From NCBI GenBank assembly GCA_004022145.1, contig RCNU01000014.1: DNA of 64,000 nt, one strand, 5' to 3'. Origin of the DNA: Paecilomyces variotii (lineage: Eukaryota). The position numbers and the translations under genes are program-made. Shown here piece after piece: positions 1 through 64,000 of the stretch (positions within the stretch are counted from its first letter, which is position 1; each line of letters begins with the position of its first letter). A model generated the notes under the pieces. It saw only the letters and a program-made list of their open reading frames with translations, was not told the DNA's origin and did not search any database.

Positions 1-422
1 AGTTGATCCTTCACCCACAGCATTAGCGGTCCATTGTTTCTTTTGTTCAACTAATTAAGAACGACTACCACGTACGCGAACATCGAGTCATATTCCTCTT
101 CACTGATCTCCGTGATGGGTTTCTTCAACACCTTGCCGATCGTGTTGATGACAATGTTGATCTTGCCAAAATCGCCCAGGACCTCTTGGAAGAGTTTGTC
201 CACAGCCGCAGCCTTGGTCAAGTCGCCCTGGTAAAACGCGACCTTGACATTCGGATACTTCTGCTTCAGCTCCCCTTCGATCTTGGTCGCATCTGCTTTG
301 GATGACACGGAGTGGTAATGAAGCGCAAGGTGGGCACCAACACTGGCCAGCTGGAATGCAATGTCTGCCCCCAGGTTCTTCACTCCACCGGTGATGAGAG
401 CTACCTGTCCAGCAAGAGCCAT
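1..422 (-). CDS. Short-chain dehydrogenase/reductase (5' part; gene runs off the left edge)
   Basis: ATG at 422 gives MALAGQVALITGGVKNLG, an SDR Rossmann-type motif. Exon 1 is 422-76, intron GTACGT..AG is 75-9, and exon 2 resumes at 8. Confidence 0.85.
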
Positions 423-1088
423 CTTGAAGGGTTTGCGACGGAATATATTTCGATTCAACGATAAAGGCGTGTTATAGACAATAGACGTAGAAAGCCTGGG
501 GAGGATGACAAGAACATGATACCGTATCTTTTATAGGGGCCTTCTCAGATATCCCTAGGAATCGAATTGCTCTGTTCGATTCAGCTGCTGTAGTAGTTCA
601 TCCAGCATAAAGGTTCCGATGCGTTTTCCTAATCGGGGTATGTGGGGAAAACAAAAAGACATGCTAATTCGCTGTTCATGAGGAGATGCGATGCAATTTA
701 GGCCTCTGTGGCTGGCGTGCGCACCACTTTTAATGCGGTGGATCTGTGTTTTAGTCTACCCCGAAAACCTTATCTTCCCGATCCTGCGCGATTCCGTGTT
801 CGAGGCGGATAGTGTTGCCAACAATGATATTTTCAGCTTCCAATGTAATTGCACTTTGTGATCTCATGCATGAAGTGGTTTGTCATTGGGTGTGACCGAT
901 TCTATATTGTAGCGCCCAGAAAGTATGAGTGCATGACTCGTTCAGTGACGAGATTTCACCGTAGCTTATCGTCTGACAGTCCGCAAACGGATGAATCGAG
1001 CTGTCCGTGAGAAGCATGGTGACCATATGGGAAGCAAATAGTACCATGCTTGAGAATACAGTCCATAGTCATCGTAAATCGTGACACG

Positions 1089-2082
1089 TTAAGTCGCTCC
1101 AAGGAAATGTCCCGGATTAGGTCCAGGTAATGGTTCTCCGAGGACAAAAGTATCGTTGGGAAAGTAGAGTGACGCTCCATTCAGAAAAGCCGAATTCCGA
1201 TCAATCCAGATGCAAATGCGACGAAGGAGGCCATCCAAACCCAGCGAGGCCAACCCACCCCTGAGATCAACCATTTTCACGAGACCCGTCATATGCGTGT
1301 TATAGGTGTCTAAGCTACCAAACATAGCTTCGTAACTGGCCATCTTGGCCACTGCACCGATCACGGCATCGGTCAATGCCCTCTCGGGTTCACGCAAGGC
1401 TTCATTGATCGTGCGGATAGCCTCACATCTGAGCTGCAAAAGATCCGTCTTCATGTCACAGCCACTATATAGAGACGCATAATTCGAAGCTGCGATTAGA
1501 AGTATCACCAAGAAGGGAGCCGGCTCCGTCATCACTAGAGGGAACCATCTGGTCCTCAGGAGGCCAGAGTTACCAGGCTGATCGAGCTCAGGGATATCAA
1601 CAGCCATGCTAATCAGATCTAGTTGGTGTGAGCGTTGATGTCCACTTCTAGCTATCAATCACACATAGAAGAAGAAGATCTAGATAAAGCTAGAACAACT
1701 TACAGTGATCCACGATAGCTGGCATGAAAGGCCTCCAAGCAACGGGATAGGAGCGGAAAGGATCAACGCGCCCGCCACCCAGGATCCTGGGTATGGGCAG
1801 TGTTGAAGATGATGAACTAGAGCCTTGCCAATCTTCACCGTCAATGCCAGTCTTTCGGTTTCCATCCAGAAAGGAACAATCTAGTTCGATACGCAGTGGC
1901 AGAAACTCCTCTCGTCTCTTCTTAGATCGGACCGGTGCGGACTCCGAGCCTCTGTCCTCAAAATGCTTTCTCCATTGGTACCGGGCGACGTGTGACCGCA
2001 CCGCGAGCCGTTTGGACGCCCCTTTGGCATCATTGGGGTTTGCAATGTTTATAAAAGTAGGAGCAGGATGATCGATGGGCAT
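1089..2082 (-). CDS. Fungal-specific transcription-factor-like protein lacking a Zn cluster (Fungal_trans_2/DUF3468-like, tentative)
   Basis: Two ORFs are joined in frame by intron 1703-1619 (GTAAGT..CTAG). Motifs FINI..P, AVRSHVAR, GGGRVDPF, AIRTINEAL and HMTGLVKMVDLRGGL are typical of this fungal family. Confidence 0.75.
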
Positions 2083-3051
2083 GTCCTGTGCTGATCATAC
2101 ATTCCACATTGACTGCTGCGTGAGCGACGTAATAGGTAGGGGATTAGGTTTGGTGTGCGCGATCCCTCGATAAGACTCGATCAAATACATGCCAAGGATT
2201 ACAGCCGCGCCACAAGACATTCATGCTGCAGCGAGCATGCATGGGAGAGGGACGGGGAAAACTGGCGCAAACCGGACGTTAGTGTTGGAGCGGCGCGTAC
2301 GCCCGTTCCCATCAAAGTCACGTGAGTCGAAACAGTGTTCGATCGATTCACAAATGCAACGCTCGATCCATGATCAATCAGACAAGAGTAGCAGCATAGG
2401 ATCAGATCAATATTAATACGTCAATGTTAATAACCACTGCTTACTTTAGCCTACATCAGGTACAAACTGTTCAGTAGCCCCCAGGTGCATCCAAATACAT
2501 GTGAATATGGCAACACCAACAACATACGCTGTAAGATCTACAGCAGCAGGCGATGTGGTCCCTAGATCAATTATTTCTGCCTGTACTGGTTGTGCATATA
2601 ATGTTGAGGGGATGGGCGCAGACTGCATTGCTGCCAATTGACTGGTGAGTTCCGGCACCTTGTACTCCGGAAGAGGAGTTGTCGGAAACGCAGGACAACC
2701 AGAGACACTACAATTCTCACAGATAATCTGGAAGGTATTGAAAATGATATGGACTTGCTTTCTGGACGTCCAACGCCACTTCGGCTCTTGAATTCTTTGG
2801 ATATTCAACCATAGCAACAGGACATCTCCAGAACCAACGCAACCTCAGCGCCGTACAAACTTTTGCCAGAGGAAACAATCGTGATGCCGTTCGTTCGGAC
2901 CGATCCTCCCATGTTCTCATAGAGTTCATATTTCCCAGATTTTCCGCAGGCAAGTCATTATGGTGGATCTTATCCCCAGCGCAAAAACAGGCTCGTAATT
3001 CGAGATATCGTCCTTCTCAGTTTTCGCCCCCTTTCCATTGCTTCGGCCACT

Positions 3052-3396
3052 CTATCTGAGACGGCGGGCCTCACGCTCGGATTCTAGCAGGCACAGGATG
3101 TCATCCTGGCGGACTGTTCGAAGAAGTTAGCCGATCCCGCTTCCCTTCTACTCTTGGGAAGATAAATGACTCCATACCGGGTCCCTTGACGTTACGGATG
3201 ATGGAACGGCTCTGGTCGTCCATGAACTCGACGCGGACCTGGGTGACACCACCACGAGAGCCTGTTTTTTGCCGAAATAAGTTAATTCATGGACCATCCA
3301 AACGATTCCCTAGCGAGTGTATCTGATCAACATACCGGTACGGCCGAGGACACGGGTCACCTTGACGAGCTTGACGGGGGCTTTGGCGGACTCCAT
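3052..3396 (-). CDS. rps28: 40S ribosomal protein S28 (eS28)
   Basis: Not in the ORF track. Exons 3396-3336, 3261-3178 and 3113-3052 translate to [68 protein letters not shown]. Confidence 0.97.
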
Positions 3397-3826
3397 TGCT
3401 GCGACTGTTGCGACGTTGAGACTGGGATTGTAGTGGAAGGTCGGGCGCAGAAAGTGCGGAGATTCTTCTGATTTTCCACGAAAATCCAATTGTGTGCGGA
3501 AAGTCTCGCCCGGCTGTCGGATAGAGGGATATTCCGTTCCGCCTCCCGCAGCGTTGGCGAGATTGATTAGTCATCCAGGGCTCGGCGGACTTGGTTAAGG
3601 AACCAGTTATTTTTGGAAGGCGGTAGGGCGCGTGGCTTCTCACGTGACGTGACATCTGCCGCGGCCCGACAGCTTGATCTATCAACTATTGGAGTCTCAC
3701 ACACGATTGCAGGTCCTGCTCGCAGGTCAGTCAATCAAGATTTCGGATTTGAGAACAATACTCTTCGTTTTGTTTCTTAAAGGATCGAGCGAGGGTTCCT
3801 GAAACGGGTTATAGGCCCTTACCAAC

Positions 3827-5909
3827 ATGTCCAGCTCCTTCACCCTACCCCTCCGGCCTACGGTCGAGAAAGGCGCTCGAGAAGATGCTTTACCCATACG
3901 GATTGCTCAGATCAATGCGCAGCGCGGATCATTTCGCAACGTCACGGAAGAGAGCCTAAAAGCCGAGATCGAAGCGCAAAAGAATGGTGTGGAACGAAAA
4001 GAAGATGACAGCAAAGAATCGGACGTGGATGCAACCGAACGCATAGACCTGTTGTACAAGCGCCGCGCCGATATCACCCAATTCGCGCTGTAAATAGCCT
4101 CCATACGATTCTTGGCTCTGTATATCTTCTCGCTAACTTTTTATGTGTAGCCAGGCGCACATGGAATCCATGTTCGCTCTTGACTTTATATCCTTGCTGC
4201 TTTCGAAACACACTCCCCGCCAGGCGGAACTTTCTATGTCTCCGCACCTCAAACAAGTGGCACCCACTGGTTCATTGAGTACGGACATCATCACGTCTCC
4301 GGAGAAGTCGGAATCGGCAAAACGGGACAGGAAGGCAGTATCGCGTGGTTGGAAGCTTGAAAGCTTCAATGCGGCGGCAAACAAGCTACTGAAATCAGCA
4401 ACTAGGTTGGAGGAAGAGGTGGCCGCGGAGACAAAATACTGGGGAGAGGTGCTCACGATCAAGGACAAAGGATGGAAAGTCTGCAGGCTTCCAAGGGAAA
4501 GACAAGCCCTGGGTGTGCAGTACGGTTTCTTGGAAGGTATGGTTTTCGGCGCCCATCTGCCGACCGGATGATGTTAACGTCTATTTTGCAGCTACACCAA
4601 CCTTTAGAGATCGGGGGCTAGCATCTTTGCGCCGTGCTGAAAACGGGAGTCTGATCCTAGACAAGGGATTAGTGCCGTCGAAGGCAAGAGCTGTTCGTGT
4701 ACAGATAAAACGAGATGGCCGTACAACTGGATGCTCCAAGATGCCTACAGGCCCTTCTAATGGCGAGTGTTCAATAGAAGACCGGATTCTGCAGGCTCGC
4801 GATACGCTCTTTGAGGAAGAATTGTTCCACGAACTTAGTCGCGAGGCGCGAATCATGGCTAGCCAGGGTGTTATGACTGGGCAGAATCTCATACAGTTTC
4901 AGGCGTCCGAGGGTCAAGATGTGATTCTTGAGCTAGTTGATATCAATGAGACCTGGGACGACAGGCCTTCGGAGGGCCACGTGCCCGAGGATGACACCCT
5001 CTCGGATGGTATCGCTCATTCGATACGTATTCTGCTTTCTTATGCACATCGCCAGAACCTGCGTCGGAGGAGACAGATCCCGCCCCCATTGACTCCGAAG
5101 AAGCGATCAACCCCAGAATATCAGCTTCTACGGCCAATTGCTGGTTATCTCCAGCATAGTTCACATGTCCGTTCGCTAGGGGCATTCTTGAAAGACGTCT
5201 ACCGAGTCCTTCAATCAGCCGGAGTGGACTGCAGCTACACTGCGACGCCTTTCTCTTCTGTGAATCTCTCCAGGGATAGCGGCTCATCTCATACAGTTGA
5301 GAGGATCACCAAAGAGTTTCTATCGCCATTTGAATCCAGCTTTTCAGGAACTCTCGCAACGCCTGCGAGCTCCTTCAATATAAAAGTCCGTACCCACATG
5401 GCCCCTCCATCCTTGGGGACTGACTATGAAATCTCCATTAACCTCCCGAGTGTTCCCGACATACAACCACCGGCTAGACTGGGCCTCAAGGATGAAGTTG
5501 AGGCTCTTATTACTCACCTGATCACGCTTGATTTGGTGAACGTCATACCCTCGTTGTCACCTCGATCAAAGCCTTCCAGTGCTGAGCACATTTCGTCGGA
5601 CAACGCTAAGGATGTAAAACACTGCTTACTTGGCAGCCCACATTCCCACACCACGGAGAATTACGTGCTTTTTACCCAGCCACAGGTAGAAGCAAGAAGC
5701 TGGCTCTTAAGCTTTCTTCAAAAGAATTAACTCTTCAATCGAGCTGGCTATCTGGCTTGCAGATATCTGGAGATGAACTGCCGCCTGATCAGACTTCGTA
5801 TACCTGGAAGCCAGATGAAGACCTCATGGGCGCTCCGGGGAACATACTGACCCTGAAGGAAGCCGTTGAAGCGGTCTCACGAGAAGGGCTAACGGCACCG
5901 GAGTCTTAA
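3827..5909 (+). CDS. MED17: Mediator of RNA polymerase II transcription subunit 17
   Basis: Exons 3827-4089, 4151-4536 and 4592 onward. Med17 motifs: RGSFRNVTEESL, ALDFISLLLSK, ETKYW, GVQYGFLEA, ILQARDTLFEEELFHELSREAR. An apparent 1-nt frameshift near 5616-5619 needs correcting to reach the homolog-like C-terminus ending at 5909. Confidence 0.88.
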
Positions 5910-6208
5910 ATGGTGTTTTCCTATTTGCTTCGTCATACGAAGCATGGTTATTACTTGCGACGCCTATGAGAATAGTTCTATAACTCATTAATGTAAAAAA
6001 GTAAAAAAGCTGCTCAATGCAGTTACTCAATTGTCTCAAGCTCCCAGTAGGATGAGATTCAGCACGCGATAAATGCTTTCTCGTAAGATAATCTCGCCGC
6101 ATCCATCACGGCTCCCCATTGTTTCCCGCCTCTTATTCTCTCTTCAACTGGCTTAAAAATTTCACCAAGAAAGTGAGTCACGATATCATGTGACCCACAA
6201 CAACGAAT

Positions 6209-6280
6209 GGGCTTGTGGTTTAGTGGTATAATACCCCCTTAGCATGGGGGTGGTCCGGGGTTCGATTCCCCGCGAGTCCA
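6209..6280 (+). tRNA. tRNA-Ala (anticodon AGC)
   Basis: GGGCTTG/CGAGTCC acceptor stem with a G3:U70 pair, D-arm TGGTTTAGTGGTATAA, anticodon stem CCCCC-TTAGCAT-GGGGG, T-loop GTTCGATTC, followed by a T-run Pol III terminator. Confidence 0.95.
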
Positions 6281-6795
6281 TCTTTTTGCAACCCGTTGTG
6301 GCTCGTCGTTTTTCGAAACCCTTCTTTTTTTTGCCTTGCGGTATATATCAGTGGGCGTGCAGACCCAGACGCGGTGGGACGAAGCCAGGAAAGTGTCGCC
6401 GAGAAAGAATAAAATAATAGTTAAAACATGCGATAAGTGAGTAAAACAAGTCTTGTGATGACTCGGACTATAGAGCCTGAAAGAAAATAGAGTAATGAAA
6501 GCAAAGATTTCAGAGACGATGAAAGGACCCAAGAAGGGAGGCTTCCTCATCGATGGGAATGCATTTCCGATGTTCGATGCGGAACCTAACGATGCGAGAG
6601 ACGTCAACCCCAGCTGTCATGCATTAATGCGCATTCCTATTGTGCCTATTATGCCCGAGGGATTTCCATCCAGAATTCAGCTTAGGAGTCTCTCGTGGTC
6701 CAGACGGAGAACGATTATGACGCTCCCGCAAATGTGACGACTGGATGGGCCGCAGAACGAAAGTGTGATGGCATTATCGGAAAGTCGATGTACGT

Positions 6796-8615
6796 CTATT
6801 TCTTCTTGTAAGCCTCTTCTTCCTCCAGCTCTGCCATCTCGTCGAGCAACTGGACGGTCTCTGATGGATTCGCGATCCAGGCCGTTGTACATGCCAGCCT
6901 CGCCTATATACATGTTAGCATGACCGAGTCCTTCGTCCTTATTAAGGCTTTATGATGGAATCAAGCAAGAGATTTTGAGCAATAGGATGAGAGTGGGAGC
7001 TTACCTTGAAGTCATTGGAACCAGCAGACAGAAACTGGTCACCGATATGCAGTGTCTTGGAACGTTCAATGCCGCCAAAATAACGCTGGCATACGCGAAC
7101 ACCCCACGATTTATCGCCGATGTCGACAAAGACATCGTTCCCGCCTAGACATCTGCCGTCAGATCCATCAATGAATGATTCGAGATTCCAGGGCCACTAA
7201 CCGTTGAAGGCACAAAATGGCAGCCTTGAGCCAACGGGCGACCTATCCACAGTGCTTTGGACGACGAGCACCGTTTCTTCCAGCTGCTCCCGGTGCATCT
7301 TATGACCCGCGAGAGGGTATACACCAACTGCTCGTTCTTTGCGTAGTACAGCAGCAGGTAAATGCAAGTTGCTCACGCACTGGCGCAGCGCTGCTTCCGC
7401 AATGTCAAGAAGCTCTGTAATATCCTCATCCCGCCACGATCTCATCTCGTCCAGTAGCCATTCGCTTTGCGGAACATAAGTCATAAGGTCGGGTGACGAT
7501 CGGTCGAATTTGAACAGGAAGTTGCTCTCGCCGCCTAGTACGATCAGACCATTCCTCTGGGCCTCTGTCATCACAAGATCTTGATGAACGGCATCGAGTA
7601 AGCCTTTCAGACGCCCGTAGTATTTCGACGGTTCAGTATATCCTGCTGCGGTCACAATGCCCACCTTCTTTCCCTGCCGTAGAAGACGGATTATGCGATG
7701 TACAACTGGGTTGTCGTCGGTAATGGAAGCACCATCGTCGTAGAGAGTCACATCCCCATCGAATGTGACCAGATCGATGGCGCTACCGCGAATCAAGCCC
7801 ATTAACTGGGCGGTATTAAGGGTGAGGCGGATATCATTGAATGAAGGGGACACAAAGCGCCGCCTGCTAATGAATCGACGTTTGTCCTGGTAGTTGAAGG
7901 CATCTTCAAGCAGGAGGGGAGTAAAGAAAGTCCCGACTGAGGGAACAAGCAGCTTCAACTTGGACTTGCCCTCCGTCCCTGCATGTTGATGCGCGACTAA
8001 GTAGTTTGTCAGACTCTTCGAATAAGCCGTTAATGTATGGGTGGTAGGTCATTTACTATGGTCATTGATAAGGTTTTCGACATCGCGCATGATTTCTGCA
8101 TAGCGCTTATGGGTGTCCGCGGCCACCGCTAGCAGCTTAACGCTATGTTCCTGATAAACCGCTGTGGGTTGCGAGTGCAGCACAAACGGGACCGCAAGTA
8201 GACCCTACACTCGCATTAGAAAAGAATGCACGATGTACAATCCATGCTGGAAGATGTATCAGTTAGATTAGGCAGAATACGCACCTTGATCCACTCGATC
8301 TACGCCGCCCACTGTTAGCATATATCCCCATCGTAATCATGGAAGCCCCCCATCTGGTTTTGGCTCCAATTGTAAAAGTTGGAATATCTCACCAGCTGGT
8401 CACGACGATGTGACTGTCATGTAACACACATATCAGTCTCGTTGATGTTGAGTGCGTTTGGAGCTCTACAGGCGATTCTGGAGGCGACCCGAATGACGCA
8501 GCAATACACAAGGGGAATCATACCTTGAGAGCATCTGCAGCAAGTCAGCAACCGGTATATTGAAGATAGCCAAGCCTCCAGGGTCCTCACACTCGACACG
8601 ATAACGGGTAGTCAT
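6796..8615 (-). CDS. ISN1: IMP-specific 5'-nucleotidase (HAD family)
   Basis: 8 exons: 8615-8591, 8534-8524, 8413-8393, 8299-8285, 8204-8057, 7996-7202, 7144-7005, 6903-6796. N-terminus MTTRYRVEYALKSHRRDQLIEWIKGLLAVPF; HAD motifs FDGDVTLY and TLHIGDQF. Confidence 0.95.
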
Positions 8616-10063
8616 GATTGCTGATGCCTAAAGATCAGGGTTTGGAAGATCCGGATGGAGTTGACGATGCATCGGAATGACCCCAGTTCCCCAGGCCTAA
8701 AGTTAAGTTACGGTATGTGCCCGAGCTCAGCTTCCTAGCTTGGACTTTAGTTTCCTTTAGGCAAGGCCGCATTGTTCAGCGAGAGGGGCAAATCCGTCTG
8801 CATTAGACCGCCAGTTCTAGCCAGAATAATAATAATAATTCAAACGGTTGATCAACCATCCCAAAGATCCAGGCAATTTTGTTCTCGGCCGCAGAAACTG
8901 TCACAACGCGGGTTACAAGACCAGATCAAGACATTTGTGTGCAACAACCCCAGCTGATCTCGTGTCGCAAGACGTGCTTTTTGATGTTCATAAGGAGGAG
9001 CATACTTAACCTCGATGACCTGATGGCTGCTCTGTAAGGGATGTCCCTAGGTGCTAGGCGGGATAAGCGATAACAGAAGTCATCGCTGTTGCGCTGTAAA
9101 TAGTGCTGACTATAGTGCTGACTATGCTGAAATTCGAATTAATTACTATGATAGTAACCGCAGCGGAGAATTTTGCGGCAGCCATATCTTCAGAGAATGA
9201 TCTGTCTGGTAAGGTTGCCTTTGTTCAACAACCGAGATTCGTTCAATATTGTTCCATGCAGAGATAAACGCATCGCATCTCCACCGCCACGTCCTGTTCA
9301 GCTAAACCCAAATCTGACCCCGAAACCACTAGGTTCTTGTGTTTTCTGTCCATTCAGCTGTTGAGAATGGACGGTATCAACCATTCTGGGTAAGCGCTGT
9401 AGCTCATCTCGGACCATCTAGACCGGTGAAGGACATCAAGGCATCCCGCGCACGAGAAGCAGGCAACAATACCAACGACGCCAAAATATCCATGAGACCC
9501 AGGCAGACACGTTAATCATCCATCATCGGTAGTTATCATGGTACCATTGGGTTGATTTGTACTTCATCCACCAAGCCTCGATCCAGGATCACCAATCGCA
9601 GCCACATCTCGTACAACGTATAGAGTGACTCATTATCTTCCTCCCGAAGCCAATGCAACATATCCACATGGGATATATGCGATTAGATACCAGCAAAAGC
9701 CACTGAACCTTCGCAGAACCTGGCTGTTCAGTTGTTCCATTCAGCGCTATTTTCTAATTGCTCATTTCGGCACCATCTTTTGTTGTGCCGACGAGAAAGA
9801 GTCACTTGCGTCACAAGCAAGCTTACCAGGAACTGTCTACAATGACGATCATAATGTCTATAAGAAGTATAACACAATTATCGTCTAGTTCCCCCTTTCT
9901 CTCATCAAACTTACTCCAGCACTTACCTGGCATCCGCTCCATTGCAACTTATAGAACCCTTCAGAAAGCAGTTGTGTTCACTCACATTCGATAATACAAA
10001 CTGTGAACAAACAGTACGGCCAGCCCAAAAAAGCAGCTGTTTCTTCGGGAAATATTTTCCAAA

Positions 10064-11041
10064 ATGGACCCAAGTGCTCATGCCGGAGAATATAACTGCT
10101 GCCCAGATGTCGAACCCCCACCTGCCTATTCTCCGCCGTCCTTGACGGACGGCTCCTGGGAGCATTTTCCCGATGGCCATAACGATGGAGACGTTAAGTC
10201 CACAGCAGATCATTCATCTCTTCTCGAGAAAGAACCTCTCATCAGGCCAGCGGAGTCAGGAGAGCCTGGTTTTGCCACAGAGTCTGCTTTGCGGAGAGGA
10301 TTACAAGTCCCCACGAAATCGCGCCACATCACGTCGGGCTTCGAATATCCCACAGTACTAGCTCGTTATGACATCCCAGAAGTCGACTGGGCTCGTTTCA
10401 CTGGCGAAATCACCAACACAGCCGCCATGTCTCGCCGCCAATGGACCACGGCTATTGGAAGAGGTCTTGGGACATTTGCTGTCGGCGGATTACTGATCGG
10501 ATTTATGGGAGCTGTCCCTGCCGTGGTGGTGGCCAAGAAGGTGCGTGAGCATCGCGAACAACAGAATCTGGCACAAGCCATGTCGCCTGGCAGTACTTCT
10601 TCCCTGCCACGGAAGATCGAGCTCTGGAATGAATCCTACTTCAAGCCACGTGGGATCATAATCCGAGTTGATCTCCCATTCGAAGACATGGCGGACATCG
10701 ACTTCATGGACGTCAGCACAAGCGAAGACTATAAAGAACAGTATCAGTCCCGACGGCCATCTCTAGACGAGAGCACTGGCCTGTCGCACGCACGAACGAA
10801 CAGCTACGACGAAGGTACTGCCCGAGCCAAAGCTTCTCGTAGAGGCCGAATTGTCATCATCCCTCTCGATGCAAGGATGGATTCGACGTCGCGCTCTCCT
10901 TCCACAATGAGCTTGCAAGAACAAGATGATCACCTAGATCAGGGTGGTGGGCGGGGAGCGCGGCATCAGGGGTTATCGTCACCGGCAGAGTATGGGAGGG
11001 CTAGGAAGACCAGCCGTTACGCGTCGGAACCGTTACCGTAG
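10064..11041 (+). CDS. Conserved fungal hypothetical protein (DUF4646-like, tentative)
   Basis: Single 325-aa ORF with PPAY, SGFEYP, DWARF, a Gly-rich hydrophobic segment and WNESYFKPRG. Confidence 0.7.
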   Translation: MDPSAHAGEYNCCPDVEPPPAYSPPSLTDGSWEHFPDGHNDGDVKSTADHSSLLEKEPLIRPAESGEPGFATESALRRGLQVPTKSRHITSGFEYPTVLARYDIPEVDWARFTGEITNTAAMSRRQWTTAIGRGLGTFAVGGLLIGFMGAVPAVVVAKKVREHREQQNLAQAMSPGSTSSLPRKIELWNESYFKPRGIIIRVDLPFEDMADIDFMDVSTSEDYKEQYQSRRPSLDESTGLSHARTNSYDEGTARAKASRRGRIVIIPLDARMDSTSRSPSTMSLQEQDDHLDQGGGRGARHQGLSSPAEYGRARKTSRYASEPLP

Positions 11042-11520
11042 AATTCATATTATGGTCGTGGTATTATTTTTCTTCTGTGTCTTTATTTCCATATGCGATC
11101 ATCTTGTTGGTTAGCATAGCCGGTTCCAACTAAACGTATGTAATAGGTTAGATTCTTAGGTAAAATCTCCTGAATATAAAAAAATCGCTAGTATGAAGAG
11201 AGAGTGGTCTGCTGAGTGAGGCAAAGAGCAATAGATCTTAGAAATTGATTACGTCGAAAGCATACTTGTTCGCTAGAATAATGAATAAAATCAACACTTT
11301 TGCTGCAACTAAAATACTCTAAAAATATGCGGAGATGGAAGCTCAGGAACGGTGCGTGGTGTCATCGGTGGCCCGTGCTTTCTCCAGAGTCGATGCTGCA
11401 GCTGCTTCATGTGCTGCCGCCTGCACATCGAAACTCACACCCAAACAACGCCGGCTGCAAAGACCTCATCATCTAGAATAGTGGATATGCATCTTTAATG
11501 ATCGATTGGAATCCGATAGG

Positions 11521-12843
11521 ATGGTGTCCTTCTGGCCCTGGAAGGTAAGCTCCCTGTGCCACACGTTCGCATCAGCAGAGATCTGACAATGTCGCGCGTG
11601 TTCTTGTTAGGGCGAGGATAACTCCCCAGCGTCTTTCGAGAAGGCTCTGTCGACATTATCTACAAAGATTACAGAGACCACCGTCCGGTTAGATCTCTAC
11701 CGGCAGCGGTCCCGTCGGTTCAAGGCCCTCTGGACTCTCTACACAATATTTGCCTACCTCCTCTACTCGATCATCCTCGCTCTAGTTCTAGGATACCAGA
11801 ATTGGGGCCCAATTGAATATGGAGCCGTTGCAGGTGGCCCAATCGCGTCAGTCTATACTCAGTTTCCGTGAGCGTATGCCCAGCTTGCTGATGGTTGCAG
11901 TATCTACGCAGTTAGAGCGGTCGCGGGCAAGCTCTTCGAATACCAGATCTCGAAGGCACAGCGTCACCTGGACAGCCTTAACGCCCAGCGAGAAGCGACA
12001 ATCGAGAAGCTTAAGGTCGCGACGAAATATAACTCCACCCAGCAGCTCCTGGAGAAGTATGGCGGCGAGTCACCTAAGCCTACTCCCCCTCAAGGCGGAG
12101 AGCACCTGAAACAGAGAGAGCCGGGTAATAAACAGGAAGCGCCGAGACAAGGTGGTAGAACGGGGTTGCCTCCACCCCCGACGGCGAATATAAGACGGCC
12201 TCAAGAGAGGCAGCAACTGCCTGCAATTCCCGTTAGTCCTCCACAGGACGCCGGTCCCAGTCCGCTGCCGCCATCCTTCGCAGAAATGCAGGATTTCCCA
12301 AGACCTCCGCCATCCGTAGATGAGCCAGGCTTTGCTCCCAACGCTTTTCCAGCCTCTGCGCAGTACCACGAGAATCCACGGTGGTATGACCGACTCATGG
12401 ATGTCCTTCTTGGAGAAGACGAAACACTCCCGAAGAACAGATTGGCGTTGATATGCAGCAACTGCAGACTGGTCAATGGCCAGGCGCCTCCGGGCGTAAA
12501 AAGTCTCGAGGAAGTAGGGAAATGGAGATGTGGAGGCTGTGGTGCCTGGAATGGGGAGGAGAGTGAGGCGGAAAAGATGCTTGCGGATATGAGGAGACAA
12601 CCTCAGACCGCGGACGGAGCATGGGAGCGTGTGTCAAAAGGCGAAGAGGACCTCTCATCGAATGGAGACGTGACAGATGAAGGAGTTATTGTTGCAGCTA
12701 GTGAAGGCTCGAGGCTCTCCGACGTAGAGCAAGAAGACGCTGGGGAGGATGACGAACAGCCTTCAGAGGAAGAGCAGAAGCAGACAACCAGGTCTAAGCG
12801 TGGACGTCCGAAGGGGAGTAAGGGGAGTAGACGGAGTGCATGA
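11521..12843 (+). CDS. LNP1: ER junction formation protein lunapark
   Basis: Exons 11521-11544 (MVSFWPWK), 11611-11846 and 11901-12843. Two TM segments, TKYNSTQQLLEKY, WYDRLMDVLLGEDE and zinc finger ALICSNCRLVNG..WRCGGCGAWN. Confidence 0.93.
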
Positions 12844-13386
12844 GCTTTGTTTTTCCACTTCTTGCATGTCTTATTCTTACTCGTTTTCAATTCGACTCTC
12901 TTTGGATATCAGCGAACAGTCGTGCCATAGTACTCTGTGTGTAATAATTTCTTGAGCCCTGTACCGTATTTTGCTATCCACCTGTAGATAATAAATTACT
13001 TGATTGCTTTAAAGCCCCGGATACGGGCTATCCTTTATTTATGAAAACAGGACCTATGCTTACCCGACTTGTTAGAACGGAGGAAATCTATAATTTGTAT
13101 GTTCCTTAGACATCACCCTATACGATCTATCTGCACGTTTTTTTCTCTCTCGTAGTTACATAATTTCGAGCGTCATGGGATATCAATACGAATCCGCATA
13201 CTGCCTCATTTAACATGATCTTGGGATACCGAAAAGACGACGTACTCAACCCCAGTGGGACGACGACGATAAACATCACGCTATAGACCGTCCCGCCTCG
13301 ACGCCATCAATCAACAACTCCTGATGTTTTTCTCTTGCTATTGCGCCCTAGCGCTCGGAAGTAGACTTGTGGCTTTTCACCAGCGT

Positions 13387-16320
<2,934 letters not shown>

Positions 16321-17291
16321 CGTGGCTGTTGTTCTCGTCGTTGCGCGTGTGAAACAGTGAGAGAGAGACAGAGCGGGGAGACAACAGCGGGGTCTCCGAC
16401 AATTTTACGCGGTTGTGCACGGGCCACTTTGGTGGTTGCGCAAAAGGATTTGGACTTTTGTAAAATGATCTTTGTTGATAAGGCTCAATGAGATGAGTTA
16501 TGCACTATTATGATTAACTAACTAGATAGCCTTGATTGTTATTATGATCTACACATTGTTAAATCTGTTCACTGACGCGAAAATCGAACCCCTGCGTGTA
16601 TCTCCCTCCTTGTCACGCTTTTCTCTCGGCATATCAGTGGCTTCATTGAGGGAACTATTGCCCCACCACCTAGGAACTGAAGACCACAGGTAGACTAATA
16701 CTAATCTGAAGTCAGCCCTACAATCTCCCAATGATTTCAAGAAAATCCTGCTATAGGGTGCGACGAGGTTCCTGGCATTTTGTCTATACTACTCCGTCGA
16801 TCTCCAGTCTCCACTCCTCATTGTTAGAGAAGAAACAGTGAAGGAGGTAGTTGAACACATAATCCTCGACATTAGCTATCTTTTGCCAGCTAACCAGTTA
16901 ACAAGCATATGGTTGTATGATTAATGAGCAAATATATCACGGTTGGCATGTATAGTCCACTTTCAACTCGTCGTTCAATAAATTCATTTTCGGTTTAGCA
17001 TGGACGGCTAGGCTCAAAACCTTATCGGGAATAGTGTATCCTAAAGATGTGCTTTTCAGATCGAATTTATTTGCTTCTAGATCTATACGTTCGGAATAAG
17101 AGGATTTTTTTGTGTCAATATGCAACACCTATGTCCCGGGCTGTTTGGGCGTTGGCATCAATCATTGTGTTAGGATCTGAGACCACGCAAAGCAAGATAC
17201 ATAAAAAAAAGCATTTGATACGGGAATATGATCTTGATTGCTTGAACAACTAGAGGATACCGAGATATACCGAATATTTATGCTCCACGAC

Positions 17292-17481
17292 TTCATCCTG
17301 ATTGATTACTGCCTGGAACACTGCCTCCGCCACTATATCTGCGCATTTCCTACTTCCGGCGTGTCTGCTGTGATTTTATACAGGTGGAAATAGGTAGCTT
17401 GATGTTTCTTGTTATACACCCTTTATATAGGATAGTAGTGGCATTTTGCAGCTCACCTCCAATAAAGCAGTTGGACGCCGA
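17292..17481. repeat. Diverged ~190-bp direct repeat, copy 1
   Basis: Shares colinear blocks TTCATCCTGATT, CACTGCCTCCGCCA, ATCTGCGCATTTCC, TTCCGGCGTGTCTGCT, GTGGAAATAG, TTTTGCAGCTC and TCCAATAAAGCAGTTGG with 23118-23310. Confidence 0.85.
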
Positions 17482-20400
17482 CACATTGTATATGTATGGG
17501 TAGTCGGAGAAAGAAAGCTTCAATAAACCCTATCCTGAGCCTTTCAAATAGAGAGTGTCATATAACTCCATTGCTTGAAAGCGAGTTATATAGCTCAAAT
17601 CTATGCAAACCCAATAAGATTTCTAGAAATGGTACTACCTCAAAAACAAGTCCATTACGGGACTGGCCATCCTATATCGTCGCCGTAGCGGTACGAGGAA
17701 TGCCGCTCATCTCTGAGACTCTGGGTGTGAATAATTCTAGTGCGAACACAACTGGCTTATCAGGACCTCTCAATAGGTCCGAATCTCATCTTGTCAAACA
17801 ATAGGATCATTCACTTCGGACGGTTTACCCCCGAAAACGAAGCCCGGCCACGTTTATATAAGCCCGATCGTGTAATGAAAAGAACTCGCCTCAGGCAGAC
17901 AAGGCATAAACCGAACAGTAGCACGTGCAGAATGATCTAGATAAGATTGACGCAACCGCGTGACCTTCGTGTGGTAATTGAGTTTAAAGCTTATCTTCCT
18001 CTTGGACCTAATTCATCGATTGGTTTATCTGATCTGGTCCAAAGTGCCGGGACTGCTGGGTTGACGTATTGTTTTTTGAGGGATGGAGAACTATATCGTT
18101 GGCCGGAGGGTCTGGGAGCTCGATATGCGAATACTGGCCGTGTGCAATATGTCAGATTCAGGTAAGTGAGGTATTTACCAACTGGCCCCTATGGTTGCTC
18201 CCAGTAGATAATTATCCCGTCACATCCGCAGCGAAATCATCTGAACATGTTAGTTAGTAGCCCTCGAACCTTCTATAGCAGCAGCCAACGATCATAAATT
18301 TCTCAAGGGCTGTAGGATCTGTTCAGTAGCGGCCGACATTTCGAGATAGAGTAACAAGACTAGTTCTTGTTCATTCATCTATGGATAATACCTGGAGACC
18401 TGGGTCCTTTGTATAGTCTACCAAAATACAAAGAAAGTCCATATCCCAACACTAGCAAAGAGCTTATTGAGGTACTTGGCAGAAATAATAATAATAAAGA
18501 AAAAAAAAAATAGGGCCTTGGGGCTAAAAAAGAAAATAATCCAGGAAATGGTGCTAAAGAAAGTTCAATATATAGTATCTTAAAAGTATCAATTTCCCCT
18601 TGCATCCTGGGCCACAGGGATACATTATGCAAAGGCAGGCGTGCGACTACCGTACAGAACTGTAACTACAAATAACGGTTAATCCTATTCTCGATTATAG
18701 CCACGGACTTTAAACTAAAGACCACGGATGACGCAAATGTCGGTATACCATAGGCGAGCGCTGATTCTGTGATTCCAACCGAGTATTTAACTTATTTAAC
18801 TTACAATCTCATTGCTCTGACTCAGCTGTGCAAGCTTCCAAGCCTGCCATGAAGCTTGGATCATGTGTACATTTTTTTCCCGACCAAATAGGGTATAGAG
18901 TGCACTGCACGTAAGGGGGAATTTGGAGGAACGAACTGGAATCCCATTATTGATACTCACTTAAGCCCAAGACAAATATCTCTTGCCAGCGAACTCAATA
19001 TCTGCGAGGTGCCCGAAGAGGCTCAAGCTATGAGCCATGATGTCTATGGTCGGCGAGGTAAGGAGGGATCAACATCATGTAAGTTAAGTAGCGATTTTAG
19101 CCTTCTTGGGTCGTATCACTATGGGCACGGACACGACGGACGGCGATCTGCCGTTCATGGCCGTACCTATGCGGCGCCTCACAGTGAGGAGCGATCATAA
19201 TAATATTCCCGGCCAAACAATAATAATATGCATCACTTGTCCGTCTCGAGTACTGCAAATAGTTACTGCATGGAGTATGGAGCTTGCTAGGTAATTACCG
19301 GATGTACTAAGTACCTCTAAGTAGCTGTTGCCGGTTGATGCCGGAGGAGGAGGGATGGCCTGATCAGATCGAGTCGAGCAGCTCGAGTATTATTACCTTT
19401 TTTTCCCGTCACGAGGGCGAAAAGGTCTGGCGGAAGAGTCTAGAATTGGAGGCCATGTTCGAATAAAGTTGGGTGGGTATTGTTAGCATTCTTTAGCATC
19501 GCAAAAGGTCTTCCAGCCTTGTTTGTCCACTTTTAACCGAAAGGACAACGTTAAACGGGCTGCTGCCCCGCCTCACCCAAGCGAGAGCTGCACTGTTGTT
19601 TGGGCATCGAGATAGAACGGACAGTGGGTTTAACGACTGTGCTGCAACCCCTCTCGACCGTAACCCATGCTACTGTACGGAGTATTAGTTGTTTTTCCAA
19701 CTTATGCGAGACCTGGAGAGCGCCCATACGCCTAGCGGCGACCTGGTCTGTCAACCCTCGCAGCTCCAGGGGTCGAAAACAAGAGAAGATCTTGCAGTTT
19801 CAGGATTACCAGTAGTACTCCGTAGACACTCCGTACTCGAGCTCAGGTGCAGGTGGATCCCGTCCTCATCACACTGTGATGATCACAGTAGTCTAGCATT
19901 ACCATATTCAGGAAGAGTTCAGAAGACGGCCTGCACCGCACATGAATTGAGATAGACACTGACGGCCAGTGAGGATGTTGAGCGTGCGCTGAGGCCCCAT
20001 CGAGCAGACAAGGCTGGTTCTGTAATGCCACCTCGGAACATAGCGGCAACGAGGACGAATAATTAATACGTACTAGTTATTATTGTTGAAAGCCAAAGCT
20101 GTGAAGCTTCAAGACTGGTAGTCTGGTAGGGCCCTTCGGATGGCGCCGGTGGACACCCCAGAACTCAATCCTGACGTCCACTCTGCGACCCGAGCCGAAG
20201 GAAGACCGACAGATGTCATCACCAGTGACTTTTCCCTGGAAGAATTATCTCGCCCAGCTGGTTGTGTTATTGTTCTCGTTCCAAATTGAGAAGAAGAAGA
20301 CGGCCTTTCGTTGTAAAGAAGACCGAAACAGACGGATCGGCAAACGTGCAGGACAATCTTGCCGGTCGCTCTGCTGTGGTAAAAGAACACGGCAGGTTAG

Positions 20401-21613
20401 ATAGGTCCGGGATCGCTGCATCGCGTCCATCGTCTGATGGTAGCTAGCGTTTGGATGATCAGTCACGGACGCTTTCCATCTATTTGGTAATAGGGAGATC
20501 AAAGGGAGCGAAGGGCGGAGAGATGGCTCACATGCAGGATGCTAAACAACCTTAGCTAGGGGCAGTAACTCGTTTAGGACTACCGCGTTGGCCCAGGATC
20601 AATTGAACAGGAAAGATAGTCCTACTAGAAGCAGATGGTATAGCTATCCAAGTGTGTAGTAGTATTGTGCCTGTTGTTTCGTCCCGCGGGAAGCCGGTCG
20701 AGACGTCGTTGGACGGACAGCGTCATGGCCGAGTCACGCAACGAGAAGTTCTTCGATTCGTCTCGAGAATGCTCGCAATTTCTCCAGGATCATTATCAAA
20801 TCCGAATCTACCGGCTGATTCAGAAAGCCGTTGGGCTTGACTTCTCCACCGCGGCATTGTCCAACAGACCGTGTGGATGGTCGGGAGCACCGCACGTCAC
20901 GCTTCTTGTCCATGGCTGCCGCTGCGTCTGGATATCAGTCGATCCTGATCTTCATTTGTAAGCGATACGGTCAGGATAACTAACCAACTAACTATCTAGC
21001 GTCTCTGGACTAGAAGTCTGTTTGGCTGAGCTCAACTACCTGCACTGGGAGCTGTACGCACGGGATATGCTGCTTTCTCGGATTGGCATCTCCCTCCGAC
21101 TGTAAATCTCGGCGGTTCATCGTGACTCCAATCAGATGGACTGTCAATATCAATTGCTAGAGTCAAAGACCAATCCCTTGCGCTGTGGCTGTATGAATGC
21201 ATTATGACGCATCTGGGGAAGACGCTGGCTAGTTGGCTCGGGCGTTGCTATTCCACCACTTTCTCTCGAGCCATGGAGACGGTCACGAACGAAACGAACT
21301 ATACTCTGACTGGAGATAAACCGGGATCCCGGATGCGTCGGACCGGCCTGTCGACATCACAGGTGTGATGTGGATGTGATTCCTGTCCAGGGTCGCCAGC
21401 AGGCCGTTCGTGGTATAAAGGTCTGGTTGTGGTCTGCCCACGGAGTTTCGTCCTTTTCGACATCGACCAGCAGACAGCTTCAGCCTTACAAGACTCGGAG
21501 GCCTTTTGAAGAGAGCAGCCGCTTCCACCAACCAGCTTCCACTCACACGACAACTCTTCGACAATTCCTCGAAGCTTGACAACACAGACCAGTCAACTCG
21601 ACCGCTAGACACC

Positions 21614-22332
21614 ATGGGGCTCTCACTCGGACTGACACGACCCTTGTTGCTGCTCACCCGCGTGCTGCAATGGAGCAGTGCAGTCATCGTCATGGGTATC
21701 ACCTCGTACTTCATCAACATCGGTCCTCGTGGTGAGCACATCATCTACCAGGAAGTCATTGTATGTATCCTCTCTATCCACTCCAACGAGACAGCCTTTC
21801 TAATAAAGGGGCTTTGCTAACTCAAACACGCTGTAGTCGACTATGTCTGTTGCTTTCTTCCTGCCAGCCTTCATCTCACCGTTTATGCCCAATGTCCTGA
21901 GCAAGTTCGTCCTGGCCATTGATATCATCTTCTCTTACTTGTATGTGGTCCTCCAACCTCCTTTTTCAAACCCAACTGCGGGAATCTAAAAGCCAGTGCT
22001 AACAACTCATCTGATAGGTGGTTGACTGCATTCATCTTCGCTGCTCAGGATTATAACTGGCGCGACTGCAGAACCCACGCTCCTCCTGGCAGGGGTAGCT
22101 GCTCCAAGAAGAAGGCTAACGAGTCTTTCATCTTCCTCGCTTTGTAAGTTTGCTCCTTTTGCCATTGCTACTAGTCGAATCTAACATTTTACATAGCTTC
22201 TTCACCTTCGTGGGCATCTTCCTTGAGGTCTCTGCTCTGTGGGCCGCACGCAACTCGACCTCTCCTGTTCACGAGAAGAACAATGGCGCGGCTGAGACTC
22301 GTGCCGCCGATGCTCCTGCCGCCACGGCTTAA
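21614..22332 (+). CDS. MARVEL-domain 4-TM membrane protein
   Basis: 4 exons (21614-21760, ~21837-21940, ~22018-22143, ~22197-22332). TRVLQWSSAVIVMGITSYF, IDIIFSYLWLTAFIFAAQDY and CSKKKANESFIFLAFFF fit the fungal MARVEL pattern. Confidence 0.88.
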
Positions 22333-23117
22333 AAATTTCCACTGGCCAGCCGCTAGACCAAGTGTCTAGCCATCGCTAGTCCCTTACTTCCCTGGCATGA
22401 CAAAAACAAGCACGCAGCGCGTGAGTGATCGATCTTTCGAGACCTCTCACCACCCAGGGAAGCCTGACGACGATCGACTAAACGGTTCATTCTATTTTAT
22501 GTGGCATGTTCTTTAATGTGGCACGTGCGATATGATGATACGAAAAGAGGAGTGGCTTGATTTTAAGGCTAGTCCTTTAAATCTGCTTCGTTGCGATATA
22601 AGGTCTGTGGAGAGACATTCCCCAGTTTCCCGCACCTTATTCCGACTACTTCCTCAACTCTCCCTCTAATGCTCCCGCTAATATACCTTAATGTCTTAAT
22701 CACCGTCACCATCACACCCATCCTGTTTTAATAATACCTTTTTGATACCTTGTGATGTTTCTATACCACAGCTGGCAACGTGATTCTACGCGCATTTGTT
22801 TAGTTATGTTGATCTGCTAAAAGTACATCAATGTAATTAGACGCAGTCATTCATTGGATAGTGTAAATAATATACGCTTGTTAATAGAATTACCATACTC
22901 CTCTATCCATCCAAAATCCGCTTTGTTTGTTAGGAAGTTTCTCGAACCCTTTTAGGACATGCTCATACTTACATCATCCACGACGTGACGTCATGACGGG
23001 GGTCTAGAACACCATCACGGAAGCAGGATAGGAAGAGAAAGTTATGTACCATATGATACGGGGAAATAATCCCGATTGCTACCAAATTCACTGACTACTT
23101 ACACGATACTATAGGAG

Positions 23118-23310
23118 TTCATCCTGATTAATTATGCCTGGGGCACTGCCTCCGCCAATTATTATCTGCGCATTTCCGGTTCCGGCGTGTCTGCTTTAAT
23201 CCGAAATAAGTGGAAATAGTTGGCTGGTGCTGATTATTCTATACCCTCCGTATAGGGTATTATTAGTGGCGTTTTGCAGCTCGTCTTCCAATAAAGCAGT
23301 TGGGCGCCGA
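23118..23310. repeat. Diverged ~190-bp direct repeat, copy 2
   Basis: Colinear with 17292-17481, same orientation. Confidence 0.85.
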
Positions 23311-23921
23311 TATATGCGAGGGGGGAGATAAGAGACAGACTCAACAACTTGGGATAAAACGAACTGACACAGGACATGAAGCGATACTATTAATGCAGGA
23401 AGTCTAAAATTTTGAAAGAAAAATATAATAACCGGGCACATTGTGTGATGTGGGGGAGCTTGGGTTTAAATAAACAATATTCTCGATAATAGGATTATAG
23501 TTAAAGCCAGCATCCACCTCAGAAGAGTCGACGCGACGCTTCTGTAGTATTACTTCGCGGAGTCTATTGTTGGTTACAAAAATATGATTCAAACCACTAA
23601 AGAACGTATCAGACGCTCTATTTCATGAAGCCAGATTTCTATATAAATCTAAGGGTATAATGATGCGCTATATCCCATTCCATTGATGTAAGAAATACAA
23701 AACGCCACATGATGCAACTAAAATGTGATCCATGATCGTGATATCGTACGGTATGGTATGTGCTCTCGCATATCGTGTATAGTTTTATCCATAGTTGTCT
23801 TGTAGCCGGTGCATCATCGGTAGGTGAGGCAGGAATCAATTTGCAAAATCGAAATTTATCAACAGCAAAGGTTGAGCCAAGCAGGGGAGCGGAAGATCAA
23901 AGACAGCCCTCGTCTCAATTC

Positions 23922-26900
23922 TCAGATACTCGCTCTCCGCGGTGCCATCGTCCTCCGCAGTTTCTTTTTCTCTTCAGTCTCCTCTGGGACGGGTAAACCG
24001 CCTTCATTCTTCAGCCGCTCCAGGTACTCTTTTCCATAGGCGTAGCCAACCTGGTAGATCTCGTCGAATTTACCGAACTCCAGCGTTCCGTACCGGTCGA
24101 TCGGAGGACGGATATAAATACAGCCAGGTGTGGTCTTAGCACGCTCGAGATTGTCGATTGAAGAAACGTATGCCAGCCGAGCCTGGATCTCAGAAAGTGT
24201 GGGCGGATTAGGGGCTGTCGAAAAAGGGTTCCAGCGGTTAATCAAGGCCCAGAAGCCCGAAAGTGAATCTCCATACGTCTGCGGAGTGTTATCATCGATC
24301 GATCCGACATCGATAGCGAAAATAACATCTGCACCAAGACCTTTCATGTGGGCGACAGTCAAGTTGTCGATGTAGCCGCCATCAAGAAGCATGCTCCCCT
24401 CGTCACACAGCGGTGGTAAAAGACCGGCCAGGGACATGGAGGCACGAACATACCGCCACACGTATCCCGAGGAATGATACTCTGCACGAGATTTGCTGAT
24501 ATTGGTCGTATTGCAGTAAAATTCCAGCCAGAAGTCCTCGATTTGGCTATCGCCAAAAGTTTTGAATATCCCTCGGTTAAATTCATGTCCTGTGGTGTAC
24601 GAGACAGACGGGTAGGTAAGATCGAGCGCAAATCGCCAGATACTACCCATACGTCCAGAGAATTTCTTGGCACGACCGTACATTGGCACAACATCGGCAT
24701 CTCTGGCATATAATGCACCGATGAACGATCCAATAGAAGTACCGCCAATAATATCAATGGGTATTCCGGCTTCTTCGAGTGCTTTGATCACTCCAACCTG
24801 TGATATGCCTCTTGCTCCTCCACCTCCCAGGACGAGACCAACAGATTTTCCGCACAGGCGACGGGCAAGTCTATGGAAGTCACCTTTGAAAGGTGTTTGA
24901 GCGGAGTACAGAGGTGTCTGGCGGATACGTCTTGAGGTGTACTTCTGGATTTCAGCCTGGAGTACCTGCACTCTCTGCTTCAGAACGGTACCGAAGCGCT
25001 TGGTTTGAGGATGCGCAGGCTCAGCAGTAAGGCGGAAAGCCATCTGGATATGGTGATGACCGCCATTGATCCACATTCGATTCTTTAGCCATTGGCGAGT
25101 GAGACCTGGAGGGCAGTACCGTTCCACGTGTAGGAGAACAAGCTCCTTCCGTGCCGTGGTCTTCATTCCCAGTAAGAACCGCTCATATTCTCCAATACTC
25201 GGTGATCCCTCTGCTAGGCCAACTAGCAGAATGCAATCGGCTTGCGTGATACACGTCTGGGTCCAGGGTGCATTGACGTTGGTATCTGCAATATACAGAA
25301 CCATGCCATATTTTTCCTCGAGGTCGGCAAGGTATTGGGAGAGCTTGAGTTTTCCCATCTTACTGAAAGCATGGCGGCCTAGGTGGTTCAGAATAGCTGC
25401 TTGGTTCAGAGATGTCACCCCATTACTGACGCCGATCTGGTGCAATGCATTAAGCAGCCGGTTACCAAATTCAACGACGGGGACACCTGCTGTGACGGGG
25501 AGGATGGCCACTGTTCGTAGATTGACAGTAGAGGTGGCAGTCTTGACACCGCCGGCACTTGCTGGCTCGGAAGCCGCTTCAGACAGCGGATCATCCACGA
25601 GATCGCGCATTCTCGAAGCAATAAGCTTCGATATCTGGATAGTGATTCCAGGATGTTCTTGCGCAAGGCTATTGAAGAGTGACCTCGGGAACTTGGCGAG
25701 TTCCGTATCTCGGATGGCATGTAATGTAGCAGGCCGGGTAGACTCCGTCATAACCTCGAGCTCTCCAACACTCTCTCCCTGACCATACTCACCGAGAACC
25801 CGCATCTTGCCATCAGGCTTCTCCAACACAGAGCGAAGACGACCATTCAATACGATATAGATGGCATCACTCTCGTCTCCTTGGTGATGAATGACTTGAC
25901 CAGCGTTGACCTGCACCCACTCGAGGGCAAAGTCGATATGGAGGATCAAACGCGGAAGCAGGCTGGTCAGCCTCTTGGCCAGAGTCAAGAGTACTATCGG
26001 ATATCTCTCGGCCACTCTCTCTAAAGATGCCCGCGGCAGGAAACCCACGTAGACATCCGTTTTGGCGACTACATCCGTGAATGACCGATAGGATGCGACT
26101 GCGCCGATGTATCCTTCCATCCCACCAGGCTTGACCATGTAGAGAGACTTGCGTGACTGCTTCTTCTTTCTTGGGTCAGCGGTCCCAGAAACCCCTGAAG
26201 AGGCAGTCGCTGTCCGCCTAAGGGGCGGGAACATATCCTCGCGCACTTGGTGTTTGCTTGGCCTTGTGGCCCCGACAAGATCCTCGCCTTTCTCGTTTAC
26301 CGGTACTCCGACGTCCAAGAAGCCGTCAATGACATAATACAAACCTGGGTTGCGCTCCCCTTGCTCTACCAAGACTGAGCCTTGCGGGAAATATACGATC
26401 TCGATATCATGCCTCAGTTCCTCCTTGAGATTCATGATAGGAGAGGTGCCGCCTGCGCTGGTAACGGACATTGACATCATCGACTCCGTGTCGCCATCTC
26501 CGAACCCTTCGTACGGGTCGATGAATCCAAAAGCATTGTTGAAGACAGCTTTCTGCCGTCTTGAATCATAGGAGACCAATCTCGGGGACGCCTCGCCAGA
26601 ATTATGGCCCTTTCGTAGTGCCTCGCGTGTGCTACCAGTCAAGCCGATGCCTTTCATCATGCAATCGAGGATGGACTCCCGGAAGATAGTGTCTTCGTCC
26701 ACGGTCTCGGTCATGCGGAAAGGCGAATTATGGGACTGTAGAGTCGCAGCATGAAAGGGCGAGGTCTCGCGTTGAGACAGGGGCGTCTGGATATTATCCG
26801 CATAGAGAGAGGCGGGCCCCTTTCCCGGTGATCTCGCAGTAAACTGCTCGTATTTCGGGCCATAACGGGATTGCTGGATAGTAGAAAGGAGATCTCCCGG

Positions 26901-28598
26901 GCTCACTCCGTTCTGCTCTGACCCCTGGATACTCGGTTCGAGCGACAAAGAACCAGGACGCTTAGAAGCTGCTAACCTGGCATGCAGGGCTGCCTCTTTT
27001 CTCAGCGAGCTGCTTGACCGGCGCCTCCTCCCAGCGGAGGGGTTGTGGAGAGCTAGTCCCTTGGTGCCTTCTTCCACGCCTAGGCGATCTCTTTCCTTGG
27101 CGAACTTGTCCTTGAGCCGCTCCAGAGCCGCTCCGCGCAGGTCATTAGGCAGGTCAAATGCTGTGAATTTATGCATTTGGCGTTCAATGCTGAGAACTTC
27201 GCTCGTCAGACCTAAGTAAGAATGCGCCGTCGAAAATGTAACTCTCTGCAAACGGGTCAGAATGACCTGCACAATATGAGCGGTGGCCCTGGGGTAAACC
27301 CTAGTCAATCTCCGGAAAGCGCTCGCCGGTATAATCGCAATCGTGGTGTCGACCATGGCTCGCGCAACAATATCAGGGTGGGCAGATTTTCTCTTCTTCG
27401 GCCTGGTGGGCTTTCTTTGTGGTGTTACCGGATGAGCATGTAACCCATGGCTATCTTCCAAGTTCAATGGAGGCACAGAAGGCAGAGAATCCCTATTACC
27501 CTGCAGATGAGTGGCGGAATCTGCACGATCTCCAATAATAGGCTTGGGACTCCCCAGGAGAGGTCCGGGGCTTGTTGGCAGCGACTCCGGAACACGTGCA
27601 CTGTCCGGCGCGAGGCTAGATGCGCTGGAAGCCGCGCTCTCAGACTGACGCAGGTTGATATCCTCTGTGAAAAGCGACAGAATGGAGAAGAGCGATGACA
27701 TTGATGCTCCATTCTTGACCTCCGTCAACAGCTGGTATCCCTGATGACCCTCCCGATGTTGCCGTTCGTCATCGGACGAGTCATCATCTGTCCTATTTGA
27801 CTCACTGGACGTGGAACCGGCCTGTCCATCGCGGATAGACTTCACGAATATCTGGACGAGACCATCCACCACCAGGCAAAACCCCTTCTCTTCTTCCAGC
27901 AGCAATGTCTCTCCCGCAATCAGCTTCCTGGTCTGCATTGTTCGCGTCAATTCGTGAAAGACCGGTCGTTCGAGGTACCCGAAGACCTTGATTGCACTGA
28001 GGAACTCGTCGAGATAGTTGGCCAGGCCGGGCTTGGAATCTCCATCCTGGGTGTCTGGAAACAGGTCGATCTGAGGTTCTTTCCGCTGGGGTTCCGGGGG
28101 GAGGCGGCTGTACATATTGAGGAACCGGTAACGAATGAACCAGCTGATCGTCGAGATCAGGGCCAGAAGGATGAGGAGCAGCGTGGTGAAGTTCATGGTG
28201 AAGGTCAAGCTCATTGAGAAGAGCGTGAACAGCCACGTCGGCAGGGTGATGGTGGTGAAGGTGATCACCCAGTATAGGAGACTGGGAATGGCATGAAAGA
28301 AGAAGAGAACGAAGCGTGCCACGGCGCCCGCCATCACGACGGGTGCTGAATGCGAAGGGAGCGGGGTTGAAATATCAGGGACTGAGGAGGAGAGCACGGT
28401 GGGACAACCGGAGGAGGTCAGGGTCAGGCTCGGTTGCGCCGTTACCGCGACAGAGGAGAGGCTCTCAGCGAGCAGAGACGCTGCAGAGACATTGGCAGTG
28501 GTGCTGCTGCTACCATTGAAGACGGTAGAGTTAGAGGAACTGCTGGAGGTTGCGTCCGGCGACTGGGATGCAGGGTAAGCTCCATCGTCGGCGGCCAT
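23922..28598 (-). CDS. NTE1: Lysophospholipase NTE1 (neuropathy target esterase homolog)
   Basis: Intronless ~1558-aa ORF from the ATG at 28598. N-terminal TM segment, cNMP-binding domains, patatin motifs GGGARG, GTSIG and DGGY. Confidence 0.96.
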
Positions 28599-30380
28599 GG
28601 TCACGGAGCGTTGGACGCAGGCACCGCTAAGGAACCAAAGCGAAGAGCCCCGAAGCGCCCAGTCAGAATGGCGAGATAGCGTCCTATGCCCAAACTGGGT
28701 CTGCGGGGAGCATCGTGAGGCCTTGAGAGGAGCTGTGTTGGTGCTGCGTGAGTGGAAACGGTGGAATTGACAACGTGCGGGCGGCCGGCGACCCTGCTGG
28801 TTGTTTGGTTCTATCTTATTGGGTCAGCTGGCGGCGGGTAGTTGATCCCTAAGGATATCCGTTGCGCTAAAGAATCATCACACAGCGTCTGCTGGCGTTG
28901 GTGTTATTTTATTTTTACCATATGGTAGATGATGGTCAGATCGTCGTGGACAATGTACGCTTCCTGACTGGTCGTGGTCGATCTCTCAGGCCGCGTTCCT
29001 CGTCAGATTCTCAAAGACTCACGAGATGGAGTCACGGTGCAAAAAGCGGAGGGGAAGGGAAAAGACGCCAAGAGTAGGGTGGACGCCTCGATCCACGGTT
29101 AGAAGCACCAAATGTTGGAAGTGGCTCCTATAGAAAGAGAAAGAACAACAGAATGGAAAAGAAGAAAAGAAGAAAAGAGGAAAATTTTTTTCTGTATGTA
29201 AATATATATACAGATTACAGTATGATCGCACATTCTGACCACATATCGCACAGTGCGGGAATCAATTTGATCTGATGAAGTTCACTACTGAAGTAAACTC
29301 GCGAATATCCCCAGTGCCTATGATAACATCTACATAGTTACTACTAGTTTTTGTATCGATCTACGGACTTGGACGTGTCTACATTGTATGTGCTGTATGC
29401 AATACATACATAAATTAGTTATTATTGACGAGCCATTGATTGTCACTAATGTAATCTTTTACTTTTAAAATTTCCTCAAGCATTAAATAGATCACTGGTG
29501 GCTGGACCTTTTTACTAGTAACTTTCTATCGGTTATATCTATTCTGCAGAATGAGCCAGGCGCCGGAATAACCCGATCATGGCTGCATGTAGAGTGAAGT
29601 TGGTGTTTTGTATCGATTTATTAGGGACGACCTTCTCGATTTTTTGAACCACTGGTTCTAATTTTTGAGGTCTTTTCAACGAGGGTAAAACCATAGCATC
29701 TTGTGAAACAATTGCGGTGGCAGGTAATGCAAAGTGGAGGACGGCTCAGAGGGTCATAGTGAGACAATAGATATAGATATATATTTTGCACTGTATGCCG
29801 AACCAATTCTGGTTCAACGCATTTTACGACAGGCTATTCGGAAAGGAGTTCAAGTCAAAAAAACAAAGAAACCAAACCACAATCATCGATTGAGAAGGTC
29901 TAACATTTGCAATCTATTAGTCTTGCTAATTGTATCTAGTGGTTAATTATCTTTCGATGCGCGGACCTAGTCACATCGGTACCGCCAAGATCTCGTAAGG
30001 ACAACAACGCGAATATGCCTATAGGAGGACTGATATCATGTAGTTAACTAGTAATGGATTCGAACAGAATATCTTCGTCTGATTAATTAATCACTAATTA
30101 ACAACGAGGGCTCTGGGACGGCAAGTCTGTTGTTCTTCTCCGCCAACTACCTCAAGTATCAACATCGAGCATAGCCTCGGATGTGGCCCGAGCTTCCACA
30201 TGGCAGCTACACAGGACAAGATGGCCGTTTGATCCCCCGGTGTTGTTTCAGCCAATGCTCCCTTTCTCTAGCACTCGCTATCAATTCCACTCTTTACTTC
30301 TTATCGTTCTGCATATTGCATCCTTGCTCCTTGTATTTACGGCTCTTTTGACAGCGCTGACGCAGAGCGCCACCGAGGTG

Positions 30381-33300
30381 ATGTTTCAGGTGCGATTGAA
30401 CCACGCTTACATTGTCTTTGGATCTGCGCTCACCCTTGTCCCGTTTACCAGCGAATCCGCGGCGCAATAGACTCCCGGATTGCAGAGGAGCAGGCGCGAC
30501 AGAGGCAAGCACAGGAATCTATCTCACGGTCGAACTCCGCACGTCGTCAGGCCTCTCGCGACCTTTCCACCGGTAGGCGACCAGCTCGGACACGCGCAGG
30601 GACTCTTTCAGGCAAAGGTCCCGACCCGGCCGAATTCGAATCCGAATTTGCTGTTGGCGAGGATGATGGATCCAGCAGGTCTGGCACACCTCGTTCAGAG
30701 CCTTCTGTACCTCCGGAAGGGGGCGCAAGTGGCGATGGAGAAAAGAAAGCGTCAGCAGAGTCCGCGGGCAAGGAAGCCGCACCTGATACAGGCTCGAGTA
30801 CGGCAGCTGCTGAGCTTCCCACCGATGTCAGAGTGAGGCTACGGAGGTTGGACAAGCTGGAGTCTAGGTATCAAGGTATTCTGCGCCCTAATCCTAACGT
30901 TGCGCTTGGTTCCCGCTGACATCTCCTGTCCCCTTTGTATCTAGACCTTTTGAAAGCCTACCGTGTCGCGCATGCCCGTGTTCTGTCCATCGAGCCGTTT
31001 GAAGCGGCCCTACGTGAGAATACACCCCTGACGTCCATCAGCGATCCAAAATCGTTCACGGAATACCTCAACCAGATTTCGCTCAAAGGAGATATGGTTC
31101 TGGATGAGCTGAAGCGGGTCACAGCAGAACGAGACCAGTTCAAGAAGAACCTGGAAGAGGCAGAGAAGTCTGCGAAGGCTGCGTGGGATGAGGTTACAAA
31201 TCTGAAAAAGGGCCAGATACAAAGAGACTCGTCCTCCGAACCAGGCACAACTAACGGCGTTCCGGAGAAACTTACGATCGATACCACCACCTCGACTGAT
31301 GTCGAGAACCCCCAGAAGTCGCCAACTGGCTCGATCGCTTCGAAGGCTGCGGTAATACCGGGGATGTCTTTATTTTCGCCACGGACAAAGGCAGCAAAAT
31401 CTCCTCTAGCCAAGGAGGAGAGCGAGGAGTTCTTCTCCTTCGATAATGAGATTCCCCGTCTAGAGTCTGAACTGAAAGAGAAGAAGGAGGAAATCGAGGG
31501 ATTACAGTCCCAGGTTGAAAACCTGAAGCGCGATCTGTCTGTGGCAAGAGAGTCAACAGAAGGCATGGTGGGCAGTTTGGAATCCGCGACTCGTGAGCTG
31601 GAAGGTCTGCGGGATGCCAAGGATAACTACGAGACGGAGATTGCACGTCTGAAAGACTCTAGCCGCGCCGAAATTGACGAACTCAAATCCAAGATTTCTA
31701 CTGCAGAGAGCGCCTTAGAAAAGGCCCAGTCGGCTGCTGAGGACTTGAAGTTACAGTTGAAAGAAAAGTCTGAAGAGTGCGAGAAGTTGAAACAACAGAT
31801 TTCTGAAACCAACGATCGTGATCAAACGGAACTGCCAAAGAAGCTTGCGGAGGCCGAAAAGGAGAAAGAAGACAGTAAGAAGCGTCTTGACGTGCTGCAG
31901 GGACTGGTAGATAGCCTCAAGTCGCAGCTCAAGGACTCCGAATCCTCCGTCTCCTCCCTCACTGCAGAGCTTTCGGAAAAGCGTAACCTCCAAAAGATTG
32001 TGGACTTTGTCGACACTGGCTTGAAAGAGAACGAGAAGTGGCCAGCCGTACGCGAGCGTGTGGCAAGCGGCCAGGCGGTGGACTTCGCAGAGATCCGGGA
32101 CGACCTGACATCCACATCATCTGGCACTGCAGAAGCAACCAAACCCAAGCAAGAGCAGACTAGTCAACCAGCCACTGCCGCGGGATCAGGCGGAGGAAAG
32201 AAGAAGAAGAACAAGAAGAAGAAAGGCGGCAAGGGCGGAGATGAAAATGGCACAGCAGCGGGTGCAGCCGCACCTTCGGAGAAGCAACAACCGGCAGCCG
32301 ATGACAGCAAAGAGGAGGCCGATATTAGCGAACTGGAGCTCAGAATCAAATCTCTCAATTCACAGCTTGCTGAAAAAGATGCTGCTATTGATCGCTTACA
32401 TTCCAAGCTCAAGGGCGAAGAGGATCTGAAAGAGGAGATCGAGTCGCTACGTGATGACCTTCTCCATCTTGGCCAGGACCATGTCGAAGCAAAGGACAAG
32501 ATCAAGGAACTCTCCGCAGAGAAGGCTGCGCTGGAAGCTAGCCTGGCGAAGTTAGAGAAAGAACTCGCCGAACTTCAAGCCAGCAACGCGTCCAGTACTG
32601 CTGGGTCCGAGAAAGCACATAACGATTTGAAGGCGGAATTCGAGGAACTGAAGGTCAAAGCAACGACTTTGGAAACAGACCTTTCGGCAGCCCAGCAACT
32701 CGCAGCCTCTAGATTCAAGGATCTGACCGACCTTAGAGAAACTCTACAGAAATTACAGCCGGAGCTTCGGACTCTGCGCTCCGAATCTGCTGAGCTGAAG
32801 ACAGCAAAGGAGGACCTCAAGAGCAAATCGACCGAACTCAAAACATTGCAAGCCAAACATGACGACCTACGCACCGAGGTGAAGAGCCTTAGATCTAATA
32901 TCGCCGAAAGGGACGCGGAAGTGAAGACGTTGAACCAAAAGATTAGACAGGAGACTGATAGCCGCCTCAAAGCGGAAGAAGCTTGCACCGCCGCCAAATC
33001 TGATCTTCGTAGCATGGAGGCAAAGAAGCAGGAAGCTGCTGAGGCAAAAGAAAAAGCCAAGAAAGAATTATCGAAATCGCAGGATGACTTGAAGGCGTCG
33101 AGGACGAAGCTACGAGAAGTCGAAGAACAGGTTACGCGACTAAACAAGGACATCGAGGGCCTCCGCGAGGAGATCCAGCTCAAGACAGCCCAGCATGCTA
33201 GTGCACAGAGCTTGATGAACAGCATGCGTGACCAGTCGGCAGAAATGGCAATGCAAATGAAAGAGGTCCGTCAACGGTGCGAGAGCCTGGAGGAAGAACT

Positions 33301-34178
33301 TGTGGATGCGCATCGACTGTTGAGCGAGCGTAGTCGCGAAGGCGAAACGATGAGACGACTCCTCAATGACATTGAGAGTAAAGCTGATGCCAAGGTCCGA
33401 GACTTCAAGGAGCGAATGGAAGCCGCCATCGAGGAGCGAGACCGGGCCGAGGATGAGGCCAGTACTCTCGGTCGACGTCGTGCACGAGAGTTGGAGGAAC
33501 TCAAAACAAAAGTTCGGGAGGCAGAGAAGGCCCTACGAAGAGCTGAAGAGGATAAGGAAGAGCTCGAACACGCACAGCAAGACTGGAGACGGCGACGGGA
33601 CGAACTAGTGTCCCAGTCTGAACGTTCTGTCCAGGAATTGCAGGAAGTCCGGGAAGCAATGGCAGAACTGCGCGATGCCCTGGATGAAAGCGAGAAGCAA
33701 GTTCGTGAACTTGAGAAAGAGAAGGCTGAGCTGCGTCGATCCGTCGAGGAAACCAGCAATCGCCTGGAAAAGGTGCGAAAATCCAACAAGCTTCTTACAG
33801 ATGAGGTCCGCTCCGCTCAGACTTCGATACGCGGACTTGATTCCAATAATCAGTCTTCACGATCATCCATCGACTCCGGTTCGCGTAAGGGTGTCGTCTC
33901 CCCGCCACCAAGGGATCGAAACACGTCTGTTTCCCGGAGTCAGACACCGACTGGTCCTGGTGCGCCTGCTATCGATTATATCTACCTGAAAAACGTGCTG
34001 CTTCAGTTCCTGGAGCAGAAGGATAAGAACTACCAGAAACAGCTTATTCCTGTGCTGGGGATGCTGCTTCATTTCGACAGGTAAGCAAGCTGTTTCCGAG
34101 GCCAGTCCAGTACCAGGCATACTAATGAGACGTAGGTCCGACGAGCAGAAATGGATGTCAGCCGTAATGTCTAGATGA
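30381..34178 (+). CDS. IMH1: GRIP-domain golgin, long coiled coil (Imh1-like)
   Basis: Exons 30381-30389 (MFQ), 30452-30876 (RIRGAIDSRIAEEQAR), ~30945-34080 and 34136-34178. C-terminal GRIP motif DYIYLKNVLLQFLE...LIPVLGMLLHF. Confidence 0.88.
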
Positions 34179-34528
34179 CCTGTTTCTCTTTTCTTCATTT
34201 TGTATGACTATCAGCTTTATATATAGTAGTTATGCCCTCTTGGGGGCGTTGATCCTTGGACAACTGATCATCAATCGTTCCCTTATGTTGATACGGCCGC
34301 ATTTTCCTCTTTTGTATAAGGCCAATAGGCGGCGATGTTCCTGTCATTGACAGGGCGCGACGGGTAGCTTAAATTAGAGGTTTCAAATTTAACTGCGGGG
34401 TCGCTAGAGAAGAAGCATCTGGGCCTAAGTATGCGTCTCTAAAAAGTTTCTAAAGCATTGTTATTATTGTGAGTCCTAGACCACCTCTACATCGATTAGA
34501 CGATTCCTTTTCGAAATCCAGAAGCAAA

Positions 34529-35116
34529 ATGTCGGATCAGCCTACGATCCGGCTCGCGACCGAGCAAGGTGAGTCTTCCCGCATGTTTTACCAGTTCTAG
34601 TTCCACGTCGCTAATTGCTGTTTTCCACCAGATGTCGGCTATATCCTTCAATTTATTCGCGAACTGGCCGACTATGAGAAAGCCCTGCATGAAGTCGAAG
34701 CTACGGAAGAGTCTCTCCTTGCAACCCTTTCTTTCCCCTCCACACCTCCGAGGAAGGGCAGTACCTATACAGCCCTAGTCATTCCACCGGCCACCGCGGA
34801 AAATCCGACGCCAGTTCCAGTTGGCATGGCACTTTTCTTCTATAACTACTCGACATGGCGCTCCGCTCCGGGAATCTATCTCGAAGACCTCTATGTACAG
34901 CCAAGCGCGAGGGGCAGAGGATATGGCTTCAAACTCCTGCGGTATTTGGCGAACGAAGTGGTTAGAATGGGCGGACGACGTCTCGAATGGAGTGTTCTCA
35001 AGTGGAATGAGCCCAGTATCAATTTCTACAAGCAGGTCGGGGCGACGGCCATGGAGGAATGGCTGAAGATGATGTTGGAAGGAGAAGCACTGAATAAGTT
35101 GGCGGAGCAGGCTTAG
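34529..35116 (+). CDS. GNAT acetyltransferase, polyamine/thialysine N-acetyltransferase (Ats1/SSAT-like)
   Basis: Exons 34529-34568 and 34632-35116. Motifs IRELADYEK, YSTW..PGIYLEDLYV, RGRGYG and EWSVLKWNEPSINFY. Confidence 0.92.
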
Positions 35117-35609
35117 ATAGTAGTAGAAAGTGGCCCGTTTTAACCACGTTGTAGATAGATAAGTACCTAACTTTAACCAATGGGCATATTATTATTCGAG
35201 ATGCGCCCTACTCTATTATCATTCAGAACTGATACTCATCCTTCTGTTTCTGCTGTGTTGCATATTAAGGTCATAGTCTGGGTTCGACACTTTGCCAGAG
35301 AGAGAGAAGAGGCTGTCGACGCGTAATGTGGCTGTCGAATAATCGGCGATGCGTGCCCATCATCTGGGGCGATCTGATACTCTATCTCTCTGCGAAGATC
35401 TTTTACCAGACCAGGACTAACAGTAGGGCTAACCCTGAAGTCGATCTCGCAGCCCAGGGCGGTGACGTCGTCAGCGTCGAGCTCCCTTAAACTGGGACAA
35501 ACAACAAAGACGGCCTCAGCCCTACCGTGGAGGCCATCTTCCTTCATCCCACCTCGTGGATAGTGCCCCATGACCTATCTTGTCGTGTTGCGCCTGAAGC
35601 CTTGACTCA

Positions 35610-38056
35610 ATGGCTTCGACATCTCAAAATACCCTCCAGGGCAGCTTCGACGTCGACTATGTCATCCGCTACCGCTTCGCTGACATCGGTATGGACTGCG
35701 TCCGATGAGAGCCCCGCCCGATGTTTTATTATTACTTGAGTGAACTAGCTAGCTGACTTTGCAAGATCCCTCGGAAGCTGCTCAACAGCTCGAGTGCCTG
35801 CTGCGTGCTCTGACCGAGGTTGGATTGCAGACGGAAGTCCGTCACGGCGATGAGACATCACTGTTAGTCTTCGTCCGAGCAGCCAAGCGAAGACTGGGCA
35901 AGGCCATCCACAGATCGAGGTAGGCCATCACGTCGCTGCGAACCGAAAGGAACTCATCGCTGATTAGCCCAACACTGCCAGAGTCCGTGACTGGCTTTAT
36001 GGTGTCCGTAACCAGGAGCCCGATGCTTCCAGTGTGACCGAGCCCCAGACGGAAGCAGAGCGCCTCCGCGTTATTTATCAATTGATCACCTTTCCACAGG
36101 AAGAAGGCGGTGCTGACATTACACCGAAGCATGGGGTGTGGAAGAATGTTGAGTCGATCTTTGCCTTGCATGATGATGAGACGAATCGGAAATGGATGCG
36201 AGATTGGAGTCAGAAGACACTGCTCACCAAAGAAGATCTTGATCAGATCAGGAACAAGTTTGGGGAGAAGGTAAGGGTCCCGCCGAGTTGCTCGCATTAG
36301 CCTTACGTCAGCTCACTCTTACAACAAGGTTGGCTTCTACTTCGCTTTCTTGCAATCGTACTTCGCATTCTTGGTCTTCCCCGCGGCGTTTGGTTTCTCG
36401 TGCTGGCTCTTGCTCGGACATTTCTCCGTGATCTACACTATCGGAAACTGTCTGTTCTGTCTCGTCTTTGTCGAGTACTGGAAACGCCAAGAGACGGATC
36501 TCAGTATTCGTTGGCAGACCAAGGGTGTTTCTGTTTTGTTGACGAGAAGACGAGAATTCAAACCCGACAAGGTGGTCACGGACGAGGTGACGGGCGAAAA
36601 GAAGTATATCTTTCCGGCGACCAAACGACTCTCCCGTCAACTCCTACAGGTGCCATTTGCGTTCCTCGCTGTCACTGCCCTGGGAGCCATCATAGCCACA
36701 TGTTTTGCGATCGAGATCTTCATATCTGAGATATACAACGGCCCGCTCAAGACCTACCTGGTACGTTTGCCTTAGTATCTTTTGGTAGAAAGCTAACAAA
36801 TCTAGGTGTTTATACCCACCATTCTTCTCTCCGCCCTAGTGCCTACAATCAGCGCCGTTTTGGTCAATGTGGCCACAAGGCTCAATGACCTGGAGAACTA
36901 CGAGACGCAGGAGAGCTATGATGTGGCTTTGACGCGGAAGATCTTCGTGTTGAACTTCATCGTCTCCTACCTTCCGATTATCCTTACGGCTTTTGTTTAC
37001 GTCCCATTTGCCCGCCTTATCGTTCCCTATCTTGACGTATTCCAATTGACTGTTCGCCCCTTTGTCTCCAAAGACGAGGTCCAGGCCGTGACGGAGTTCC
37101 ATATCGACCCGGACAGGCTGCGGAAGCAGGTCATTTATTTTACGGTCACAGCCCAGATTGTCAACTTCGCAATGGAGACCATTGTGCCATATGCCAAGCG
37201 GAAGCTCTTCCTCAAGTACAAGGAGTACAGTGACGAACGGAAGAACGGAACTCCCGGCGGCAAAGGCGAGGAACAGGAGCAGAAGTTGAAGGCAACATTC
37301 GATGACCCGCCCGAGGAAGAGGAGTTTCTGGTTCGTGTACGCAGGCAGGCAGAGCTGAGCGAGTACGAGGTCACGGATGACTTGCGTGAGATGTGTATCC
37401 AGTTCGGCTACCTGGCGCTCTTTTCTCCAGTCTGGCCGCTGGTTCCGGTTTCGTTCCTGATCAACAACTGGGTCGAACTGCGGGGCGACTTCTTCAAAAT
37501 CTGCAAAGAGTGCAGGCGGCCGACCCCAGAGCGGACCGATACTATCGGACCGTGGTTGGATACTCTAGGTCTCCTTTCTTGGTTGGGCAGCATCACCAGT
37601 TCTGCACTGGTGTATATGTTCAATGGATCGGGCCCAGAAGGGACGCCATCGCGCGTTCAGTTCTGGGCCCTGCTGTTGACCGTCTTCTTTTCCGAGCACC
37701 TCTACCTTCTGGTGCGATCTGTTGTCGAGGCTGTGATGGCCAAACTAGAGATGCCAAGTATCCGTCAGAAGAAGGCGGAAATGTATGTGCTACGCCGCAA
37801 GTACCTTCAGTCCGCAATTGATGCGGAGAAGGAGGCTACCACCGGCGACGATGTTGAGGAGCCTGTCCTGCACGCTGGGGGTGAGAAGATCACTCGCGAG
37901 TCGCTGGAGGAGGACGCTCGCGCGAGCACTTTGCGCGATTCCACAGCCACGGACCGGTTCTGGGGTCGACAGCGAGGATGGCAGGAGTCTGCGAAGCAAG
38001 GCGCCAGAATTATCCAGGCGCAGGCCACAAAGCCGGAAGTGAAGAAGGAGCAGTGA
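35610..38056 (+). CDS. Anoctamin/TMEM16 family lipid scramblase/channel (Ist2-like)
   Basis: About 5 exons from the ATG at 35610 (VDYVIRY). Motifs TEAERLRVIY, FALHD, IRNKFGEKVGFYFAF, DDLREMCIQFGY, NNWVELRGD and RTDTIGPW. Confidence 0.92.
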
Positions 38057-38979
38057 GCGACTCCGTCGAAGTTGCGGATGCATGTTCCGTATCGAGCCGG
38101 ACGTCCCCACAGTTTGCCTTGTCTCGATGGGGTGCAGATCAAGGAATGATACTGGATGTATGAAGCAAAGGACGTGTGTCGATGCCATTGTTGTTATTAT
38201 TATGTACCGGCTCAGAGTCTGTACATTATTGCTGTGTACGGGCCGTGTACGCAATAATGGGTCCTGTGCCTTTCCATATGGCCTCCACCCCACCTTCCCT
38301 CCTGCGTGCGTTTGTTGCCTAACTAGACCCGGTTGGTGTTTTGAACGTGTAGCATAGAATCGGCGGTATTCTTATTATCGTTATCTGTGTCCCTGGATGT
38401 TCAGATCCTTTTCCAGCATTGTTAATAGTTCAATGGAGTACCTTGCAGTTAGCAGTGGTCTGTGGTCTCTGTTGCTTTTGGACGCAGCCGTATTCTGATG
38501 CAATTGGCCCTGTTGGTTAGTGAAACAAACAGATCTGAATGGATGGCAGCCACGGGCGATGAGAGAGGTACGGAATAAACTACGGGGCATCAGTATGTGA
38601 ACTTTTGAAATGGGGGATCAGGCATAAGACGGGAGGTGTCTTTGGTAAGGAAATGAGAATAACTAATAACTATCCAAGGAGTAACTACTCAATATGTGGA
38701 CGAGGTGACATACGTCCGACAGAGGAGCTATCATGACATCTGGATGTGGCGGGAAAGTGGACAGTGCGTGGCCCGAGCATCAGTGGGGGTCTGGCGTCGG
38801 ACTTAAGCAGAGGACATGCCGGGCTGACTAATAGACGAGTCCGGATCGGGGCTAGTTTGCTAGTGCCAGGACTTGCGCGACGCCTCGTCTGACTCATCCG
38901 CATAGAAAATGGCGTGGCGCGGACAGACAGGAATGAGGGACTTGCAATAGAAAATAATAAGGGAGGACTGCTAGATGGG

Positions 38980-38983
<4 letters not shown>

Positions 38984-39011
<28 letters not shown>

Positions 39012-39248
39012 TCTTTTCTTCATTTTTTTTTCTCTCGAGGAACAATGTGTGGGAGAGACTGACTGCTGGTGATAATAATAACTACCTATTAACTGGTCGA
39101 TAGTTATTATTATTATTATTATTATTCACCACGATCGGACCGGTGACACCTGAGCCGGCACATCCGTTGCGTTGCCCGTCAGGATCAGTCATCATGCTAT
39201 GCTGGCTTACGGCATCAGCATCATGCTCTCTCTCTCTCTCTCTCTCTC
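38984..39248. repeat. Microsatellite cluster: poly-T, (TAT)n, (CT)n
   Basis: T-run ~38984-39012, TTA repeats ~39104-39126 and CT repeats ~39226-39248, all upstream of kapC. Confidence 0.9.
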
Positions 39249-39745
39249 CAACGCAAGCAGATAGCATCATATACAACAGCTCGTAGAGTTGGTGCCATTG
39301 GCCGTAGTACAGCGCAGTCAACCGCGGCCAGAGTAATTCGCGTATCTAGACTACCTAAAGTAGATCGAGCACGAAGCCGGCGCAGTCCAGCGGAATGAAT
39401 CGCACGATGGCCTTTTCCCACCCCCCGGTCCCCCTCGGCCAGCCACCCCGATGCCTACACGCCGCGACTCCAAACTTGCTGCTGCTACTTCTATGCCTTC
39501 GTTCCCACCACCCCCGACTTTTCTCCATCCGAATCCTGCTTACGAGATCATCGTCCCCCCATCACCAGCTTTCTACTAGGTCGTCCTTCTCGCGACATCT
39601 CACCTCTTGACTCGGTTGCGGCTGGGATTCCACGTGCGCTGAGCTGGCCTTTCGTCGTTAGGACTTTCGTCCCCCTTTGCCTGTCTTTTTAGTCTGGTGG
39701 AATTGGCCGTCTCGTTCCTTCGTCGCCTGTCTGTTGTTTCTCTCG

Positions 39746-41143
39746 ATGCAGCCCGCGCTAGCCCCAGCGCCGCATCCAAGCATGCAGAGCTCTGCTCAGG
39801 TAAGCAAGCAAGCAAGCAAGCAAGCAACACCGCTCCGTCATCCTTCAGCTCCCTTCAGCGCGTGCCTCTGTCGCCTCGCTCAGCTGGGCGAGCCAGCGAG
39901 GATCAAGACGAGATCCTCGAGCGCAATTCACGATGCTTACGTACCTGGTTTTCACCCGCTGGGGGGGGGCACCCTTGATGACCGATGGGCTAACTGAGGC
40001 ATCGCAAACAGGATCATGCGGATCAGGGTGAGTAAAATCCCATGCAGGGCCAGCGTTCTGCGCAACTGCTGTGACCGCTTCGTTTCTTCTCCTGTCGTGC
40101 TATATATCGTTGTCATCGCGTCAGCCGGTTTCGCGGAGGCGTTTGCGAGCACGAACACGCCTCGCGGTTCTTCCTGCAAGAACACCAACATGACCGAAGC
40201 AGCTGTCGCTCCTCCGTCCATTCACTTCGATGCTCATCTCGTCCAGTAAACCCAAAGGAGGGCTTTGCGCTAACTTCAACCAACTACAGTCCTCCATGAT
40301 CAGCTCCTGGCGGCCCAGCAGCACCTCTCCTCCCACCCCCAGCAGGCGCGGCCGCAGCAGTCCCCAACGCATCCGCAGCACCTGCAGCCTGGCGCACCCG
40401 GATCTCGCGACCAGAATAACATCGACCCCGCCATCGCTGGCACGGCCATGCTGAACCCGCCTCCGGAACAGCAGCAGCCCCCTCAGGAGGGGTCCCCGCC
40501 CGATGGTCGCAAGGTTTATGGAAAGCGGGAGCTGTCGACGTCGAAGCGTGCGGCGCAGAATCGTGCTGCTCAGGTATGTGGTGGCCGAGAGAGCCCCCTT
40601 TCTGGCGCGCAATGTCACTGACTCGAACAGCGAGCTTTCCGCCAACGCAAGGAAGGATACATTCGCAAGTTGGAGGAACAGGTGAAGGAGTACGAAGCTC
40701 TGACGGAAAGTTACAAAGCCATCCAAGCGGAGAACTACCAGCTTCGTGAATATATCATCAGCCTACAATCGCGCCTGATCGATTCTCAGAACGAAGTCCC
40801 TGAATTGCCAGGAAACATCGATCTCAGTCAGCCTCGTCCGGAGCCTCCGGTTGCCGCGACCGCCAGCGCTCCAGGAGCTGGCCCGTCCTCTTCGGTCCCC
40901 GGTCCCGCGCCGCCCCAGCAGCAGGGACAGCCATCCACTGCTGGTACGGCGACAGGAGAAGATCTGAGTTCATTAAACCGCATCGCTGTCGCTGGGCTGG
41001 GGATGCGGAAGCACCCTCACGAGGAAGCGGCATATTTGACCAACAACTTCCCGGCCCAGAAGCGTATGCGAAGTGAAGACGGACAGCCTGAGCAACAAAC
41101 AACAAAGACCGAGCCCAGCCACGGGCTCCCTGTTGCTACTTGA
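39746..41143 (+). CDS. kapC: bZIP transcription factor KapC
   Basis: Exons 39746-39799 (MQPALAPAPHPSMQSSAQ), 40012-40027 (DHADQ), 40290-40573 (VLHDQLLAAQ...GKRELSTSKRAAQNRAAQ) and 40631-41143 (RAFRQRKEGYIRKLEEQV...LREYIISLQSRL). Confidence 0.9.
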
Positions 41144-42026
41144 AGAACGGACATGTGCTACCATCTCCGTACGCAGTTTTCTTCTCTCTTCCCATCACAT
41201 CATCGTGATAAAAACGCAGTCCGTAGACATTGTCGAAATTTGCCTTCGGTGCAATAGCCAGAACCAACGTGCGAACAAGGTCAGGCGGAAGGAGTGTTTC
41301 TGCCAGACACCATCTGTAATTTTTTTTTCCTTTTTATCTTTTTTCTCGGTGTATTCGGCGTGACGGCTCGATGGCTCTGTTTTAGCCCGTTGGTGGTATG
41401 GTGTTGGTTTGTCTGTACTTCGGTTATAATTTCTCCCACCCTTTGTTTTGATTTGGCACCCTAATTCAGCTGTTGTACCTGTACTATCTCCAGCTGGGGT
41501 CGATGAGCAGAACATATCTCGCCGCTGTATTCTCGCTCGGACAGTCCAATATGTACTATGCATGGAGCGAGTTGCCTCTAAACGTCGTATCTCTACTTTC
41601 GAAAACAGCGTAAATTTAGCGTGCTGCCTCTTTCCACTTGGGCGTTCGTTCCGTGGAAATAGATAGCTATTAACTATTAAATTTATTACGTGAACTTGCA
41701 TAAGCACCATCTCTAATGCTACGAGGAGTGCATCACTTGCCCGAGCAACAGTATATGATACAGGCTTTAGCAATACGAGCTGCGCCTCTCTTTCATCCCT
41801 AGAGAGCTTAAGTTCTGCGTTGAAGGAGAGAGAGAGGAGAGGCCATGGGCTAGTCACATGATGATCGCTATATGGACCTTGGCATTTCTTGTACAGTCGT
41901 GAATCGCAGCTCCGAGAGCTCCATCTATGCCGTTTGAGCACGGAAGATCTCTCGGTATCTGGCATGGGTTCCTTGCTGGCTTCCTCATCTCTCGCGCCGT
42001 GGAGTTAACTGAAGTTCTCCACCTCA

Positions 42027-43721
42027 ATGGCCACTCCGTTACACAATACTGGTGGCTCGCCGTCGCCCCCAGCAGGGTACATGCGACAGCGTTCTCGAAG
42101 AGCCTGTTTTCCATGTAGGCAACGGAAGCGGAAATGTGATGGCCGACTGCCCTGCTTGACTTGTACAGGCTATGGCTATGAGTGTCGGTACAGTGACGAT
42201 GGTGAACGGAAAATCCCCAAAAGAACCGCCTTGGACGATGTTCTCATGCCGGAGCCAGTCCACAAGGCGCCGCGTCTGCCTCAGCCCAGCACACATTCCA
42301 AGGTCAAGAGTGCTCACCATGGCATCCTCGACCCGAACAAATGGCGGTATATGAGCAGTGATTCCGCCATTGCATTTCCTAGAGTTGTTGGGCTGGATTT
42401 GCAGTCTGCTAATCCGCCGCGTTTACATTCTTTCGCATACAATACTGGCTTACGATCTGAACCTGGCTGTACAGTCAAATTTCAATTCGTCGATCTCATA
42501 GCATGGACTCAAGTCCGGGAGCTAATCGATATTTATGCTTCCACGATCCACCCCATATTTGGATTTCTGGATGTGGAGCGCCTTTATCGTCGATGCGAGG
42601 ACCATTGGAACGGCAAGTCTCAAGGGCCAGGCCTTGAGGCCCTGATCAGCGGCATCATCGGGTTGGCGTCTCTATTTTCTGGCCTGCTGGCCACGGATGT
42701 GGAGATGCGAATTGTCCTGCACGCTAAAGAGCTCTTGGAAGATCCGTCACATAGTCGCTTTCCTTCCATTGAGCAAGTGGGTGCGTGGATACTGCGGACA
42801 ATCTATATCCGGGCTACGAGCAGGCCCCATGTCTCCTGGCTATCAAGTTGCACTACCATGCATCTTGTTGAGGCGACTAGTTTGCACCGAGAAATGGACC
42901 AGGTCGTTCTGATGAGCGATTCTCGTCAAGGGTATCTGCAGGAGCAGTCTGACGTCCGGGAGCGGACCGCCATGATCGCACATTGTCTGAATGCTATAAT
43001 TTCGTACGACTACGGGCGATCAGCTGTGTATATTGGACCCTTGTCATTTAACAAGATTGTTCCTCGAGATGGAGATTTCTCGCTCCATCTCTACGGTCTG
43101 GTTCGCGGCCTTCCCCGTGATGACATACATGCCGATCCTACTGCGAGGAAGTCAGAGCTGATTGCCGCTCTCAATTATCTTCTGGATGCCCCCACAGGGC
43201 ATGACTTTGTCACCATCACACGAGCAGAGCTGTGCTTCTGCGTATACCGCAGACTACGTCTCCTCGACAACGGCCTGAAACAGGAACAGATCGAGCAAGT
43301 TATCGCGGCTGGTACCGCTGCCCTACCTGCTGCGCGTCGATTGATGGCGTCGAACCACCCCTGGTGGAACGTGATGAGCACGATCTTCCAGTTTGTCTGC
43401 GTTTTGCTGGCTATCGATACAACCGAGAGTATTGCCAGTGTTCCGGATGTCATGGAGACTCTCGAGATAATTACAACTCGTCTTGACACGCATCTGGCCA
43501 AGGAGGCGGCCCATACTGCAAGAATCCTTGTCTGTGCATCGCTAGAAAAGAAGAGAAAGGGAATCGCCATCCTTGAGCGCATCGCGGGGACCCCGGACGT
43601 CGGAGACGATGCCAGTAATGCTGAAAAGCGGTGGATGTTCGACGAGACAGACTGGGATTCGTTTCTGCAGCCACCTCCGGCAACCCAATTTCTTGACATC
43701 GACTTTCACTTACAGATGTGA
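42027..43721 (+). CDS. Zn(II)2Cys6 transcription factor, KojR/Rdr1-like family
   Basis: ACFPCRQRKRKCDGRLPCLTC..C cluster. The middle region (AWILRTIYIRATSRPHVSWLSSCTTMH, ISYDYGRS, PWW..FQFVCVLLAIDT) matches recalled KojR/Rdr1-type sequences. Confidence 0.88.
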   Translation: MATPLHNTGGSPSPPAGYMRQRSRRACFPCRQRKRKCDGRLPCLTCTGYGYECRYSDDGERKIPKRTALDDVLMPEPVHKAPRLPQPSTHSKVKSAHHGILDPNKWRYMSSDSAIAFPRVVGLDLQSANPPRLHSFAYNTGLRSEPGCTVKFQFVDLIAWTQVRELIDIYASTIHPIFGFLDVERLYRRCEDHWNGKSQGPGLEALISGIIGLASLFSGLLATDVEMRIVLHAKELLEDPSHSRFPSIEQVGAWILRTIYIRATSRPHVSWLSSCTTMHLVEATSLHREMDQVVLMSDSRQGYLQEQSDVRERTAMIAHCLNAIISYDYGRSAVYIGPLSFNKIVPRDGDFSLHLYGLVRGLPRDDIHADPTARKSELIAALNYLLDAPTGHDFVTITRAELCFCVYRRLRLLDNGLKQEQIEQVIAAGTAALPAARRLMASNHPWWNVMSTIFQFVCVLLAIDTTESIASVPDVMETLEIITTRLDTHLAKEAAHTARILVCASLEKKRKGIAILERIAGTPDVGDDASNAEKRWMFDETDWDSFLQPPPATQFLDIDFHLQM

Positions 43722-44196
43722 CAGGGTTGCTACATTGACGATGGCCTTTTGTTGAAAGAAACGCTTGACAAATTGCATCTTGCAAGACATGCTTCTCAGA
43801 TGATTCCTAGAAGACCCGGGCATCGTTTGGAAAAGGAGGACATTACGGTCAATAGTCTAGCATTAGCACGAGCACTGCCAAGACCAGAGGAAACTGAAGA
43901 TGCGCGGTAGACTTGACGACGTCGAGGCTCGAGTCCTGGGTGACTGATATGCATGAACTGGATATCCCAACTGCAAGTGTCGTCTGAATTCGGCGTTTTA
44001 CAATAATCTTTCTCTTTAATAGTCAGTTGAGTTAAGTTAGACGAATCGGGACGTGTATGACTAAGCCGACTGAGCGGACGAGCCCGCGGATGGCCCGGAA
44101 TCAAAGACAAGGAGAGAAAGACCAAGCCTCATCTTGTCTTCGTGGCATTGTTGCCTGTAACTAATTGCTGAGGATGATGAAAAAGCCCGAGTCGCG

Positions 44197-46071
44197 ATGT
44201 CGGCCAGTCCGCCTCCTCCGTATAGCGCTGATCCTCCAGAACGCTTCCAGATCAGGCGGAAGCCCGTCCTGACGTCCCCCGCTGTCCTAGCATCTCCAGC
44301 GCAGCCGGAGCGGCCCCGTCTGAACAACGGCGATTCCGCCAGTTCAGGCCCACGCGAGATCTTTCCAGGGAGAATCCTGGACTCTCACTCTCCGCTCTAT
44401 GCAAGCCCGGTACAAAGTCGTGTCTCTACCGGCCTGCGACCCTCTTCCGCAGGCGCGAGCTCGAACGCTGGCCGTAGCGCAGTCTCATGTCCGCCTCCTG
44501 GAGCGGAGTCATCGACGGCGCTATCATTTGCCCAAAAGGCATATCAGGAAGCATGTCACTTCGCCGGGGGTCTCATCCATCATCCTACGGAGAGTACAAA
44601 GCACTTTACAATTCTACGACACTCCCATGGCATAGTATTCTATCAGGGAAGCAGTACTTCCCTCGCCATCTCGATCTTTTCCGACGTTGCACTGCCACCT
44701 GACCGCACCATTTGGCTCCAGAACAAGGGCTGGACAGGCAAGACGGGAATGCGAGCCAAGGCCTTGTTTGGATTTACTGGGGACTGGCTGGATGTCACCC
44801 CCACAACTGCCGTCCGACCGGTGCAGTTGGATCCTAGCGACGAGCGCGCGTGGCAGCGGGATATCGCGAAGTTCCGTAAGAAAGGCCCTAAAGACGTTCG
44901 GGAGCGACACCGGCTACGCGAGACGGCTGTGGTACGAATTCCCGTCGAGGCTGGAGATGGGTATTTTCAGTTAGTCCTTTGCCAAGGGGATAAGAAGAAG
45001 ACCTTGTGCAATAGCCCCGTCTTCCGTGTACTGTCGACATCATTAGATCCGAGTTCGATCAGGGGTGCCAGTCTAAGCACTTTGCCGCTGGAACTGGGTG
45101 TGATGGCCTTGAGCTCAACGGCAAGAAGTGCTTTTAGCACAGCGGTCCAACCTGTGACGACAGCGCTGCAGAATACCGTCCAGGGTGCGGTCCAGCGAGC
45201 CCTCCCTTCGTCCGCAGACCAGATAGCAGCGTCTGCGCTCCTTGATTTGACTGGAATACAGGACAAAGTAACCTCTGTAGTTGACGGCAATGATGACGAC
45301 GAGAATGACGACGACCAGGCCAACACATCTCTAACCACTGGTGGAGGACTGCCGGATGTCTCACGGGGTCCGCAGCCACCGTTTCCGCTCTACTTTGTTG
45401 CTCGCTGTGAAGGCCCTACCATGAACCAAATCCAGTTTCCGAGTGGCCTGGCGATGAACCTCAGCGGTCTATCGGATTTACTCGCTCGAAGACTATACGG
45501 TCACTACTTCGGTTGGGTCCGCATTCTTCGCAAGTCCGAGAAGGAGAAAGCTGCAGGAGGCACCTGGTATCAAGCTTTGATCAGCGCGTCGCAAGTGGAT
45601 GTTTCGCAACTGGATCGTGTAAATGTGGCCCGTGTTATAAAGAAGCGATTCACTCTTCGCCCAGTTGTCGATAGTGGAGATATCCCATTTTCAGGTGAGA
45701 AGCTCGAAGTGCAGGTGATGGGATTCATTCGTCCGGACGAGCCAGTCAAGCTGCCCGCCGCGGAGAAAGGAACGAACATTAGTGATCAAGAATCCTTTGA
45801 TGCTGCGCTTCTTAAGGAAGCCTCAGACATTTCTATTGCACAGCACGCTCTAGGCCATCCTGCTTGGAGCCCTGAAGTACTCTTCCGCGGTAGCAGTCAG
45901 GAAGAGAGACTTGGTTGGCTTGATAGAGCCAAGAATGGTTTTGTGTCCACAAAGACGACAGTAGAAAGGCATATAGAGCGAGTTCCCCTGCGCAGACTCG
46001 GTGTTCGCGTTGGGACAGATGAGTTGAAAGACAAGGCCGTGGCAGCAAATGGTTTCTATGTCCCCAGGTGA
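44197..46071 (+). CDS. Conserved fungal hypothetical protein with a C-terminal riboflavin-kinase-like region (tentative)
   Basis: 624-aa ORF with conserved block HFAGGLIHHPTESTKHFTILRHSHG...RIPVEAGDGYF. C-terminal GHYFGWV and VMGFIRP resemble the RFK GVYFGW and LGYIRP motifs. Confidence 0.75.
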   Translation: MSASPPPPYSADPPERFQIRRKPVLTSPAVLASPAQPERPRLNNGDSASSGPREIFPGRILDSHSPLYASPVQSRVSTGLRPSSAGASSNAGRSAVSCPPPGAESSTALSFAQKAYQEACHFAGGLIHHPTESTKHFTILRHSHGIVFYQGSSTSLAISIFSDVALPPDRTIWLQNKGWTGKTGMRAKALFGFTGDWLDVTPTTAVRPVQLDPSDERAWQRDIAKFRKKGPKDVRERHRLRETAVVRIPVEAGDGYFQLVLCQGDKKKTLCNSPVFRVLSTSLDPSSIRGASLSTLPLELGVMALSSTARSAFSTAVQPVTTALQNTVQGAVQRALPSSADQIAASALLDLTGIQDKVTSVVDGNDDDENDDDQANTSLTTGGGLPDVSRGPQPPFPLYFVARCEGPTMNQIQFPSGLAMNLSGLSDLLARRLYGHYFGWVRILRKSEKEKAAGGTWYQALISASQVDVSQLDRVNVARVIKKRFTLRPVVDSGDIPFSGEKLEVQVMGFIRPDEPVKLPAAEKGTNISDQESFDAALLKEASDISIAQHALGHPAWSPEVLFRGSSQEERLGWLDRAKNGFVSTKTTVERHIERVPLRRLGVRVGTDELKDKAVAANGFYVPR

Positions 46072-49000
46072 CAAATCGTTCCATTGGAGACGGGTCTGTC
46101 ATTTTTTGTTCCATTAATCTTCTATCATGTGTGTATAGTCTTCTCTTAATGTAATTTTGTTTAATACTACACCTATCTACTGTCGAATCCTGATGCACGA
46201 AAGCATGGCTCTTTATATGAATACCAAGAGATAAAGCTCGTATGAAAAGGGTTCATAAATGCTGTGCAAGTAGGGGGGAAGAGTGATATCAAGAAGTCTA
46301 GGTTCCTCTAATGCTAAAGATGTCGCTACATACATAAGGTCATGTGACCTATATTATATGCCTTTATACCAGATCTAGTATAGCAGGATCCCCCTCTAGA
46401 AAAGACCTATCCTAGGGCTTAGCAATAATATAAAAAATCTTAATATAAGAAAATACTAATATAAATACTAGAATATTAATATAAAAACTATTTCTCTTTA
46501 GTAAGTATTTAGCAAATCTCCTCTAAGACCTATATAATCCTATTATCTAAAATTATATTTATTATATCTATTAAATTAAGTATTTCTAAAAAAATTAATA
46601 TTAGTATATAGCGGGCTATATTATCTACTATTATTAATAATTAATATGCCTAATCTCTTAAATTATAAATATGCTGCTAATAATAGATCTCTATATCTTA
46701 TATTATATTTAGTATAGGGAAGTTATTATTTCCTATATTAATACTTTAATTAAATAATATAAGATAATATTATACTTAACTACCTCTTAGTAATATAGTC
46801 TTCTTAATAATTATTATAGGTTTTATAAGAAGCTTCTTTAAAATTCTTATATTTATTATACCCTATTTTATTCTTATATCTATAGATATTTATTATTATG
46901 TTATTATATTTATAGTTATTATATTATCTTTAGGTATATAGTTATTAATTATAATAGTTATATTATTGCTATCCTTATTATTATCTATCTCTATATTATT
47001 ATTTTATACCTAATATTATAATAGTAATATAATATACTTCTTAATTAGCATTTTATAATTAGCTAATATATCTTAGTTAATCCTAGGTCTAATATTATAG
47101 CAATTATATTATTTATTATCTTATTCTATTTAATACTATATAAAATTATCTAGTTAATATATATATTTATTACTTATCTTTAAGATAGATAGTAGTTTAT
47201 ATATTAAAGCTAATATCTTTTATTATACTTTATAGGGGACCTTATACTTATTAAATTAAAAGATTAATATTTCTTAGATTATATAAATACTCTTATCTAT
47301 TATCTATAGGCTATAATAATATAGAGAAAAGCTGTAAAATATATAATAATAATTATACTTAGGGTAATATACCTTATTACTATATTAAAGCTATATTATA
47401 GGACCTATTAATATATAAAAATAGTAGATATACTCTTAAGTATTAAAATCTGCTAATTATTTTACTGCCCTTTTTATTATAAAGACTATTTTAATAATTA
47501 TATAGACCTAGGCATTATATAGCTTTACATACTATAATAAATAGCTATATATATCTAGGTCCTAAACTATATTAACTAGGCTTTATATATTAAATATTAC
47601 TATATCTATATATCCTAGCTTTAGATATAATTTCTCTCTAGATTTATCTTTATTTTACTATATATTAGGAATAATAATACTTTTTATTATACTTAATATA
47701 TTAAGTTATTAAATAAATATATTATAATAACTAATACTAATAATATTAATAATTAATTATAAAACACAATATATTAAAGAGATAGAGTATAAGTTAAGGC
47801 ATAAGTTAAAGAAATAAAATTATAATATATAAAGAAGTATAATTATAATATAATATATAAGTTAAAAAAATAAGGCATAAGCTAAGAATATTAATATTTA
47901 AGATAAAATAACTAGTATTAATTATATAAGATTAGTAATATTTAGAGCTATACCTTAAAAGATAAAATTATTATAAAAATTAGTAAGGTATAAGTATAAT
48001 AGCTATTTTACTTAAATAATAGTTTAAATAAGTAAATCTATTAGTTCTTAAAGTAGTTTTATCTTACTTCTAAATATAATTTACTTAGTATTTATTTTAT
48101 ATTACCTATTAAAATCTCTATAATAGTTCTAAAATATTCTCCTTAAGATTAATAATAGGTTCCTATATCTTATTACTGTCTTTCTATTTTATTAAATACT
48201 AGTCCCTTATTTAGTAAAGAATATAATAAATTTTATATTCTTTATAATCTTATATTATAATTAAAGCTAATAACTATATTATCCTTTAATAAGTATTAGT
48301 ATAGGCTTACTCTAAATAGATAACTAATATTATAGGATAAATATCCTAGTCTTTTAGAAGATTTAACTTATAAGCTAATTGTTTAATATAGTATTTAATC
48401 TTAAATAAACCTTTTATTACTAGCGATAACTTTAATAATTATAATATTATATACCCTATCTTTTTAAGATATTTAGTTAAGTAAATATAAATATTATTAT
48501 ATAATAATAGCAGCTTATAGGCGGCATTAAATATTAAGGCTATTTTTACTTGCGCAAGATCTATAGTATTTAATATAGCAGTATAAATCTATTTCTATAT
48601 AGTAATAAAGTTATTATTAATATTAGTTAGACCTAATAAAATATAAGGATAAATACTATATAGGATCTTAAATAATAATATCTTAGTAAACTTATTAGAC
48701 AGCATATTATTAGCCTATTTAATATTAGGTAGTATTATAGCCTAAACTGCCTTATATTGCTTAATTAAAAGATAGTATAATATTATCTCTATTATAGCAT
48801 TAATTCTTTCTAATTAATTATTAATACTAGAATAATATACTGTAGTTATTTTAAGCTTTATATAATATATCTTAAATATCTCCTGCTAAAAGGCGCTTAT
48901 AAACTATATATCTTAATTAGAAATAATAGCTTTAAATAAATTCTAATCCTTAATAACTATAGCAAATAATACCTATATTTATTTTATTATACTCTATAAC

Positions 49001-52000
49001 TTATAACCTAAGATAAATTATATATACTATAAGAATTTATCTGTTATAATTAGGATAATATTATATCCTTAACTTTTAAGTAGTTCTATAATAAAATCTA
49101 TAGCCTAGATTTTAAGTAATACTAATAATATAAGAATAGGTTAATATAAACTATATTCCTTATATATATAGCGCTTTACTACTTAATATACTAGGTATAA
49201 TAAGATATAATCTACTAGCTCTATATATTCTTTAGGAAGGAAGAAGTTATCTTTTAATAAAGAATAACTCTATTTAAGGCCTAAATAGCCTAAGCTATTA
49301 TATATAATTTTAAATACTTCCTTATATAATATATAGGGAATATATAGATAATATAGTTCCTTTTATATATTATATAATATGCTATTCTTTATAGAAAATA
49401 AATAATATAAAGTATTATCTAATACTGCTAATTATTTATTAATCTTCTATATAATAGTATAAAATATAATATCTTTAATAATATTCTCCTTAATATATTC
49501 TATAAGGCTATTATCTAGCCCTAATAATATTATAATAAATATAACTATTTCTATAAATATATTTATTGCATCTATAAGAACTTAGTATAATATTTATTGC
49601 TTATCTTATATAGGATCCTTATAGCTAAAAATATAAAATAGCCTATTAATATTAGAGTAAACACACCCTTTATAATATTTAATAATTATATAAAAAAGAA
49701 ATCTAGCTAAATAAAGCGCTTAATTATTAAGTCTATAATTCTATTATATTAGATTCTATCTTTAAAGAGTATTTATTAATATAGTATAATCTATTACTAT
49801 TATAAATAGTCCTAAATTAAAATATTAAAATAGCTTAAATAATACTTAAACTAGTATATTATATTCTAATTCTATAGACTAATAATTTTATTTAGCTTTA
49901 ATAAGCTCCTTTAATAAAAACAAGACTAGATATTTAATATTATTATCTTCTATCTAGTATACTATAGCGCTATAGCCTTATTTCTTATTTTTATTAATAT
50001 AGAGTAGGAATAGTTTAATAAAATCTAGGTATATTAATATAGGAGCTAATATAATATAATTTTTTAAAAGCTATTATATATATTTAGCTTCCTTTATTAT
50101 ATCTAGTATTCTCTTAATTACTGCCTTAGCTATAAATTATTAATATATTTGCTTACTCTTTAGAGATCCTATAAAATCTCTTATTTTAAGTATATTAAAT
50201 AGCCTTATAATTATTAAAAAATATAGAATAAACTTTTAATAATAACTTATAAAGGCTAGCTTTATTTTAAATTACTGCAGTATTATAGGGAATATTATTT
50301 AATATATAGCTTATATCTTTTCTTTCTAAATAGTTATACTAAGATAAGATATATAATATTTTAACATTAATATTAAAGAGTATATAAAGTAATATTTTAC
50401 TATAGATAGAGAAATACTTAATCTCTTTAATATAGTAAATACCTTATTAAGATATTATAAGTACTATTCTTTTAACTAGCTATATATAATAATATTATTA
50501 ATATATACTAGAATAAAATCCTATAGATATTATAATAATAATCTTTCTATATAATATTAGAAAAAGCCTAGAGTTATTAATAGGCCTATTAATATTATTA
50601 TTAATTACTTAAGGCCCCTATAAGAGATAATAAATATTATTTTCTAATAATTAGATAGTTATACTAACTATTAAAAGAATTTCTTAATAATATTAAATAA
50701 TAAAAATATAGTAGCGCCCCTATATTTAGTAAGAATATTATCTTATTTTGGCAATAAATATATATTTAGAATAAGTTTTTTATTAATATATTATAGGTTA
50801 ATAACTATTTATAGCTTATTCTTATTTTATATAATAAATGCTAGTAATATAGCTAGCGCCTTCTATATTAAAGAGATATATTTTACCCGCTCTTTAATAA
50901 TTAATAAATTAAGAATAAAGTCTATAGCTTTATAATCTCTTAAGAAGAGATAAAATAGTGCTTATTTTACCCCTTTAATATTATTTTTATCGCAGAAATA
51001 TACTGGTATATTAACCTTATTATTAAATATACTAAGGCCTTTATAAAAAAGATTAGTATATTTATTTAAAATACTGCGCACCTATAATTTATATTCCTTG
51101 CCTTATATTAATAATATATCTGCTTATTCTACTATAGCACTAGTATTATTTATATTAGTTATCTTAATATTTACCGCTATTAGTATAAGATAATTAATAT
51201 TACTTATTAATTGCATTATACCTATTATTAAGATAAATACTTAAGATAAAGATATAGCTAAGGAGTTAACTAGTCCTTATCTATATAGGATAATCTCCTA
51301 TATTTATATATAATAATCTTATTTTATTATAATAGACTAAGGCTACTAATAAATTATTCTATATACTTAAATTATTATTTTTCTATAGAATAGGTATTAT
51401 TTAATATAAATATACCCCTAATATAAGATACTAATAGATATTAATTATATATCTCTAAGCAGGCTAAACTATAACTATTTTTATTATATAAATTATTTAT
51501 TTCTTCTATAATAGTTATTTATAAGATCTATTTTATAAAGACTTTACTAGTATTTAATATCTGCTAATAATAGCCTGCTATCTAGGTAAGTTAAAGATTA
51601 TTTTATTTTTAATAAAGATACTAGTATCTACTATTATATTATAGGCTAAGATAAGAATAATATAATAATATTTAGTAAATAAAGTTATCTTACTATTATT
51701 AGTAAGCAATATAATTATAATATTAAGTTAATAAGTAGAATTTATCTCTTAGTTACTAATTTTTTTTAAAACCTTTATATATGCTGCTAAAATAATATCT
51801 AAAAAATATTTATTATAATAAGCTTATAAAATATATAAAATATTTAACCCTATATTTAAGCATATAGTTAAGTTCTCTCTATTATAGATAAAATCTGCTT
51901 ATAAATATTTATACTGCTCTTAGGCCTATATAAGGGCTAAAGGCTATCTTTCTATAAATTATAATACCTCCTTATCTCTAATTTTTTTTAGTTTTCCTTA

Positions 52001-52224
52001 TTAATAAGAATAGCTTTAAAAGCCTTTAAGATTTCTAGATTCTTAGTATTTATATTATTATCTAATATTATAGCTATATAAATATAAGCGTCTTTTTATA
52101 TAAGATAGTTATTATCCTAATACTAAGCTCTATAATAATAATATAGATATAATAATAATTATTTTTTATAGGGTTATTATAGTGAATATAATAATTAAAT
52201 ATTTTTACCCTTATCTTTAAATAC

Positions 52225-52552
52225 TGTTGTAGGAAGACATGTTAAGACTCAGCATAGAGTCTTTGAGCAAGTAGGTATTGAGAAGGAAAAGAAGGGGATT
52301 CGGCTTCGGAGCTCAGAGTAGAGCTAAAAGAGAAGCTCTGGCTGTGGACTAACATAATAAACCAATAATAATCTAATGCTGAACTAATACTGAACAATAA
52401 TAGAAAGGAAAAGCTGATTATTTTATTTTAAATAATTAAAAGATATTATCTCCCTCTTCTCTTGCTTTACTTATAGACCTTTTAAAGACTTTAAGTAAAA
52501 GCATATAATCTTTTAATTAATTATATTCTTTATACCGATCCTCCCTATTATA
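52225..52552 (-). repeat. 3' LTR of the nested Gypsy element
   Basis: 328 bp, colinear with 62137-62464; differences are overwhelmingly C/T and G/A transitions. Confidence 0.93.
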
Positions 52553-52554
52553 TA

Positions 52555-52568
52555 GCCTCCCCTCCTCT
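52555..52568 (-). other. Polypurine tract of the nested element
   Basis: Minus strand AGAGGAGGGGAGGC lies just 5' of the 3' LTR. Confidence 0.85.
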
Positions 52569-52649
52569 GAGAGCAGATGCCCCTGTCTGTCTTCTTTAGT
52601 TATCACAGTCTACCCTATCTCCTCTTTTTAATACTATGAATTGTTCCTA

Positions 52650-55440
52650 AAGCAGGAATGCTCCAGTTTCCGGTATTATATATATCTTAAAACCCCTAAC
52701 TTATAAAGCTGAGTTCCTTTCCTCCGCAGATAATCTCAAACTAATAATATATCTTATTTTAGTATAAAATATAGCTTTACTTTAACTTCTAAGCAATCCC
52801 AGTTTAGCTGACTAAATATCGCTCTATCTATAACTATAACTCTATTCACCTAGATATTAAAAGGCCCAGATCCTCCTTAATTAGATCTTATCTTATCTTG
52901 CTCCCTATAATTAAAACAGCAGATATTATTAAGATCTGTTTCTTAATTCTCTAATACTAGCTGACGCAAATTGCTGATAAAGGTTACTTCTCCCTGCCTA
53001 AGTGCAATGTCTTTTGGGCCCATAGTTTCCTCAGACTTATCTCTGGCAATTAGTCCAGTCCCTAGGGTTGTAAAGCTCCAGCCTATTCCTCCCTTGGGGA
53101 TGGCAGTCTCTGTATTTAATGCTCTTGGCTTATATCCCCTAAGATACCAGACCTGCAGCCTATATTTGCTGTAACTATGTAGCGCTAACCAGATTAAATA
53201 GATCTAGATATCTTGTATAATAATCTTTTAGAGAATACTTTTAGATAAGTTCTTAAGCCCTATTAATCCTTCACCCTCCTTCTTATAATAAAGGGCTGCT
53301 TTCGCTTCTGTAGTGGTATATTATAGCATCCCTTTAGCTAGTTTCCCTTCAAAGGGCATGATCTGGAAAACCCTATTCGCTTCCTAACGGTTAAAGTCCT
53401 CCCTTATTGCGATACCTAACTGGATATATTAGTCCCGTATCTTATTCAGGGTGAAGTCTTCTTTGCTTAGGTCGAAATATTTTCCGTCCCTATATTTGGA
53501 TTTGGGATACTCTTTAGCCCTATATAGGTTGTCTCGGGCTTCACAATATAAGCTGCTAGGTATATTACTGGAAGTATCTGTATCAATCAACCCAAGATCT
53601 CTGAATGGTCAAACTATCCCTAATGCTGGGGATTTCTTGGGGAGAAGGTTTTCGGATAAGGATTCTTTAATTTTTATATTATCTCTATCTTCTATACTTT
53701 CAGGACTTCTTAGAATGGGACTCTTTATTCTTTCTTTAATCTGGCTGTTGCTGGGTATGCCTGGCATCTGCTCGGCCTCTATATCATTTTTGAACTGTAT
53801 AGTTCTGGCGTTCTACATATCTTTCAGGTGCCTGGTTTCTTTCTTAATAAAAGGATCTTTCAGGTTTACCGCAGAAAAGGAGGTCTTCATATTAATTTCT
53901 AAAACTCTGCTAAGAGGTTCTATTGCTTATTCATTTTTAGAGGTTTTACTTATAGACCGTTCAGTTTCTTCAAGCGAACTTCTATAAGAATAGGTTATTA
54001 TTCTGAATAGTCCCTTCTTTTACTGCTTTACTACCGCCAGCTTTATATTTCTGACTGCTTTTAATACTCCTCTAGCTTCTTTCCTAGACATGTCCTCCCT
54101 TATACTAATTATATTGGCCAATAATTATATATGAGGCTTGCAGATTAAGTCAATCTTCCTAGAATTAACCCATTATAAAACTTCTCCGACCTCCTCAGCG
54201 CTTATATTCAGTCTACTTAGCCAGGACTATACTTTAGTTTCCCCCTTATCCAGGCAGCAATAATCCTTAAGGTTAGTGTTAAGTCTCTATCCCTATTAAA
54301 ACTATTTCCAGTAGTCCGCACTAGTATTCCAGGATTTGAGATTATTGTCACCATCTATAAGTGTTTTCAACCTTTTTCTAAGGATATTATCTTTTGTACT
54401 CTTTAATCCCATTGCGCTTTGCACTTCTTTAATATAAACTTAGCATATAGCGGCGGGTTTAATCCTTTCTTCCCTTAAAAGTTCTAGTATTTCTTTACCT
54501 TCTAGATTAATAATGGCCTTTTCTATTAATATAGATATGCCAATCTTATATTTATATCCTTTTTCTGGCCGTTTCCCCTTATCTTAAGTCTTAAGCTTTT
54601 TTTCCCCTTTTGGCTTCTTAGGACTTTTAATCCTTTTTTTCCCTTTTTCCTTCTCCTCTATGCTTTCCTCTCCTTTATTTAATATTAAATCTATTAATAA
54701 GCTCTTATCTAAATCTTCTATCTAATATTCTTCTTTTTCTCCTATAATCTCCTCTAGAAGATTATTCTCCCCTACTCTTATTTCAACCTCTTACAGCTCT
54801 TTATTAGTAGGCTTTTAAGGAATTGGTCCTTCTCCGCTGAGGGCTTTTTTTAAAATATCTTTTGCCTTTCTAATATTAGTTAGTTAAAGGCTCTTTTTAG
54901 TTAGTATTCCTTATCTCCCAATATTATAAAGTCTGTTAACCTGTGCTCTTGCCAGATATACAGCTACTATTCTCCAGTCTCTAATACTAGAAGCTAATCC
55001 TCCTATAGCTATTAAGGTCTGGTATAACTTTCTAATAATTGATAAGACTTGGTCTATAGTCTCCTAGCTCTATTTCTCTATGGCTTTGCAATAACCTTTA
55101 TTAGCATATTTATAGTTCTTTTCTGCTCATATTTTTAATTCTTTTAGCTCGTCAACAGCCAGTACTTCTTTTTTTCTTGCTTTTTCTAATAGCTCCTATT
55201 AATTCAGAAAATCATAAAAATTACTGGCTGCTTTATTATATCTGCTTTAAAAATTTAAAATAATTACTGCTATATTGCTTATAAACTAAATCTTCTCTTC
55301 TTTATTATTGGCCTTATTTATTATCTCCTTTATAAGCTTACAAATTTCGCTAATTGTAATATATATATATATTCTAAGTTAAAGAGCTTTGTCCTGACAA
55401 ACAACATTTTGTATTTCTAATATGTTTTTTTTTATTTTTA
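52650..55440 (-). pseudogene. Extra ORF (ORF3) of the nested retrotransposon, ~930 codons, RIP-stopped, unknown function
   Basis: Hand translation stays in one minus-strand frame across ~2.8 kb, with long stop-free stretches and only TAA/TAG/TGA interruptions compatible with C>T or G>A change. The ends are approximate. Confidence 0.7.
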
Positions 55441-55734
55441 ATGTGTATCTTCGCAGAGCGACTTTTTAAAATGGTTTTTAAGTGAAAAGATATATTTAAA
55501 AGGTAAGATAGGGTTAAGTTTAGCTTAATTTGGTCTCCAGTCACTTCCGCTATAGTATTATATAATATAAAAAATAAGGTTTTTATAATAAGGTGAGGAT
55601 TCTTTATTTATTGCTTATATTCTTTATCTAATATTTTCTATTTTTAGCTTTGTTTATAGACTTTTTTAAGATATTTAAGCCAATATCACATATTTTTCAG
55701 TTATCTCTCTTTTTCTTCTTTCTTAATTATTATT

Positions 55735-58700
55735 AGGCATCTTTGAATCCTTCCCCTCCCCTAAAAAAGACGCCCTTATCTTAAGTTCACCCTCCTTCTC
55801 TTCCTATTATAGCACTAATATTTATTTTACTATTATTCTTCTATTTCTTCTCCTTTTAAACTGGCTCCTTATCTTACTTTACTGCCAGCTTTCTACTTCC
55901 CTCCTTTTAAGCTAATATTTTTAGAAGGAGGATATTAGAACTATAACTATATATTCCGATCCAGGTAATATCTAGTCCACATTATTATTATTATTACTCA
56001 GTTGCTGATTTTCTTGCTCAGGTACTATATTATTACTTATAGTTAGTATTTTATTTTAATCCTCTTATAGATAGTAGCCTTTTAAGTAATTCCTATAAAT
56101 CGGGTCCTTAAAAGATATGCTATCTAACTCCTTAAGCTTATAAGATCCTTTCCTAAGGACTTCTTTAATCCTATATGGTCTGAGCCAGCAGTATACCAGT
56201 TTTGCAGAGTAAGATATCTTGAGCTTTATATTATAAAGCAGAATAAGCTATCCTTCTATTAGTTATTCTTCGCAAAGCTGTTTCTTATTGTCAAAAACTT
56301 CCTTGCCAGCTTCTCTTATGCATTAAACGCGAAGTCGGGCCTCTTCTATATCCTAATCTCGGAGCTCTATCTATTATACGCGAAGGAGTAGAAGATCTTC
56401 TATAATCCTAACCTTATCCCATGCTAAAATCTTTTAGATGGACACTTCTAGTTTGATTGGCAGTACAGCATTATATCTTATAATTGCTCTGAATAGTGTT
56501 AAGCCTATAGAAGTCTTAACTATATTCTTATCTGCCCAGATTACTGCCGATAGATAGTTTATCTAATTTATTCTTATTCCTTTTGCAAGTTTTCTGATAC
56601 TACGTATAAAGGACTTATATATGACTTTAACTGCTTTGTTTGCTTACAAGTTATATAGCGAGACTTTAATATAGTTAATCTTATATTTCTGTACTAATAT
56701 GTTAACTACAGCTTTATTCTCCAGTCCTTTATTATTAATAAGTGTCTCTATTACTCCCTAATAATAAATCTAGTCTTTCTACAAGAATTTAGCAATAGCT
56801 CCTAAAGTAGGGCTATTAAAGGCTTTATATTTGACCTAGCCGAAATTATCCCAAAATACAGCAATATAAGTCTTTCTCTTGCTAGGCGGCATAATCTTGC
56901 AGATATCTAGATATAGCTTTAATCTCCCTGATAGAATAAATATCGACCATAAAGCTTTTTCCATGCGTTCTTTATCTGCTTTCTAGCATTTATTATATAT
57001 CTTCACCTATCTAGCAACATATTTGTACAGGCCTTTCCATTAATATCAATTAGCTATCTTTTGGTAGGTCGCTTCATATTTATAATATTCATACTCTTCA
57101 TAAAGGGCTGTAAGAATTTCTTTTTATTTTTCCTTGTTGTTAACAACTATATGGCAAGGCTGATTTTGTTATACTCTCCAAAAAAGCATATTATCTTAGA
57201 CTATATACTTTAGGGCCTCTTTCTTAAACTTGGCGTACTGTCCTCTGTCTATATTGTCCGGTTTTATTATAGTTTATAACTATTCTATGATTAGTAAAGA
57301 CTTTTCTGACCAATATAATATAGGTATTAACCAAGGGATGCTGTCTAATTCCACCTCTTACACGCTAGTATAATAGACTATATAAAACTATAGGTCTAGG
57401 AATTCCTCTATATCATTATCTTCCGCCTCTTCTAGGTCTTGCTTTATTGCCAGCTTCCAAGATAACCCGTCTATGACTAAGTTCTTTTTCCCCAATATAT
57501 AGATAATATTAAAGTTAAACAGCTGAATCTAAGCAATCCACTAAGCAACTATTGACCTAAGGAGGTCTATAGCTGTCCTATTTAATTGCGCCACTAGAGT
57601 TTTTATATTTACCTCTAGTTGAAAGTGTATACTATATAGGTATGCTCAGAATTTGTGAAGCGCCTTTAGCACTGCCCTATACTTTAGCTTTCTTTTATTA
57701 TATTGCCTCTCTATCTATGTCTATACTCTACTTTTATATCTAGCTGGGTGTCTCTTATTGGACTCCTTTTCTTTTTAAGTAAGTTAAGCCTCCTATCTAT
57801 TGTTACTAGCATTAGTATTAATAATAATTATACCTCCCTCTCTATAATTAATTGGTTTAAGTGCTGGTACTGTTGTCAGGGCCACTTTTAAGGTATCTAT
57901 TACTTCTTATTATTCCAGCCCCTAAAAGAAGTCTTATCCCTTTCTCAATATTAAATATATCGGCTTAGCTTTAATAACATATCCTTTAATCTATATCTAG
58001 TAATAGGCTGTAACCCCCAGAAATCCTTTCGCTTCCCGTAAATTCTAACAAAGTAGTCACTCTAAGATCTTAATTACCTTAGCCGACTTAGGATATCTTC
58101 CTTTAGTGTTACACACATAGCCTATCACTTTAATTCCTGATACTGCGAATTATAATTTCTCCCCAATAATTATCAAACCTATAAGTTTAAGACTGCATAG
58201 TATTTTATCGATATTCTAGATATATTTAAATATAAACCTTCTGATTCCCAGCAGCGTCTCTTCCCCCCTATAATTAGTCTTAGGTCCTTATATTGGCGTA
58301 TTATCCAGAAATATATCACAAATATCAGGAATATTATCTGCCAGTACTCTTATAACTCCTTATATAAACTCCTATACTGCATTTGTCCATCCTTAGGGTA
58401 GTCTGGCTTAATAAACTAAACTGATCCCTAGTATATAGAAAGCTGTTAAGTCCCGCAATTCCTCAGCTAATTCTAACTGATTATACCTAAAGAACAAGTC
58501 TATAAGTATTAATACTAGTATTCTACTAAACTCTTCTAAGAACTCATTAGCTAAAGGGGGCAGATTAATGTCCTATATTATTATTTAATTAACTTCTATA
58601 GCCGTATTAATCAGGCGATATTTGCTATTTTTCTTTTTTATTAGGAACTATAGATTTTGGTAGGGTCCTTAACTGCGTTTAAGGATCCCCACATTTATCC

Positions 58701-59400
58701 TTTTTTTTATTATCCCTTATATTATGCTATAGAGTGCCTTCAGTACTAAGAAGCTCTTCGCCTATTATAGTTTGTAATCTATAGTCCGAATAATAATTAG
58801 AGGTGCGACTTCCGGGCACATTTATCCAATCTCTTTAAAGGTCTAGGCAAGGACTGCTTCTTAGGTGAAAAGCACCTCTGTTAACAGTTCTTTCTCTCTT
58901 GGCCATAAATCATTACCTATAATAAGGTTCTTCAGATAGTCTGGCGTCAATCTTATTCCTTTTTTAATATCCAATATCTTTAGCTAGATGTATTTGGTAA
59001 ATCCTCCGCGTATTTTTTTTATACTTCCTTAGGGATTTTTATAATAACGCTCCCTAATAATTTTTTTCTATCCCAATAATCCCCCTAGAGCTGTTATAGG
59101 TCCGTTTAATATATTTGCTGGACGAACCTTTTTATATTTCTTCTTATATTGTATATTAACAGAATATTTTATTTTTATAGTAAAAAAGTCATATCTTCTG
59201 AATAGTCTATACCCTTATAACCTTCTAACTCCTTTGTTTAATTCGGTAGGTTTAAATATCCCTACCCCTTTACTTTTAATTTCTTTGCTCGCTCTGAAGC
59301 TGATATTATTTACTAAATATAGCTCCTACAGGCCTTTTCTATTCCTAGTCCAGTGCCTGTTATTCCTTTCTGGCTTTAGTTTAATAACTCTTATGCCTGG
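55735..59400 (-). pseudogene. pol (RT-RNase H-integrase) of the nested element
   Basis: RT: LIDLFFRYNQLEL.EELRDLTAF...RLP*GWTNAV and IFLDNTPI*GPKTNY..E..LGIRRF (FLDD site ~58300-58311). RNase H: NASNN and RHPARYKS. Integrase: LYLDI, NKGLENKA and WLRPYRI. No chromodomain seen. Confidence 0.88.
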
Positions 59401-62050
59401 GATAATAGATTATATAATACCTCTTCTCTTAACTTATTTCTTGGGTTATCTATTGAAAATATCCAAATAATAGCTCAATTCTTTCGGTCTATAGAGTAAA
59501 TTATGCTCTCCACTATCCTATCTAATAGAGCAACATGCTGTAAATATATTTAATGCTTAAAAGGCTGTCCCAGAACATAATTATGGTTAATCTTATTATT
59601 TACTATAAAGAAAGGGACCTTGTAATAAAAAGATTCTATCTGTATAGGCACCTCCTCACAGAGACCTATAAAAGGGGTCTGCCTGCTATCTGCCAATATT
59701 ATATTACCTCCAAATTTCTAGCTTATGATAAGTTTATAGTGATTTGCTATATCTCTATATATTATATTAATTTCGGCTCCACTATCTACTATGATATTTT
59801 GCGCTTCCTTATAACCATTAATTCTAATTGGCAACTTCAGAGTTGCGGCCACATATAGCACCTTATCTTTATTAAAAGGCTTAAGTTATAAGGACGCGCA
59901 AGTGTACTGATCCGCACTATTCACTATATACTCTATATTTAATACAGAGGCATCAAACCATACTCCTTTAGTATTGTGGAATATTGCCTTTATTATTACC
60001 TACTGCGGTTGCGAGGTAAATAAGGCCTTGTATAAATTAGGAGATAGACTGATGAGGTCCCAAATTAACATCTGAACTCTAGTATCTAATATCTGGTTTA
60101 TAACCCCTATTATATTAGTAGTCCCTTTCAGCTTATCTGTAACTTTGAATCTTTTTAACTTCTGTTTCTCTTTTATCTTAATAGCCTTTTTATCCTTACT
60201 CTGCTTAGGCATATTCTTTATTTTTTTTTTAACTATCCTTATTTTCTCAGTTATGCTCGGAGGCTGATAATTACCAAATCGGTTTATCTTAACTGAAAGA
60301 AATCTTTATTCCTATTTAATTACTTTCTGTAGTTTTTCTTTATATAATTATTCAGTCCTGCTTTGCCTTTTCTTCACTTTTTAGGGCTTATCTAATCTTA
60401 TTATATTAATAAAGTAGTAATTTTCTACAATATCCCCGGCTTCTTCCTCAGAGCTCAAGTTATCCTTAGGCTGTCTCAGCATAATCGACTGGATATTATA
60501 CCCGATTGAGCTAATATTCCTTTACTCTTCCTTCAGTCTCTATTTAATAATCTCCTTTTACAATATATTCCCCTATATAAGATAAATAACTTCTCTATTC
60601 TGTCCTTCCGGCCTGAAATAAAGTTTATAATCTTTTCTCTAATGGACAAGCTTCTGATTTAGGAGGCTTTTCAAATCTGGGCAGTAAAATTAAATATAAT
60701 TAGGAGCCCAGCAGAAGTTATATAAGTTTAGAGGTATTCTAGATCCTCCAGTTAGGTTAAATCCTAAAGATGCCCTAGCTTATATATTTATATCAGCGTT
60801 AGACATACTATTATTAAGCCTCCCCATATACTGTATATTATACAGTTTTAACTTCTCAAACTCTTTTATTAACTGATCGATCTATAACTGCTCTATTGAC
60901 TTCACTTTAATGTTCTATTATTTGGTCCCACTCTTATTCTTATCTAGGTAGGTTTTATTAGGTTTAATAAGAAATTATGTGTTATCTTTTTTAGTTACCT
61001 TCTCCTTTGTTAAAGCCGCTATATCTTAATCTTTCTCTAGTTCGCCGCTGTCGAGGTAGCGAAGGGTTTTAGTTATTCTTACCCTATCTACTACCTCCTT
61101 ATAGAAATTAGTATATTTAATAGTAGATAAAATATAGTAGTCTATATTCAACTCTTAAACCACTTGCTGCTTAAGCTCCTCTAGAAGTCCTTAAAGATAT
61201 TAAACTCCCTATAAATATCGGCTTAACTTATCTGAAGTTACCAGCGCTTCTAATATAGCTTAATATTCTTAGTTATACTCCCTTAGGTCCTCAGAGCTAT
61301 TATAGTTCATATTTTTAAACCTTTCTAGCTATTAGATATTGTATTTCCTTTAATACTTATCATAATAAGCGTACTCTTATTTGGTCGCCTCTGCCAGTTT
61401 TGGGTAGTTCTTCTCTTTATATTTAGATTAAGTACTTATCTATAATAATATTAATAGGCTATAATAGTCCGCAAACTATTTAGTTTTTTCTTTTTCCGGG
61501 AGTTGATTCGCCTTATATAGCCTCTTAAAAAGCCTTAGGTAATAAGTAATATTATCCCTTTTAAAATATAGTGCCCTAAGATTTCCAGGCATCAGCATCT
61601 GCAGAGCTAATATAATTTAGATTAGCTGCGCTATTGATAGTCCTATATTTTTAGATACTCAAGCTGTCTATGTCTCTAGACCCGGCGATACTAAGGAGCT
61701 AAAAGTCCTTTTATCTTAACTAACGCTAAAAAGATTAGTGCTTTTCTCTATATTTTTTTAAAGGAATAGTAACAAAGATAATAGTAAGAAATTCTTCCAC
61801 TTTTTAATAAATAGTTCTTATTTAATAATTTCTTATTCCTTTTAAATTTCTACTTCCCTTTTATATTTGCTAAGCTCTTCCTTATATTTGGCAATCCTTT
61901 CTTTCTTTTATTGTTAATATATGTTTTCATCCTATATTATATTTGCTGTCTCTACTGATCTAAGAGGTATATTTATCTCTTTTTATTTATAGTGGTAATC
62001 TTCCTTAGCTGTTTTACTTATCTTTTTACTGCTTCTTACCCCTTTTCTTG
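59376..62050 (-). pseudogene. gag-protease of the nested element
   Basis: RIP-altered zinc knuckle YNFCWAPNYI*FYC (~60680-60725), DUF4100-like ILDTRVQMLIWDLISLSPNL (~60030-60090) and protease VDSGAEIN (~59770-59790); the last two are in the same frame. Start is approximate. Confidence 0.8.
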
Positions 62051-62136
62051 GCTTTGGCCTCGACCTCAGCTTCTAGTTTTCCTTTCTCCCTTATTTCTGC
62101 TTAATATTTTAACACCCCCCGTGTTTAGCTCTAATT

Positions 62137-62464
62137 TATTATGGAAAGATATATTAAGACTTAGCATAGAGTTTTTAAGCGAGTAGATATTAAGAAGAAA
62201 AAGAAGGGGATTTAGCTTCGGAGCTTAGAGTAGAGCTAGAGGAGAAGCTCTAGCTATAGACTGATATAATAAACCAATAATAATCTAATACTGAACTGAT
62301 ACTAAACAATAATAGAAAGGAAAAGCTGATTATTTTATTCTGAATAACTAAAAAGTATTATCTCCCTCTTCTCCTGCTTTGCTTGTAGACCTTTTAAAGA
62401 CTTCAAGCAAAAGCATATAACCTCTTGACTAATTACATTCTTCACACCGATCCTCCCTACTACA
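62137..62464 (-). repeat. 5' LTR of the nested Gypsy element
   Basis: 328 bp, matches 52225-52552, followed on the + strand by TSD ATAC. Confidence 0.93.
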
Positions 62465-64000
62465 ATACTACTAGCAGTATTGCCCTGCTAATAGCTATAA
62501 CTAGCTCTTATATCTATATTAGTACTTGCGCCTTTTAATAGTACTAAAAGAGCCTATCTATATATTCTTATATAAACAGTATTAATAATAGCCTGCTATA
62601 TATATACTAAGATTCCTTTTATTCTTAATATATACCTGTCTTAATATATTATATCTAATAATAAAATTACTCTATAGGCTTACTTAGCTTAATATAAATT
62701 AGTATTACTAGCTTTAAATCTAACTCTTCTTATAACTTATTTTTAATAGCCTTATTATTTATTATACTTACTTTTCTTAATAGTATAATCTTTTATATAA
62801 GATAATTATTTAATAGAAGTTTATTTACTATAGTAAATAAAAAGATTAAGTTTTATATTTATTAATAAGCCTTAACTAAATTATAATAAAACTCCTCTTC
62901 TAATAATTAATACTATTTATCTAAAGAATAAGCTAATTTATTATATATCTCCTTAAGTAGGTTTATATATTATACTAATACTCTGCCCTTTAAGTAAAAG
63001 GGTAAAATATTTAATACTATATATACTCCTTTATAAAAAGCTATAATCTTAATTCTCCTAGTAAAAAATTAAATATTTTTATCTATTAGGTTAAAAATTA
63101 TAATATCTTTTAGTTTTAACTATTATTAATATTATTTATCTCTATACTAGGATTTAGTATTATAAGGCTTTTTTTTTATATATTAGTCTCTATAATCTAC
63201 TGCTTTATATATATTATTTATATAATAAGCAATTATATAATTAGCATTGGCCTAATCTAAAGCTTAGTTAATATTAGCTTAATCTAAAGCTTAATTAGTA
63301 TTAGCCTAATTTAAAGCTTTTAGCTAATTATTCTTATATTAATTATCTTAATTCTAATTTTTTAACTATTATATTTAACTACTTCTTTAACTCCTTAATA
63401 TAATTTTCTAAATAATATTCTTATTCTAAAAAATATTCTAAGAAATATTATTAATAATTTAATTGCCCTATTATTAATAATAATAATATTTACTCTATAA
63501 ACTAAGTATAGCAATCTAGTCCTATATAGAATGCCTGCGCTTATTTAAGTAGGGATACTATTAGGATATTATAACCTATGCCTTACTATATTTAGTATTT
63601 CTATACCTCTATATAGAGGTCTTTTACCTTCTTTAATAGCATTATAACTAAGACACTATTTACTTATATTAGATTAGTTTATATTAGGTAATTATTAACT
63701 AATTTATAAAGATTATCTGTTAATTTATTATAATATATAAATAGCCTATTAATTAATACTGTATAAAATTTAAACTGCTTTATAATATATTATATAGGTG
63801 CCTTTTTATTCTTTCTTAACTTATCTATATTTATATTTTCCTCTTATATTAATTTTTATTAGTTGCTATATAAATTTAATATTATATTAGATATTATATT
63901 AGCAATACTTACAGCAGACATATATAATCCTATTCTTTAATCCCTATAGAAAAGGACATATTATCTAAATATTATATATAGAATTAGGATTATATATAAG

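Follow-up and report, generated by a model that had tools for sequence, protein, structure and literature searches.

A probable third gene, inactivated by RIP, between pol and the 3' LTR of a Ty3/Gypsy retrotransposon of Paecilomyces variotii

Fungal Gypsy elements are usually described as encoding only gag and pol. What, then, is the 2.8-kb frame that reads in the sense direction between the end of pol and the 3' LTR of one such element in Paecilomyces variotii? We examined it in a window of 64,000 nucleotides (the whole stretch of contig RCNU01000014.1 that was analyzed), in which all features described below lie on the minus strand unless stated otherwise. The element is a Ty3/Gypsy LTR retrotransposon of 10,240 bp that runs from 62464 to 52225. 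Its 5' LTR (62137..62464, with TGTAG at its start) and 3' LTR (52225..52552, with ACAACA at its end) are direct repeats of 328 bp that align without gaps over 328 columns. The flank immediately upstream of the 5' LTR is AGTAT (62469-62465), and the 3' LTR is followed by GTAT (52224-52221), giving a target-site duplication of 4 bp (GTAT) or 5 bp (AGTAT) that matches on both LTR flanks. In a local alignment of 355 columns, extending about 27 columns beyond the LTR ends, 46 of the 51 mismatches between the LTRs were transitions. A polypurine tract read from the sequence, AGAGGAGGGGAGG (52556..52568), precedes the 3' LTR by 3 nt. After 62137, where RIP has damaged the sequence, we identified no tRNA-complementary stretch that could serve as primer-binding site. 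Adjoining the element is the degraded remnant of a second Gypsy element.

The first two genes were recognizable by their domains. The gag-protease frame (59559..62130) gave a weak Pfam match to DUF4100 (ca. 60024-60221; E, 9.9e-4) and contained an aspartyl protease with a DSG motif at ca. 59559-59831 (gag-asp_proteas, E of 4.7e-3; Asp_protease_2, E of 8.4e-3). These matches fall under the Pfam curated cutoffs, as expected for RIP-damaged sequence. The reverse transcriptase (RT)-RNase H-integrase frame (55750..58899), which differs from that of gag-protease, matched Ty3 over ca. 57457-58725 (Gag-Pol 7q5b, E of 5.7e-24; RT/RNase H 4ol8, E of 1.6e-23), the Pfam RNase H families at 57619-57906 (RT_RNaseH_2, E of 1.1e-10; RT_RNaseH, E of 3.4e-9), and the integrase zinc domain at 56977-57138 (Integrase_H2C2; E, 4.4e-4). 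Along the minus strand, the order was thus protease (59.8 to 59.6 kb), RT/RNase H (58.7 to 57.5 kb), and integrase zinc domain (57.1 to 57.0 kb). No chromodomain was detected in the three frames, either at an E of ≤0.05 over pol or at an E of ≤10 over 55640-56130, which is weak evidence of absence since RIP could erase a domain of 50 residues.

The third frame (ORF3; 52634..55435) has about 933 codons, closes with the first TAG found downstream (52634-52636), contains 37 internal stops, and ends 65 nt from the polypurine tract. The original prediction had placed a frame in the "env" position at 52650-55440, which was correct to within a few bases, and the peptides that it had quoted (DYCCLD, LICKPH, EAKAALYYKKEGEGLIGLKNLSKSIL-stop-KIIIQDI-stop-IYLIWLALHSYSKYRLQVWY, GIGWSFTT, and PKDIALRQGEVTFISNL) all fell within this single minus-strand frame. 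Likewise, its ca. 3.1 kb between the end of pol (ca. 55735) and the polypurine tract came to ca. 3.17 kb when we measured from the same pol end. Over 52640-55435, the ORF3 frame had 37 stops in 932 codons, whereas the two remaining sense frames had 97 and 107. In 1000 mononucleotide shuffles, the lowest stop count over three frames averaged 71.5, with a minimum of at least 50. The window contains one copy of ORF3 only, and a 21-nt tandem unit (1.9 copies; 55407-55446) straddles its start. One antisense frame was also poor in stops (39); its longest ORF, of 184 amino acids (53433-53987, plus strand), was matched by no homologue.

The stops had also been described as being exclusively of the RIP type. 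Stop type alone is uninformative, because C>T/G>A changes can give rise to all three stop codons; the part of this claim that holds is that the stops lie opposite Arg, Gln, or Trp in relatives (13 of 13 against homologue P0003 and 7 of 7 against P0002, with no gaps or frameshifts). ORF3 and P0003, its closest N-terminal relative among the fragments, aligned without gaps and were identical at 164 of 239 residues, all 75 mismatches being explainable by C>T/G>A changes, and the reverse control gave 0. The start codon of ORF3 (55435-55433) reads ATA in the window and aligned to Met1 of P0003 (ATG>ATA). Together, the deficit of stops, the homologues in one frame, and the C>T/G>A mismatches indicate that ORF3 is a former real gene that was inactivated by RIP in the window copy. 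Gag and pol of this copy were killed along with it. We consider it very probable that ORF3 is a genuine element-borne gene.

Among 1.84 billion representative proteins, ORF3 had 19 homologues with an E of ≤1e-3 (9 at ≤1e-10 and 4 at ≤1e-30), all of them fragments of 42 to 340 amino acids with 32 to 72% identity. Every one of the 19 matched the window once, on the minus strand, in the ORF3 frame between 55435 and 52649 and without a frameshift, and jointly, they tiled ORF3 residues 2 to 928. In a word-indexed search with the whole ORF, none of 8000 scored candidates of 540 to 1721 amino acids matched, and neither did any of the 7262 candidates of 596 to 2000 amino acids in a profile search for longer forms, both being weak evidence of absence. 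The near-length profile search returned just three fragments, all among those already found. The family thus consists of orphan proteins, so far known as short fragments in fungal data. For the divergent member P0005, only 34 of 81 mismatches were explainable by RIP, so such relatives are not RIP variants of the window copy. They retain long motifs, and the protein was therefore conserved across diverged lineages. Beyond the window, the one homologue that points to a link between ORF3 and an LTR element is P0016, in which an ORF3-like N terminus is joined to a fragment of RT that contains YVDD (RVT_1; E, 2.8e-4); this fusion suggests that an ORF3 relative adjoins retroelement sequence in another genome, and it may be a chimeric gene model.

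These homologues bear directly on the possibility that one element family recently acquired ORF3 by capture (transduction) of a cellular gene that has no role in its life cycle. In favor of a capture, ORF3 has no known function, its family is absent from Pfam, and the GC content of the segment is slightly above that of pol (0.36 to 0.40 versus 0.30 to 0.35 per 500 nt). However, neither the search of 1.84 billion representatives nor those restricted by length yielded a full-length cellular homologue. The relatives are all short fragments, and in P0004, P0009, and P0012, the reverse-direction changes outnumber the forward ones, indicating that they are more RIP-mutated than the window copy; short, RIP-mutated relatives are the pattern of a repeat rather than of host genes. 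In addition, relatives with 32 to 48% identity imply a long persistence, and the ORF is tightly packed against the polypurine tract. A recent capture is therefore improbable.

We attach a similarly low probability to the idea that ORF3 merely extends the Pol polyprotein at its C terminus and was split from it by RIP stops or by an indel. What favors such an extension is that RIP masks the original stops and that the 3' end of pol could be placed only roughly, at 55.75 to 56.0 kb. Nevertheless, ORF3 and RT-integrase occupy different frames, and the spacer between them (55436..55749) was dense in stops in all frames of a three-frame translation. Over these ca. 300 to 450 nt, stop codons made up ca. 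10% in the pol frame, against 4 to 6% in the coding frames. The unmutated P0003 begins with Met exactly at the start of the conserved sequence, and no fused form was found in the 596- to 2000-amino-acid search, itself weak evidence.

We regard it as very unlikely that the 2.8-kb segment belongs to another mobile element that happened to insert, in sense orientation, into the stretch from pol to the 3' LTR. Nesting is common in RIP-affected AT-rich blocks, and a degraded Gypsy remnant lies right beside the element, but no terminal direct or inverted repeats and no target duplication bracket the segment. Such terminal structures of its own, which would mean a separate insertion, were looked for around ORF3 within the window; the repeats present were AT-rich matches of ≤30 nt and one internal 60-nt pair with 70% identity. 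Nor did Pfam reveal any signature of a transposase, RT, or integrase in the segment, and the frame fills nearly the whole gap, up to 65 nt from the polypurine tract. With its LTRs and matching flanks, its polypurine tract, and no repeats bracketing the ORF3 segment, the element is a single unit.

The homologues also allowed us to outline the protein. The N-terminal region (residues 1 to 239; 54719..55435) is charged and corresponds to the gapless alignment with P0003. It is followed, after an acidic run, by a conserved basic patch, GKKRIKSPKKP (residues 265 to 275; 54611..54643), also present in P0007 (KKRTKSPKKP, with 37% identity over the matched stretch) and in P0014. We take this KKR-x-KSPKKP patch to be a candidate nuclear-localization or SPKK-type DNA-contact motif. 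Two Cys/His patches (residues ca. 294 to 334 and 392 to 435; 54131..54556) were delimited by alignments to P0007, P0010, and P0011, and both have the pattern CxC, 35 to 40 residues, CxxH; several of these Cys and His residues read Tyr in the window, as expected from RIP. The SWIM zinc finger has the signature CxCxnCxH, in contrast to the CxC...CxxH spacing of ORF3, and no Pfam zinc-finger profile matched the window ORF or 14 homologue fragments. An origin of the patches by internal duplication was not established, as hhalign paired the expected segments without significance (E, 0.55; probability, 0.1), and ORF3 as a duplicate of gag was rejected (best BLASTP E of 13). A Ser/Pro-rich linker (residues ca. 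480 to 610; 53606..53998), apparent from the composition of 60-residue blocks and covered by P0002 and P0004, leads to a conserved C-terminal domain of ca. 320 residues (52646..53602; alignments A1 and A4). In alignment A1, 75 columns of this domain are conserved, by the standard of ≥75% of three or more nonwindow rows. The domain includes two cores, which in homologues read EAKAA...LSRSILQK..QDI..YLIWLAL..G.GEHR (53159-53308) and IR.DQGG.G.FD..V.GVTAIGKA.LGQA.WD (52796-52891), and terminal helices modeled over its last ca. 50 residues (AlphaFold2 pLDDT of 71 to 91).

The C-terminal domain is where the original prediction had seen a possible 2OG-Fe(II)/PhyH-like double-stranded beta-helix oxygenase that would modify nucleic acid or chromatin. 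There is a precedent for the concept, since an orchid Gypsy lineage is described in PMC9289625 as having an additional ORF with an AlkB-type 2-ODD domain and m6A demethylase activity, and some beta strands appeared in the second half of the domain in low-confidence models. Against this, the window ORF matched no Pfam family at an E of ≤0.1, and 14 homologue fragments, at an E of ≤1, matched neither an oxygenase nor a PhyH family and reached no curated cutoff. A profile of the domain (A1) matched no PDB sequence at an E of ≤10. Among the 75 conserved columns, the sole His column (in 5 of 5 nonwindow rows, in the context G-E-H-R) leaves the domain without an HxD/E...H triad, and the original prediction had itself seen no clear HxD metal triad. 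The motif on which it had relied, G.L.N..S..Q...QD...Y...AL, was modeled by AlphaFold2 as helices at low confidence; the mean pLDDT was 47.8 for the C-terminal 323 residues with an 11-row alignment and 34.3 for P0008 with a 7-row alignment. Other leads were discarded, namely, subthreshold Pfam matches to PhageMin_Tail, WSD, MgtE_N, and others (E of 0.01 to 0.5), which we regard as noise, PDB sequence searches with A1, P0003, P0007, and A3 (best E of 0.11), and an ESM Atlas search with P0005 and P0003, whose best score of 0.75, to a plant DnaJ-like cluster, was unusable. The domain has no catalytic signature that we recognized, although, with models of such low confidence, some enzymatic fold may exist; an oxygenase is highly improbable.

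That ORF3 encodes an env-like membrane glycoprotein, for which nothing but the position 3' of pol speaks, is the least credible alternative of all, as the N terminus is polar in P0003 and not signal-peptide-like, the homologue fragments contain no convincing hydrophobic run of ≥19 residues (Kyte-Doolittle maxima of ≤1.3 over 19-residue windows in P0001 to P0020, except for one of 1.82 in a stretch containing D and K), and no Pfam env or fusion protein matched. The earlier view of a sense-strand, element-borne accessory gene that is not env was borne out.

We therefore return to ORF3 as a gene of the element. The explanation toward which we lean is that the element has a true third gene, which reads in the sense direction and is placed after integrase and before the polypurine tract. 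As for its role, we propose tentatively that of a nuclear adaptor. Its protein would enter the nucleus and bind nucleic acid or chromatin on behalf of the element, where it could, for example, aid expression or export of the element RNA or, alternatively, tether integration in a lineage without a detectable chromodomain. It would resemble in this the proteins with regulatory or adaptor functions whose genes lie 3' of pol in complex retroviruses and in some plant Gypsy lineages. Because pol and a spacer full of stops precede ORF3, its expression would depend on a spliced or subgenomic mRNA or else on an internal promoter. The mechanism itself, which draws on motifs of putative meaning (the NLS/SPKK patch and the Cys/His patches), is a tentative proposal that we would not yet expect to hold.

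The window copy is dead, and its value is that of a pointer to a family rather than of an active gene. A conserved extra protein of ca. 930 residues that has no detectable relative in Pfam, among PDB sequences, or in the ESM Atlas would represent a new element-encoded function, possibly one with relevance to integration targeting or to the evasion of genome defense in fungi that use RIP. For annotation, ORF3 fragments deposited as "hypothetical proteins" (for example, a Paecilomyces variotii entry) should be recognized as transposon derived.

How does this element compare with known systems? With fungal Ty3/Gypsy elements (Metaviridae) it shares LTRs with a target duplication, the order gag-protease followed by RT-RNase H-integrase, and the polypurine tract, and its RT/RNase H is similar to that of Ty3 at the E value given above. 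It differs in its length of 10.2 kb and in the third ORF of ca. 933 codons. Passages on the Gypsy elements of fungi divide them into chromoviruses and Ylt1-like elements, the latter present in ascomycetes, including Coccidioides, and do not mention an ORF3 (PMC2864245 and PMC3248453). The original prediction had called the element Ylt1-like, a candidate assignment for which the lack of a chromodomain match is weak evidence in RIP-damaged sequence. It had also taken gag and pol to be the sole genes of standard fungal Gypsy elements, but at least one exception is in print: passages of PMC8365987 present brtn as an additional gene of Boty/BcGypsy1 of Botrytis cinerea and cite Zhao et al. 2011, a paper whose title is said to describe brtn as antisense. 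Compared by description, brtn is likewise an extra gene in a fungal Gypsy element, but it is antisense, whereas ORF3 is in sense orientation and much larger. Full-text searches of the open-access literature did not turn up any account of an ORF3 on the sense strand of a fungal Gypsy element. The AlkB-type ORF of orchids has clear 2-ODD homology and a shown demethylase activity, while ORF3 has neither a 2OG-oxygenase match nor a metal triad.

Extra ORFs 3' of pol are familiar elsewhere, as the accessory genes of complex retroviruses and in the Tat/Ogre elements of plant Gypsy. LTR elements of bdelloid rotifers, according to PMC5408684, "capture additional ORFs." No sequence similarity between these ORFs and ORF3 was detected, and the host of ORF3 is a filamentous ascomycete; what they have in common is the position, a lineage-specific sequence, and the need for separate expression. 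Speculatively, ORF3 might found an undescribed family of nuclear accessory proteins in filamentous ascomycetes, replacing chromodomain tethering or shielding or boosting the RNA against silencing. If this were true, its elements would be "complex" LTR retrotransposons, analogous to the complex retroviruses.

On refinement, a 300-nt direct repeat with a spacing of 9,912 bp proved to be a pair of 328-bp minus-strand LTRs (5' LTR, 62464-62137; 3' LTR, 52552-52225). GTAT (or AGTAT) is found on both flanks as a target-site duplication, and a polypurine tract, AGAGGAGGGGAGG (52568-52556, minus strand), ends 3 nt ahead of the 3' LTR. One internal frame gave a weak DUF4100 match in the gag region (E value of 9.9e-4) and an aspartyl protease, and a different frame gave RT/RNase H and an integrase zinc domain; the RT-RNase H region matched Ty3 Gag-Pol with an E value of 5.7e-24. 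Together, these features indicate a single 10,240-bp insertion of the Ty3/Gypsy type. In the local alignment of the LTRs (355 columns, the last ca. 27 past the LTR ends), 46 of 51 mismatches were transitions, in both directions, as expected from independent repeat-induced point mutation (RIP; C>T/G>A) of each LTR. Fungal Gypsy elements have been described as dividing into chromoviruses and Ylt1-like elements (PMC2864245, PMC3248453); no chromodomain was found in the element, an absence that carries little weight in damaged sequence. Since the gag-protease (59559-62130, minus) and RT-RNase H-IN (55750-58899, minus) regions lie in different frames, either the family would need a PR-RT frameshift or an indel arose here. 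Our full-text literature search found no paper mentioning DUF4100 together with "retrotransposon."

Positions 1 to 46,000 of the window have a GC content of about 50% and contain ordinary fungal genes, among them those for a Zn2Cys6 transcription factor, Mediator Med17, a neuropathy-target-esterase homologue, an anoctamin, and a GRIP coiled-coil protein. Between 46 kb and the window end, GC drops to 16 to 40%, with the look of the RIP-mutated repeats of a filamentous ascomycete; Paecilomyces variotii has been reported to show active RIP and to carry AT-rich blocks of retrotransposon origin (PMC6300479). Directly downstream of the element, inside a block of 16 to 19% GC (46100-52200), lies a second Gypsy-type remnant with far heavier RIP (47500-51500, minus), which showed weak RT_RNaseH_2 (E value of 7.5e-4) and RT_RNaseH (1.7e-3) matches as well as integrase-like strings seen by eye. 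Upstream of the 5' LTR, positions 62465-64000 had a GC fraction of about 0.18 to 0.19 and no Pfam match in the three minus-strand frames; as this part is also extremely AT rich, the element was inserted into, or mutated along with, an older repeat block running off the window. The single tRNA-Ala(AGC) gene (6208-6282, plus) is 46 kb from the element, giving no sign of Ty3-style insertion beside a Pol III gene.

The long sense frame originally predicted between pol and the polypurine tract (here, ORF3) was recovered as ca. 933 codons, from 55435 to a TAG at 52636-52634. It contains 37 stops, versus 97 and 107 in the other two sense frames, and in 1,000 shuffles the lowest frame count never fell below 50. 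With 66 stops in 1,133 codons of the pol RT-IN frame, the damage to ORF3 is about equal to that of the known genes of the element. That the stops are only of the RIP type, as first noted, is uninformative alone, since C>T/G>A can produce any stop codon; the decisive test is comparison with unmutated relatives. P0003, the closest N-terminal homologue (239 amino acids [aa]), aligned without gaps, its Met1 opposite ATA at 55435. Each of the 75 mismatches could have arisen by C>T/G>A from at least one codon for the residue in P0003 (a control in the reverse direction explained 0), and all 13 stops in the aligned part fell opposite R, Q, or W, so that on this comparison the RIP claim stood. P0003 is thus effectively the unmutated N terminus from the same element family. 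The copy in the window is a pseudogene. A 21-nt unit (1.9 copies, 55407-55446) spans the start codon, and a 60-nt direct repeat (70% identity, 336-nt spacing; 55273-55332 and 55609-55668) covers the first codons and the pol-ORF3 spacer; both may be what is left of a regulatory or duplicated segment, or may reflect chance similarity in AT-rich sequence.

When 1.84 billion representative proteins were searched exhaustively with phmmer, 19 homologues were found at E values of ≤1e-3, nine of them at ≤1e-10 and four at ≤1e-30, with lengths of 42 to 340 aa and identities of 32 to 72%; one is annotated as a hypothetical protein of P. variotii. By tblastn, each of the 19 gave a single match in the window, always in the same minus-strand frame; together they tile 55435-52649, and none mapped to the 47500-51500 remnant. 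Nor did any match the plus strand, and we therefore regard a 184-aa antisense ORF inside ORF3 (53433-53987, plus) as an incidental reflection of the sense coding sequence; over its full length, that antisense frame has 39 stops, close to the low count of the sense frame. Three homologues (P0004, P0009, and P0012) had the opposite mutation bias (P0009, 2 forward and 17 reverse), indicating a source in copies mutated more heavily than that of the window. Six others (P0005, P0007, P0008, P0010, P0011, and P0013) show genuine divergence, as RIP accounts for under half of the mismatches in them, and yet they retain long motifs. Together, the two sets point to a protein conserved across diverged lineages and residing in repeated, RIP-targeted DNA.

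ORF3 is in the sense orientation and ends 65 nt ahead of the polypurine tract; in our reading, it is a third gene in its own right, and very probably a genuine element-borne one. Recent capture of a host gene is a minor alternative: no homologue exceeded 340 aa in phmmer and length-restricted searches (the latter being weak evidence of absence), and solely short homologues are expected of a transposon gene masked or split by annotation pipelines, not of a cellular gene. An extension of Pol is likewise a minor possibility, as ORF3 is out of the RT-IN frame, beyond a stop-dense spacer of ca. 300 to 450 nt. A nested insertion, also minor, is opposed by the repeat search, which found no terminal repeats or target duplication around the segment itself. 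Kinship of ORF3 with the gag of the element was rejected (best E value, 13). The sole hint of linkage to retroelements outside the window was P0016 (221 aa), in which an ORF3-like N-terminal segment is followed by part of an RT that includes YVDD (RVT_1, E value of 2.8e-4); either a gene model was fused across nested repeats or the protein reflects rearrangement of an element in a different genome.

The protein begins with a charged region (residues 1-239). An acidic run precedes a basic patch, GKKRIKSPKKP, almost identical in P0014 and in P0007, the latter 37% identical to the query over the matched stretch. Two Cys/His patches follow, each CxC, 35 to 40 residues, and CxxH, with several Cys/His changed to Tyr in the window copy, a RIP-type change; the idea that the two arose by duplication of one module lacked statistical support (hhalign E value, 0.55). 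Then come the expected Ser/Pro-rich linker, apparent from composition, and a C-terminal domain of ca. 320 residues, in which two cores are strongly conserved and helices form the end. Neither signal peptide nor membrane segment was found, so that ORF3 is, as anticipated, not env-like.

The proposal of a 2OG-Fe(II)/PhyH domain was sensible, given that a Gypsy-borne 2-ODD/AlkB gene is reported in orchids (PMC9289625), but is not supported for ORF3. Neither Pfam nor PDB sequences nor the ESM Atlas matched the family (nothing usable in the last): no Pfam family was assigned to the window ORF3, and 14 homologue fragments, at E values of ≤1, had no match that passed the threshold and none to a 2OG/PhyH-type family; the C-terminal profile had no PDB match at E values of ≤10, and the best E value in other PDB sequence searches was 0.11. 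The 75 conserved C-terminal columns include one His only, in a G-E-H-R context, and no HxD/E...H triad, in line with the original reading, in which no clear metal triad was seen. The putative double-stranded beta-helix strand motif was modelled as helices, at low confidence. The two AlphaFold models had mean pLDDT values of 47.8 and 34.3, and neither gave a reliable fold.

ORF3 encodes a real, conserved, nonmembrane protein 3' of pol. The basic patch, which presumably resembles NLS and SPKK motifs, may serve in nuclear localization or DNA contact, and the Cys/His patches may bind metal. The protein would act in the nucleus on element nucleic acid or chromatin, a mechanism that we put forward tentatively and consider rather doubtful; it could be a regulator, an export adaptor, or an integration tether where a chromodomain is undetectable. 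Expression would presumably require RNA splicing, a subgenomic transcript, or an internal promoter.

In the full-text literature (subscription journals and Repbase being outside its scope), we found no fungal Gypsy element described as carrying a large ORF3 on the sense strand. Extra ORFs in LTR retroelements are already known, for example from plant lineages. They are also reported from bdelloid rotifers (PMC5408684), and the AlkB ORF of an orchid Gypsy element is another such case (PMC9289625). In Botrytis, the extra gene described for Boty, brtn, is antisense (PMC8365987), whereas ORF3 lies on the sense strand.
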